Below are positions 1 to 64,000 of a DNA stretch of 64,000 nt, piece by piece. The notes below the pieces were generated by a model, which was not told the origin of the DNA, made no database searches, and was given only the letters and a program-made list of their open reading frames with translations. The position numbers were made by a program, and so were the translations under genes. The stretch's first letter is position 1. Every line of letters begins with the position of its first letter. The DNA is taken from contig NC_085846.1 in assembly GCF_035594765.1 (NCBI RefSeq), forward strand, positions 11,519,190 through 11,583,189, given 5' to 3'. This DNA comes from Anolis carolinensis (taxonomy: Eukaryota).

Positions 1-2
1 AC

Positions 3-545
3 GTGATAGTACACCTTACAAAGAAAATTGCAAGAGATGAAATATTGAGAATAAATAACAAAAAACAGATATTCTACAAAGAGACAAAAATAGCGATATT
101 GAAGGAAGTACCAAATACAATAATAAATAGAAGGAAAAAATATACCTTCCTGACAGAGGAATTGAAGCAACAGAAGGCGAGATACAGGTGGGAAAGAGAA
201 GAAGGATTAATGACAACGTATAAAGGTCAAAGGTATTGGATCACAACAGAAGAAAGAGCCCGAGAATTTTACAACACAATAAGAAAGGAGAAGGATGAAG
301 AATCTGAAAGGAAACAAAAAGAGAAGAAAAAACCAAAGAGACAACGTATAGAGTCACCCGAAAAAGATGATTTGGACATAAAAGAATGCAGACTGAACCT
401 AAGGGGAAACATGGAACCTACGAATTTAGGAAAAGTGGAAGAAAGACAGGTGGAAGAGGAACAAGAGGATAGAATGAGAGAAGAAGAGGAGGAAGAGGAC
501 GAGACAGAAGCAGTGGGTGATAAGGACGAAGATAAATATGAGTGA
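3..545 (+). CDS. L1 ORF1p C-terminal part (partial) with an acidic tail
   Basis: Open frame ending TGA 543-545, directly upstream of and overlapping ORF2. Resembles the L1 ORF1p C-terminal domain, followed by an E/D-rich tail. Confidence 0.8.
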   Translation: MIVHLTKKIARDEILRINNKKQIFYKETKIAILKEVPNTIINRRKKYTFLTEELKQQKARYRWEREEGLMTTYKGQRYWITTEERAREFYNTIRKEKDEESERKQKEKKKPKRQRIESPEKDDLDIKECRLNLRGNMEPTNLGKVEERQVEEEQEDRMREEEEEEDETEAVGDKDEDKYE

Positions 546-3500
546 ACTTAAAATTTATTCAAACAATATTAACGGACTAAATTCGGCAACAAAAAGGAAT
601 AAAGTATTTAATGAGCTAAAGAAAAAAAGATATCAAATTATTGCTCTCCAAGAGACCCACATATACCAAAAACACGTTAAATATCTGGAGGAAAAAAAAC
701 TGGGACAATGCTTTTATGCCTCGGCATTAGAAAAAAAAAAGGGGGTAGTGATGTATGTAGAAAGGAGAATACCAGCTAAATTAGCTTTTAAGGATGAGGA
801 GGGTAGATTCATAGGAGTAAAAATAACGATTCAGGGAATAGATATATTAATATGTAACATATATGCACCTAATGGAGCAAAGTCAGCATTCACAGAAAAA
901 CTAAAAGGCAGTATAAATGATCAAGAATATGAACATTTAGTATTAATAGGAGATTTCAACGGTGTAGTAGAGGGGGAAATAGATAGGAGTAAAGTAGCGA
1001 AGAAAGGGAAAAGTAAAAATAATATAGGGAATTTACCAAAAACAATGATGAGCATGATGAAGGAACTAAACATTCAGGATAGCTGGAGAATAAAACATGA
1101 AGGAGTAAGGGATTTTACTTTTTTCTCGACCAGACACCAAAGCTGGTCGAGAATCGACATGGCGTGGGTGTCAAAGTCCTTAATACCAAAAATAAGAAAA
1201 ACAGTGATATTGCCAAGGTTAGATTCAGACCATTGCCCATTAGAATTAGAGATATTCTACAATAAAAAAGAATGGAAGTGGAGGTTAGATGAAAATCTAT
1301 TGAAGAAAGAGGAAGACATTGAAAGAATAAGGAAAGTAATACAAGAATATTTCGAGATAAATGACACAACAGAGATAGACCTATTTACATTGTGGGAAGC
1401 AAGCAAAGTAGTAGTAAGAGGGAGATTTATCCAACAAAAAGCAATTAAAAAGAAGGAAAGATTAAAAAAAATGAACAAGATAATTGAAGAAATAAAAAAG
1501 GAAGAAATTAGGTTAAAATCAAACCCAAGTAACAAGGATACCCAGAGGAACATAGAAATCTTACAAAAACAAAGGGAATATTTGATAATGGAGGAAAGGG
1601 CTAATAAACTGAAATTTATAAAGCAAGATTTCTTTCAAAACGCAAATAAACCGGGAAGATGGATGTCTAATAGAATTAAGGAAAGAAAGGAAAGTAAATA
1701 TGTAACAAAAATAAAAGAAGGGGACAAAATATATACAAAGGAGGAAGACATAAAAACCCAATTCCAAAAGTTTTATGAAACACTCTACCAAAAAGAACAA
1801 ATAGACGAGGAGAAAATAATGAAATACATAGAAGAGAGAAAAGTGACCAAAATCTCAGAAAAACAAAGAGAGGAACTAAATAGGGAAATTACAGAGCAGG
1901 AGATAAAGAAGGCCATACAAAATTTGAAACCTAATAAGGCCCCAGGCCCAGATGGGCTAACAGCAGTATATTATAAAACCTTCGGCCAAGAGCTAATACC
2001 ATACTTGAAAAAAATTATGAATAGGATTAGAGAAATTGCAAAAATGCCGGAAACATGGAAACAAGCAAACATATGTACAATACATAAAGAAAATTCGGAC
2101 CCAGAAAAAATTAAAAATTACAGGCCAATTTCACTATTAAACTTGGATTATAAAATTTTTAGCAATATAATAGCGGAAAGATTTAAAAACTTTTTAAAAA
2201 ACTGGATAAAAGAAGAACAAACAGGGTTTTTGCCCAATAGACACCAAAGAGAAAATGTAAGAACCATCATTGACTTGATTGAATATTATGAAATAAAAAA
2301 TCAAAAAAAAGTTCTTTTACTGGCCCTCGATGCTGAGAAAGCTTTCGACAATGTAAATTGGTCCTTTTTCAAATTATTAATAAGGGAAATGGATATAGGT
2401 TATTATTTCCAAAATACAATTGATGCAATATACACCTCACAAAAGGCAAAAATACTAATTAACGACCGAGAAACGAAAGATATAAATATAGAGAAAGGAA
2501 CTAGGCAAGGCTGCCCCTTATCACCATTAATATTCATTTTAACACTGGAGATACTATTAAACAGAATAAGGGAGGAAGAAGAACTGAAAGGAGCAAAAAT
2601 ACAGAATTATGAATACAAAATCAGAGCCTTCGCGGATGATATTATATGTGTAATAGAAGACCCGGACACAAAACTAGGAAAATGGCTAGAGATAATAAGA
2701 GAATTCGGAGCAGTAGCAGGATTTAAAATAAATTTGGAAAAAACGAAAGCAATTACCAAAAATATAACAAAGAAGGAACAAGAAACTTTAATGAAAAAAT
2801 GGAATATCCAAATCGCCCCCAAAATAAAATATCTAGGAATAATTATAACCCAGAAAAACTCTCAGCTACTTGAAAATAACTATCTAACAAAGTGGAAAGA
2901 GATGAAGAAGGAAATGGAGATTTGGGGGAAGTTAAAACTTTCATTGTTAGGCAGAATAGCATGTGTAAAAATGAGTATTCTACCAAAAATGATATTCCTA
3001 TTTCAGAATCTGCCGATAATTAGAAACCAAAAGACCCTTAAAGAGTGGAACAGGGACATAATGAAATTTATATGGCAAAAAAAGAAACCGAGAATAAAGC
3101 TGAAATATATGATCCAGGAAAAGAACAGGGGGGGACTAGCGACACCAGACTTAAAACTTTACTTCGAAGCATCGGCTTTAATGTGGGTACGAGATTGGAC
3201 AAAATTAGAAAATAATACATTGCTAAATTTGGAAGGAATAAATTTAAGATTGGGTTGGCACGCATACCTATGGTATGGGAAATCCAAAATTGAGAAAGAA
3301 TTTAATAATCATTTTATACGCTCAGCAATTCTTAAAATTTGGGAAAAATACAAAAAGAAATTATATGACAAAACGCCTTTATGGGCTTCTCCCCTAGAAG
3401 CATCGCAGAGAAGACTACTGGGATGGCACAACTGGCCAAATTATAAAGAATTATTAGTAAAACAGAATGGAGAATGGGAAATGAGACCCCAACAGGAACT

Positions 3501-4287
3501 GAGAGAAATAAATAAAAAGATTTCCTGGTATCAGATATGGCAGGTAAAAGAACATTTTAAGACAGACAAACAAGTAGGATTTGAGGAGCAAAATACATTC
3601 TGGGAAAAAATAACACAAACAGACAGAAAAATAATAACAAAAATCTATAAAAAATTAATAGAATGGGAAACAGAAAAAGAGGAGGAAAAATCATATATGA
3701 CCAGATGGAATGAAAATATAGGCAGGAAGATTAGGAAAGAAGAATGGGAAGGAATCTGGAGGGAGAAACTGAAATATAGCTATGCAACAGATCTAAAGGA
3801 AAATTGGATTAAGATGGCCTATAGATGGCACATGACACCACAAAAATTAGGAAAATGTTATAAAAACTTTTAAAAAAATTGTTGGAAGTGTGAGAAGATT
3901 GAGGGCACATACTACCATATGTGGTGGGGATGTGAAAAAGCCAAGATATATTGGAAGAAAATTAGGGGAGACATAGAAAAGATATTAGAGATAAAACTGC
4001 CAATGAAACCGGAAATATGGTTACTAGGAATAACGGAACAAAAACTAGAAAAAAATAAAGATAAATTATTATTTCTGCTAACGACGGCAGCAAGGATATG
4101 CTATGCGAGGATTTGGAAGAATCCTGAAATCCCTAAAGAAGAAGAATGGTTGAAAAAAATACAAGATATAAAAAATATGGATAGGCTCACTTTCCTTCTA
4201 TCAAAAAGTAAGGGAAATCCGATAAAAGAAACAAATTGGGACAATGTAACAAAATACCTAGAAGGAAAGATAAAACATTCAAAATAA
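538..4287 (+). pseudogene. L1 ORF2p (APE endonuclease, RT, CCHC domain) with one in-frame TAA at 3871-3873
   Basis: ATG at 538. EN motifs NINGLN, LQETH, GDFN, SRID, SDH; RT motifs PGPDG, YRPISLLN, DAEKAFD, GTRQGCPLSP, FADD, YLGI. The same frame continues past the stop as KNCWKCEKIEGTYYHMWWGC (CCHC) to TAA 4285-4287. Confidence 0.93.
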
Positions 4288-4987
4288 ATATAAAAATAAA
4301 TAAAACAGCAAGACCACAGAATAAAAATGGAAAGACAAGAGACATATATAAAAGAAAAGAAATAAATAAATAAATAGATAAATAAATAAACAAAAACAAA
4401 GATAACATAAGAAGCAAAGGAAGTCAGGATAAAATGAAAACTAAGAAGGGAAATATTAAAAAACAGAAGATGAAAAAAGAAAACCCCCCATCATGAATGG
4501 AAGAAAGACGGGAAGGAAGGACTCCAGAGAAACGATATGAAACAAGGAAAAGATTGAAGAATGAAAAGGAAGGAAATCTCCAGGAAAATGCCCAGAAGTC
4601 CAATTTATTTTATATATATTCTCTATTCTCTTTTCTCTCTTTTTTTTTCTCTCTTCTCTCTTTCTCTTTTCTTTCTTTTTTTTTCTCTTTTTTCTCCTTT
4701 TTCTTTTTTCTATCTCACTATCTAATCATGCTTATTATCTTATATCTATATTTTAATATGTAAATGGAAAACTTAATAAAGATTATTTAAAAAAAAAAAA
4801 GAAGGCAAAGATTTCTCTGGGCTCAGGTAGGAAACCCTCTGCTTCATGCATACTGGATAGAAAAATGGTATCAACTCCCTCTATAGAAACTATGAAAGCA
4901 TCTACACTGGCTGGTTACACAGAGAGCTATGTAGTCAGCAGGAAGCAATGGCAACAACATACAAGATGAGGTGATGTCCATATAGAC

Positions 4988-5116
4988 CAGTGGTTCTCAA
5001 CCTGTGCATCCCCAGGAGTTTGGCCTACAACTCCGAGAGAACACAGCCAGTTCACCAGCTGTCAGTTGGGAGTTGACGGCCAAAACATCTGGGGACCCAC
5101 AGGTTGAAAACCACTG
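4988..5116. mobile_element. Palindromic hAT-type MITE (CAGTGGTTCTCAACC TIR family); other copies at about 13436-13570, 13958-14090, 15801-15935, 36800-36912 and 42222-42357
   Basis: TIRs cagtggttctcaacc / ggttgaaaaccactg; internally self-complementary; multi-copy in the window. Confidence 0.8.
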
Positions 5117-5797
5117 TTGTAGACTCAACCAATCTGGACCATCTGGACATCAGCCCTAGATTTAATACATACATGCTGAATCCAGGGCTGCTTCAGGACA
5201 AATATACCCCAGAGTAACCTACCCGGTATGAATGCATTCACAGTTCCTCATTTCAAAATGTGATATGTTGTGCCATTTTAGAAGCCCTGCATGGTGGCAA
5301 TCAAAGTATCAATTCTACTTTGAATTGATCTCCTTTTCCAAACCAGATTTGGGTGAGTAAAAGAAAATAAAGAGTATTATCATCTTTTCTTGGGGCGACA
5401 GGAGAAATCTGACAGCCATCCTACTGGTTGATCCTCAAATGGTCAGAAGCACTAGGATAGGCAACATCAAAGGAACATAGCAAGTCGTATCATGCATATC
5501 ATCCCATACTTGGAGAATGAAATATAGTAAAATGAGGGTGGGGGGAGAGAGAGGAGCTACAACCCAACTATAAAATGAGACATCACACCATTAAATACAT
5601 TTGCAGAGTTTATAAATCAGTGATTATCAGATTACATATGGTTCAAGAAATGAAGCAAAGCTCAAAATGACAGTGTATTTTATTTGTTTGGTTTCTATAA
5701 AGCCTAAATATGCTTTTTGATCTTACCAAAAGGCCGAGGAATTTAAATCAAAAAAGCCAAAATGAAGACACAGAAATGGAGAATTAAATGAAAGTTT

Positions 5798-5935
5798 NNN
5801 NNNNNNNNNNNNNNNNNNNNNNNNNNNNNNNNNNNNNNNNNNNNNNNNNNNNNNNNNNNNNNNNNNNNNNNNNNNNNNNNNNNNNNNNNNNNNNNNNNNN
5901 NNNNNNNNNNNNNNNNNNNNNNNNNNNNNNNNNNN
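5798..5935. other. Assembly gap (N run)
   Basis: 138 N bases. Confidence 1.
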
Positions 5936-5976
5936 TAAGTAGTCTCCTATGAGGCATTTAGAACATAGCATTCATC

Positions 5977-6191
5977 TTAGATCTGACCTTCGTCATAGTG
6001 TACAGGCAAATTATTATCACAGGCAATAACAATATATCTATTTGACTTGTTCTCTCTATAGTTACAAGGTGGACGGGTCGAGGCCCCCGTGAGCTTGAAG
6101 GTGGTGACAGAGAACTGTTTCTTGCTACGCCGCAATCTCGTCCCATAAGGCTCCCCTCCACTGCCACATACAGATATGATGTTATTCTTGG
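5977..6191 (-). pseudogene. RNase A-superfamily pseudogene, C-terminal half only; paralog of 12372-12797
   Basis: KNNIISVCGSGGEPYGTRLRRSKKQFSVTTFKLTGASTRPPCNYRENKSNRYIVIACDNNLPVHYDEGQI* aligns gaplessly to the 12372 gene. A conserved Cys is Phe (TTFKL), and the N-terminal half is replaced by TE fragments from about 6192. Confidence 0.9.
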
Positions 6192-6394
6192 TGTCGTTGT
6201 CAGGACCCTGGCTGCAGAGCACCAATAACCTTACACAGAGGCCAGTCTCTATCTAATATCTTTATTTAAGAAATATGGGTAAATGATCTTGAAGGGCCAC
6301 ATCCGGCACACGGGCCTTAGTTTGGGGACCCCTGCTCTAGATCAAGGAAAGTCATAGTCTTACTAAAAGTTACTATAGACTGCATTGGTCAGAC

Positions 6395-6880
6395 CTTATA
6401 GGGAATAACCCTGTGTCCAGTTCTGGGATCCACAATTCAAGAATGACATTGATGAGCTGGAAGGTATATAGAGAAGGGAGACAAAAAGTCTGGAAGCCAA
6501 ACCCTATAAGGGACAATGTAGGGAGCTGGATATGCTTAGCTTGGAGAAGAGAGGATTGAAATGGGAAATGATAGCCATTAAGTATTAGAAAGGATGTCTT
6601 ATTGAGGAGGGGGCGAGCTTGTTCTCTGCTGTTCTGGAGATCGGAATACATTGGAACAATGGATTTGAGTTGCAGGAAAAGAGATTCCACCTAAACATTA
6701 CAAAGTATTTCCTGATGGCAAGAACTGTTTGACAGTGGAATATATTGCTTCAGAGTGTGGTAGAGTCTCCTTCTTTGCAGGCTTTGAAACAGAGGTTAGA
6801 TGGTCATCTGTTGGAAGTGATTTAATTTGTGTTCCGTCATGGCAGAATGGGTTTAATGGGTATAATTCTATGATTCTAAG
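6395..6880 (+). mobile_element. Degraded CR1 LINE 3' fragment
   Basis: Colinear with the CR1 copy at 28826-29437 (gcttgttctctgctg...gagattccacctaaacatta...ttctatgattcta tail). Confidence 0.8.
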
Positions 6881-7224
6881 GTACAAATGGTCAATTTCAA
6901 GACTGGTTTGTGAGGGGAAACATGCAACCATCCCCAATATTTTTCCCAAACACCCCCCCCCCCAACTAGGTTTCTGCATAGTCTACATTTTTTTTAAAGA
7001 CTGCAAAATGTAACAAGTCATCAAAACAGTACATAAACATTTTGGAATAATCTCCCATTGAGGTGAAACTTTTTGAAATAATTCTTTCTGGTGTGTGAGT
7101 GAATTCAGAACAGATTTAGAGGCCTATGTTACCCCCATGTTTAATGTTGATCAGCTAGAATTCACTCATTGCAAACAGAAGTTGGGTCTACTCATATATT
7201 GACAATATTTTCCATTTTCCTTTA

Positions 7225-7330
7225 CTTACCCAAATCTGGTCTTGGAAAGGAAATCAATTTGGAGTAGAGATAAAGTAGGAAGTGTGGGTTGGAGTCTTTC
7301 CACACTTAGAAAAGAACCTGATATATAAAT
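7225..7330 (-). promoter_or_regulatory. Putative TATA box, non-coding exon 1 and splice donor of the RNase pseudogene
   Basis: Minus-strand TTTATATAT at about 7321-7329 and a G|GTAAGT donor at about 7223-7229. Region about 7220-8270 is homologous to 14760-15585. Confidence 0.55.
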
Positions 7331-7769
7331 ACTTTGCTAGTATGGGGAGGGGTACATGGTGAGATTGCCACCTCACCACAATCACATAAGGAAGTCATAC
7401 CTAGAACTGGACAGGACCAATTTTGCAACAGAAAACCACATAGATGACACAAGGTTATTTTAAGAGCCCATTTTGCAGTTTAAATGACCCCAAATCTTCC
7501 TCAAGTTTTGAATGGTTGAAATGTTTGGGATTAGAACATTCCCACTACTCTGTTATGCTATCTGTACAGATAGTTATGCTATTTGTAGAGGATGGGTGTT
7601 ATAGCTCAGTCTGTCTGAAGCAAGCATGGGCAAATTTTGGCCATCAAGATGTTAGAAATTGTGGGAGTTGAAGTCCAAAACACATGGAAGGCCGAAATCT
7701 ACCCATGCTTAGTCTGGAGTTATGTCAACAGGTTGGGCAAGAGTGTCCAAAATGTCCTGAAAATCTGTG

Positions 7770-7918
7770 GGCCCTTCCACACAGCCATATAACCCAAAAT
7801 ATCAAGGCAGAAAATCCCACAATATCTGCTTTGTACTGCGATATCTGAGTCCACACTGCCATATATTCTAGTTCAAAGCAGATATTGTGAGATTTTATTC
7901 AGCTGTGTGGAAGGGGCC
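7770..7918. mobile_element. Palindromic MITE (ggcccttccacacag...ctgtgtggaaggggcc); related copies at 30069-30205 and about 36982-37135
   Basis: Terminal inverted repeats with internal symmetry. Superfamily (PIF/Harbinger-like) is uncertain. Confidence 0.65.
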
Positions 7919-9786
7919 TAAGTTCCTAAAGAACATTTTATCTTCCCACAAAAGTATGAAAGTGACTCGCTCCATGGGTTTCTCAGATTTTGGGGGGCCT
8001 CTGGACATGTCAAAGGGGTCCCTTCTTCACCAAATAGTATATCCATATACATCCTAGGAATTCCAAAAAAATTAAAGGCTGTGTCTTCCAGTGTCACAGC
8101 TACGAACGATTTATGATACCATTTAATCAGGCTGTTGAAAAGCACATCCATCATTCCTCCAAGATGAAAATCAGACATGGCTGATAGCAGATAGGCTGAC
8201 TGAGGTAGTTGCCTCAAGCAGAAGATGCTAGAAGGTGACAGCAAAGTCTTGGAGGAGAATGTCCTGCAGCCCTGAGGGTAACCTGCCTCTTCAAGGATGG
8301 TGGAGTGGCATTTGCATCATCTGTGTTTAAAATAGACTCAACAGCCCCATTAGCTTTTGCGCATAGAATAGGAAGGCACCACAATCTCGTTCTTTGCTTC
8401 AGGCATCAAAAGTCTTGGGACAACCCTACCCACAGGGTCTCCTCTCCCTCACAAGCATTTTGCTGTCTTATTTAGATATTTAGTAGAGTTATTTTTTTAA
8501 AAAAACTGTATTTTGCTCAGCGATATCCATGGTAGTTTGTAGTAAACACTGAAAATCAGGAATTTCTGATGACGCTTGATTTTGATGGTCTTCTTTTCCT
8601 GCAGACTCTCTGTTTGGAGTTCCTCCTTCCAGTTCTCTGGATATAATATACTATTCCAATTAAATACTGGGAGACTGGATAGAATACCTTAATTCAGCAG
8701 CACAAATTTACTTGAATCGAAAGTTGTAGTCCAACACTCTGCCATTACAACACACTATTTCTCTGGCTCTCACCATGCTGCCTCTTAATTGTATAGTTAT
8801 GAATAATTTTATCTCTGCCCAAAAGCCGATCTTGGGTTTTCTTTAATTGGGATCTCGGCCTTTATTTCTGGCTTTCTGTACCACCCTTCCTTATATTTTA
8901 CATACTCCTGATATTTTCCTTACTGGGAAAAGCAGGAGTGATACCCCATTTAGTTTCTCCTCACCGGGTGGAAGAAACTGAAATAGTTCGACTGGATTTT
9001 GGACTTTTAGGTCACCAACTCTATTTGAGACTTAAGAAAAATAGAATGATGAATAATCCAATATCTGAAGTCATTGAGCCCCATGGATTCTTATTAGCCA
9101 CCTTTCATCAATGAGCCGCATGGATTCTTACTAACCACCTTTCATTCATGGCCAAAGCCTTGTTTCCACTCTACCTTCTAGTCAAAGTGATTAGCTTCCA
9201 TTTGTATCTAGTTTTAAGTGCCTTTTGACCTCAGTAAAATGAAGCTTTGCTTTATTTAAACATCAGCTAGTTCTTTCCTCTTGGTGTGTCTGCAATCACT
9301 CAAGTGAACGATGGAATTTCACAAGATTAGGAGGAAAAATGTATCTGGATCTTTGTGAAAGATCTTGCTTTACCTGAATTTTCTACATTCTTGATCTCCC
9401 GAGGCTATGTGGCAGTCTGAACAGTTAGATCAGGTTTTAGCCCAACCCTCTCTCCAGAAAGACACAACAGTCATAATCCTTTCTCTGTGCTGTTCATATG
9501 GGAAAGAGATCACTCATCCCCATGTGGACACCACTACCTTCTGCCAGCCATGAAGCTCTGTGTGAATACCTGGTCTCAGTTGTCACACCTGTTGATGTCA
9601 GCATAAGCAACCCATGAAACCAGCAAATGGAAGGCCAGTTGACCCTCTCCTTCTTGCTGGTTACACAGATCTCTGTCATCAGCAGAGAGCAGTTGTGGCA
9701 AGACACAAGATGAGGTGATGTTCAAAGCCCATCTGGACACCAGCCACAGATTCAGCACATACATTTCAAATTCAGGGCTGCTCTAG

Positions 9787-10813
9787 TGTTATGTGATTTC
9801 AGCTTCGGCAAGAACCATGGGTTTGGAGCCTGGTGTGACAAGCTTCCAGAAGGAGATAAGATACAGATGGGTTGAAAGCAAAATCAGAGGCTTTATTCTC
9901 AATGGCCAAAAAGGATGTCAGCAGAGACAGTGCTCTCAAAGAATGACATACCATAATTGCAAACATACAGTTTTATTGATACTGGGTTGTTGTATGTCTT
10001 TCGGGCTGTGTGGCCATGTTCCAGAAGCATTCTCTCCTGACGTTTCGCCCACATCTATGGCAGGCATCCTCAGAGGTTGAGGTATGAAAGCCTTCGACAA
10101 CACTTTATTGATACTACTTTGACAATTATTCAAAAATACCCAGTGATTTTGGTCATGAAAGCCTTTGACAATACCAAGGTGGTTTCTGATTAGTCCAAAA
10201 CATGGCCAACTAGGATCTATTCCCTGGTTGGCCCAGGGCTCCATTTATCATAATTACTGGTTGGTCATGGACATGGCAGGAAATTTAATAAACTGTCATT
10301 GGAGTATTTTGAAGACTTGTGTCAGTTCAGATAGGGTTACAATGAGAAAGGAATGTGGTGGGGAAAGAGATAATGGGTTAAAATGGGTTTTGATATGCCA
10401 GCTCTGGTTAATACAGTGGGTGCCAGTTAGGAAAACAAAAAAGATGCTCAAGATGTTGGCTATTTCAGTGGGAACCCCTGGGAGGGGTCTAATTTGGTGA
10501 CAAAGATGAGGAGACATTCTCAGAAATAAATCAGATCATATCAGGGGAAAACAGAAAAAGGCCCAGCGGCTCTGTTGTAAGTCCACTGTGTGTTCCATGT
10601 GTCATCCCAGGGTATTGTGAGAGGATTGTGCTATCTAAGGTGTCGCCATCCTCTGAGGCCTGAGCTGTGTGCAATGTGTGTGCAACATTTTACCGGGGTT
10701 TAATGAACATAACTGTAAAACTAAAGGAAAGTGAGATCTGTGTGGGCACCCCAATTCATCCTTATGGGGCCGTAGACTATGGGGTTTATCATTTTGGGGG
10801 TCTGGTTTTGACA
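9787..10813 (-). mobile_element. Probable solo LTR (about 1 kb) containing a nested Penelope-like fragment (about 9985-10165)
   Basis: TG...CA ends; minus-strand AATAAA about 100 nt from its 3' end; absent from the paralogous segment at about 5190. TSD is not clean. Confidence 0.5.
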
Positions 10814-12371
10814 ATACCAGGACAAATGTACACTGGAGCAATTTACTCAGTGTAGATGTGTTCACAGTGCTTCACTTCAAAATTTGATATGCTACGTCAT
10901 TCTAGAAACCCTGCTTGGTGGAGAGGAGAAGTCAATCCTTCCACTAATAAGCCTTAAACCAAAAATGTGTTGAAGTGTATTCAGAAGCAGAGTGAATGGC
11001 ACCTCCTGGAATAAACTGCTTGACCTAATACTCTGCTTGAATAGCTGAGGCACTTTTTATGTAAAATGCTTAAGCAATAAAAACATCCTGCAATCAAATT
11101 CCCCATTAAAGTCCAGGCTCTAAAGTATAAAGTATCTGCAAATTATTGCAACGGGGTTGAGCAGTTAGTAATTTCATATCTTGGGAAAAAAACTTGAGCA
11201 AAACATCAAGAAATAGAGATCCCATGTGTTTTGTGAACTGTAGGGAATTTTCATCACATCCCTATTCCCATCTATAGTTCATAGCCACAAAAATGCCAGC
11301 TAGGTATGACACACGGAGTGACATTATTTCACTTTTGCCCAAGAACACAACCCCTAAATTGAAGATTTGTACATATACACTATAGAATGAATGCAGTTTG
11401 ACACCACTTTAACCGCCATGGCTCAATGTTATGGAATCATAGGGAGTTTTAGTTTGGTGAGGCATCAGCACTCTTTGGCATAGAAGTCTAAATATCTTAT
11501 AGAACTGCAACTGCAATGATTGCATAGCATTGATTCATGGTAGTTTGAGTGGTGTCTAACCAGATTAATTCTACAGTATAGATGTACCTTCTGACTTCAC
11601 CTTATGTAAGAGAGCTGGCAACTGGAATATCAGCAAGAAAGGGAGGCTGGAGGATGTCAACTCTGCCTTTCTGTCTGAGCCTTCAACATCTATCCTATGA
11701 CCTCATTGGACAGGGTGAATTTAGCACCTTCTCCACCCCATCTAGTGGACAGAGTCCCACATCAGACATCACATGATGTTGTGTGACTTCCAGTGAACCC
11801 CATACCCCCAAGTGGGGTGAAAGTGTCCCCAGAAGCTTTCTGTCCCCCAACACAGGAGGCTTCCTGTGTTGTGCCGATCCCAATGGAGCCAGCACAAGGC
11901 CTTGCCAGGAGAGTGACATTTTCCCCATGTGATGCGGCATGATTCATCTGGCCTTTTTGATGAGGCCCCTAAAGGCACCCAGACCAGGCAATGTAGAACT
12001 GAAATTAACCTTGTGGTTAGTTTCAGTTTTACCACGTAGTGGCTCCGTGTTGGCAATCACAAAGGCACATGATGGCTATGATAAGGAACTGAATATTGCT
12101 ATGGAAGGAATCTACCATTCTCTCTTACCATCCCTCAAAATAATGCAATAAATTCAAATTCAGTTTTATTAACAGATTTTTTATTTCTACATAACAATAG
12201 CCAAAAGAACAAATATTTGCTTAGCTCTTAGCTTAGCAGTGAGCTGAACATGGCATAAGTACATTTCTCACACTAAATGTAGGGAAGGATAGCATAATTT
12301 TAGACTAGGATGGGGAATAGCAATTTTTCAATGCAGGAGACTTTCTAGAAAGGTACAGTACAGTTTTCATC

Positions 12372-12797
12372 TTAGATCAGACTTTCATCAAAGTGGACAG
12401 GCCTTCCACCTCTACATGCAATAACAATAAATCTATTTGACCTGTTCTCTCTGTAGTTACAGGGCGGACGAGAGGATCCCCCGGTAAGCCTGCAGGTGGT
12501 AACAGAGAACCTCCTATTGCTACGGCGCAAGTTGTTCCCAAATGCCCTTCCCCCTCTGCCACACACATCTATCAATTGTCTCTTGGAGCCATGGACAAAG
12601 GAGTTAACCCCCTTGCAGTTGGGTCTGGTCATGCCACGTCTTTGCATCATGGTATTGCAGTAACGGTTTCCCACGTTGCTCCTGGGATTGTCGTAGTGCT
12701 GCCTTCGGAAGGTCTGATAGTCGGCGGCATAGGTCCCAACGATGAACACCACGGCCAGGAGCACAAAGAGAACGGGGCCAGATCCCTTGAAGTTCAT
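12372..12797 (-). CDS. Secreted RNase A-superfamily ribonuclease, 141 aa, highly cationic
   Basis: Signal peptide MNFKGSGPVLFVLLAVVFIVGTYA; FRRQH (His12), CKGVNSF (Lys41 signature), PVHFD (His119); six Cys. Acceptor ttttgcAG ends 8 nt before the ATG; poly(A) signal at 12165-12170 (minus). Confidence 0.96.
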   Translation of the reverse strand: MNFKGSGPVLFVLLAVVFIVGTYAADYQTFRRQHYDNPRSNVGNRYCNTMMQRRGMTRPNCKGVNSFVHGSKRQLIDVCGRGGRAFGNNLRRSNRRFSVTTCRLTGGSSRPPCNYRENRSNRFIVIACRGGRPVHFDESLI

Positions 12798-14760
12798 GGT
12801 CAGATCTGCAAAAGTAGAGCCTATGTGAAAGGATTTGCTTGCCAGCAGAGGGAGATATTCATCTTGAAATAGTTCAAAAATAATGTGTATTTCTCTTTGC
12901 AAGTTCTTAGCAGCTTGTTCTGGGACTGATTGTCTCAGGAGTGTGGTTTGCAACATTTGGTCATCCAGATGTTTTGGATTTCAGCTCCCACATTTCCTAA
13001 TTGCTGGTAAGCTGACTGGGATTTCTGGGACTTGAAGTCCAAAACGGCTCTTGTATAAGGTCTGGTGGATGAATGGCATAAGCACTTTGCATTGTTTTAA
13101 ACTTTGTATATTGTATTTTATGACTGTTTTAACTGTTTTAACATTTTAGTTCATTGTATATCAGTGTAACGGCATCAATTGCCACTTGTAAGCCGCCCTG
13201 AGTCCTCTCGGGTGAGAAGGGCGGAGTATAAATAATTGAAATAAATAAATTGAAATAAAACAATTGGAGGACTGACAAAAGGTTGGGAACCACTGAAGTA
13301 GAGAATATCTGATTTCCATGGTGTGACTGAGTGCCTTATGCCAACATTTGAATATACATGATTGCAAAAAGCATTAGTACAATATTTATATATTACGTTT
13401 TAAATTCTGTGGTCCCTTATAGTGCATCTAAAGACTAGTGGTTCCCAACCTTGGTCCTCCAGGTGTTTTGGATTTCAACTCCCAGAAATCCCAGCCAGCT
13501 TACCAGCTGTTATGAATTGTGGGAGCTGAAGTCCAAAACACCTGGAGGACCAAAGGTTGGGCACCACTGTAGAATTAATGTAGTTTGACACCACTTTAAC
13601 ACCACTTAAACTGGCATGATTTAATGTTAAGGAGTCTTGGGAGTTATATGGCAGTGTAGATCTATCCATTGCATGCTGATATCTCAAACTAGGGATAAAA
13701 GGTGTCATGATATCTCTCCATTTGAGAGGGACAATTGATGGATCCAATTCATAGCTAACAAAATAGCAGTTACAAGCTTTGCAACACACACTGCAGTTGT
13801 GTTTTTGACTTTTGAGGATTTGATTATTCATGAATTTGTTTTAAAATGTTGTCTCTTGGAATATCTAGATCCTTTAGTGTGATGCTATGGTCAGCCTTCT
13901 CCAATCATACTACAGAATCTAGAGATTTCTAGAGAAACATATTAAGAATCTCTAGGTCAGTGGTTCTCAACCTGTGGGTCCCCAGATGTTTTGGCCTACA
14001 ACTCCCAGAAATCCTAACAGCTGGTAAACAGTTTGGGAATTCTGGAAGTTGTAGGCAAAACATCTGGGGGCCCACAGACTGAGAACCACTGCTCTACGTC
14101 CTCCAAAGCAATTTTATAACCAACTTCTAGCAGAGGTTGACCATGGAGTTGTGTTGGAAGACCTAGAAATTACCAGGGATGTGTTCTCTCAAATAGAAAA
14201 ACAACAATATTCGTATTTGCCATTTTTCACTCTCACGGTGGTCTTATACCCTTAACATCAGTGAATCTGGAAGACTTACTGTTCAAAGGAAGAACAGTTC
14301 TACAGAGGATCATAAATCCTAACATGCAGAGGTACGAATGTCCACAAATATTCTCAAATATGACAGAAAAGGCTTTTGTATATCAAAATGCACGCTTCTT
14401 CCGAATACATGAGAGTAAAATAAGTCCATATTTAAATGCTTGTTATAGGGTGCATCTACACTATATAGTTAATACATGTTGACATGTTTAACTGCCACGG
14501 CTCAATGCTATGGAACTCTAGAATTTGTAATTTGGTACGGTATTATTGTTCTTTGGCAGAGAAGGCAAATGACCTTTCAAAACTACAACTGTCATGATAC
14601 CATAACATTGAGCCAACATAGTTCAAGTGGTGTCAAACTGCATTCATTCTACAGTGTAGGTGTATCCTAATCCCATATTTAATATTTCTTACCTATACTT
14701 TACTCATTATACACAAAAGTAGTCTACCCAATATAGTAGCAAAGATGAGAGTATTCTTCA

Positions 14761-14860
14761 CATACCTTTATTCGCTGAAATCTGGTGTTGAAAAAGAGAT
14801 GAAGTTGGAAGTCTTCCTTGGAGTCCTTCCACTCGAATTCAACAAGCCCATTATATAAGG
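14761..14860 (-). promoter_or_regulatory. Putative TATA box and non-coding exon 1 of the 12372-12797 RNase
   Basis: TTATATAA at 14851-14858 and an AAG|GTATG donor at about 14761-14768. Conserved in the paralogous copy at 7225-7330. Fits the usual RNase A layout of a 5' UTR exon plus one coding exon. Confidence 0.6.
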
Positions 14861-17754
14861 ACTTTCTCAATTTGGGGAGGGTACATACTGGTAAAAGGAA
14901 GCTGAGCCCCCCCACTTCATCACACTCAAAATATGAAGTAATCCATCAAACTGGACAGGGCTAATTTCATAACAGAAAACCACAAAGGTGTTGCAAGATC
15001 TTAACTGCTAAGAGGCCCTTTTACAGTTTAAATGCCCCCCAACTAATCTCTTCATTTTGGGATTGTTAAAATGCTTTGCACTAGAACTCTGACCATTCCC
15101 ACTATTCAGCTATGTTATTTGTGGAGAATGGTAGTTATAGCTCAATCCATCTCGAATTAAGTTGGGCAAGATGCCCTGAAAATCTGAGCTCTTAAATAAT
15201 GTTTAATCAAGGTTATTATAAAGATGAAAGGGGACTCCCATTCCTTGGGCTTTCTAATAACCAAGAGACCCCTGGACATGTCATAAGGGCATGTTCTGCC
15301 TCAAACAGTATCTACGTTCATATCTGGGTTTCTAAAACTGTAAAGGTTATGGGCATGAACATTTTGCCATATTGTATTCACAGGCTTTACTTTGAATATT
15401 ACATCCACTATTTCTCCAAGGTGGAAATAAGAAAAGAGTTGGATGGAACCCTCCAAGTGTGGATGACAAATAGGCTAAGTGGAGCATTTGTCTGCCTCAA
15501 GCAAAAGATGAAAGGAACATTTGCCTCAAGAGAAAGATACTACAAAGTGACAGCAAAGTCTTGGAGGAGGACATACTGCTGTTAGGTTTCTCTTTGATGA
15601 TGATGATGATGATGATTTTATTTCTTACCTGCCTCTTCCTGTGGCTCAAGGTGGGTTACAGCATAATTAAAACACATAAACATTTTTAAAATATACATAA
15701 TTATCCTGGAATTAAATGACCCAGTGGAGTGCCTCAGGGTTCTGTCTGCAGTCCAGTGCTGTTTAATATCTTTATTAATGACTTGGATGTAGGTTTAGGC
15801 CAGTGGTTCTCAACCTATGGGTCCCCAGATGTTTCAACCTTCAACTCCCAGAAATACTAACAGCTGGTAAACTGGCTGGGATTTCTGGGAATTGTCGGCC
15901 AAAATACCTGGGGATTCACAAGTTGAAAACCACTGCCCTATGAGGAGTGGTGTAAAGAGCTGGGTACGTTTAGCCTGTATGTTATCAAAAAGCAGCCCCC
16001 AAAAGAATGAACCCCCAAGTCTGTGGCTGGCTCCAGGTTTGTTCAGATAGAGACCTTTTTAAGTCTATCCCAGTAATAGGCAAACTTGGACCCTCCAGGT
16101 GTTAGGAATTGTGGGAGTTGAAGTCTAAAACACTTGTAGGGCCCAAGTTTGTCCATGCCTAATCTTTCCCCAACTGCCAATGTCTGACGCAACTTTGGGT
16201 TATACCTTCATCTCAATTTTAAAAATACAAGTTTGGTTCGATTCCATCATTGGTGGAGTTCAGAATGTTCTTTGATTGTAGGTTAACTATAAATCCCAGC
16301 AACTACAACTCCCAAATGGCAAAATCAATTCCTCCCCCCCCCCCCCCTCCAACGCCACCAGTATTCAAACTTGGGCATATTTGTGCCAAATTTTGTCCAG
16401 TGAATGAAAATACATCCTGCATATTAGATATTTACATTATGATTCATAACAGTAGCAAAATGACAGTTATGAAGTAGCAACAAAAATAAATTTATGGTTG
16501 AGAGACACCATAACATGAGGAACTGTATTAAGGGGTCTCAGCATTAGGAAGGTTGAAAACCACTGACCTAGAGATTTCTAGAAAAAGCACCTCTTTAGGA
16601 ATGTCTAGGCCTCCCAATGTGATTCTGTGGTTAGCTTCCGGTTGAAGTTGACCATGAAGTCATGCTGGAAGACTGAAAAATTCTGAGAAAGATGTTATCT
16701 TGAGTAATAAAACAACAATTCCTTTATTTATGATTTTTGACTTTCGGGGTCCTATGCCCTTAAAGCCAACTAATGTGGAAGGCTGACATATTTAGCCTCA
16801 TACGTTTTGGCAGAAGACAGAGCAATTTCTACTAAAGTGTCCCAAAGCTTAGCCCACTGATTGATAAACATGCATGTCAGAAGCTGCATCCATAGGTTTC
16901 ATATTCTCCCACATGTTCTTATGTTCATATAAATTCAGGGACTTAAGAAAACATTCTTACAAGGGGCATATTTTGCCCTCCCTTTCTGGTAGCTATACCC
17001 ATATAGCTTTCAAATCCGGATGTTTAACAGCTAGCCTAGCAATCAGAGTCCTTTCTATGGATAGGAAGCATTTCTGAATTCTACTACACATCCCCCCACA
17101 TTTTATTTTTCATTTCTCAAAAGGTCCCCGTCATAGAAGAAATTTGTGAGATGTGGTAAATTTATATCAAACTCAATCTGAAACAGAAAACTTTATCCCT
17201 GGATGTGATTGACTCACTACAAGGCGGTTGGTGGTTTGGATACTGGATCACGTTCCTACCTTGGGCCTGAGGTGAAGTAACAATTTTGTGTGTAAGCTTT
17301 ATGTAGAGCAAGACTGATTTTCACAACTCTTGAGTAACCAAAGGTTTAGGAATCACCTTGAAGTAAAGAAATTAGTTAAGCAAAAATGGATTTGAACCAG
17401 AAGACAAAAATATTGCTATTAAAATGCCATATAAGGTAAAGGGTGCACTAAACAATAGAAATGTTGTTTCCAAGACATTTTTATATAGCAATAAGTATAA
17501 GATTGTAATAATTTGTCCGTATAGTCCAGAAAACTGAACAATGTGAGATCCAAACTAGGGATTTCTTTAAAAGACAGGACTGGCTTGAATGTGAAGGCTT
17601 CTTGTAAAGTTCATAGACACTAAAATGCCCATAACTGACATTATAGTTACAAAGTACCCCTTTTCTAAAATGCTTGGGGCAAGAACTTTTTTGGATTTCT
17701 TTCAGACAGAGGAATACCTGGATTTGCATATAGGTACATTTTATTTATTTATGC

Positions 17755-18780
17755 CATATGCCAGCAAATATGGAAAACACCAGAATGGCTATCAGGTTGG
17801 AAAAAATAAACTTATATTCCACTACCAAAAAAGGGAAATGCTAAAGAATACTCAAACTTTCATACAGTTGCACTTATTTCACATGCCAGTAAAGGAATGT
17901 TCAAGATCCTGCAAGGTAGACTCCAGCAATACATGGAGCGAGAGTTGCCAGATGTACATGCTGGATTTAGAAAAGGCAGAGGAACGAAAGACCAAATTGC
18001 CAATATCTGCTGGATAATGGAAGAAGGTCAGGAGTTTTAGAAAAATATGTATTTCGGTTTTATTGACTATTCTAAAGCTTTTGTATGTGAGGATCATAAT
18101 AAATTGTGGCAAAATCTTGATGGTATGGGGAGATCAATTCACCTTGTCTGTCTCCTGAGGAATCTGTATAATCTTCAAGTAGCAACAGTCAGAACAGACC
18201 AGGGAACAACAGACTGGTTCAAGAGTGGGAAAGAAGTACGGCAGGGCTGTATACTTTCAACCTCCCTATTCAACTTGTATGCAGAAAACATCATGTGATG
18301 TGCGGGCTTGATGAATCCAAGGCTGGAGTTAAAACTGCTGGAAGAAACATTAACAATCTTAGATATGCAGATGATAGCAGTCTGATGGCTGAAGGCAAGG
18401 ATGTGGATGTGAGAGCTAGATTATAAGGAAGGCTGTGGTGTTGGAGGAAAATTCCGAGAATGCCTTGGACCACAGGAAAATCGTATCAGTCCATACTCCA
18501 GGGAATAATGCCCGGCTGCTCACTGGAGGGAAGGATATTAGAGGCAAAGCTGAAGTACTTTGGTCACATCATGAGGAGACAGGAAAGCTTGGAGAAGGTC
18601 ATGATGCTGGGGAAATGGAAGGAAAAAGAGGGGCCGACCAAGGGTAAGATGGTATTCTTGAAGTGATTGGCTTGATCTTGAAGGAGCTGGGCGTGGTGTG
18701 GCTGACAGGGAGCTCTGGCGTGGGCTGGTCCATGAGGTCAGGAAGAGTCGGAAGCAACTGAACGAATAAACAACAATAAA
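17755..18780 (+). mobile_element. RTE/BovB LINE, degraded and internally deleted 3' fragment
   Basis: FIDYSKAF, VRQGCILS, LFNLYAE, NNLRYADD and LKYFGHIMRR peptides in broken frames; short (caa)-type tail. Confidence 0.88.
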
Positions 18781-19531
18781 TGTATTTATTTACAGCATTT
18801 ATATTCTGACCTTCTCACCGCGAAGGGGACTCAGGGAGGATCACAGAACACATATACAGCAAATATTCAATGCTGTTATACACAGACAGGGCAGATAACA
18901 GATAGAGGCATATAGGCATTTCCCATCTTCAGCATCCTGGAGGTTGTGCTCAATTCCAGCCACAGGGGTCTGCTGTTGTTCCAAGCTCCATGTTGAAGAG
19001 CTCCTTTTTTTGATCGCCAGCATTTTTCTGGTATTTCCTTTTATGGTGCTATTAAAATACCTCCCCGCTTAAGTGGTACCTATTTATCTACTCACGGCTG
19101 TTTTCAATCTGCTAGGTGGGCAGTAAGCTGGGCTGAAAGTCGGTACTGACCCCGAACCAGGCTTCAAAGTGCTAACCTTTGGACTCATAAGATTTATTGC
19201 AACTTGTGGTTAATTTGCTGTGCTAAACCTAGCCCCTATTATTATATAATAAGACAACCTGAAGTTGAGAACTAAACTAAGCATGAAGCTCATTTATATT
19301 TCATAAAAACCTTACACACGTAGTCTGAATAATTTTATGCATGTAACAAACGTTGTGTATTCACCACTTCAACTGCCATGATTCTTTCCTCTAGTATCAT
19401 CGGAGGTGTAGTTAGAAAACTATTGGCAGAGAAGACTAAAGATCTTGTCAAACTACAACTCCACCGTTTCCATAGAATTGAGCTAAGGTTGTTACAAGTG
19501 GTGTCCAACTGCATTCATTCTACAGTGTAGA

Positions 19532-19727
19532 GCAGGCATGAGCAAGCTTGAACCCTCCAGGAGTTTTGGACTTCAACTCCCACCATTCCTAACAGCCTCA
19601 GGCCCTTTACTTTCCCCCCTCAGCCGCTTAAGCGGCTGAGGGGGGAAAGGAAGGGGCCTGAGGCTGTTAGGAATGGTGGGAGTTGAAGTCCAAAACACCT
19701 GGAGGGCTCAAGTTTGCCCGTTCCTGG
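19532..19727. mobile_element. Palindromic hAT MITE (CAGGCATGGGCAAACT family); other copies at about 7622-7710, 16072-16160, 31568-31679, 33258-33419, 38338-38376, 39860-39993 and 41708-41810
   Basis: Near-perfect hairpin centred on cagccgcttaagcggctg; 8-bp TSD-like gtgtagag/gtatagag. Confidence 0.8.
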
Positions 19728-20884
19728 TATAGAGACACCCTGTTTCATCCCAAGTTTACAGAAGGCCACGTTCCAAAGGTGGCTGAGGTCAAAGGCATAA
19801 GGATGATACCAAAAAACATCATTATTCCTTCTGGGATGACATCTGCAAGACCAACATTTTCCACCCTTGCCCTAAAGGGAACAGCATGTTATATGGTTTC
19901 CAGCAACTGCATTGCCTGGAAACAGAGAAAGAGAAACTGCCACTTGCCCAGACAGCAATCAAGAGATTCAGATTTCATTAAGAAATAATGGAGGCAGCGA
20001 GAAACGAGTTAGGGAGTTTCCTGCTCAAGAAAAAGTTGGCGGTACTAATTGCTCTCATCTCAGTCCAAAGTCATGGCAATTACAAACTATGCGCGAATTA
20101 TTCCTTTGTCCAAGTCTGTCTGACCTACATCTTCCCATTTTGGCTGAAAGACAAGCCAACAGAGCTTCAGAAAGTGGCTGTTAATGTTCACTCCTTCTTC
20201 TAATGCACTTCATAACTATCAATTCCAGATGTTCTCTTCTTTGCTTAGAAAAACAAAACAATCATTTCGTTGTTTATCTTAGATGTGTTAACTCCAAAAG
20301 TCTTGGCAAATGTGCATCATTTTTGAAACTAAAAAAAACTTTGGACCAGATTCCCTTAGTAAAAAGCAACGACTCCGACAACCAGCCAATTTGTCTCTCT
20401 GTGGTTCATTGTTTATTATACCTCTCCCCCTTTTGCAGCGGACCTCCCATTTTCTCCCCAGGCAGTCCAAATTGCAAAATATCTTGGCTAGTCTGGATTT
20501 TCTGGGAATTGGATCTTCTCCTTGTTTCACAGCTTCAACCAAGCAAGCTCTGCGGATGAGGAAAGGCGGCTGAAAGGAAAAGAAGCTTTAGTTGTTTGCT
20601 TTGTAAGACAGGTGGGACTTATCGAAAGTGAAAAAGATCTGAGATACAGGTGAGTCCTGCAATGGGTAGGTAGCCAATGCAATACTGATGTAGTTATGCA
20701 GAGATGGAAGTATATTCGAGTTCAAAGGGGAACTGGAGATCATACAACCAATGCAAATTCAATGCATGGTGCAATTATGGGATACCTGTCACTTATCCAA
20801 CCAGCTTCTTCTTAACATTTTCCACCAAAGGGAAGCTTCCATATCCTGTGGGAATCTATTCCATTTTTTTATCATGTGAGAAGT

Positions 20885-21142
20885 GACTTGAGAACATACT
20901 GCAAGTCACTTCTGGTGTGAGAGAATTGGCTGTCTACAGAGAGGTAACACATCTGGGGACACCTAGATGTATTACCATCCTGTTGGGAGGCTTCTCTCGT
21001 GTCCCTGCAAGCTAGGGCTGATGGACAGGAGCTCACCCCATCTCACGGATTCGAACTGCTAGCCTTCAGGTCAGCAACCCAACCTTTAGGTCAGCAGTTC
21101 AGCTGGCACAAGGGTTTAACCTATCGCACCACTGTGGCTCCT
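20885..21142 (-). mobile_element. tRNA-derived SINE; same family as 25055-25300 and 31960-32180 (plus strand)
   Basis: B-box-like ggttcgaatcc and shared body sequence among the copies. Confidence 0.7.
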
Positions 21143-22608
21143 TGTTATTACATAGTCAAATAGTTCTTATCATTCGATTATCCTGATATTTATCTGAAAT
21201 CTGCCATATCCATCCACTGATTGGAGCTAACAGCAATAATTTTCTTGAGCCTGGGCCCTAAGTGATATGTCCGCTAGCTCTTTGTCTTACCTTCATTGCC
21301 TCTAAATCTATCTTCCTTCCCTTGTAGTCCTCCTATACCCTGTTTCAAAGATTCTCTTCCAAACATCTTACAAAGAGCAGATGTCATCCTTTTGGGTATT
21401 CTGGATGTTCTATTCCCTTCCAATGAGAGTTCAGTAGGTTGTAACGGGTGAGGATCTTTCCATGGTGGTGTCCTACTTTTGAGAAATATCTCAGCAACTC
21501 ACTGGCTCCTAATACTTGTGTCCCATAGCCAAACGACTAAGGCATTTTCTATTCTTCCTAAGTTTTAATGCTGCCTCCAAAATTTCACAGATTAAAGCTG
21601 GGTTGAATGTGGCGAAGCATGGTCGAAGTGTGCTCACAATGGAAAACAATATTAATGAGGAACTACAGAGAAACTAGGACAGGCTGCAGTAGATTGCTTT
21701 GCATTAAGGTTTTTATCTTTGTTGAGTTAGTTGAGGGCAAACTACTTCTGCACTAAATGGAGAAGAGATCAAAATTGGAAATTAAGAGCAAGAGACTGGC
21801 ACAGCAATATTTTCAAAGCTGCTGAAAAAAATGGGATTATAGGGTATTAATCAAAATGGGATGCTTGGAAGGTTTGCATGTAATGGCATCTTTGTCAAAC
21901 TTTTGCCTGTTTTATAGGACAGCCTCAAAATATTATGGGGCATGAAAAAGCAATGCATTTCCTAAGGAACTGCGAACTGCTTTTTATCGAGTTTAAAAGG
22001 ATATATAAAAACAGAGAGCTAGGTCTACTTGTAATCCTTTCTTAACCAGTTTCTCGGCAGCCTGTTGCTTTCTCAGGTCCCTCCTCCGCTTCAGTTCTTA
22101 AGATTTCATCAGCCACTCCCTGTTGGTTATGACTGGATGCAAAAAAACAAACCATGTATCTCTGCACCATGGGATCAAGGCCAGTAAAAGAGCTCGTGAG
22201 CTCATAAATAGATTCTCCAGATGGTATTTCCTTGTTGTTCTAGTGTTATTACTGGAAAAGAATGGATAGTAAAATTTCTTTCCTGGTGCTCTCTGTATTT
22301 TCTCAACTTCTTCTGCCTAGGTTTCTCCCTCCTTCCTTCAAAGAGTTGAGTATTATTTGTATTCCCAGGAGAACATGTGGTTTTAAAAACTGGGGTGAAC
22401 TTTGACTTGCTTCACAGAAGTTGTCCAGCTTTCCAGATTCTATAGCTGACGCTTCATCTCCCAGATTTTGGAATGTATTCATGGAAGATCCTTGACTTCA
22501 GAGCAACTCAACCAATATCTACAGAGGGAGAGGGATACCAGAAAAGGGCTATAACCAAACTGATCGTTTGTTTGTGTTTAGACCTAGCACTACTATTAAA
22601 TAACTATA

Positions 22609-23125
22609 GGTAAAGGTAAAGGTTTTCCCCTTACATTAAGTCTAATCGTGTACGACTCAGGGGTTGGTGCTCATCTCCATTTCTAAGCCAAAGAGCCAGC
22701 GTTGTCTGAAGACACCTCTAAGGTCATGTGGCCAGCATGACTGCATGGAGCATTGTTACTTTCCTGCCGGAGCAGTACCTATTGATCTATTCATATTTGC
22801 ATGTTTTTGAACTGCTAGGTTGGCAGAAGCTGGGGCTAACAGCGGGAGCTCATCCTCCTCCCCAGATTCAAACTGCCTACCTTTCAGTCAGCAAGTTCAG
22901 CAGCTCAGCAGTTTAACCCACTGCACTACCGGGGCTCCTAAATAACTATAGATAAAGGTTTTCCTTTGACATTAAGTTTAGTCATGTCCAACTCTGGGGG
23001 TTGGTGCTCATCTACATTTCTAAGCCAAAGAGCCGGCATTCTCCATAAACCCTCCAGGGTCATGTGGCCGGCATGACTGCACAGAGCACCGTTACCTTCC
23101 CACAGGAGCGGTACCTATTGATTTA
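22609..23125 (-). mobile_element. Two adjacent Sauria SINEs (one full, one partial); other copies at 34222-34540 and 37763-38025 (plus strand)
   Basis: Body gcagttcgaaaacatgc...gagcaccaacccc and (acctttt)-type tail. The full copy is flanked by the direct repeat taaataactatag. Confidence 0.85.
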
Positions 23126-24339
23126 TAGTTAACATTTTTACATACAGATCTATACAAGGACCCGGGTTGTTGACTCATTGCAATCTCATTTAAGCAACGG
23201 GAACATACTGTCTTTTGAAGAATCTCTTTCACACCTCAGCATAATTGTGCAATGTTGCCACTTTGCTGATGGTAATTCTCTACCACTTCACTTCCTACCT
23301 GTGCTTGCCCTACCCAGTGCATGCACACTGCATTTTTCTTCTATTTTGCTGCAACTGTACAGTTGCGCAGCTTTAACATTCTTGTGAAACCATCTTCTGC
23401 TTTGTAATACTGGGTTGCAGCAGAAGGAAATCATCACACAAGGACAAAGATGTTGGATTCATCAATGCATTTTTCTGAGCGAAAAGAGATGATCCTGTCA
23501 GGATTCAGGTGCAATGCAACTATGGTTGTGCATTGATTGTGCTTTTCCTGCATGGCAGGGGGTTGGACTTGATGGCCCATGTGGTCTCTTCCAACACTAT
23601 GATTCTATGGGGGAGCCACAACATTGTGCGCAAAGCACTCGCAAGAGGTGCTTTTATCCTACTGCAATTTTGCTTTAGCAGCCTTGTGTGACAAAGTCCT
23701 TAAATAAGTGTGCTTATTGTGGTATATAAATTCACATATTTAATTGAAAACTTATCAAACTTGGACTGAAACGGGAGGAGAAAAATCAGACCATAGTAAG
23801 GTTTGGGACTCAACCATTCAGCTACCTTGGGCATCTCCTGAACAAACCTTTCAAATGTTTACAAGTGTTATAATTCACATTTATGAAGTTCACCAAACCA
23901 AACGATATTCAGACATATGTTGACAACTTGAATTTTTTGTGCAGTTTATAACTGATCAGTGAACAAAGGTTTTTTCCCCATTAAATTGCTGGCTAGGGTC
24001 CATGTCATAGAAATGCCCACATTAAAGAATTAGAGAACTTTGATACCACTGTAACTTCCATGGAATTCTAGGATTTCTCATTTGATGCAGGTTACTCTAG
24101 CAGACATAAACAGCTCAAGAAACTACTTCCCATAGGATGGATTTATGGCAATAAAATGGTAACATGGTGATATAATAATAATAGTGCAATGTGAAAGAGG
24201 CCTTGATATTGATGAAATTTGAAGGATTGTAAATACCCTCTCTTGAACCTTGTGAAATTATTGCAAGGAAGGCAGACAATTTCTGGTAAATTTCTAACAA
24301 ATCTTTACTGTTTTGACTCCCATAGACAGCACTGATACC

Positions 24340-24780
24340 ATGGCTCAAAGTACCACCTGGTCAGCATTGCTGCTCCTGCTGGTTTTGCTGGGACCTCTGC
24401 CAGCTTTCACCCAAAGGGAAAGCCGTCATGACAAGTTCCTCCGGCAGCACGTTGACTTTCCCAAGACCAACAGTGAGCTGGACTCTCGGCGCTACTGCAA
24501 CCTGATGATGCAGAGACGTGGGATGACTGCCACAATTTGCAAACCCTCCAACACCTTCATCCATGGATCACACCCGGATGTGGATGCCATCTGCAGTGAC
24601 GGGGGGACCTACTACACTGAGAATTACTATGACAGCAGTGCCTACTTTCCCATCACCGCTTGCCGCATTGTTGGAGGTTCCCAGAGTCCCCCGTGTAACT
24701 ACCGAGGTAGAACCAACACTCAGCGTGTTCGGGTGGCCTGTATTAATGGGGAGCCAGTTCACTTCAAAGCTCCTCTTTAG
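24340..24780 (+). CDS. Secreted RNase A-superfamily ribonuclease, 146 aa
   Basis: Acceptor cccatAG at 24324-24325 and Kozak accATGg. Signal peptide, predicted mature N-terminal Gln, FLRQH, CKPSNTFIH, PVHF, six Cys; ATTAAA at 24977-24982. Confidence 0.96.
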   Translation: MAQSTTWSALLLLLVLLGPLPAFTQRESRHDKFLRQHVDFPKTNSELDSRRYCNLMMQRRGMTATICKPSNTFIHGSHPDVDAICSDGGTYYTENYYDSSAYFPITACRIVGGSQSPPCNYRGRTNTQRVRVACINGEPVHFKAPL

Positions 24781-25389
24781 GAGGGAGTATCTGTGGAATC
24801 ACTGTACCCATGTGATCAGTTTGGGATACTACATTTAAAGCCAATTTAGACTAAAGTTCCCTATATATTCTTAGTACATGTGCACATTTCAGTTGTATTT
24901 TGGTACTGCCAAATTATCACTTCTCTCTCTAGCAAATTACATTCTTTCTTATGCTTGTTCTTCGATTATTTGTGCCATTAAATGGTCATCAAGTAATGTA
25001 ACAGTTCCCTATTGGATATCTTTCTTTAAAATGTCAATCTCACCTCACTACGATGGCATAGTGGATGAAAGCCTTGTGACTTGAAGGTTGGGTTGCTGAC
25101 CTGAAAGCTGCCAGGTTCGAATCCCACCCGGGGAGAGTGCGGATGAGCTCCCTCTATCAGCCCCAGCTCCGTGCGGGGACATGAGAGAAGCCTCCCACAA
25201 GGATGGTAAAAACATCAAAACATCCGGGCGTCCCCTGGGCAATATCCTTGCAGACGGCCAATTCTCTGACTCCAGAAGCGACTCAAATTGCTCCTGACAC
25301 AGGGGGGGGGGACTCACTCCCAACATATATTCATCCTTTAACTAGTATATAAATTTCTCAGCTCCCAGGCAGGCAAAGATAAAGGGAAT

Positions 25390-26060
25390 TGTGTTGCTGT
25401 GAGTTTTCCAGGAGAATGCTTCTGGAACATAGCCATACAGCCTGGAAAACTCACAGCAACCCATTGATTCCAGCCAAGAAAGCCCTCGACAACATGTAAA
25501 GGAAACTGATTGCTCATTAGGAATTGATAGTATAAATAACAAATTATGGTAGTTCAATGGACTTGAGAAAAAAACTATGATACTACAAGTGATATAAACC
25601 ATTTACCAATTTGTGGTTTTCTGTGAGTTTTATGGGCTGTATGGACATTAAAAAAACACCAGAATCAAGACAGTAAATAAAGAACAGCACTCAGTAACAG
25701 GAGAACTCCACACAACAAGCAATCAAAGGCCAGTTAACTCCTCCCAAACGAAGGATGCCCCCAGGCAGCAATATCCAGGCCTTGCAGCTATGAGGCTACT
25801 CAATGCTAATCAAGCTGGCTAATTGCAACATTCACACTTAAACAGACAAAAGTTCTTTATCCCACCCTGGGCATTCCACAGATATAGATAAACCCCACTT
25901 GCCTTATTCCCACTGACTTCTGAACAAACCTCTGAAGATGCCAGCCATAGATGCAGGTGAAACGTCAGGAGACGTCAGGAGAGAATGCTATTGGAACATG
26001 GTACCGCTCAAAAAACTCACAGCAACACAGTGATTCCAGTCATGAAAGCCTTTGACACAC
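25390..26060. mobile_element. Penelope-like element fragments, partly inverted
   Basis: The motif gttgctgtgagttttcc...gaagcattctctcctgacgtttc and its reverse complement; also seen at 9985, 35270 and 37301. Confidence 0.6.
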
Positions 26061-28825
26061 ATTTACAAATTTGTTTACCACTTCTATTCTCTACTAAAAC
26101 AAAACATAAATGATTTCCATTTGGAATATCAAGCTGTCCTTTGTTTCTTATTGTAGTAACACGATGTCACTAGAATGTGATGATTTGGGCAAAAGATATA
26201 TGTTTACTTTGTGAAGAAACAGAGATGAACTGAACTTCTAGGATCATACTATTTGCTAATATTGTTGAGTTCTGAGAGTTTGGAGGTGTTGTATAACTAA
26301 CAGCTTTTGCACTTATACTACCTTTACAATTTCTCTTGTGCCCTTGAATTTTGGCTGAAAACCTAAAATGGCACTGCAGAGGGCAAATGCGGACACTATA
26401 ATTTTTTTTTCCTTTATGACTGAAAAGTATAAACTATGCCTGAATTTTTTCTTCTTGCAGCTTCATGCAATAAAATACCTTCTCTTGAAGTGATATGTAC
26501 CAGAATTCTTCTTGTGTATGTAGAATGGAATTACCATTATTGCACCACGATCATCATCAACAAGAACACTATTACTATTACTTAAAGAAGTGAGGCATGC
26601 CCTTTGTCTATTTTCCAATCAAATTGGTCAGATTCCTTTCTATCCCTTGGTAACACGGATTATCCCATGCCCTCTTCAATGTTCAGTTTTCATTGGGCTG
26701 GGTTGGGGATTCTCATTTTCAGAATTTTTTCCCCATATGTTTCCTTGATCCTCCCCCCCCCCCCCCCCATCTGTTAAGTAGCCCCTCAAGGTGTGGATAG
26801 TGCCATCTGGGTTACCGAAGAACCAACATTTAAAGATGTATTTGTGAGTAGTATTTTTTCCATATTACTGTTAAGAATTAAAAGATGGGAAGCCTCCACT
26901 TACCTGATGGGTTACTGAACCACTGTCAGAAAATGGAATTGGTTGAAAAGTGGAACTTGTGGTTTTTTCAATGTGAAAATACAAGATTAAACACTAGAGT
27001 TGTGAACGGATCCCGTTTTCCTTCATTACATCCATCCTTCGTTACCTTCAGGAGCACGTAGCAGGAAGCCCTGTCCCAGTACAAAAATCAACTCAACATG
27101 AAAACAAGCAGGAGCCGATTCTGGCTCCTCACATGCTTTTCGTGTGCAGCCTCCTTGCCTTGGAAAGTGCATGTGGCGCGCAGGCCTAGATAGCGTGTGT
27201 GTCTGCCTGTAGCCAAACGTCCCCTCTAGAATAAGAAACAGGTAAGGAGCCTCCTTAAAGCACAAGCCTATCTGCAGCTGAGCGCCTCTCCTCTAGAGTA
27301 GAGCTTAAATGCCTAAAATGATGGGAATGGGAGCCTCGGAAGCCTCTCCCCTCCGAATGGGCTGATAGAAAACAGATCTTTCGGCACTCCAGAGGTGCGG
27401 AAAATAGATATAATTTAGATTTATGGAAACAGCAAAAAATTCCAAAAATGAATAATTGAAATGCAGGGGATAACTGTGCAAGTACAGTAGTGTCAAGTAA
27501 CCCACATTATGTCTTGGCAACGCTCCTAGGACTTGCAGGTTTTGAGGTTTTTGATATTCCTTTCCAAAGACTTTTTGGGCAGGATTATAATATATTTTAA
27601 TATACAGTACTTTATTTATATTATTCTCTATCTCCTCGAGGGGACTCAGAGTGGATTACAGGTACATATATATGGCAAACATTCAATGCCATTATATAAT
27701 TGACAGAAACATACGATACATAAACAGAGGCAGGCTTCGCTCTTTCATTTCCGGCATCTGGAGGCTGTGCTCAACTAGGCCATGGGGACGTGCTGTTGTT
27801 CCATTCTTCCACGCCGAGGAGCCTGTCGATCGAACTGCCTGTATGTTTTTCAGGTGTACCTTTTACCTCTCTGCTTAAGCAGTACCTATTTATCTACTCA
27901 CATTGCTGTTTTCTAACTGCTAGGTAGGCAGAAGCTAGGCTGACGGCTGGAGCTCACCCCACCTATAGCTTGAACTCGTTCAGCGAGATCTTCTGTAGCT
28001 GGTGGTTAACCCACTATGCTAGCCGAAGCCCCAAGGATTATATAGGATGCAGCCATGATGCTTTTGAAGAAGCATCAAAGTGCTATAATTGTACAAAGTC
28101 AACAAGAGCTGAGATCATGGATAAGCTGTCAGAGCCAAAAATACTGGGATAGATGTTCAAATATTGCCTCTGGGGAAAAGGCAGCTTCTCAAATCTTAGC
28201 TATGTTGAGTACATGACTCCCATGTATACCATGAAACACAATGGCTGCTTTGTGTTCGTTGTGACATTTTCCAAGTTTGTAGAAGTCCTTTGGAAGTAGT
28301 TTCTCTCCTTCAGTTGGTCCATAGCAAAGGTTTTGATGTGCCTCTTAACGCTGATACTGAACCATCAACCGTGTCATTATTTCAAAACTCATTACAAGAG
28401 CTTGTGAAAGTGCCCTTCTGTGATTTCAGTGTCCACACACCTTTCTTCAGAAAAGAGTCCTACATTTAACCACAGGTGTCGGTTGGGTCTTTGGAAATGA
28501 GCCAGTGTCCAAATCACAATGCCTTTCGAAAGAGAAACAGGTGCACTAGAAAGTTACAGCATGCCAGTTTGCAGATGTCTGGGCATAACAGGATTTACAA
28601 TGGTAGACAGAACAGAATGAAACGGTTTGTTCTACAGAAAAGAGGGGCAGAAATTTCATGAGAAATTTCTTTTTGATACGATTGGCTCTTCTGCCGAAAT
28701 CAATGTATAAAACAAGACAGGAAAGCACATACCTTATACTTTTAAGCTTCTGTCTATGGCAATGACAACTATGTTCTATTTCAAATAACAGGCACAATGC
28801 ATATAAACTTAGACAGTGAAAGATT

Positions 28826-29437
28826 CTGGCCTGCATCAATAGGGGAATAGCATATAGATCCAGGGAAGTCGTGCTCCCCCTCTTTTCTGCCTTGGTCAGA
28901 CCACACCTGGAATACTGCGTCCAATTCTGGGCACCGCAATTGAAGGGAGATGTTGACAAGCTGGAAAGCGTCCAGAGGAGGGCGACTAAAATGATTAAGG
29001 GTCTGGAGTACAAGCCTTATGAGGAGTGGCTTAAAGAGCTGGGCATGTTTAGCCTGCAGAAGAGAAGGCTGAGAGGAGACATGATAGCCATGTACAAATA
29101 CGTGAAGGGAAGTCATAGGGAGGAGGGAGCAAGCTTGTTTTCTGCTGCCCTGCAGACTAGGACACGGAACAATGGCTTCAAACTACAGGAAAGGAGATTC
29201 CACCTGAACATCAGGAAGAACTTCCTCACTGTGAGAGCTGTTCAACAGTGGAACTCTCTCCCCAGGGCCGTGGTGGAGGCTCCTTCTTTGGAGGCTTTTA
29301 AGCAGAGGCTGGATGGCCATCTGTCGGGGGTGCTTTGAATGCGATTTCCTGCTTCTTAGCAGGGGGTTGGACTGGATGGCCCATGAGGTCTCTTCCAACT
29401 CTACTATTCTATGATTCTAAGATTCTATGATTCTATG
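28826..29437 (+). mobile_element. CR1 LINE 3' end, young and 5'-truncated; further CR1 fragments at about 30270-30660, 39356-39450 (minus), 51265-51590 and 52000-52190
   Basis: [15 protein letters not shown]...RRLRGDMI...WNSLP RT C-terminus and the (ttctatga)n tail. Confidence 0.93.
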
Positions 29438-32400
29438 ACTCACTCATGAAATCTTTTTTAAAAATACAGTCCTTGAAATTTATAATTAGGCCACTTATGT
29501 TAAAAGCTGCGTGATCGTTGTGGGATCTCTGGGGCCATTCGGACAGGCCATTCGGGATGTTTGTGAAGCCTGCAAAACTCCCAGAAGTACTGGCTTTTTT
29601 GTCCTCCAAAAAGTCAATTGTCTGCCTTTGAAGGTCCCAAGAATTGGATCTTTTGCCAGCGCAAAATGTAGCTTCAGGTCTTTCCAAGAGCTCCTTAGCT
29701 TTGAAACATGCTATGGCTGCAGCATGAGTCCCATTCAGGGTTGAGAAGAGTGGTATATAAATACTGCAATTAAATAAAATAAATATTGATGGTAAATGAT
29801 GTAACAGATGGTCCTCAGCAGAGGAGCATTGTAGTTCTTTTTCTGGTGGGGTTCATCATCCCCTCATAGTCCCTGGTACTCAAGTTGCTCCTGACACGAA
29901 AAAAAAAGTCCCTGGTAGAGCTGGGGACACAAATAAATATTATCCAGGCATATCCCTTGGCCAGCAGTCAAATCAAATAATTTCTTATTCAGTTTGTAAA
30001 GTTTTGATACAGTTGACCCTCCACATGTGTGAGTTCAACTTTTGCAGATTTTATTATTCATAGATTAAGGCCCTTCTACACTGCCATATATAATCCAGAT
30101 TATCTTCTTTGAATGGCAGTGTAGACTCATATAATCCAGTTCAAAGCAGGTAATATGAATTATCTACTTTAATGATATGGATTATATGGCAGTGTAGAAG
30201 GGGCCTGGGTATACAGAAATCATTCCTATTCAACAATTGAGTGTGTAGTCTGTAATGGCTAATAAGAAACTGGTGGGCTTGGAAACTAAGCTCTATGAGG
30301 ATCAGCCAAAAGAGTTGGGTATTTTTAACTTGGAGAAAAGAAGGATGAGTAGGGACATGAGAGCCATGATTAAATATTTGAAAGGATGTCCCATTGAGGA
30401 AGGGGCAAGCTTGTTTTCTGCTGCTTTACAGACTAGGACACGAAGCAATGGATTTAAACTACAGGACAATATATTCCACCTGACATTAGGATGAGCTTCC
30501 TGGTAGTAAAGCCTGTTTGGCAGTGGAATATACTGCCCTGAGTTTGGTGGGGTCTTCTTCTGTTTTTAAGCAGAGACTCAATGGCCATCAGTCAGAGGTG
30601 CTTTGTTTGTGTGTTCTTGGAAGATGTCTTTGGGGTCTCTTCCAAGTCTACGATTCTATGAGGTTCCATTGCCATTGTTTTTGGAAGCACCAGGGGACCC
30701 TATCTAATGGTATCGGTTTACCCTAGACAATATGATAGGGCTGTGGTTGAATAGTATATGGAAGGCTGTCTCTTGAATAAGAAATGAGAGATTGGGAGGC
30801 AAGTAAGAAATAGAGAAAAGAACAGGGTCAAAAGGATAATGAACAATGGACAGCATTAAACGGAGGCTATACTGAATCGTTCCTGCTTGCTGCTCCCTTA
30901 TCAGTAGCCAAACATTGACCAGCTCAACTGAAACTGACCCAAGAAACAATATGTTTCCATCATTGGACAAGGCCTTGGATCAGCACTAGTTCACTCATTC
31001 AAGAATAGGCCTCACCTTTCTAAATAAATACATGTACAATTACAGTGTGACGTTCTCTATTGAATTAGATTTGCCCTACAGGTTTTATGGAATGGAGATG
31101 TGCTAACCATGGTCATAGAATAAAGTTACCGAGAACAGGATCTTTGAATTGGCAAGAGCATTAGAAAGAAAATCCCGCAACTTCTATGATTCCACAGCAT
31201 TAAGCCCATTGCAGTTAAAGTAGCGTTAAAGTGCATTCATTCTACAGTGCAGATGCACCCCAGGGCTGTTGATAAACAGGGTGACTTAGAGGTTTCTCAT
31301 GTATATATATGGTCACTCTAAGTCAAAGTTGACTCGACAGCAATGAACAATAATTAACCACAAAATAGTAGTTAAAGCCATCTGTACATATTACTCAAAA
31401 CAGGAGCATAATAATAGTCAGACCTAACGATTATCAGTAGGAACTAATTATATCTACACATGCAATAAAAATTAGCCTGAACCCTATTGTTAGTTCCCAC
31501 TAGAACACACACAGTAAGTCAATGGGACTTACCTATTTGTTGACCAACCTGAGTCCATTAATCTACACCAGGCATGGGCAAACTTGGGCTCTCCAAGTGT
31601 TTTGGATTTCAATAGGCTGTTAGAAATTGTGGGAGTTGGAATCCAAAACACGTGGAGGGCCGAAGTTTGCCCATGCCTGGTTTACACCATCCAGCTATGA
31701 TTTTTCATTTTTTATAGATTGTGCTATAATGTTTTAGGTTGCACTGTTTTTCTAAACTGTCTTGAGTTCTAAGCGGGGAAAAGGGCAGATCATAACTGAA
31801 AAAAGGAACAGTTAAATATCATATCATAGCAAACAAACCACAGCAAAAAACATGCACGTTATTTCCAAATGTGACATTTCCAACCTTGAGTTGTACGCCA
31901 ATGCCAACATGCAGGAAATTTGTGAAAATTCCAGAACTCGCCACAAGTAGAGCAAAATGTGGGAGCCTCCGATGGCCTAGGGGATAAAAGCCTTGTGACT
32001 TGAAGGTTGGGTTGCTGTCCTGAAGGCTGCCAGGTTTGAATCCCACCCTCTATCAGCTCCAGCTCTATATGGGGACATGAGAGAAGCCTCCCACAAGGAT
32101 GGTAAAACGTCAAAAACATCCGGGCGTCCCCTGGGCAACGTCCTTGCAGACGGCCAATTCTCTCACTCCAGAAGCAACTCCGAAAAAAAGCAACAAAAAA
32201 AAGAAGAAAAAAAGCAAAACCAAAATGTGAACATTCACCCCAGAGGGGAAGGAAATAATTGATGATTCTGTCCTGATGAAATGTGGGAAAACATATATCT
32301 CCCACATATACACTACAAAAAAAATCCATGAGATGTCAGGACACCGAGAGAAGAGTTTACTATTTAACAGAGAGACCTCGGTCCATAAGGTCAAAGGATT

Positions 32401-35400
32401 CTTGAGCCTTAATGCAATTGTTCTTCATAATCCTAGTCATGCCTTCCATTTATTTATGGCTTATTGACAGTTTCTGTCCAGTTCCATGTGATCAGGGTTT
32501 CCAATCTTCTCTGGTACCTGGCTGAGTTGCGTATAAAGAACCCCCAGGGAAATGAAGGGAGGCAAGGAAGACTTTTGACTCCGCATGGAAACTGAAATTG
32601 CTACTTTATCAGACATCTTGGTAAGCTGGATGCTTCTCTGGGGAATTTCTGGCTGTGTAGGTGGTGTCAAGATGGAAAGGAGAATAGGGAAGTTGTCTTT
32701 GGTGGGAGAAATAGATTCCCTTAGCCCAGGGTTTAGATAGGCAACATGGTACCTTGTTTTGAACTAAAGCTCCCACCAGTCTCAGTGGATGGTATTTATA
32801 AGATCTTTGGGGGCTTTCTTTTGGTCCCATCACCATGGCAAGGTTGTTGGGTGAGAGCAATGGAAAAAGGTCTTCTCGGTAGTGTTGTCCAGGTTGTAGA
32901 ATTCCCTTCCAAAGAAGATTTGTTTGGCTCCTTCTCTCCTTTCCTTCTGTCTTCAAGCAAAAATCTCTTCATTCAAGGAGACCTTTGGATTATCATTTCT
33001 GCAGCAGAAATATCAGTGGAGTTCTTTATCTTTGGAACTTCATTGTGTCCCCCCGTATCCACAAAACCAGTACCCACAATTTTACTTAGACACATCCAAA
33101 AAATAAGCTCTCTCTAGGCATTTTGTAGGTCCTCCAGGACAATTCTATGAGATATGTGTGTGTGTGTGTGTCTATATATATTTATACACATATATCAATG
33201 TATGCATATATTTTGGGAGGGATATATGTAGAGAGAGAGTGTGTGTGTGTGTATAGATCAGGTATAAGCAAACTTAGGCCCTCCAGGTATTTTGGACTTC
33301 AACAGCCTCAGGCCCCTTCCTTTTCCCCCCCAGCCACTTATGGAAAGGGCCTGAGGCTGTTAGGAATGGTGGGAGTTGAAGTCCAAAACACCTGGAAGGC
33401 CTAAGTTTGCCCATGTCTGGAATAATAATAATAATAATAATAATAACAACTTTATTTTTATACCCCGCCCCATCTTCCCAGTGGGGACTAGGAGCAGCTT
33501 ACATGGGGACTGAGCCCGAAACATACAGCAATAAAACGATAAAACAATTATTCCAACAGTAAAACATCAATATCAATAAAACCATCATAAAAATCAACAT
33601 ACAGCATAAAATGTTAAAAACAGGAGACTAAAACAAGGATCTGGGCCAAAGTGCAGAATATATCAAAATGGGAGAGGTAGTTTCTCAGTCAAAGTAGAGA
33701 AATAGAGGAATAGAGAAAGAAAGGGAAAATAAATTTTGGTCAATGATCAAGATGAAACCTTTCAGGTCTCCCTAGTGTATTTTGTAAAACTGGATTAATA
33801 AAATGTTGCCGAAGTTCTTGAGAGAAAGAGCAATAGAATAAAATGTGTTCTAATTGTATGATATGCTTCTGCCAGAAATTGACCATACAGTTGTACTGGA
33901 GGATCTAGAAATGCAAGAGATATATTTTCTAGGTCTTCCAGGGCAATTCTATAGTATGCTTCCACCAGAGGTCATTGCCTGTGGTTTCCTATTTCCAAGG
34001 TAAGTCCAAGAATATAATTGTACTGGATGTTTTAATTGTATTATGTGTTGTTTTAACTTTGTGCTTTCACCATACGTCTGGAACAATTTTGGAATATTTT
34101 TCCCCATCTTTTGTACCAATAAACTTTTTTAGAAGGACCCTTTTTAAAATCAGTAATAAGCCATCTTGTGTCCTGCACAAGGAGAAGGGTGGGATATAAA
34201 TGAATACTATTACTAACAGCAGGGGCCGCGGTGATGCAGTGGCTTAAACCGCCAAGTTGCTGAACTTGCTGATCAGAAGGCTGGCAGATCGAATCCGTGG
34301 GACAGGGTGAGCTCCCATTGCTAGCTCCAGCCTAGTAGTTCAAAAACATGCAAATATGAGTAAATCAATAGGAACTGCTTTGGCGGGAAGATAACAGCGC
34401 TCCCTGCAATCATGCTGGAGACATGACCTAGAAGGTGTCTACAGACTGCTGGTTCTTCAACTTAGAAATGGAGATGAGCACCACCCCACAGAGTCCAACA
34501 CGACTAGGTTTAATGTCAAGGGGAATCCTTTACCTTTACTAATGCTAATTAAAATAAAGACTAAGAATAATGGCAGAGTATAGCGAAAATATAGTCATTT
34601 CTGAAAGTTTTTCAGCCCTAATTGGTTTTACTCCTGCATGTTCATGGTTTTAATTCCATTTAAACAATTTTAACCCTTTTAATCAGTTTTTTAAACTTGT
34701 TTAATGTGGGATATAAATATTTAGAAAACTACATAAATGTAGTATCTGGGGAGCAACAGGTTACAGAATGTATCCCATGCTGCTCCTGACAAGCATGGAT
34801 TCACTCCAGTGTCCCAATCCTCATCTGTGATGCTGTTGTGTTTTGGGGGAAGTGAAATACCCCAGTTTGAGGATGATTTGATGTAAATACTATGTTGTTG
34901 TTTTTTTAAAGAATAAAAGTTCTTTTGGACCTGCGCATGCTCACTTGTCTTTCTGCATCTCTTTCTTATATTCCAGGGCTGAAGCTTCACACGTCAACCT
35001 ACTTCTCTTTGTCTAAGTATATTTGCTCAAGTACCCAAAGTGTGAACATTTTTATGTGTGCGTATCATTGCATGCACCCACCCTCATAGTTTCAAGTGTT
35101 TGTCATTGAAATTAACTTTCTTTGAGGATTTCACTGGAAATGGTTCCTGTTACTACTAGATTTCTTCTGTGCCAGAGGTTTTATTTGGGCGGTTGGCCGG
35201 GGGGGGGGGGGGGGGTGACAAAAGAGAAATCCTTAAGGCAGTTTGTGCAAAAGGAAAGTATGATATAGTAGGTTGTTGTGAGTTTTCCAGGCAATATGGC
35301 CATGTTCCAGAAGCATTCTCTCCTGACGTTTCACCCACATCTATGGCAGGCATCCTCAGAGGTTGTGAGGTCTGTTGGAAACTAGGCAAAATACTTTTTG

Positions 35401-37300
35401 GCAAAGAAGGTTAAAAGTCCTCATAAAACCTTATCTCCCATGATTCCATAACACTGAGCAATGGCAGTTGAAAGTGTGTCAAACTGCATTTGGTCTGCAG
35501 TGTAGATTCAGGGTTGAATTCCCTGCTTGGCTGTGGAAATTCACTGGTGACCTTGGGCACGTCACAGGAAATCCCATGATAGCTTGACCTTAGAGTTGCT
35601 GTAAGTCCAAAACAACTTGAAGGCACACAACAACAAACACAAAGAAGGATTGCATATTTTTTCAAAGCAGTATAAAACAGAACATTTCAGCATTTGTGGA
35701 TTGTCCCTCTTCACCATTGGCCTCATGAAATTCTTCCATTGAGGACTTAAAACATTTTGGGCAGAGGCTAATGACCTCATTTTTATATAAATCCAAGAAT
35801 ATCATTGTTTTTCCACTTTCTTGCTGCCCAATTCTTGTCCTCTGTTGCCATCTAGCGCCCACTACATGGCATGGGAAGCTCTTTCCTTGCTTCACTCAAA
35901 ACCCATCAGATAAACTTTAACATGGTTTTTAAGACAGCAGCTTTTAAATGTGGTTGGATAAATTTGTGGAGGATAGAACCACCAATAGCATGCAGATACA
36001 TATGTATTCCTCCGATATGAGAGGTAGCATGTTTCTATATCTCAAATGCAAACACCAGATGGGTGAGCAGGACTGGTGGATATGATTTATACTCTCTGGT
36101 AGGCTTCCAAAAAGTAACCTGATATCCACTATGTGAACAGAATGGTGGATCAGTTAGTACATTTTATTGGCCATATAAAAACACTGGTGAATCAGTTAGG
36201 CTGTTAGCACAGCACTTCTTATGAAATTATGAGCTGTTTATCTGCATGGAGATCATTTCCTCAACACAAGCTATGTTGGTTAAAGCAAAAGTTAGGTGCA
36301 CATCACCTTTCAGAGTGTCAATTCTTCTGCACCCAGGTGTAATTATTGCCTGACCATTCAGTTCATGGTTTTCAGATTAGTGACGTGACACATTTGCTTT
36401 ACAATCTAATTTTAAAGGAGCTATCCAGCTGCTGGTTTTGGTTTCCAAAATACACATCCAGCATCACAGGCAGCTCCAGACTGAACCCACAAGTGAACTC
36501 ACCCACTTATAAGAACCCACCAATCATGATGGTTACAATGGACCTGCCACATCCATGGACTCAGGATCCATGGATCCATCACACTACAAATTCAAAGCAG
36601 AAGCTGAAGAAAAAAAATGTGCATTCTTCATGTGACAGAACTTCTGGGGAACCTGCCAAACACCTGCATCTGTCTTGCAATTGGACAAGCAGAAGTGCCA
36701 TAGCCATCACCTCAAAGGCAGGAGTGAGCGACTAGCTTGCTTTTCAGATCTGGTTATTCATGAGTTTGATTAAAATTGTCTTCATTAGGAATCTCTATGT
36801 CGGTGGTTCTCAACCAGATGTTTTGGCCTTCAACTCCCAGAAATCCTACCCGCTGGGATTTCTGGGAGTTGTGGGACAAGACACCTGGGGACCCAAAAGT
36901 TGAGAACCACTAATCTAGGTCCTTCAGTGCAACTCTGTCACAAGTTGATCACAGAGTCATTCTGGAACACCTACAGATTCTTAGGCCACATCTTCCACTT
37001 CTGTAAAAAAAAATCCAGATTTCTGCTTTGAACTGGATTATATGCAGTGTAGATTCATATAATCCAGTTCAAAGCAGATAATCTGGATTATCTTCTTTGA
37101 TAATCTAGATTATGTGGCAGGGTAGATCCAGCCTTAGGGTGAACACCTGCTAGGTCCTCCAGTAAAGCACTGTCATTAACTTCTGTCTGAAGTTAATTAT
37201 AGAGTCCTGCTGAAGGATGGATTCCTAAGGAGAATATCACTTTAGGAATCAAAACACCTCATACTAAGTCCTATAGTATAAATCTAAACACCTCATACTA

Positions 37301-37720
37301 AGTTGCTGTGAGTTTTCCGGGCTGTATGGCCATGTTTCAGAAGCATTCTTTCCAGGCATTTTGCCTGCATCTATGGCAGGCATCCTCAGAGGTTATGAAG
37401 TCTGTTGAAAACTAGGCAAATGGGGTTTATATATCTGAGGAATGTTTAGGATGAGAAAAAGAATTCTTGTCTGCTTGAAGCAAGTGTGAATGTTGCAATT
37501 GGCCACCTTGCTTCAAACACACAAGAGTTCGTTCTCCCATCCTGGACATTCCAGAGATATATAAACCCCACTTGCCTAGTTTCCAACAGATCTCACAACC
37601 TCTGAGGATGCCTGCCACAGATGCAGGAGAAACATCAGGAAAGAATGTTTCTGGAACATAGCCATAAGCCTGGAAAACTCACAGCAACCCAGTGAATCAG
37701 GCCATGAAAGCCTTCAACAA
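37301..37720. mobile_element. Penelope-like insertion forming a long inverted repeat (arms about 185 bp)
   Basis: 37301-37485 is the reverse complement of about 37507-37688. Flanked by the direct repeat aacacctcatactaa. Confidence 0.7.
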
Positions 37721-38424
37721 CACCTCATACTAACTTTTATAGTATAATTCTATGGTCATGCTGGGAGCCCCAGTGGTGAAGTGTGTTAAAGCACTGAGCT
37801 GCTTAACTTGCAGACCGAAAGGTCTCAGGTTCAAATCCCGGGAGCGGAGTGAGCGCCCGCTGTTGCTCCAGCTTCTGCCAACCTAGCAGTTCGAAAACAT
37901 GCCAATGTGAGTAGATCAATAGGTACTGCTCCGGCGGGAAGGTAACGGCGCTCCATGCAGTCATGCCGGCCACATGACCTTGGAGGTGTCTACGGATAAC
38001 GTCAGGTGAAACCTTTACCTTTACCTATGATCATGCTGGAGGACCTAGAGGTTCCTTTTGTGGGGATCCTTATCCCTCTAACACCAGTGAATGTGAAGGG
38101 TTGACTTATAATATTTTCCAAAGTTGAATCTGTGCTGGAGGCTTCTCACACTGTTATTGGAAGTCAATCCATGTGTCAGATTGCATCCCAGCTATAACTC
38201 CCATTAGTTTTTACCTTTCATCTCTATATGTGTTTTATCAGATGGAAAACTGAGGCCTTGAAGATATTTCCTAATAGAGTTTGGAAAGGTTCCTAGTAGG
38301 CCACAAGACACTTAATTTGATAAACCAGAGTCTATACCAGGCATGGGCAAACTTGGGCAAAGTTTGCCCATGCCTGGCTTATACCAATCTGCTGTAACAC
38401 ACTTTCCCTTTTCCAAATCCAGCC

Positions 38425-38871
38425 ATGATGCTTCCTCTGAAAAGAACTGAAACTCTGATGTTCATCATGGTTTTCGCCTGCGTGATCGCCAGTTGCGTGT
38501 CTTCCCAAAACCCTCGGCATGAGAAATTCTGGAGGCAGCACCACGACTTTCCTCGCAGCAACGTGGCCGGGCAGGACTACTGTGGGGCCATGATGCTCCG
38601 CCGGGGCATGGCGAGGCCTTGCAAAGACACCAATAGCTTTGTTCACGTGCCTAGGAACCAGCTAAAGGATGTCTGCGGCTGGGCTGGAACCCACTACCGC
38701 CGAGCCTTGAGGATCAGCCGGGAGCCGCTCTCCGTCACCACATGCAAACTTCAGGAGACGTCTCCGCGGGGCCAATGCCGCTACTGGTCCCACACAGGCC
38801 AAAGACAGATTCATATTGGCTGTGATGCATCAGGATGGCCGATCCGGTTCGAAGAGAGCAATTTCATGTAG
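38425..38871 (+). CDS. Secreted RNase A-superfamily protein, 148 aa, with His119 replaced by Arg
   Basis: Acceptor ttttccaaatccAG ends at 38422. Signal peptide, FWRQH, CKDTNSFVH, six Cys; C-terminal WPIRFEE instead of PVHFD. Confidence 0.93.
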   Translation: MMLPLKRTETLMFIMVFACVIASCVSSQNPRHEKFWRQHHDFPRSNVAGQDYCGAMMLRRGMARPCKDTNSFVHVPRNQLKDVCGWAGTHYRRALRISREPLSVTTCKLQETSPRGQCRYWSHTGQRQIHIGCDASGWPIRFEESNFM

Positions 38872-38910
38872 CCAACAGTCTCCTGTTTCCAACAACAGCA
38901 TACAATAGTG

Positions 38911-39760
38911 CAGGGGTCCCCAAACTAAGGCCCGGGGGCCGGATGCGGCCCTCCAAGGTCATTGACCTGGCCCCTGTCCTAAACTTTAGACTTAGGGTTG
39001 ACCTAAGTCTACCTGGTCTTTGGAGGTCTCTTTGCTTATCTATGGTCTTATGAGAGCGTCTAGATGGTCTTTGAAGGTCTCTTTGCTTAGCTATGGCCTT
39101 ATGAGACCATCTAGATGGCTTTTGGAGGTCACTTTCCTTACCTATGGTCCTATGAGACCGTCTAGATGGCCTTGGAGGGTCCCTTTCCTTACCTATGGTT
39201 TTATGAGAGCGTCTAGATGGCCTTTGGGGCCCCTATCCTTGTCTATGGTCTTATGAAACCATCTAGATGGTCTTTGAGGTCCCTTTCCTTATAGATGGTC
39301 TTCTGATGGCCTGATGAGATCATCTAAATGGCCTTTGAGGGTCCCTTTCCTTACCATAGAATCATAGAATAGTAGAGTTGGAAGAGACCACATGGGCCAT
39401 CTAGTCCAACCCCCTGCTAAGAAGCAGGAAATCGCATTCAAAGCACCCCCGGTGGTCTTATGAGACCATCTAGATGGTCTTTGGAGGTCCCGTTGCTTAC
39501 CTATGGTCTTATGAGATTGTCTAGATCAGGGGTCCCCAAACTAAGACCCATGGGCTGGATGAGGCCCTCCAAGGTCATTGACCTGGTCTCTGTCCTAAAC
39601 TTTAGACTTCGGGTTGACCTAAGTCTGAAATGACTTGAAGGCACACAACAACAACAATTTTAAAAAAAAACAATTTTGGGCTATTTCATCATAGTCCAGC
39701 CCCCTAACAGTCTGAGGGACTGTGAATCAGCCCTCCACTTAAAAAGTTTGAGGACCCCTG
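38911..39760 (+). mobile_element. hAT-type non-autonomous element with a duplicated left end (38911 and 39527) enclosing a minisatellite
   Basis: caggggtccccaaact occurs twice; right end agtttgaggacccctg at about 39745-39760. Confidence 0.7.
39010..39526. repeat. 51-bp minisatellite, about 8-9 degenerate units, interrupted by a CR1 tail
   Basis: ctatgg recurs at 39040, 39091, 39142, 39193 and 39243. The unit contains the palindrome agaccatctagatggtct. Confidence 0.9.
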
Positions 39761-40223
39761 AAATAGTGTGACAAACCCCTTGCAAACAGATATTTCTGCA
39801 ACAGAATGCCATTGACTTTGGATCTTCCAAACCCCAAATATTTTTTATATACAATGGACCAGGCATAGGCAAACTTGGGCCCTCCAGATGTTTTGGACTT
39901 CAACTCCCACAATTCCTAACAGCTGGTAGGCTGTTAGGAATTGTGGGAGTTGGAGTCCAAAACACCTGGAGAGCCCAAGTTTGCCCATACCTGCAGTAGA
40001 CTCACTGCAACTCTCAAGCAACCAGAACTCTCAAGCAACCAGCAAAATATTAGAAAAAATAATATTTTAGATTTTTTTTGTTTTTATAATACAGTAAAAC
40101 AGTGTTACATTAAGTCTGTCTTTATTTACTTTTAATTACTGTGTTTCGATATTAATATCAAGTCAATAGAGAGTTTATGGTATGGAATAGTAGCATAGTA
40201 TTAGTTAGGCCTATTATAATAGG

Positions 40224-40533
40224 ACAGTAGAGTCTCATTTATCCAAGCTTAAACGGGCCAGCAGAACCTTGGATAAGCGAATATCTTGGATAATAAGGAG
40301 GGATTAAGGAAAAGCCTATTAAACATCAAATTAGCTTATGATTTTACAAATTAAGCACCAAAACATCATGTTATACAACAAATTTGACATTAAAAGTAGT
40401 TCAATATGCAGTAATGTTATGTTGTAATTACTGTATTTACGAATTTAGCACCAAAATATCATGATGTATTGAAAACATTGACTACAAAAATGCCTTGGAT
40501 AATCCAGAACCTTGGATAAGTGAGACTCTACTG
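40224..40533. mobile_element. Tc1/mariner-type MITE
   Basis: TIRs cagtagagtctcatttatccaag / cttggataagtgagactctactg. Confidence 0.75.
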
Positions 40534-41049
40534 TAACTCTCAAGCAACCAGAAATGGTGTCTATCCCATGGGTGACGGTTAACTGAGAGTCTATTGCACA
40601 TAGTTGACTAGAGTATCACTGTATGCAAATTTCATAACTGTTTTGTACAGTTTAATATACTTATTAAGTCTTCGCAATACTAATAAATATAATTGATCCT
40701 AGTGTCATTTTGCTGTGTTACTAGTCTGCATCGTAAATTATTAAGAGATGCTATCTACACTGTAGAATAAATGCAGTTTGACAGCACTTTGACTGCCATT
40801 GGCTCACTGCTATGGAATCCTGGGAGTTTTACATGGTCTCTAGACTTCTTTGTATAAGGGTGGACTCACCATATTACACATTCCAAGATTGGAAAAACTT
40901 GTCACAGGGTTTTCTTTGCAATGTTTGCTTAACTTCTCATTTGCCTTACTGCTAAGGCTGAAAAGAATTTGACTTCCCAAACTGACCAACCGGGAATCGA
41001 ACTCATGTCTCTAGCCTATAACATCACAGTCTAACACTCAAACCACTAC

Positions 41050-41310
41050 ACCACGCCCGCGCGGGCCGTAAAATTGTCCTTTTCAGGAAGTGAGACCCGA
41101 TGACGTAAGAGGGGTTACGAAAACCAAATCTACCCTCTCCTCGCTCTTGCTCGCCGATTAGAAAGAACTCAAATAGAACGATGAAAGGGACATGTACGCA
41201 TGCGTATTGCTCCCCTTCCTTCCCAAGATGGTGGCCAGGGAGGGCTTGAGAGCGCTTTTGCGCCTGCGCGAGAGGGGAAACGGGACCTTTCCAACATGGC
41301 GGCGCCCAGA
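41050..41310 (+). promoter_or_regulatory. CpG-rich METTL17 promoter
   Basis: CpG-dense. ETS/GABP CAGGAAGTG 41084-41092, CRE-like TGACGTAA 41101-41108, NRF1-like TACGCATGCGTA 41195-41206 and TGCGCCTGCGC 41259-41269, YY1-like CAAGATGGTGGC 41224 and CAACATGGCGGC 41292. Confidence 0.75.
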
Positions 41311-41373
41311 GGCTTGAGGCGAGCATGGGGTTCCTTCAACAGCACCGTCCCTGGCAGTGCTTTGGCTCTCAGG
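41296..41373 (+). CDS. METTL17: METTL17 coding exon 1 (mitochondrial targeting peptide)
   Basis: MAAPRGLRRAWGSFNSTVPGSALALR then donor GTGAAT; phase 0 joins exon 2. Confidence 0.85.
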
Positions 41374-41869
41374 GTGAATTTCTCTCAATTTTGTTTTCTT
41401 ATTCTCCACGATGTTATGTTTTCCGTTATGAAAGTTGTATGTGGAAGCTGCTCTGATTCGGAATTCACTAAAATAATGTTGAATCCGAAGTAATTGAAAG
41501 GGAATAACTAGGCCCCGTTGTAAGTCATCGAGGAGTTTTTGGGTTCTGTACTGAAGGATAATATTTTTATGGCCAAGGGAGTCTTGGGATTTGTAGGATT
41601 TGGGATTTGGTGAGGAGTTAAGGTTCTCTAGGTGCGGACTCTGAATACAACCCTTTAAGATGTTGCCATGGCAACTAAAGTGGAATCATAGAGCGATAAC
41701 TGTAGAGCAGGCGTGGGCAAACTTGGGCCCTCCAGGTGTTTGGACTTCAACTCTCACAATTCCTAACAGCCTCGGGCCCTTTCCTTTTCCCCCTCAGCAG
41801 TGGCTGAGGGGAAAAGTGTGGAAGTGCCCTAAATGTTGCCATGTTGCTGTTTGTCTTTTAATCATCTTT

Positions 41870-42620
41870 CTCAGGCTGGATTGACACTGCTGTGTAATGC
41901 ACTCCAATGTATGTAAATGTAATGTGTGCTAATGTGCATAAACTTGTGTGCCAGCTGCACCCGTACCTTGAGAAACCAGACTTGGCCACGGTTGTCGATG
42001 CCCTTGTTGCATCTCTATCAGATTACTGCAACACACTCTATGTGGGGTTGCCTTTGAAGACTGGTCGAAAGTTTCAAGTAGTTCAACAGGCGGCAGCCAG
42101 ACTGCTCACCGGAACAGCGTACAGGAAACATACAACCCCCCTGCTGTGTCAGCTCCACTGGCTCCCAATTTGCTACTGAGCACAATTAACAGTGCTGTCA
42201 TTAGCCTATAAAACCCTAAACCAGTGGTTCTCAACCTGTGGGTCCCCAGATGTTTTGGCCTTATAATTCCCAGAAATCCTAACAGCTGGTAAACTGGCTG
42301 GAATTTCTGGGAGTTGTAGACCAAAACACCTGGGGACTCATAGGTTGACAACCACTGCCCTAAACAGTTCTGGCCCAGCTTACCTGTCTGATCTTATCTC
42401 CCTCTATGAACCATCCCAGGTGCTAAGATCTAATGGGGAGGCCCTGCTCTTGGTCCCACCCCCTTCGCAGGTGTGGCTGATGGAGATGAGGGACAGGACC
42501 TTCTCAATGGTGGCCCCTCAGCACTAGAATTTTCTTCTTAGTGAAATTAGATCGGCCCCCTCCTTCCTGTCCTTTAGAAAGCAAGTTAAAACCTGGCTAT
42601 GGAACCAAGCTTTTGGAGAG
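41870..42620 (+). mobile_element. L2-type LINE 3' fragment interrupted by a MITE
   Basis: DYCNTLYVGLP...AARLLTG...LHWLPI peptide. Confidence 0.8.
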
Positions 42621-43000
42621 TAGTACAGGGCTATATGCAGCTACGAAGTGAATCCAATGTGATCATGATGGCTTCTGGATGATGATTTCGCATCTATGTG
42701 CACTGTTTTAACAGCTTATTTAAAATATGTTAGTGTTTTATGATTTTCATGATTATAATGCTCAATGTATATTTTTATGTTAATAAGGTACTGAATTATT
42801 GCTAATTTGAAAGCTGATCTGAGCCCCTTCAGGGTTGAGATAGAATGAGGTAAAATGCAGTAAATAAATAAGTAATGCAGTTTGGTATGCATGATATGAT
42901 CAGTGTAGACCAGGTGTGGACAGCCTTAGTGAGAAAGCCTGGTCAACTGTATATGGTTTATATATAATGCCTAACATTTCTCCTCTTTGCCTTCCCTCAG

Positions 43001-43154
43001 GGCCTGGCTACAGTCATTCCCAATGTCTCCAGGGTAGATAACACATCCAGTTTCTTGGAAAAACTACCACACCGCAAGCATCCTGGCGCTGTCCACCTGA
43101 AAAATATCAGTCTTCCGTCAGAGCTGGTGGAAGCAGCTCGCTTTCTGGTATCCC
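43001..43154 (+). CDS. METTL17: METTL17 exon 2
   Basis: AG/GT bounded; GLATVIPNVSRVDNTSSFLEKLPHRKHPGAVHL resembles human [24 protein letters not shown]. Confidence 0.93.
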
Positions 43155-43346
43155 GTGAGTAAAACTTATAAAATTTAGGAGTCTCTGGGGTGTGAGACAG
43201 TTGGACTGTATGCAGTGAAGGCCCTATTTGTCTGGAATTATAGGTAGCAGAAGAATACGACTACAGTTATTATTATTATCTTTATTTATATCCTGCCTTT
43301 CTCCCCATAAGGACTCAGGGCGGTTAACATCTATCCACACTAGACT

Positions 43347-44500
43347 TGTTATGATTGAGCCTCGTGGCTCTGTTACTGACAGGCGTGGGCGTAAGACTCC
43401 TCGAGAGTCAGATACTCTCGAGGAGCGAGAGAGAAAAAGACTGCGAGACATATTTGCAGCACCATCTGACGAGGAGTCTTTCGAAGGGTTTACGGAGAGA
43501 ATGGAGGAGGAGCTGGTTAGCTCAGAGGAGGATGAGATGGATTGGACTCGGGTAAGGGAGGAAGTGGGTGCCACTGGCCATGATGGGACAGAAGATGAAT
43601 GGGGACCTTCAGGATTAGACCCATGGTTTAGCTGGAGGGATGGGACGGGATCCACAGCTGGAGATGCTGTTGGGCGTAGTCAGAGGTGTTCCAGCTCTGA
43701 CGAGGAAAGTGATGAGGAAACGCCCGGGTTAAGGAGGACAGCTGACAGTGATGAAGATTTGTAACTGGCATAAAATGGGGCTTGGGAGCAATTGCAAATT
43801 GCGTTGGGCAAGGTAATCTGGGCAAACGCTTGGGATCCGTGTGTGTGTGGGACGCTTCCCTGAAGACTTGTGTGCTTTCCTGTGCTGTGACGTAAGTTGA
43901 TTGGAATCCAGGGTCAGACGGCGGGAGGGATTGTGTGGGCATTTGTTTGTGCAAACCTGTGCTTACTCTTATTAGCTTGACCCTCCGTCGTCTTCTTGAC
44001 GGACGCCATCTCCTGCTTTGAGAACTCGGACTGAACTGACCACGGCTTGTCTTCCCCCCTTCTTGGACTTGGAAAAACTACAAACGTCTGCTTCTGGCTT
44101 TGATCTACGGAACGGAACTGGTCTACTCAACTGCTACAATCCTTGGCTGATTTACTCGTGTTGGAGATCCTGTCTGCTGTGTGTGTGTGTGTGGGAGCGA
44201 CGCAAGTTACTCTAAGCACAGTGTTGGCAGCAGAGAGGAATCTGCTGCCAATTAGTTGCATTCTTTGTATCTTTTGTTCCTTGGCTTTCGTTTCGTTTAT
44301 ACCCAGGCTGAAGCAAGCAGTTTGTTTTTACCCGGATTAAACTCCGGTTTAATCCGGTTTATCTTTTGAACATTTACTTTTGCCCCTTTTTGCTCCTAAA
44401 GGCAAAAACTGCCTGGCCCTTGTGTTTTACGGGCATTTTTTGAGTTCTGTAATCTAATAAACTCTGTTACTTTGAATCTTGTGGCGTTCTGTCCTTGACA
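43347..44500 (+). repeat. 5' LTR (U3 about 43347-43800; CATAAAA 43769-43775; AATAAA 44456-44461)
   Basis: Direct repeat of 48544-49697; TGTTA...TGACA ends. Confidence 0.97.
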
Positions 44501-44502
44501 GA

Positions 44503-44513
44503 TTGCCCAACGC
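44503..44513 (+). promoter_or_regulatory. Self-priming primer-binding site (non-tRNA)
   Basis: TTGCCCAACGC is the exact reverse complement of GCGTTGGGCAA at 43801-43811, about 30 nt after the TATA-like box. Confidence 0.85.
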
Positions 44514-44555
44514 CCATAAAAAGTTTATTGCAGCAATAAACCCGTCAGGAAGACG

Positions 44556-45356
44556 ATGGATGAGTTACGGGCCAAAGTAGACCAATTGCAAACGGCTTTT
44601 ACCGTTAGCCAAACAGCTCAGGCTGTGAAAGGACATGTTTTGACTCCTGAACGCTTTGACGGAACCAGGTGCAAGTTGCCAACCTTTTTGGCACAAGTGG
44701 AGCTTTATTTTTCTCAGCTCAGTGCTCATGCTTTTCCTACAGACACTAGCAAGGTGGCCTTTATTTTGAGTTTGTTGACCGGTCCCGCAGGACAATGGGC
44801 CACTAATTTAATTTTGGGAAATGACCCAGTCAAGGACAATTTGAATAATTTCAAAAAGTTGTTAACTGATACTTTTGGGGATCCTCTCCGCACGGAGAAC
44901 GCTGGGTGGGCTCTGTATCGGTTGAAACAGGGAAAGGGGACTGTTTTGGATTACTTAAATAAGTTTAACCTGTATCGCCACCAGCTGGATTGGGGGGAAA
45001 ATGCATTCATGCTTTTATTTACTGCCGGGTTAAGTGATATGCTCCAGGATGAATTAGCACGCTTGGAGCCGGCTGAAAGCTGGGACGCCTTAGTAGCTAA
45101 GGTGCTGCGTTTAGACGCAAGGTTCGAGGCTCGTAAACACTCAAAAGCAATGTGTGCGCCACCCATGCATGTAACCAGGGCACCTGTGGTGATGGGGGAA
45201 GAGCCCATGGAGCTTGGGGTCTTTAAAAAGCTGTCTACAGAGGAAAAGAGCCGTAGGAGGCAGCTGGGCTTGTGTTTGTACTGTGGGAATGCTGGGCATT
45301 TTGCCAAAAATTGTAATGTGAAACCTTCCCAGCTTTCGGGAAAAGGCCAGCCCTAG
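44556..45356 (+). CDS. gag: Gag (capsid plus CCHC zinc knuckle), 266 aa, PEG10/sushi-like
   Basis: PERFDG, LKQGKGTVLDY, EPMELG and CLYCGNAGHFAKNC. Confidence 0.95.
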   Translation: MDELRAKVDQLQTAFTVSQTAQAVKGHVLTPERFDGTRCKLPTFLAQVELYFSQLSAHAFPTDTSKVAFILSLLTGPAGQWATNLILGNDPVKDNLNNFKKLLTDTFGDPLRTENAGWALYRLKQGKGTVLDYLNKFNLYRHQLDWGENAFMLLFTAGLSDMLQDELARLEPAESWDALVAKVLRLDARFEARKHSKAMCAPPMHVTRAPVVMGEEPMELGVFKKLSTEEKSRRRQLGLCLYCGNAGHFAKNCNVKPSQLSGKGQP

Positions 45357-45384
45357 TGCGACGTGAGTCCAACGCACTAGGGCT
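45338..45384 (+). promoter_or_regulatory. -1 programmed ribosomal frameshift signal
   Basis: Slippery G GGA AAA (45338-45344), then a perfect 12-bp stem 45349-45360 / 45373-45384. pol is in the -1 frame and open from 45317. Confidence 0.85.
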
Positions 45385-48300
45385 CCTCAAGCAGTCAACT
45401 GAGGGGAGGAAGCATGTTTTCGTACCCATTACATTATCTGTTGGGGGAAGGGAACTTGTTTCTACTTTGGCACTGCTGGACTCAGGGGCTACGGTCTCCT
45501 ATGTAGATATTGAGTTTGCTAAGAAGCATGGCATTCCTAGAGTGCGCAAGGCATGCGACGTGTGGGTGGAAGGAGCAGATGGGAGACTGCTGGAGACTGG
45601 GGTGGTTAACCATGAAACCTCAGCAGTAACGTGGGAGGTGCAGGGAGTAACGGGAACGTTTGTGTGGGATATTACGAGCTTGCCTAGATATGATGTGATC
45701 CTGGGGATGGATTGGCTAGCTGTAGTAAACCCACAAGTAGACTGGGCAACACGTAAAGTGATCTTAAAGAGGCAGGATTGTTGCACTCTAAATGTTACTC
45801 ATTCTGATATGGAGGGAGTGCCTGCTGAGTATGGGGAGTTCTCTGATGTATTTTGTAAAAGAGAAGCGGACAAATTACCACCGCACAGGCCATATGATTG
45901 CGCCATCAAGTTGGCAGAAGGTGCGAAACTGCCAGCAGGGAGGCTGTATGCCTTGACTGTACCGGAAAGGCAAGCTTTGCGGGAGTTTCTAGATGAAAAT
46001 TTAGCCAAGGGGTTTATTCGCCCATCTAGTTCTCCAACTGCGGCACCAGTATTCTTTGTAGCCAAAAAGACTGGGGAACTTAGGCTGGTCTGTGACTATC
46101 GGATCCTAAATAAATACACCATTCGGGATAGGTACCCGCTCCCTTTAATCTCGGAACTGTTATCAAGGGTGCAAGGGGCTAAGGTCTTTACCAAGCTTGA
46201 CCTGCGGGGGGCCTATAACTTAATCCGTATACGGGAAGGGGATGAATGGAAGACGGCATTTAACACGTGTTTCGGATGCCACGAGTTCCGAGTCATGCCT
46301 TTTGGGCTTTGTAATGCTCCTGCGGTATTCCAGAGGTTCATGAACGATGTGTTCAGGGACCTAATTGACCAATTTTTAGTGATTTATTTGGATGATATCT
46401 TGATTTTTTCTAAGGACGAGAAAGAACATCGTCAACATGTCAAGCAGGTTCTGCACCGACTGCGGGCTAATGGGCTTTTCGCCAAGGCTTCCAAGTGCGT
46501 CTTTCATGTGCCTGAAGTGGAGTTCCTAGGTCATGTAGTGTCAGGTAGGGAACTTAAAATGGACCCACATAAGGTTGACGCCGTCAACTCATGGCAGGAG
46601 CTGAAGACTAAGAAGGATGTACAAAGGTTCTTGGGTTTCGCTAATTACTACCGGGAGTTTATTCCGAATTTTGCAAAGCTCACGGTACCTTTGACGCAGC
46701 TTCTGCGCAAGAAACAGCCATTTGTGTGGGGGCGGGAAGCTCACGAGGCGTTTCTACAATTAAAGTCTAGTTTTCAATCGGACAACATACTAACCCATCC
46801 TGATGTTGACAAACCGTTCGTGGTAGAAGCGGACGCTTCTAGCTACGCGTTGGGGGCTGTATTGTCTCAGAAGGATTCCTCAGGGACCTTGCGTCCCTGT
46901 GGATTTTACTCGCGGCAACTAACACCCTTCGAGCAGAACTATACCATATGGGAGAAGGAGTTGTTGGCGATTAAGGTGGCGTTTGAGGTGTGGCGGCACT
47001 GGCTTGAAGGGGCACGGCACCAGATCGTGGTCAGATCTGATCACAAGAACTTAGAGCACTTGCAAACAGCAAAGAGGTTAAACCAGCGTCAAATCCGCTG
47101 GGCTTTGTTTTTCTCCAGGTTTAACTTCAAGGTGCAGTTCGTGGAGGGGAAGGCAAACTTGCGGGCCGATGCTTTATCCCGCAAGCCGGAATTTAAGACC
47201 AATGAGCAGGTAGTATGTCAGACCATCTTGCCTACTGCCTCTCTGTGTGTTGTAGATAATGAGCTTGGGTTACATGACCAGATCCTTGAGGCTCAGAAGG
47301 ATGATGTGTGGACTCAGGAGCAACTGATGCTGCTCTCTGCAGGTAACCGTACCATACTACCGCATCTCCAGGATCAAGACGGGGTATTGGTGCGTAGGGG
47401 GCAGGTTTACGTACCAGTAGGGACCCTCAGGTTGGAGGTGATTAGAGCCCACCATGACGAACCCATGGCTGGGCACTTTGGCAGGTTCAAGACCGTACAG
47501 CTTATCACCAGGAGCTACTGGTGGCCAAAGATGCGGCAAGACATTCTGCGCTTTTGTGACAGCTGCGCCGTTTGTCAGCAGAGTAAGACGCCTGTTGGGC
47601 GCCCTAGAGGGTTGTTATCGTCTTTACCTGTTCCGGAGAGGCCATGGCAAATCATTTCCATGGATTTTATTTCAGATTTGCCTAAGTCTGGGGGTTATAC
47701 TTGTATTTGGGTGGTGGTGGATTTATTTAGTAAACTGGCTCATTTTATTCCTTGTTCAACCATTCCGGCGGCCCCTACGTTGGCCTTACTATTTACAAAG
47801 CACATCTATCGTTTGCACGGAGCACCCGAGGTGATTATTTCAGATAGGGCTCCGCAATTTGTGTCACGCTTTTGGAAACACTTCCATGAGTGTTTGGGGA
47901 CTAAGTTAAACGTGTCTTCAGCTTTCCATCCGCAAACGGATGGACAGTCGGAACGGGTTAATGGGCTCTTAGAGCAGTATCTGCGTTGTTTTTGTTTAGA
48001 TCAACCCACGGCTTGGGTAAAGTGGTTACCGGTGGCGGAATTTGCTTACAACAATGCGGTGCACACGTCTAGTCAGCATACGCCATTTGAGCTAACTTAT
48101 GGTTTTCACCCACGGGGAGGTGTGGCGCCGTCGACCAATGTGGTCTCTTCGGACCCTGTGTACCGCTCTTCGGAAATGGCTGCATTGCATGATGTTGCCC
48201 GTCGCTTACTGTTGGAAGCTAAGGCAACGCAAAAGACTCAGGCTGACCGCCACAGGCAGGCAGGGGAGGAGTTGGAAGAAGGGGATTTGGTGTGGTTATC

Positions 48301-48961
48301 TTCCAAACATATTAAACAGGCTGGGGGAAAGTTTGCGCCTCGGTATTTGGGTCCCTTTCCTATCGTTAAAAAGATTTCTTCTGTTGCGTTTCGTTTGCGT
48401 TTACCGTCTAGTTTAAAGGTCCATCCAGTCTTTCATCGTTCGCTGTTGAAACTTGATACCTCTAGTCGTCGTGGTGCTATAGCAGAGGGTATCACTGCCA
48501 CTTCTCCGCCATCGGGGGAGGAGGCCTTTGTGAGAGGGGATAGTGTTATGATTGAGCCTCGTGGCTCTGTTACTGACAGGCGTGGGCGTAAGACTCCTCG
48601 AGAGTCAGATACTCTCGAGGAGCGAGAGAGAAAAAGACTGCGAGACATATTTGCAGCACCATCTGACGAGGAGTCTTTCGAAGGGTTTACGGAGAGAATG
48701 GAGGAGGAGCTGGTTAGCTCAGAGGAGGATGAGATGGATTGGACTCGGGTAAGGGAGGAAGTGGGTGCCACTGGCCATGATGGGACAGAAGATGAATGGG
48801 GACCTTCAGGATTAGACCCATGGTTTAGCTGGAGGGATGGGACGGGATCCACAGCTGGAGATGCTGTTGGGCGTAGTCAGAGGTGTTCCAGCTCTGACGA
48901 GGAAAGTGATGAGGAAACGCCCGGGTTAAGGAGGACAGCTGACAGTGATGAAGATTTGTAA
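45338..48961 (+). CDS. pol: Pol (protease, RT, RNase H, integrase with GPF motif) with a C-terminal extension encoded by U3 of the 3' LTR
   Basis: LLDSGA, YLDD, DAS, HH...CAVC, MDFI...SDRA...QSER and YLGPF motifs; no stop until 48959-48961, inside the 3' LTR. Confidence 0.96.
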   Translation, partial: GKRPALVRRESNALGLLKQSTEGRKHVFVPITLSVGGRELVSTLALLDSGATVSYVDIEFAKKHGIPRVRKACDVWVEGADGRLLETGVVNHETSAVTWEVQGVTGTFVWDITSLPRYDVILGMDWLAVVNPQVDWATRKVILKRQDCCTLNVTHSDMEGVPAEYGEFSDVFCKREADKLPPHRPYDCAIKLAEGAKLPAGRLYALTVPERQALREFLDENLAKGFIRPSSSPTAAPVFFVAKKTGELRLVCDYRILNKYTIRDRYPLPLISELLSRVQGAKVFTKLDLRGAYNLIRIREGDEWKTAFNTCFGCHEFRVMPFGLCNAPAVFQRFMNDVFRDLIDQFLVIYLDDILIFSKDEKEHRQHVKQVLHRLRANGLFAKASKCVFHVPEVEFLGHVVSGRELKMDPHKVDAVNSWQELKTKKDVQRFLGFANYYREFIPNFAKLTVPLTQLLRKKQPFVWGREAHEAFLQLKSSFQSDNILTHPDVDKPFVVEADASSYALGAVLSQKDSSGTLRPCGFYSRQLTPFEQNYTIWEKELLAIKVAFEVWRHWLEGARHQIVVRSDHKNLEHLQTAKRLNQRQIRWALFFSRFNFKVQFVEGKANLRADALSRKPEFKTNEQVVCQTILPTASLCVVDNELGLHDQILEAQKDDVWTQEQLMLLSAGNRTILPHLQDQDGVLVRRGQVYVPVGTLRLEVIRAHHDEPMAGHFGRFKTVQLITRSYWWPKMRQDILRFCDSCAVCQQSKTPVGRPRGLLSSLPVPERPWQIISMDFISDLPKSGGYTCIWVVVDLFSKLAHFIPCSTIPAAPTLALLFTKHIYRLHGAPEVIISDRAPQFVSRFWKHFHECLGTKLNVSSAFHPQTDGQSERVNGLLEQYLRCFCLDQPTAWVKWLPVAEFAYNNAVHTSSQHTPFELTYGFHPRGGVAPSTNVVSSDPVYRSSEMAALHDVARRLLLEAKATQKTQADRHRQAGEELEEGDLVWLSSKHIKQAGGKFAPRYLGPFPIVKKISSVAFRLRLPSSLKVHPVFHRSLLKLDTSSRRGAIAEGITATSPPSGEEAFVRGDSVMIEPRGSVTDRRGRKTPRESDTLEERERKRLRDIFAAPSDEESFEGFTERMEEELVSSEEDEMDWTRVREEVGATGHDGTEDEWGPSGLDPWFSWRDGTGSTAGDAVGRSQRCSSSDEESDEETPGLRRTADSDEDL
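48532..48543 (+). promoter_or_regulatory. Polypurine tract
   Basis: GAGAGGGGA(TAG) immediately before the 3' LTR. Confidence 0.8.
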
Positions 48962-49697
48962 CTGGCATAAAATGGGGCTTGGGAGCAATTGCAAATTGCG
49001 TTGGGCAAGGTAATCTGGGCAAACGCTTGGGATCCGTGTGTGTGTGGGACGCTTCCCTGAAGACTTGTGTGCTTTCCTGTGCTGTGACGTAAGTTGATTG
49101 GAATCCAGGGTCAGACGGCGGGAGGGATTGTGTGGGCATTTGTTTGTGCAAACCTGTGCTTACTCTTATTAGCTTGACCCTCCGTCGTCTTCTTGACGGA
49201 CGCCATCTCCTGCTTTGAGAACTCGGACTGAACTGACCACGGCTTGTCTTCCCCCCTTCTTGGACTTGGAAAAACTACAAACGTCTGCTTCTGGCTTTGA
49301 TCTACGGAACGGAACTGGTCTACTCAACTGCTACAATCCTTGGCTGATTTACTCGTGTTGGAGATCCTGTCTGCTGTGTGTGTGTGTGTGGGAGCGACGC
49401 AAGTTACTCTAAGCACAGTGTTGGCAGCAGAGAGGAATCTGCTGCCAATTAGTTGCATTCTTTGTATCTTTTGTTCCTTGGCTTTCGTTTCGTTTATACC
49501 CAGGCTGAAGCAAGCAGTTTGTTTTTACCCGGATTAAACTCCGGTTTAATCCGGTTTATCTTTTGAACATTTACTTTTGCCCCTTTTTGCTCCTAAAGGC
49601 AAAAACTGCCTGGCCCTTGTGTTTTACGGGCATTTTTTGAGTTCTGTAATCTAATAAACTCTGTTACTTTGAATCTTGTGGCGTTCTGTCCTTGACA
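48544..49697 (+). repeat. 3' LTR
   Basis: Same length as the 5' LTR; no difference found by eye, and ORF-track translations of both copies are identical. Confidence 0.97.
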
Positions 49698-49907
49698 AGA
49701 CTAGACAAGTTTAAAAAGAGTTTAAAAGTTTTTTTAACTATTAAATAATTACAGTGTTCCATGACTGAAGGGTTCCACGACTGAAAAGGTTTGGGAACCT
49801 CTGCAGCTCATAGTGTGAAGACAACATATGTGTTATATGAAAGCAAGAAAGCACATCATGTTTCAAAGAGAGAGTGTCTCCAACCTGACTTCTATTCCTT
49901 CTCCTAG

Positions 49908-50060
49908 AATCCTCCATGCGCAGTATGGAAAAGCAAACAAAGGCCCTCACCAATTATCTCTGGAGCCGCAAGCGCCCCATGGAGACAGTGGACCTGCGCA
50001 AGAAAGCAGAGCAGATGGAGCAGAAGCTACGGCAGGAGATGGCCCATATCCATCGGAAGG
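49908..50060 (+). CDS. METTL17: METTL17 exon 3
   Basis: SMEKQTKALTNYLWSRKRPME; AG/GT bounded and phases consistent. Confidence 0.93.
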
Positions 50061-50995
50061 GTAAGTGTGTTTGTGGGGCAACTGGAGAGGGGACCCTTTT
50101 TGCCACAACAGTTAAAAGAGGATTTGTTTCAAAGGGGAGTTAAAGTGGTGTAGCCAGAGCAAGGTTGGGAGTCATGATCACTTCATTGTAGACTTACCAG
50201 CATCCCCATAGCCAATGACAGAGAATTCTGGGATTTGCAATAATTGCATGATTTTTGACCACTGGGTTAGAGAAGTGTTTCTTAATGTTTTTCCACTTGT
50301 GACCCCTTTCTGCCTGAAACATTTTTACATGAGCCCAGAGATATAGGTATATAAAATAGATTTAACAACTAAACATTTACTGATGATCAACCCTTGCAAG
50401 GCTTGCTAAACAAGCTGATTTTCCTTTTTGTGGAGTAGAGCTGCAGCATTTTCTACAGAGTCAACTATAAACACTGCTTGCTGCTAAAAGATTTGCATAA
50501 ATGTCTAGGTGGTGCTGAGTAACCTTTACTGTTGCCAAATTTTTCACAACCCCAACATTGAGCTAAAAGGACCCCCTTTGTTGTTGGGACCCACAGTTTA
50601 AGAAGCGGTGAGTTAGAGCACTGGATTAGAATCAATCTGGGTTTAAATCCCACACTCAGCAATGAAGCTCTTACTTCATAACTGAGCTGATCATATTCTG
50701 TAAGCATGTAAATTCTGTAAATTATAGGGGTGGCTGTAATTGTACAATGAGAGTTATAGTACGTGCGAAACATGCCTTCCTTGCAGGAGAAAGGAATAAG
50801 GTGTGGCAGATAAAAATGTATAATGGTTTTAAACATTTTTAATAGTGCTGTGTTTAATTCTATTTTAGTGTTTATATGCTTTAAGTTTTTAATTGAACTG
50901 TATATTGTTCTTTGCATTGTTAGCCACTTTGAGTTTGTTTTAAGAGAGAAAAAGCAGGATATAAATATCACCATCATTTTTTGTCTCTTTGTCAG

Positions 50996-51092
50996 ACGCA
51001 TTGGACTCATCAAGTGAAGTTGATGAGAAAAAGTTGCAGAAAAAGGTCATGAATATCATCCGTAAAACAACTTACCACTGGGAGGCATTGGA
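50996..51092 (+). CDS. METTL17: METTL17 exon 4
   Basis: IIRKTTYHWEAL; AG/GT bounded. Confidence 0.93.
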
Positions 51093-51787
51093 GTAAGTGC
51101 CCTGTTCTTTTTAAAAAATGCCTGATTCCCAGGGAAGATTTGCTTCACATATAGCAGGTGCTCACTCAGCTCATTAAATGCAGATTAGTCTGCAAAGTCT
51201 TTCATTTTATGTAAAACATCTATGTGTGTATATCATGTAACCCATTTCATAGTAGAATATGTTGCCTAGGAGACTGGTGGACTTTCCTTCTCTGGGGATG
51301 TTTAAAGAGAGACTAGATGGCCAACTGTCAGGAAGGCTTTGATTGTGGGCCATCCAGTCCAACCTCCTGCCATTCAGGAAAAGCACAAACTACCCCTGAG
51401 AGATGGCCATCCAGCCTTTATTTAAAAGCCTCCAAAAAAGGAGCTTCCACTACACTCCAGGGGATTGAGTTCCACTGCTGAACAACTCTTATAGTCAAGA
51501 AGTTCTTCCTAATGTTTAGGTAGAATCTTCTTTCCTGTAATTTGAAGCCATTGCTCCCAGTCCTAGTTTCAAGGGCAGCAGAAAACAAGCCTGCATCTAC
51601 CAAGGTTGTAACCCTATCAAAAAAAAAAAGATAAGATAGATTGATTCTGCCCCTTATAACACAACTAGCATGTATTCATCAATTGGGAGACTTTTTTCTA
51701 GTCTTTTATGATATGGCGTATTCCAGGCTTTGCTACCACACACAAACAGATCCCTGCAACTGACTGCCTCTACTTTGTCCTTCCAAG

Positions 51788-51869
51788 CTACACGGAAGAG
51801 CTCAGCTTTCTGTACATGGCAGCTCGGATGGATGGGATGTTTGCTGCAGTGTACCGGGCTTTACATGAG
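51788..51869 (+). CDS. METTL17: METTL17 exon 5
   Basis: [27 protein letters not shown]. Confidence 0.95.
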
Positions 51870-53217
51870 GTGAGTTGCTGTTTTAGTGTGGTGCTTATAA
51901 GAAGTATTTTTAAAGCAAAAGCATGGATTATCCAGGCCTGTGCCTGTATGGTGTTTAAATATAGGAGTGCATACTAAAACACAAGAGATTCTAGACATAA
52001 AGAAAAATGTCCTGGTGGTAAGAGCTGTTGAATTGTGGAATAAGCTGCTTCAAAAGTGTGGCGGAGACTCAGTTCTTGGAAATTTTTAAACAGGCTGGAT
52101 TACCATCTGTTGAGACTGCTTTGGTTGTGTATTCCTGCATGCAAGGGGTTAGACTGGATGTTGGGGATTTTCTAATGCTATGACTCTATACCTCATACTA
52201 TACCATGGTTTTCTTGGCAGCCTTTTGGCAAGAAGTAAGATTTTGGCATCAATGTTTTGTTTTCCAAATGTTCAAACTGCTTAGCAATATTATCTCAACA
52301 GTCTTTACTACAATCTTATCTCTAGACCAGTATTATTATAAGTGTTAATATCAATTCCATTGGACCTGTGCTGCAGTGGGATTTATACTTGCTGTTGCAC
52401 CATTGTAAATGGGCTGTCAGATTTTGCGAACCTATGGCAGAGAATTCTCAGTATCCTAGATATTGATATAATACTGCAGATTACACCATTGATAAAAGTT
52501 TACAGTCCATCAATACGTGGATGACAGCAGGGTTATATGTTATATGTTATTGTCATAGCCTCATCTTTAGAAGGATATGCAGTTTTAGATGAGAAGAAGA
52601 ACCTGCTTCTTATAAGGTAATAAATAATAATAATAATACTTTATTTTTCTACCCTGCCACCATCTCCCGGCAGGGACTCGGGGCGGCTACACGGGCCAGA
52701 AGCCCGAAATACAAAACAATAAATCAGTTAAAACACATTAAAATACAAAGACAGTAAAAACCAGCAGTTATACAAACAGTTACCTTAACCAAAACAATAC
52801 AGTAAATCATAAAAACTCAATTAATATATAAATCAGTTAAAAATAAAAACAGTTAAAATAAAGTAAGATAAAATGGACCACCAGGTTGGTGGAGGGCCAA
52901 GCATGATGGGGCTACCTAAACTAAAGTGCAGTGGCATAGTTCTAAAGTGCTTTGCGTCAAAGGACAAAGTGTCCTTAGACCCAGGGCCTAAGGGGAGGGA
53001 GACGGCCAGCCAATTTGTTGTGAGAAAAGGGACCTGTGCGAACAAAGGTGTTATTGATCTGACTTTTAGACAAGGGGACTCAGTTATTCAAGGTACCCTG
53101 TATGTCAGTTTTTATGTGATCTGGTTCCTTATGAACTTGAGCCACTAAATGCTTGACATCAGTCATGTCACCCCAGAAGCTGACACCAGGCTGTCTTCTC
53201 TATTTTGACCCCTCCAG

Positions 53218-53291
53218 ATCCAGAAGAGAGTCCCAGATTTTCAGCCCCGCACCCTGTTGGATTTTGGCTCTGGGACCGGCACTGTCAGCTG
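53218..53291 (+). CDS. METTL17: METTL17 exon 6 (SAM-binding motif I)
   Basis: FQPRTLLDFGSGTGTVSW. Confidence 0.95.
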
Positions 53292-53477
53292 GTGAGAAAT
53301 AGTGTGATACTAATGTGACATTGATTCTGCAGCGGTGAGAAAACACTTATTTGGGATAAGCAGGGAGGGAGGGAGAAAGAAATAACTGGGACACCCAGCA
53401 ATTCCGCTATGCCAGATGCAGTAGGTAGATCTGTAACCTGTCCTCTTCCTTTACTCCTCCCACTTCCTTCACTGCAG

Positions 53478-53572
53478 GGCGGCTCATAGCATTTGGGGTG
53501 AGACGATTAAGGAATACATGAACATCGACAGCTCAGCTGCCATGTTGGATTTGGCTGAGAAGCTAATGAAAG
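53478..53572 (+). CDS. METTL17: METTL17 exon 7
   Basis: [31 protein letters not shown]. Confidence 0.95.
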
Positions 53573-54124
53573 GTGAGAGCTAGAGCTATGGATTGGGCAT
53601 GCCAAACCTTTGACTTCTCAGCTTTCTTACTCTTCCAGCTCTAAGTGCTTCATAAATGTCAGGTGTGTTTTAATTAATAATAACAAATGTGCTGCAGTAA
53701 ATAATAGCACAAAGCGATATATTGCTTTCAGGTGAATCATAAGGCTACTTAGGTTGATATAACAGAAAATATATTTTACACTAAAATTTCTGAACAAGAA
53801 CATTTATTAAATTCCTATAAAGTGTGCAACAAGTCAGACAGTTGAAGTTATTTTGAAGTTATATTTTTGTACATTTCTACCCATGCTCACTTTACCCAAA
53901 ATTGCTTTTGGCTCAATGCCCTGAGCTCCACAGACCTAATGAGAATAGTACACTGCATAGTGGGGAAGTAGGCAATGTGTAGGCCTTCCTTCCCCAAAAC
54001 ACATATTTTTAAGAAGCCACCTTGAAGCTCCAGTTTGATCAAGATTGTCCATTTTATTCAAATTCTCACAAGCCATTTCTTTCTTCTCTACATTTGTGCC
54101 TCTTTTGTTTTTCTCCTTTCCCAG

Positions 54125-54195
54125 GTTTGTCCGAGAACCAGGACCCCTTATTCCCCGGGGTCTATTTCCGGCAGTTCCTCCCTGTTTCGCCAAAG
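54125..54195 (+). CDS. METTL17: METTL17 exon 8
   Basis: PGVYFRQFLPVSPK. Confidence 0.95.
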
Positions 54196-55434
54196 GTAAA
54201 AATGACAGTTCTTCAATGGCAGTTCTGTTTAGAAGAGCCTGGGGTCCCAAAAGGCCTTGTTAGCCATGATTCAAGCAACTGAGATGCCAGTGGTTAATTG
54301 TACCGGAGATTGGAATAGCAGCCTTTCTCCTAATGTGTTTTTATGGAGCTCCACAGGGTTATTTCAATTCACATAGCTGAACTCCACATTGTGTTGCATC
54401 CCAAGTCCCTTCATGGCTAAAGGTGGTCCACACTTAGGGTGTTCATAAAAGTAATTCTTTACGTACTTGCATCAACAAATGTAACAATGGTGACAGACCC
54501 CCATTGTCACAGTTATGTTTCATGATGCCACTGCCACAAAGCATTACTTTTTAAAGCCAGGCCATGGCCCAACCAAAGGGCACCTCTTATTGGAGAAATT
54601 ATATCTGCAGCACTCTCCTGGTCATGGGTTGCATGAAGAAGAGGTAGCTGGAGAGACCTCTCAGGTGCCTGCTGCACAGCTTCTGTCAACATGCCCATGA
54701 CTGATAGAGCACTAGAGACCTCAATTCCCAATCTTCCCAGAAGCCCAATCTTCAGCCTTTGGTTGGGTGCAATTAGGCCGAAGAGTTTTATGGGTTCACT
54801 TTAGGTCATTAATGAACACAGGAATCCCTAGCGGTTTTGAGACTGTAATTCTCACTTACGATCCCGAAACTACTGAATAGGGTGCCAAACAATGCCATAT
54901 TTCTTCAGTTGTAAGATGCCATCTATTGTAAGACCTACCCTGATTTCAGTACCAATAACAACAAAGATACATAAAATGCATGTTTGATTCTAAGATACAC
55001 CCTTTTTTTAGAGATGTTTATATAGAAAAAATGTGTCTTAGAACAGAAGAAATACAGGATTTTAACATATGTGTAAAAGTATTCTGGTTTTGATGAGGTG
55101 TAGGTGATGTGGGGATTTGGGCACAACAATAAATATTATTTTCACAAATATAAGTGTTTGTTCCTTTTTTTTGAGGGTTATATACATGGGCCTCTTTCTC
55201 TACCCCCCCACCCCCACCCCTATCAGATCCTTACAACAATCCTATGAAGTAAGATGTTCTGAGAGAGTGGAATTTCCTATGATCAGAACTTGGTCTTTCC
55301 AGTGTGAGGTCAAAAGTCTCAGATTTTAGTTCCCCGCAAATATTTGCCAGGCCTCATATTTGGTCTTAAAGGATCCCATGATTTTGAATTTAAAACCTTG
55401 TGGCTCCATGAATGTTTTTTCTGTTCCACTGCAG

Positions 55435-55542
55435 GTGAAATTTGATCTTGTGGTATCTGCTTATTCTCTTAATGAACTTCGTAGTTATTCTGAGAGAGTG
55501 GAGACAGTGCAGACTCTCTGGAGAAAGACCGATGGCTTTCTC
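55435..55542 (+). CDS. METTL17: METTL17 exon 9
   Basis: [15 protein letters not shown]...VQTLWRKT. Confidence 0.95.
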
Positions 55543-55969
55543 GTAAGTGATGTATCTACCCTGTTTTGGTGATAAGCTATTTCTTTCCCCACCACTACTT
55601 CACTGCCAGGTTCTTGGGATCCAAAGCAAGGATTTGCTTTTCTTGTGACTTAGTCCCTTCATTTCCTAATGACCATGGTCCACATTACTTGGTGCCAGGA
55701 CTGCAGATAAGTAATGAAGCAACTACATATTGCTTCCTGGTTCACACCTTCCTTCATGCTATCTGTTTCCCCTTTGTTGGGTACTAGACGTTAAGGTTCT
55801 TCTGGCTGGATCTTCCTATATTCCATAAACACTATGCAGATAGTGCTGTAGTAATAATAATCATAGTCAATTCTTCTTGGAATTCCCATGCTTCCAAAGC
55901 TCCCTTTCTTTCGTAAGAAGTAACTTCTCAGGCGCCACATATTGTTCATTCCTTGTCTATCTTTCCTAG

Positions 55970-56038
55970 GTTCTGGTAGAAAACGGTACCAAGGAAGGTC
56001 ATCAAATACTCATGGAGGCCCGAGATGTTGTACTAAAA
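55970..56038 (+). CDS. METTL17: METTL17 exon 10
   Basis: VLVENGTKEGHQILMEARDVVLK. Confidence 0.95.
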
Positions 56039-56565
56039 GTGAGATACCTAGATGTAGTTGTGCCTTGCTGAAATCAATATATATGGTGTATAAAATTATG
56101 ATAGCAGTAAAAATGAATGCATAAAATCCTGAGTTTCATAAATATTTGTTTAGAAAGGCAGGATAAGTAAATTTCCCAATAGGTGACATTTTACCCCAAA
56201 GTCTACTTCTCATTGTAACTTCTCTAAACATTTAAATTGCACAAGTTATTAGAAAAACCTTTAATTGAAAAGGGAGAAATTTCTTCTCTCACACCCTAAC
56301 TGGGATAAGAGAGCTCTTTTTTCTCCATCTTCATATAGGTAAGGGTGGTGTGGGGAGGAATAAGCTTTCTGTGCAACTGTCCTAATTAAAGAACCAATAG
56401 ACTTTTTTATTTTCAGTTCCTCATTCCCTTCTTATACATTGCAGAATCTTGCCCAAAGGTCTCTGTGTGGATGGGAGAGTGTGTGGGTGGATAGTAAAAT
56501 TCTGGAAAAAAAATGTGGCGGGCTGTTGTAATGACTTGTATTTTTCTGTTTTTCATCTTGTGCAG

Positions 56566-56616
56566 GGCACAGACAAAGTGGTTCATGATCCTCGAGAACC
56601 ACATGTTTTTGCTCCG
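56566..56616 (+). CDS. METTL17: METTL17 exon 11
   Basis: GTDKVVHDPREPHVFAP. Confidence 0.92.
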
Positions 56617-57062
56617 GTAAGAACTGCAAAAAAGCCAGAAATGGATTAAGGGCAGGATTAAGTTTTATTTATGTCCAACTGGCAGTCCACTCATAATCAA
56701 GTCATTGGCCAATGTGTAAACATGTTACTAGTCACTACTTTTTAGTGCTTCCATGGTTTATAATCCTGATTTTTGGTCAGAACGTTGCTTATAATAGGAT
56801 CTTGAGAAATTCTGGAATTGTTAAATTAAAGATGTATTCTAGCACAGAACTTTGTTTATTGGACAATATTTGTTGGGTGTGAACCCATGCCAATTTGTTT
56901 TCAATTTAATAATGACTTGGGAAAAAAAGTAATGCAGAGACTTACGATTGCATGGTGTGTATGGTAGATGAGAGTTCTTTTTTCTGAAGAGAGCTTTGTC
57001 CTAAGGATCCGGAGGTTCTCACTACATTGTTATGCTGACATTGTATTTCATTGTTTCTTTAG

Positions 57063-57155
57063 TGTCCACACCATTTGCCTTGCCCTCTTTTGTCCTCTGA
57101 CCGTGTTCTGCCATGTAACTTCACCCAGAGATATTATGCATTGCCTTTCAGTTGG
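57063..57155 (+). CDS. METTL17: METTL17 exon 12 (Fe-S cluster cysteines)
   Basis: CPHHLPCP...PCNFTQRYYALPFSW. Confidence 0.95.
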
Positions 57156-57434
57156 GTAAGTGTCCTGCTTGGCTTTGAAAAGAGCTTGAATTACTTTGGA
57201 GGTTAAATAAGATCTCTGTGTGTTCAGGTTAGGCAGCTTTGAGAGTATAGTGGTTGAGAGCAGGAGATGTATAGACGCTGTGCAGGATTAGGCAAGTGAG
57301 TCTCCCTTCTTTGGCTTCTTTGTTGTGTTAAAAAGTCATACGAAAGCGTAAAGAAGGCTTAGTATCAGTCACAAAAATACTTTGTCCTAAATTCATGTGC
57401 GAGTCCCATCTTCACTGATTCAGTGGGAGTTTTA

Positions 57435-57910
57435 TATTTATTTATTTTATTTTATTTCAAACATTTATATCCCGCCCTTCTCACCCGAAGGGACTCAGGG
57501 CGGCTTACAACAAATGGCATCAATTCAATGCCTACACATAATTAAATTCACCACAGTACATAAAATCAGTTAAAACTATTAAATACAATATTAAAAAATT
57601 AAAACATATGGTCAGATCCAATCGTCCAAGAAACCTCATGCTTTATCCATAAGTCGGTCCGTGTCGTTTTTGTCATTTATTCATTAAAAGCCTGAGCACA
57701 TAACCATGTTTTTAGGGCTCCTCTGAAGCTTGTCGAATATCTCTGAGGAGGGTGTTCCACAGCCGGAGAACCACCACCGAGAAGGCCCTGTCCCTCGTTC
57801 CCACAAGCCGCGCTTGCGAGGCAGGTGGGACCGAGAGCAGGGCCTCACCAGATGACCTTACTGGCTCATAGGAGGAGATACGTTCGGACAAGTAGATTGG
57901 GCCAGAACCA
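57435..57910 (-). mobile_element. LINE 3' end (L2-like) with a (tttta)n tail
   Basis: Reverse complement resembles the L2 3' part at 42360-42620. The tail motif ccgcccttctcacccgaagggactcagggcggcttaca is shared with about 13190, 18800, 27630 and 43290. Confidence 0.65.
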
Positions 57911-58823
57911 TATAAATGTTGATTAAGTTCCCATTGATTCCACAGGTCTGTTTTAGTTAGATATAGACCTCAATATTACATGTTAAAATATGAAGGATCA
58001 TTACTAATTATCTTTGCATTTATATTTTACTCTGAGCTTGAATGGCTTTTACAAAAGTTTACATATCAGCTAAAATGACAAGTCAGGCTGATTTACAACA
58101 TGCATCTAAAAAAGCACAGCAGAAAATGGAAATCAGACGGGGAAGAGAAAGGAAAACAAGAAAACAGATGCACGTGTTCTAAGTGTTTTATGACTCAGTC
58201 AAGTGAAAGGACTGTGGGACGACATTTGTAGAGGGGCAAAGCCTGACATAGTGGCTTGTTTCTCTTTTAAGGTCCGATGATAATTTTTTTTCTCTCCTCC
58301 AAAAACTGTATTTTTCTATTCTTGTCTACCTAAGTGGGTCCAGAGTCATTGGACAACATGCTGGACGGCCCAAAGTCATTTATGATTTAAAAGATTAGAA
58401 AGCAGAGACTTCCAGTTTGTGTGACCATGTTCCTTAGCTGCTCCACTAAGAGATAGATGCTGAATGTGGTATCATTAATAAATAACATGCCAGCAACTTG
58501 CTACTAATCACCTTTCCAGCCCCACATTTCTTATCTAGGACACAAACTCAAGGCCCATAGATTGAATCCTACCTGCCATGTCATTTTAGGCGGCTCTCCA
58601 GATGATGGACTCCAACTCCTGTATTCCTCATCATTAGACATCATGACTAGAGCTGATGGAGTTCTGATACAGTAACATCTGGAAAGCTGCTGTTCGTTCT
58701 GTTTAGTGAGGATAGTGGGGCTTGAATTTAGATACAAGGCTTATGAATATGACGTTAGAAAACATGACAGTACTTTTGATAAATCTGATTTTCTTTCTTT
58801 CTCCCTCCTATGTGTTTTCCTAG

Positions 58824-59008
58824 AACCCAGCACAGAAGGAGGAGAGATTTTCTTTCCTAATCCTGCGCCGTGGAGCAGGGGAGACAGAAGAGCCCTGGCC
58901 TCGGATCACCCAACCTGTCCTTTGCCGGCCTCGCCACATCCATGTCCGCCTGTGCTGTCCTGATGGCACTCTACAACATGCAGTTGTCACTGCTCAGAAA
59001 CATGGCAG
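58824..59008 (+). CDS. METTL17: METTL17 exon 13
   Basis: [24 protein letters not shown]. Confidence 0.95.
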
Positions 59009-59278
59009 GTATGGAACTCTTCCATTCAAAGGGTTGGCAGAGTGAGGAGAGGCATTGATTCTGGGCCAGAGATGGGGCACTTTTGGTTCTCCAGCTCTTT
59101 TGGACTTCATTTCCCAGGTGATGGAGTCAGCAATAAGGGATTGAGAGAAAGGCAGTCCAAAACACCTGAAATGGCCAAAGATCCCCATCCCTTCTCCTCA
59201 CTGGTTGCGTCATTCGGAATAATGACTAATTCTACGAATGGAATGTGAGAATCTTCATCTTGTCACCCTTTTGTTCAG

Positions 59279-59396
59279 GGATCTTTACCGTTGTGCCCGG
59301 AATAGTCAGTGTGGAGACCGCCTCCCTGTTTTGAACCCAGATGGTGAACAAGTACTAGAAGAAGAGAGAATCTCTGAGGACAAGGGTCAAAGTTGA
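59279..59396 (+). CDS. METTL17: METTL17 exon 14 (last coding exon); spliced CDS is 1428 nt, 475 aa
   Basis: DLYRCARNSQCGDRLPV...TGA; candidate AATAAA signals at about 59656-59670 and 59850. Confidence 0.93.
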
Positions 59397-62300
59397 TAGC
59401 AGTCCTCTTCCAGTGTTTTCAACAGCCTATGAAGACCTACTGTGTGAACTGGCACAAGAAAACTGGCTAATGTCCCAACTAATGAGCAATGGACCATGTT
59501 TCAATGCCAAGTTAAATCAGTGTGTGACATTTAAAGTCGTAGAACAAATGTTGTTAAACCTCACAGAGTAAATAATTGTTCGAATTGTTGTCAATTGTTA
59601 GCTGCTCTGAATCCCTCTATGAAGGAGAGAGGGCGGGATACAAAAAAGTAAATAGAATAAATAAATAAAACTATTGCTGCTTTACAATGCACTGTATTTA
59701 ATTAAACTTCTTTCTCCATGATCTAACATGGCCAGGTATAGCAATTGTATATTTATTCGTCTGATATCTTTCTAAGTTATGTTATGCAGGTCGTTAACTA
59801 TGGACTCCAGTCTTCATCATGGCGCACTGAATGTGTTCTGAACTGGTCAAATAAAACATTTGAAAGGGCCAAGTTCCCTTTCTGGTGTAATAAACATATG
59901 TCTGTTAAAAGATATTTCAGATTTTTGGGTGACATAAAAGGGTTGAAATTGACCCTTGATGTCTTAAAGGCAGTGGATTGTTGTTGGTTTGAACTTGGCA
60001 CATAATTCATATAAAGAGAGGAAAAGATAACTTGCTATTCTCTTACTCTCCTTTCAAGCTTATGGGTGGAGAATGATTCTAAACTAGATTGATTAATGTT
60101 GAGAACATGAAACCAGGAGGTGGTAGGAAATACCTCATTTTGATCCAGGGTGGATGGGTGTGATCCCAGGTATGTTCCAGCCCCAAACCTGGGATTAATA
60201 AATTAAAATAGGTCTTTTGAGAGCATGGATTAGGTTCCTACATTTGGAAATAAGCTAGAGAGTGAAAGAAAGAGGGAAGCAGAGACTCAAAACTGCATTT
60301 AAGTTTGGGGTTGCATCCAAAACTTCAAGAAGAAGATGAATCTTTCATCAAGTACAGTTGTCCATAGTAAAGTCCAGGTGGAGCAGATGAACTTGTTTCT
60401 ATTCAAGCTATTTTCCTCCCACTCTCTTGAATGCCTCAGCTATTGCCCTAAAGCTCTAGAACAAATGTCACCCCATTTATAGCCATCCTTCAGACATTCC
60501 AGCAACTTAGATATCCATCAAGATACTCAGTTTCTATCCAGCCTCTGACCACTCCATAAATTGTGCTTAAGCAAACTAGAAGGAAGCCACACAACACATT
60601 GGAGGAGAGAACTTCCCATCAAGTGTTCTTTGCATCATGGAGAAAATGGGATTTCTGAACGCCTGACCTGCAAACACTCTGTTGCTTGTCCTGCCACTGC
60701 CTTCTCTTTGACCTGTTGCAGGCAGCTGTAGTTGAGCACTGGAGAGCAAGTTCTGGAGACATGCTTCCTCCTTTGTATCTGGAACAAGTGTCCCTGATCT
60801 TTGGGATTCTGAGATATATAATCTTATGGAAATGTTTATTTTACATGGTTTTCGGCCAGTTTTAGACCAGGGAAGAGGACCTAGAAGAGGGCTCTGTGGT
60901 AGTTACATGTTTTGCATGCAAAAAGTTCCATGTCTAACCTTGCCCAGGCATCTTCAAGTAGGGCAGCGGAACTGTGGCAAGTTTCTGCCGGTCAGCAAAT
61001 ACAATATTGAGCTAGATGAATAAATGATAAAAATCTGAAAAAGCAACCTTCTGTCTTTAAAGGAGGGGAAGAGCTTGGGAACAATCAGTAGTCGATAGTC
61101 TGCGTTCACACTGAGTGACACTAAGCAGGTTTCAATCTGATAGCATCCAGCTGAGATATTTAGGAATCTATTTGCAAGAAAAAAGCATATATGAATAAAC
61201 CTATTAAGTTCCACCTCCAGTGGTTTTTTCTTTGAGTTCTGTGGTTTTTGTCTGACCCTATGCATATAGTGGGATATAACAGATCAGTGATAGAATTCAT
61301 GATTATCTGAATTTGTGGATAATTCAAACATCTCCCCAAAAATCTTTTTTTTCTGATAGTTGACACTTTATGGTTTTATTGTAATCTAAAGGCATATATT
61401 TTTTTATCAACTCACTTTTCATGAAACTGCTCTTTTGACCATTCTGAATTACAACATATAATTTGATGTGTCATCTGCTTTCAACCATGTACTGCTTCCC
61501 CCCCTCTGACTGAAGTCAGTGCACTGTTTTTTCCCTCTCATGTGACTCAGAACATTGTTTTTCTTCACTCTTAGTCAATGCAGCGGTCTCTTGTATTCAG
61601 TTTTGCATTTGCAAGCATAAAAAGTAAATTCTGCTTTTCAACCATTTCCACTTTTTGAGAGTGTTCTGGTTCCTAACTCAGCAAATAAACAAAGGGTGCT
61701 GTGTAGGCAGTCATAATTCTTACAGTGTCGGGATCCTGAAGTTCACCACTTGAAAAAGATCACTGGAAGTAAGACTTTCTAATAAGAGTTCTTGATTATT
61801 CATTCTCTATTCACTGTGATTTTCTGGGGTTTTATCTTAACCATTTCTTCCTGGCAGTGTACAACTTTGCAGCTGAAGGAACAAGCAAATAACAGAACTT
61901 TCAGTATCAGTAAGTAGAGAATTTGCAGTTGCTACAGGATCGTGCAGTCATCACAATCACAGAGAGATTTTCTGTTTTCAAAAAATACTATCATTGGTGT
62001 GTTGAATTAAAGTAGAAGAAGATGAATTAAAAATAATCATGAATGATCCAGAGTTCAATAGTGGAAGTTGCTACTTCTAGGGCAGAACAGTTTCCCCTTT
62101 GAAATGTAGAAACTGATCTATTTTTAAAAGGCTTTTTTAAAAAAAAAACCACAGCTGTGGTTTTGCAAGAAGGTTTTAAAAACAGTAATTATAGTTTTGG
62201 AATGGCTTCAGTTTTGGTTTTCCTTAATGCAGTGCATAGTTGCTTGTTACAAAATCTGTCCTTTTCTCAAAACTGGAACAGAGCTGGTGTGATTCACTCA

Positions 62301-62649
62301 TCCAGGAATGGGCAACTTGGAGTCTCCAGATATTGTTGGACTGCATTCTCATCATCCCTTGGCCAGCAAAGCCAACAGCATGAGGCAATGGGAGTTTCAG
62401 CCCAATAAGCTCTACAAAGCCATAGGTTTAGGTTTCTTTCTCCAACACTTGTTTCTAACAATATTTCCAAGTATGTGTAATATATGACTGCAGGTTGGTA
62501 ACACCATCCTAGGCATGTTTAATGGAAAGTAAATTTCACTATGCATTCAATTAATCTTTAAAATATATATTTAGGATTGCAGCATTAAATGTACTAGGGG
62601 AAGTATGTGCAGAGAAGAGAAAGCAAATACCAAAGTTGTTGGATTTTCA

Positions 62650-63030
62650 GCGTTTCTCAACATCGGGGTCAGGACCCTTGGGGGAGGTCACCAAAGACCA
62701 TCAGAAAACACTTATTTCTGATATTTCTTAGGAACCCCTTTGGCAGAGAAGACTGACGATCTCTCCACCTGTCCTTCACTTTCTTTTGGAAACAGACAGC
62801 AAATCCTCCCATCAAAAATACTGAAATTTGGGCGTATCAGGTATTTGTGCCAAATTTGGTCCAGTGAATGAAAATGCCTCCTGCATATCAGATATTTACA
62901 TTACAATTCCTAACAGTAGCCAAATTACCATTATGAAAAAGCAACGAAAATAATTTTATGATTGGGGGTCATGACAACACGAGGAACTGTATTAAGGAGT
63001 TGAGGCATTAGGAAGGTTGAGAACCACTGA
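62650..63030. mobile_element. hAT-like non-autonomous DNA transposon; related copy at about 16215-16565
   Basis: Ends cagcgtttctcaac / ggttgagaaccactg; internal sequence shared with 16370-16565. Confidence 0.65.
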
Positions 63031-64000
63031 CAGAAGCTTTTGTTTGCTCTCATCTTAGGGTTTTACTTCCCATAGACTATCAGAAAATGGGTAACAGTGT
63101 CAGCAACAAAGTAACTCAGGAAGCTGGGGTGCCAGGATGTGGACCTATTTCTTCACTCTTCATAAAACTAAAATCTTGGTCTGTAATGTGAGACACTTGG
63201 GTGTGGCTCTCCAGCCTGTCAAACTGGATTTGATGTTGTCTGCCAAAGGAAGCCAAGTGGGATCAGGATTGTGGCCTGGCCAGATTCTGCAGGTTTGGTG
63301 AAACGTGGTCTTGTTGCCTGGAATATCCCATCCTTGTTCTACCTGCCATTCTGTACTGGCCCCTCATTAAGAGTTGTTCCAATTGATTGGCTATGTTATC
63401 TTTCACTTAAAGTATTTCCACATGACCACGAGTGGCTTGTACGTATATAAACTAAATGTTTTAATGACTATTAGCTGGAGATCAAGGCATACCTTTCCCT
63501 TGCCAGAACAGGTTACAGCTGCATTTGGACTGATCCCATTCATGCATGGATCCCAACCCACCAGTAGGAGGCCAGTTCTCAATCTTGAGCTAGATCAACT
63601 AACTCCTCTTTTTAATTATTATGTTTATCAGAAACTTAAGGTGGGGCCCATGACTCTACCTGCTTGTGGCCTCGTGACCTCACGTTAATGTGGAAAGTCT
63701 CCCACAGATTATTTACTATGTATGCCATTGTATATTTACATAATGAAGGGACTGGAATGGGCTGGGGCACCAAAGAAGGCGTGAAGTTTCCTGGTTTGGA
63801 GTATCGGGATTATTATTTGCAGGCTCCCAAGGAGTGGCAAGGAACAGAACTGAGCTGGGATGGACACAAGCAAAGGAGAGCAGTGAAAGGAAGAGAGGAA
63901 AGAGGAGGGTTGGTCAAGACCAGTGGAAGGACAGAAGGAACAGTAGGGTGCTGGAGAACAACATGGGAATAAGACAGTAGCAGGAAGTCTTAACTAAATC

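What the first reader, a model, noticed from the sequence alone, without database searches (positions are those of the whole stretch)
43347..43800. Almost the whole U3 of the LTR is protein-coding, with its own ATG 5 nt from the LTR edge
Seen: the frame is open across the PPT and LTR terminus. An ATG lies at LTR position 5 (43351 and 48548), and the stop (43762-43764) falls just before the CATAAAA box. U3 therefore serves as att site, promoter and a 137-codon ORF at once. Established: LTR-overlapping ORFs are known in complex retroviruses (HIV nef, MMTV sag) but are unusual in Gypsy retrotransposons. Inference: every LTR, including solo LTRs, carries a stand-alone mini-gene with a basic NLS-like patch and an IBM that host read-through transcription could express, possibly competing for LEDGF/TND factors or providing material for exaptation.
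Basis: partly seen in the sequence, partly recalled or inferred. Interest (0 to 1): 0.75.

Follow-up and report, generated by a model that had tools for sequence, protein, structure and literature searches.

The report
LTR-encoded integrase tail mimics LEDGF partners
In a young jumping gene of an anole lizard, the integrase gene runs on through nearly all of the promoter part of the end repeat and carries a short motif resembling the one host proteins use to grip LEDGF, the chromatin anchor that HIV also uses, so it likely replaces the missing histone-reading domain as the element's landing guide; a separate mini-gene in the repeat is not supported.

Summary
Observation confirmed: ATG at LTR base 5, 137 codons, stop five bases before CATAAAA, and pol reads in frame across the PPT. 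The element is an intact, young Tf1/Sushi-type Ty3/Gypsy retrotransposon (identical LTRs, self-priming) of Anolis carolinensis, inserted in a METTL17 intron. The U3 frame is family-wide (22 of 27 listed copies reaching the LTR are full length) and is best read as the integrase's C-terminal tail. This family lacks the chromodomain its relatives keep, and the tail holds a helix-linker-FxGF motif whose top PDB hit is JPO2 bound to LEDGF (12 of 20 identical; E 0.068, weak). Similar motifs sit in six other integrases with damaged chromodomain cages, on a separate branch (one origin rejected, p 0.002). Best explanation: a LEDGF/HRP2-tethering targeting domain (0.55); binding and insertion bias are untested. 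The stand-alone mini-gene is unsupported: the element's promoter starts downstream, the ATG lies in the att end and varies among relatives, and no RNA joint was seen. LTR-encoded targeting tails are known (plant CRM group A); I found no paper on this motif in a retrotransposon integrase, and the scan had not noted it before.

The parts
43342..43346 (+). target-site duplication, left (repeat at 49698-49702)
43347..44500 (+). 5' LTR, 1154 nt, identical to 3' LTR
43347..43800 (+). U3 (boundary inferred from self-priming complement and TATA position)
43351..43764 (+). 137-codon ORF copy in the 5' LTR, upstream of the element's inferred start site
43381..43446 (+). two basic patches 12 residues apart, bipartite-NLS-like (pattern recalled; 3' LTR copy 48578-48643)
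   Evidence: sequence
43435..43494 (+). IBM/TIM-like motif (helix with Phe, 8-residue acidic linker with a CK2-type Ser, FxGF), 5' LTR copy
43769..43775 (+). TATA-like CATAAAA, 32-26 nt before the inferred start site
43801..43811 (+). inferred RNA 5' end / self-primer
44456..44461 (+). AATAAA polyadenylation signal near the LTR end (long R, short U5 inferred)
44503..44513 (+). self-priming PBS, complementary to 43801-43811
44556..45356 (+). gag (Retrotrans_gag, Ty3_capsid, zinc knuckle)
45338..45344 (+). slippery heptamer in the gag/pol overlap; pol is in the -1 frame
   Evidence: sequence
45317..48961 (+). pol: protease, RT, RNase H, integrase (zinc finger, core, SH3 to residue 1045), no chromodomain, then a 169-residue tail
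48532..48543 (+). polypurine tract, read in frame
48544..49697 (+). 3' LTR; 48545-48961 encodes the last 138 integrase residues and the stop; motif at 48632-48691
43001..43154 (+). host METTL17 exon upstream of the insertion
   Evidence: E 7.7e-10; contig boundary
49895..50035 (+). next host METTL17 exon (approximate, aligned part only)
   Evidence: E 1.8e-06

Best explanation
The U3 frame encodes the last 138 residues of the pol frame of a chromodomain-less Ty3/Gypsy element, likely kept as the integrase tail, and its helix-linker-FxGF motif is predicted to bind the host chromatin readers LEDGF or HRP2, which would tether the integration complex to active gene bodies in place of the missing chromodomain. 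Steps: (shown) pol reads through PPT and U3; no chromodomain; motif present family-wide and most like JPO2's LEDGF-binding motif. (Inferred) Gag-Pol is made by -1 frameshift from the genomic RNA, which carries U3 only at its 3' end; mature integrase keeps the tail; the basic patches import it into the nucleus; CK2-type phosphorylation of the linker tunes binding; LEDGF/HRP2 read H3K36me2/3 and bias insertion into transcribed genes. The 5' LTR and solo-LTR copies of the ORF are by-products of LTR duplication.
For: Frame and domains. The motif's top match among 177,635 PDB sequences is 6EMO, LEDGF IBD-JPO2 M1, both with a 37-aa query chosen around it (E 0.068, 12 of 20 identical) and with the whole 137-aa ORF (E 1.3). 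It shows the published anatomy: helix with conserved Phe, 8-16-residue acidic Ser/Thr linker, FxGF, the last found in all known LEDGF/HRP2 partners (PMC9987994 section 6 and passages; PMC10854676 passages). Shuffles of the tail give it in 23 of 20,000 (loose pattern) and 5 of 200,000 (strict). The helix Leu and Phe and all three FxGF letters are invariant in 21 full copies that are 70-99% identical over U3. In a DNA run, 12 of 13 differences seen over 39 bases of the motif in a diverged subfamily fall on third codon positions (loose ends at 43430 and 43489, read by eye); all 12 indels shown (of 21) lie after the stop, at 43838-44436, none in the U3 frame. The family nests in a lizard/snake clade whose other members keep a chromodomain. 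The same kind of motif occurs in 6 of 157 relatives' tails (shuffled mean 0.19), in 0 of 127 with a full aromatic cage and 6 of 38 with a damaged one; these six form their own branch, and one origin with the window family is rejected (p-AU 0.0023). The one insertion seen lies in a host gene intron.
Against: No binding or insertion-site data. The PDB E-values are not significant, and the two-motif stretch of relative P0175 did not retrieve JPO2. The patterns were written after seeing the motif. The 20-residue windows over the motif are no more conserved (7-8 variable columns of 20) than the tail as a whole (55 of 138); the most conserved block is residues 91-120, which may be promoter sequence. 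Two of 27 copies lose the motif by an early break. The cage/motif contrast rests on two lineages only and on a rough pattern; the clade test group was named after a first tree was seen. Many relatives read 85-191 codons into U3 with no such motif, so the long frame does not need it. One genic insertion says little. Protease could remove the tail.
Confidence: 0.55

Rival explanations
1. The frame is a real integrase tail, but its work is nuclear import or general acidic/basic chromatin contact; the FxGF motif binds another TND protein or serves at another step (transcription of the provirus-like copy, particle assembly) and does not steer insertion.
For: Long U3-encoded tails with acidic and basic stretches occur in relatives without the motif; two basic patches flank the motif's start; the motif window is not more conserved than the tail.
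Against: Match to JPO2 M1 spans helix, linker and FxGF; FxGF is the part tied to LEDGF/HRP2; the motif appears only with a lost or damaged chromodomain.
Confidence: 0.27
2. One reading: every LTR carries a stand-alone mini-gene, expressed by host read-through or a spliced subgenomic RNA, whose product competes for LEDGF/TND factors.
For: Met is kept in 27 of 27 copies reaching the junction; five contigs of RNA-like run X17 run from other flanks into the LTR start; a 137-aa ORF of this family was called on a 1092-nt Logan contig (P0050); a donor-like AAG/GT lies at 43811-43814 (sequence).
Against: The ATG is inside the att end, and the codon is Met, Val, Thr or Arg in relatives. The element's promoter fires downstream. 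At this locus host read-through meets a stop right after the exon and a two-codon ORF at 43210 first. Candidate acceptors before either ATG have only 4-9 pyrimidines in 14. No RNA-run joint among 15 shown of 107; run X20 has a contig covering the host exon alone. Contigs cannot show absence.
Confidence: 0.1
3. The open frame is a neutral by-product of a G/A-rich U3 in a very young family, and the motif is chance.
For: Identical LTRs and pol cores 92-99.9% alike show youth; U3 is G/A-rich; gene models favour open frames; 5 of 27 copies break in U3.
Against: 5 of 5000 shuffles stay open; length and end are kept at 70% protein identity; third-position bias and indel contrast with R/U5; recurrence of the motif on another branch.
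Confidence: 0.08

Closest known systems
CRM group A plant chromoviruses (CR motif as putative targeting domain; PMC3059260, passages read)
   Same: Ty3/Gypsy chromovirus in which the polyprotein runs into the 3' LTR, and the LTR-encoded part holds a non-chromodomain motif at the chromodomain's place.
   Different: Plant, tRNA-Met primed, centromeric, partner unknown; here a lizard self-priming element whose motif resembles a known host motif and points to active chromatin. No sequence link tested.
Tf1/Sushi chromoviruses of fungi and vertebrates (self-priming noted in PMC6317226, passages)
   Same: Self-priming PBS of 11 nt, gag/-1/pol layout, PR-RT-RH-IN order, Tf2-1-like SH3 domain; nests among chromodomain-bearing lizard and snake elements.
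   Different: No chromodomain; 169-residue tail with an IBM/TIM-like motif, 138 residues from U3.
IBD-binding / TND-interacting motifs of JPO2 (CDCA7L), IWS1, MLL1, POGZ (PMC9987994, PMC10854676; PDB 6EMO)
   Same: Helix with Phe, acidic Ser-bearing linker, FxGF; 12 of 20 residues identical to JPO2 M1.
   Different: Here on a mobile element's integrase and encoded by an LTR; binding untested. POGZ is a domesticated Passer transposase (PMC7386202), so a transposon-derived LEDGF partner exists, but that paper's main text has no mention of LEDGF or integrase.
Lentiviral integrase-LEDGF tethering
   Same: Same proposed host tether and outcome, integration in active gene bodies (PMC9987994 'Viral mimicry' passage).
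   Different: HIV integrase uses a pre-folded surface, unlike the unstructured IBM of cellular partners (PMC10854676); this element would use the cellular-type motif.
HIV nef / MMTV sag (recalled, no call)
   Same: Long ORF overlapping U3.
   Different: Those are separate genes on spliced or internal RNAs; here the frame is continuous with pol and no separate RNA was seen.

Membership tests
Tf1/Sushi-group Ty3/Gypsy (chromovirus lineage) | PR-RT-RH-IN order with Ty3-type capsid | tested here: met
Tf1/Sushi-group Ty3/Gypsy (chromovirus lineage) | self-priming PBS complementary to the RNA 5' end | tested here: met
   11-nt complement
Tf1/Sushi-group Ty3/Gypsy (chromovirus lineage) | groups with chromodomain-bearing elements by RT-RH-IN | tested here: met
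   named Tf1/Sushi references were not in the tree
Chromovirus in the strict structural sense | chromodomain at the integrase C-terminus | tested here: not met
   no Chromo hit at E 0.1 or at E 10 for family member P0035
CRM group A | polyprotein extends into the 3' LTR | tested here: met
CRM group A | tRNA-Met primer site, CRM clade, CR motif | tested here: not met
   self-priming site and lizard/snake clade; CR motif itself not compared
IBM / TIM ligand of LEDGF-HRP2 | FxGF | tested here: met
   invariant in 21 of 21 full copies
IBM / TIM ligand of LEDGF-HRP2 | acidic linker of 8-16 residues with CK2-type Ser/Thr | tested here: met
   8 residues, S-x-x-E site
IBM / TIM ligand of LEDGF-HRP2 | upstream helix with conserved Phe | tested here: inconclusive
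   Phe invariant and aligned to JPO2's; the AlphaFold model was low-confidence throughout (mean pLDDT 37)
IBM / TIM ligand of LEDGF-HRP2 | binds the IBD/TND | not testable with these tools
nef/sag-like separate U3 gene | own spliced or internal mRNA | tested here: inconclusive
   no RNA-run joint among 15 of 107 shown; contigs only
nef/sag-like separate U3 gene | frame separate from pol | tested here: not met
   continuous with pol

The most novel reading that the evidence does not exclude
Lizard chromoviruses have at least twice swapped histone-methyl reading for mimicry of the cell's own LEDGF/HRP2-binding motif, once by writing it into the LTR promoter, so that LTR retrotransposons reached the HIV tether by a different molecular route and insert into active genes; hundreds of LTR copies would also hold a ready-made LEDGF-binding peptide that may be expressed or co-opted.
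Probability: 0.4. Interest if true: 0.8.

Novelty: new variant of a known kind. Interest (0 to 1): 0.62.

Why it matters
How vertebrate LTR retrotransposons choose insertion sites is largely unknown. If the motif binds, this is a retrotransposon using LEDGF/HRP2 through the cellular-type short motif rather than the folded lentiviral surface, gained on two branches together with chromodomain decay. It gives a natural pair in one genome (chromodomain-bearing and motif-bearing Anolis families) in which a switch of targeting can be read from insertion maps, and a 20-residue peptide that can be assayed at once. It also shows promoter DNA under protein-coding constraint, parallel to plant CRM elements.

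Tried and rejected
No genome is held for the window, so no genome-wide copy, solo-LTR, dN/dS or insertion-site analysis was possible. Pfam finds nothing in the 137-aa ORF; the ESM Atlas gave no usable hit; a search with the ORF alone returned only two proteins of the same family. No RNA holder was listed on record; three runs guessed as RNA were laid as contigs, which cannot show starts, strand or level. AlphaFold on a six-row alignment was uninformative. The metagenome scan gave two distant integrase fragments only. PDB search with the two-motif stretch of P0175 did not find JPO2. My recollection that the pogo survey describes an integrase-binding motif in Passer transposases was not borne out by its main text (supplements not read). 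Capture of the motif from the lizard CDCA7L gene could not be tested (no sequence); only 20 residues match, so convergence is the simpler reading. Two primary IBM papers are not held. No complex prediction was run, as no LEDGF/HRP2 sequence was at hand. The Ensembl-type model P0028 that joins the 5' LTR ORF to pol and the model P0021 named OGFRL1 isoform were taken as gene-prediction products, not evidence of expression. Trees left out 27 of 127 rows (incomplete or chimeric cores) and 1 of 30.

Full report
Observation. Two identical 1154-nt LTRs (43347-44500, 48544-49697) with a 5-nt target duplication frame an intact element. An ATG lies at LTR base 5, the frame runs 137 codons to TAA at 43762-43764, and CATAAAA follows at 43769. 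In the 3' LTR the same frame is the end of pol (45317-48961, 1214 aa). The sequence behind the 5' LTR is not tRNA-like; its 11 nt at 44503-44513 are complementary to 43801-43811, and the predicted fold of the leader pairs them. This is the self-priming arrangement described for the Tf1/Sushi group (PMC6317226, passages). It puts the RNA start at 43801, 26-32 nt after the TATA-like box, and makes U3 454 nt, 92% coding. The frame stays open in 5 of 5000 shuffles.

What the element is. Pfam finds capsid and zinc knuckle in gag, and protease, RT, RNase H, integrase and a Tf2-1-like SH3 domain in pol, with no chromodomain. Near-identical proteins are named Anolis carolinensis and form clusters of 46 and 75 members. 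The flanking exons match METTL17, so the copy lies in sense in a host intron. In trees of RT-RH-IN (100 of 127 rows, 29 of 30 rows) the family nests in a well-supported clade of lizard and snake elements whose other members keep a chromodomain; the domain was therefore most likely lost on this branch.

Is the frame maintained? Of 34 listed family proteins 27 reach the LTR junction, 22 carry the whole U3 part without a gap and end at the same residue, at 70-99% identity against 92-99.9% in the pol core; 5 break inside U3, 2 of them before the motif. These are gene models and a partial listing. Contigs of one DNA and three RNA-like runs add DNA-level hints: all 12 indels shown, of 21, lie after the stop in R/U5; and where a diverged subfamily leaves loose ends over the motif, 12 of 13 differences in 39 bases fall on third codon positions (read by eye; about 2 in 100,000 if positions were equal, my arithmetic). 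Only 3 of the 40 substitutions shown (of 192) lie in U3, too few to use.

The motif. Residues 29-48 of the ORF hit PDB 6EMO, the LEDGF IBD fused to JPO2 motif 1, as best match among 177,635 sequences, with 12 of 20 residues identical (E 0.068 for a query chosen around it; E 1.3 and still first for the whole ORF). These E-values are weak, as expected of a short motif. The anatomy fits the published one: a helix with a conserved Phe, an acidic linker of 8-16 residues with CK2-type Ser/Thr, and FxGF, which all known LEDGF and HRP2 partners have (PMC9987994, section 6 and passages; PMC10854676, passages; figures and supplements not seen). Shuffled tails give the pattern in 23 of 20,000 (loose) or 5 of 200,000 (strict); both patterns were written after the motif was seen. 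Its key Leu, Phe, Phe, Gly and Phe are invariant in 21 full copies, but the window as a whole is no more conserved than the rest of the tail. The structure prediction was uninformative.

Recurrence. Among 279 relatives, the SH3 end was located in 257. A similar motif occurs in six (P0009, P0089, P0102, P0110 named Podarcis muralis; P0175, P0205 unnamed), 6 of 157 tails long enough to judge against a shuffled mean of 0.19; three carry two motifs, which none of 20,000 shuffles each gave. All six have a damaged aromatic cage: 0 of 127 with three cage residues, 6 of 38 with two or fewer, 0 of 92 with no chromodomain located, many of these truncated (rough pattern). The six form one clade, sister to a snake element, with the motif before the apparent PPT; holding them together with the window family is rejected (p-AU 0.0023, 19 rows; the group was named after the first tree). 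So there are two gains, or one gain with several losses and a move; two lineages cannot give a statistical test of the link with cage decay. The profile used was built partly from three of the six, and the P0175 stretch did not retrieve JPO2 from the PDB.

The mini-gene idea. Met is kept in 27 of 27 copies, but it lies inside the att end, and relatives reading into the LTR at the same kind of junction have Met, Val, Thr or Arg there. The element's own transcript would start downstream of the 5' ORF. At this locus read-through from the host exon meets a stop at once and a two-codon ORF at 43210. No joint in an RNA-like run is among the 15 shown of 107, and a contig of X20 covers the host exon alone; on the other side, five X17 contigs run from other flanks into the LTR start. 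Contigs cannot show absence, so the idea is unsupported rather than excluded (0.10).

Mechanism. Most likely (0.55): Gag-Pol made by -1 frameshift carries the tail; integrase keeps it; the basic patches serve import; the motif binds LEDGF or HRP2, which read H3K36 methylation, and insertion is biased to active genes. Shown: frame, chromodomain absence, motif, conservation, recurrence. Inferred: expression, retention after processing, binding, targeting. That the frame is the integrase tail at all I put near 0.85. The main rival is a tail working in import or at another step (0.27).

Known and new. Pol running into the 3' LTR is not rare in Gypsy elements: it is the rule in CRM group A, where the LTR encodes the CR motif in the chromodomain's place (PMC3059260, passages), and 39 of 257 relatives show a PPT-like junction with read-through (guessed from protein, some are chimeric models). 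LEDGF tethering is known for lentiviruses, by a folded surface, and POGZ is a transposase-derived partner (listing, 20, 40, 61). The scan's earlier notes hold nothing on this locus or sequence; one search listed fungal chromoviruses with AT-hook add-ons, a loose parallel that I did not test. HIV nef, MMTV sag, the NLS pattern and the HMGN motif are recalled.

Verdict. Real feature; new variant of a known kind (LTR-encoded targeting tail), with a host-motif mimic that names a testable partner. Interest 0.62; 0.8 if binding and gene-body bias are shown.

Noticed in passing
proteins P0006, P0073, P0078, P0248, P0237 (relatives' integrase tails): Tails end in RRSxR[LI] (5 of 157; shuffled mean 0.12), like the HMGN nucleosome acidic-patch motif (resemblance recalled; listing shows the string in HMGN papers). 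It may be another LTR-encoded chromatin-grip add-on.
   Followed up: partly
proteins P0009, P0089, P0175, P0205, P0102, P0110: A separate clade (four named Podarcis muralis, two unnamed) with damaged chromodomain cage followed by one or two IBM-like motifs, placed before the apparent PPT; three have two motifs in tandem.
   Followed up: yes
proteins P0073, P0078: A chromodomain-bearing Anolis family has a partial acidic LxGF motif shortly after its apparent LTR junction; it did not pass the stricter pattern.
   Followed up: partly
window 43001-43154 and about 49895-50035: The element sits in sense orientation in an intron of METTL17, a mitochondrial ribosome assembly gene; a DNA contig of run X6 stops at 43296, so presence in that sample was not shown.
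   Followed up: partly
window 44523-44541: A perfect hairpin just after the PBS hides an AATAAA (44535-44540); it forms in the predicted fold and may block premature polyadenylation.
   Followed up: no
window 43801-44500: R would be about 680 nt and U5 only some 20-25 nt, if the start site and AATAAA are read rightly.
   Followed up: no
window 44500 to 43347 joint in run X6: A DNA contig joins LTR end to LTR start with 5 letters between: a two-LTR circle or a tandem insertion.
   Followed up: no
window 43621-43707 (U3 residues about 91-120): The most conserved block of the tail among copies lies 60-150 nt before the TATA box; it may be promoter elements or a second protein motif.
   Followed up: no
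window 39007-39306 and many 57-108-nt repeats across the window: A 51-nt tandem array and a dozen copies of a short interspersed repeat, some as inverted pairs.
   Followed up: no
window 1-4000: Strong AT and GC skew, not examined.
   Followed up: no
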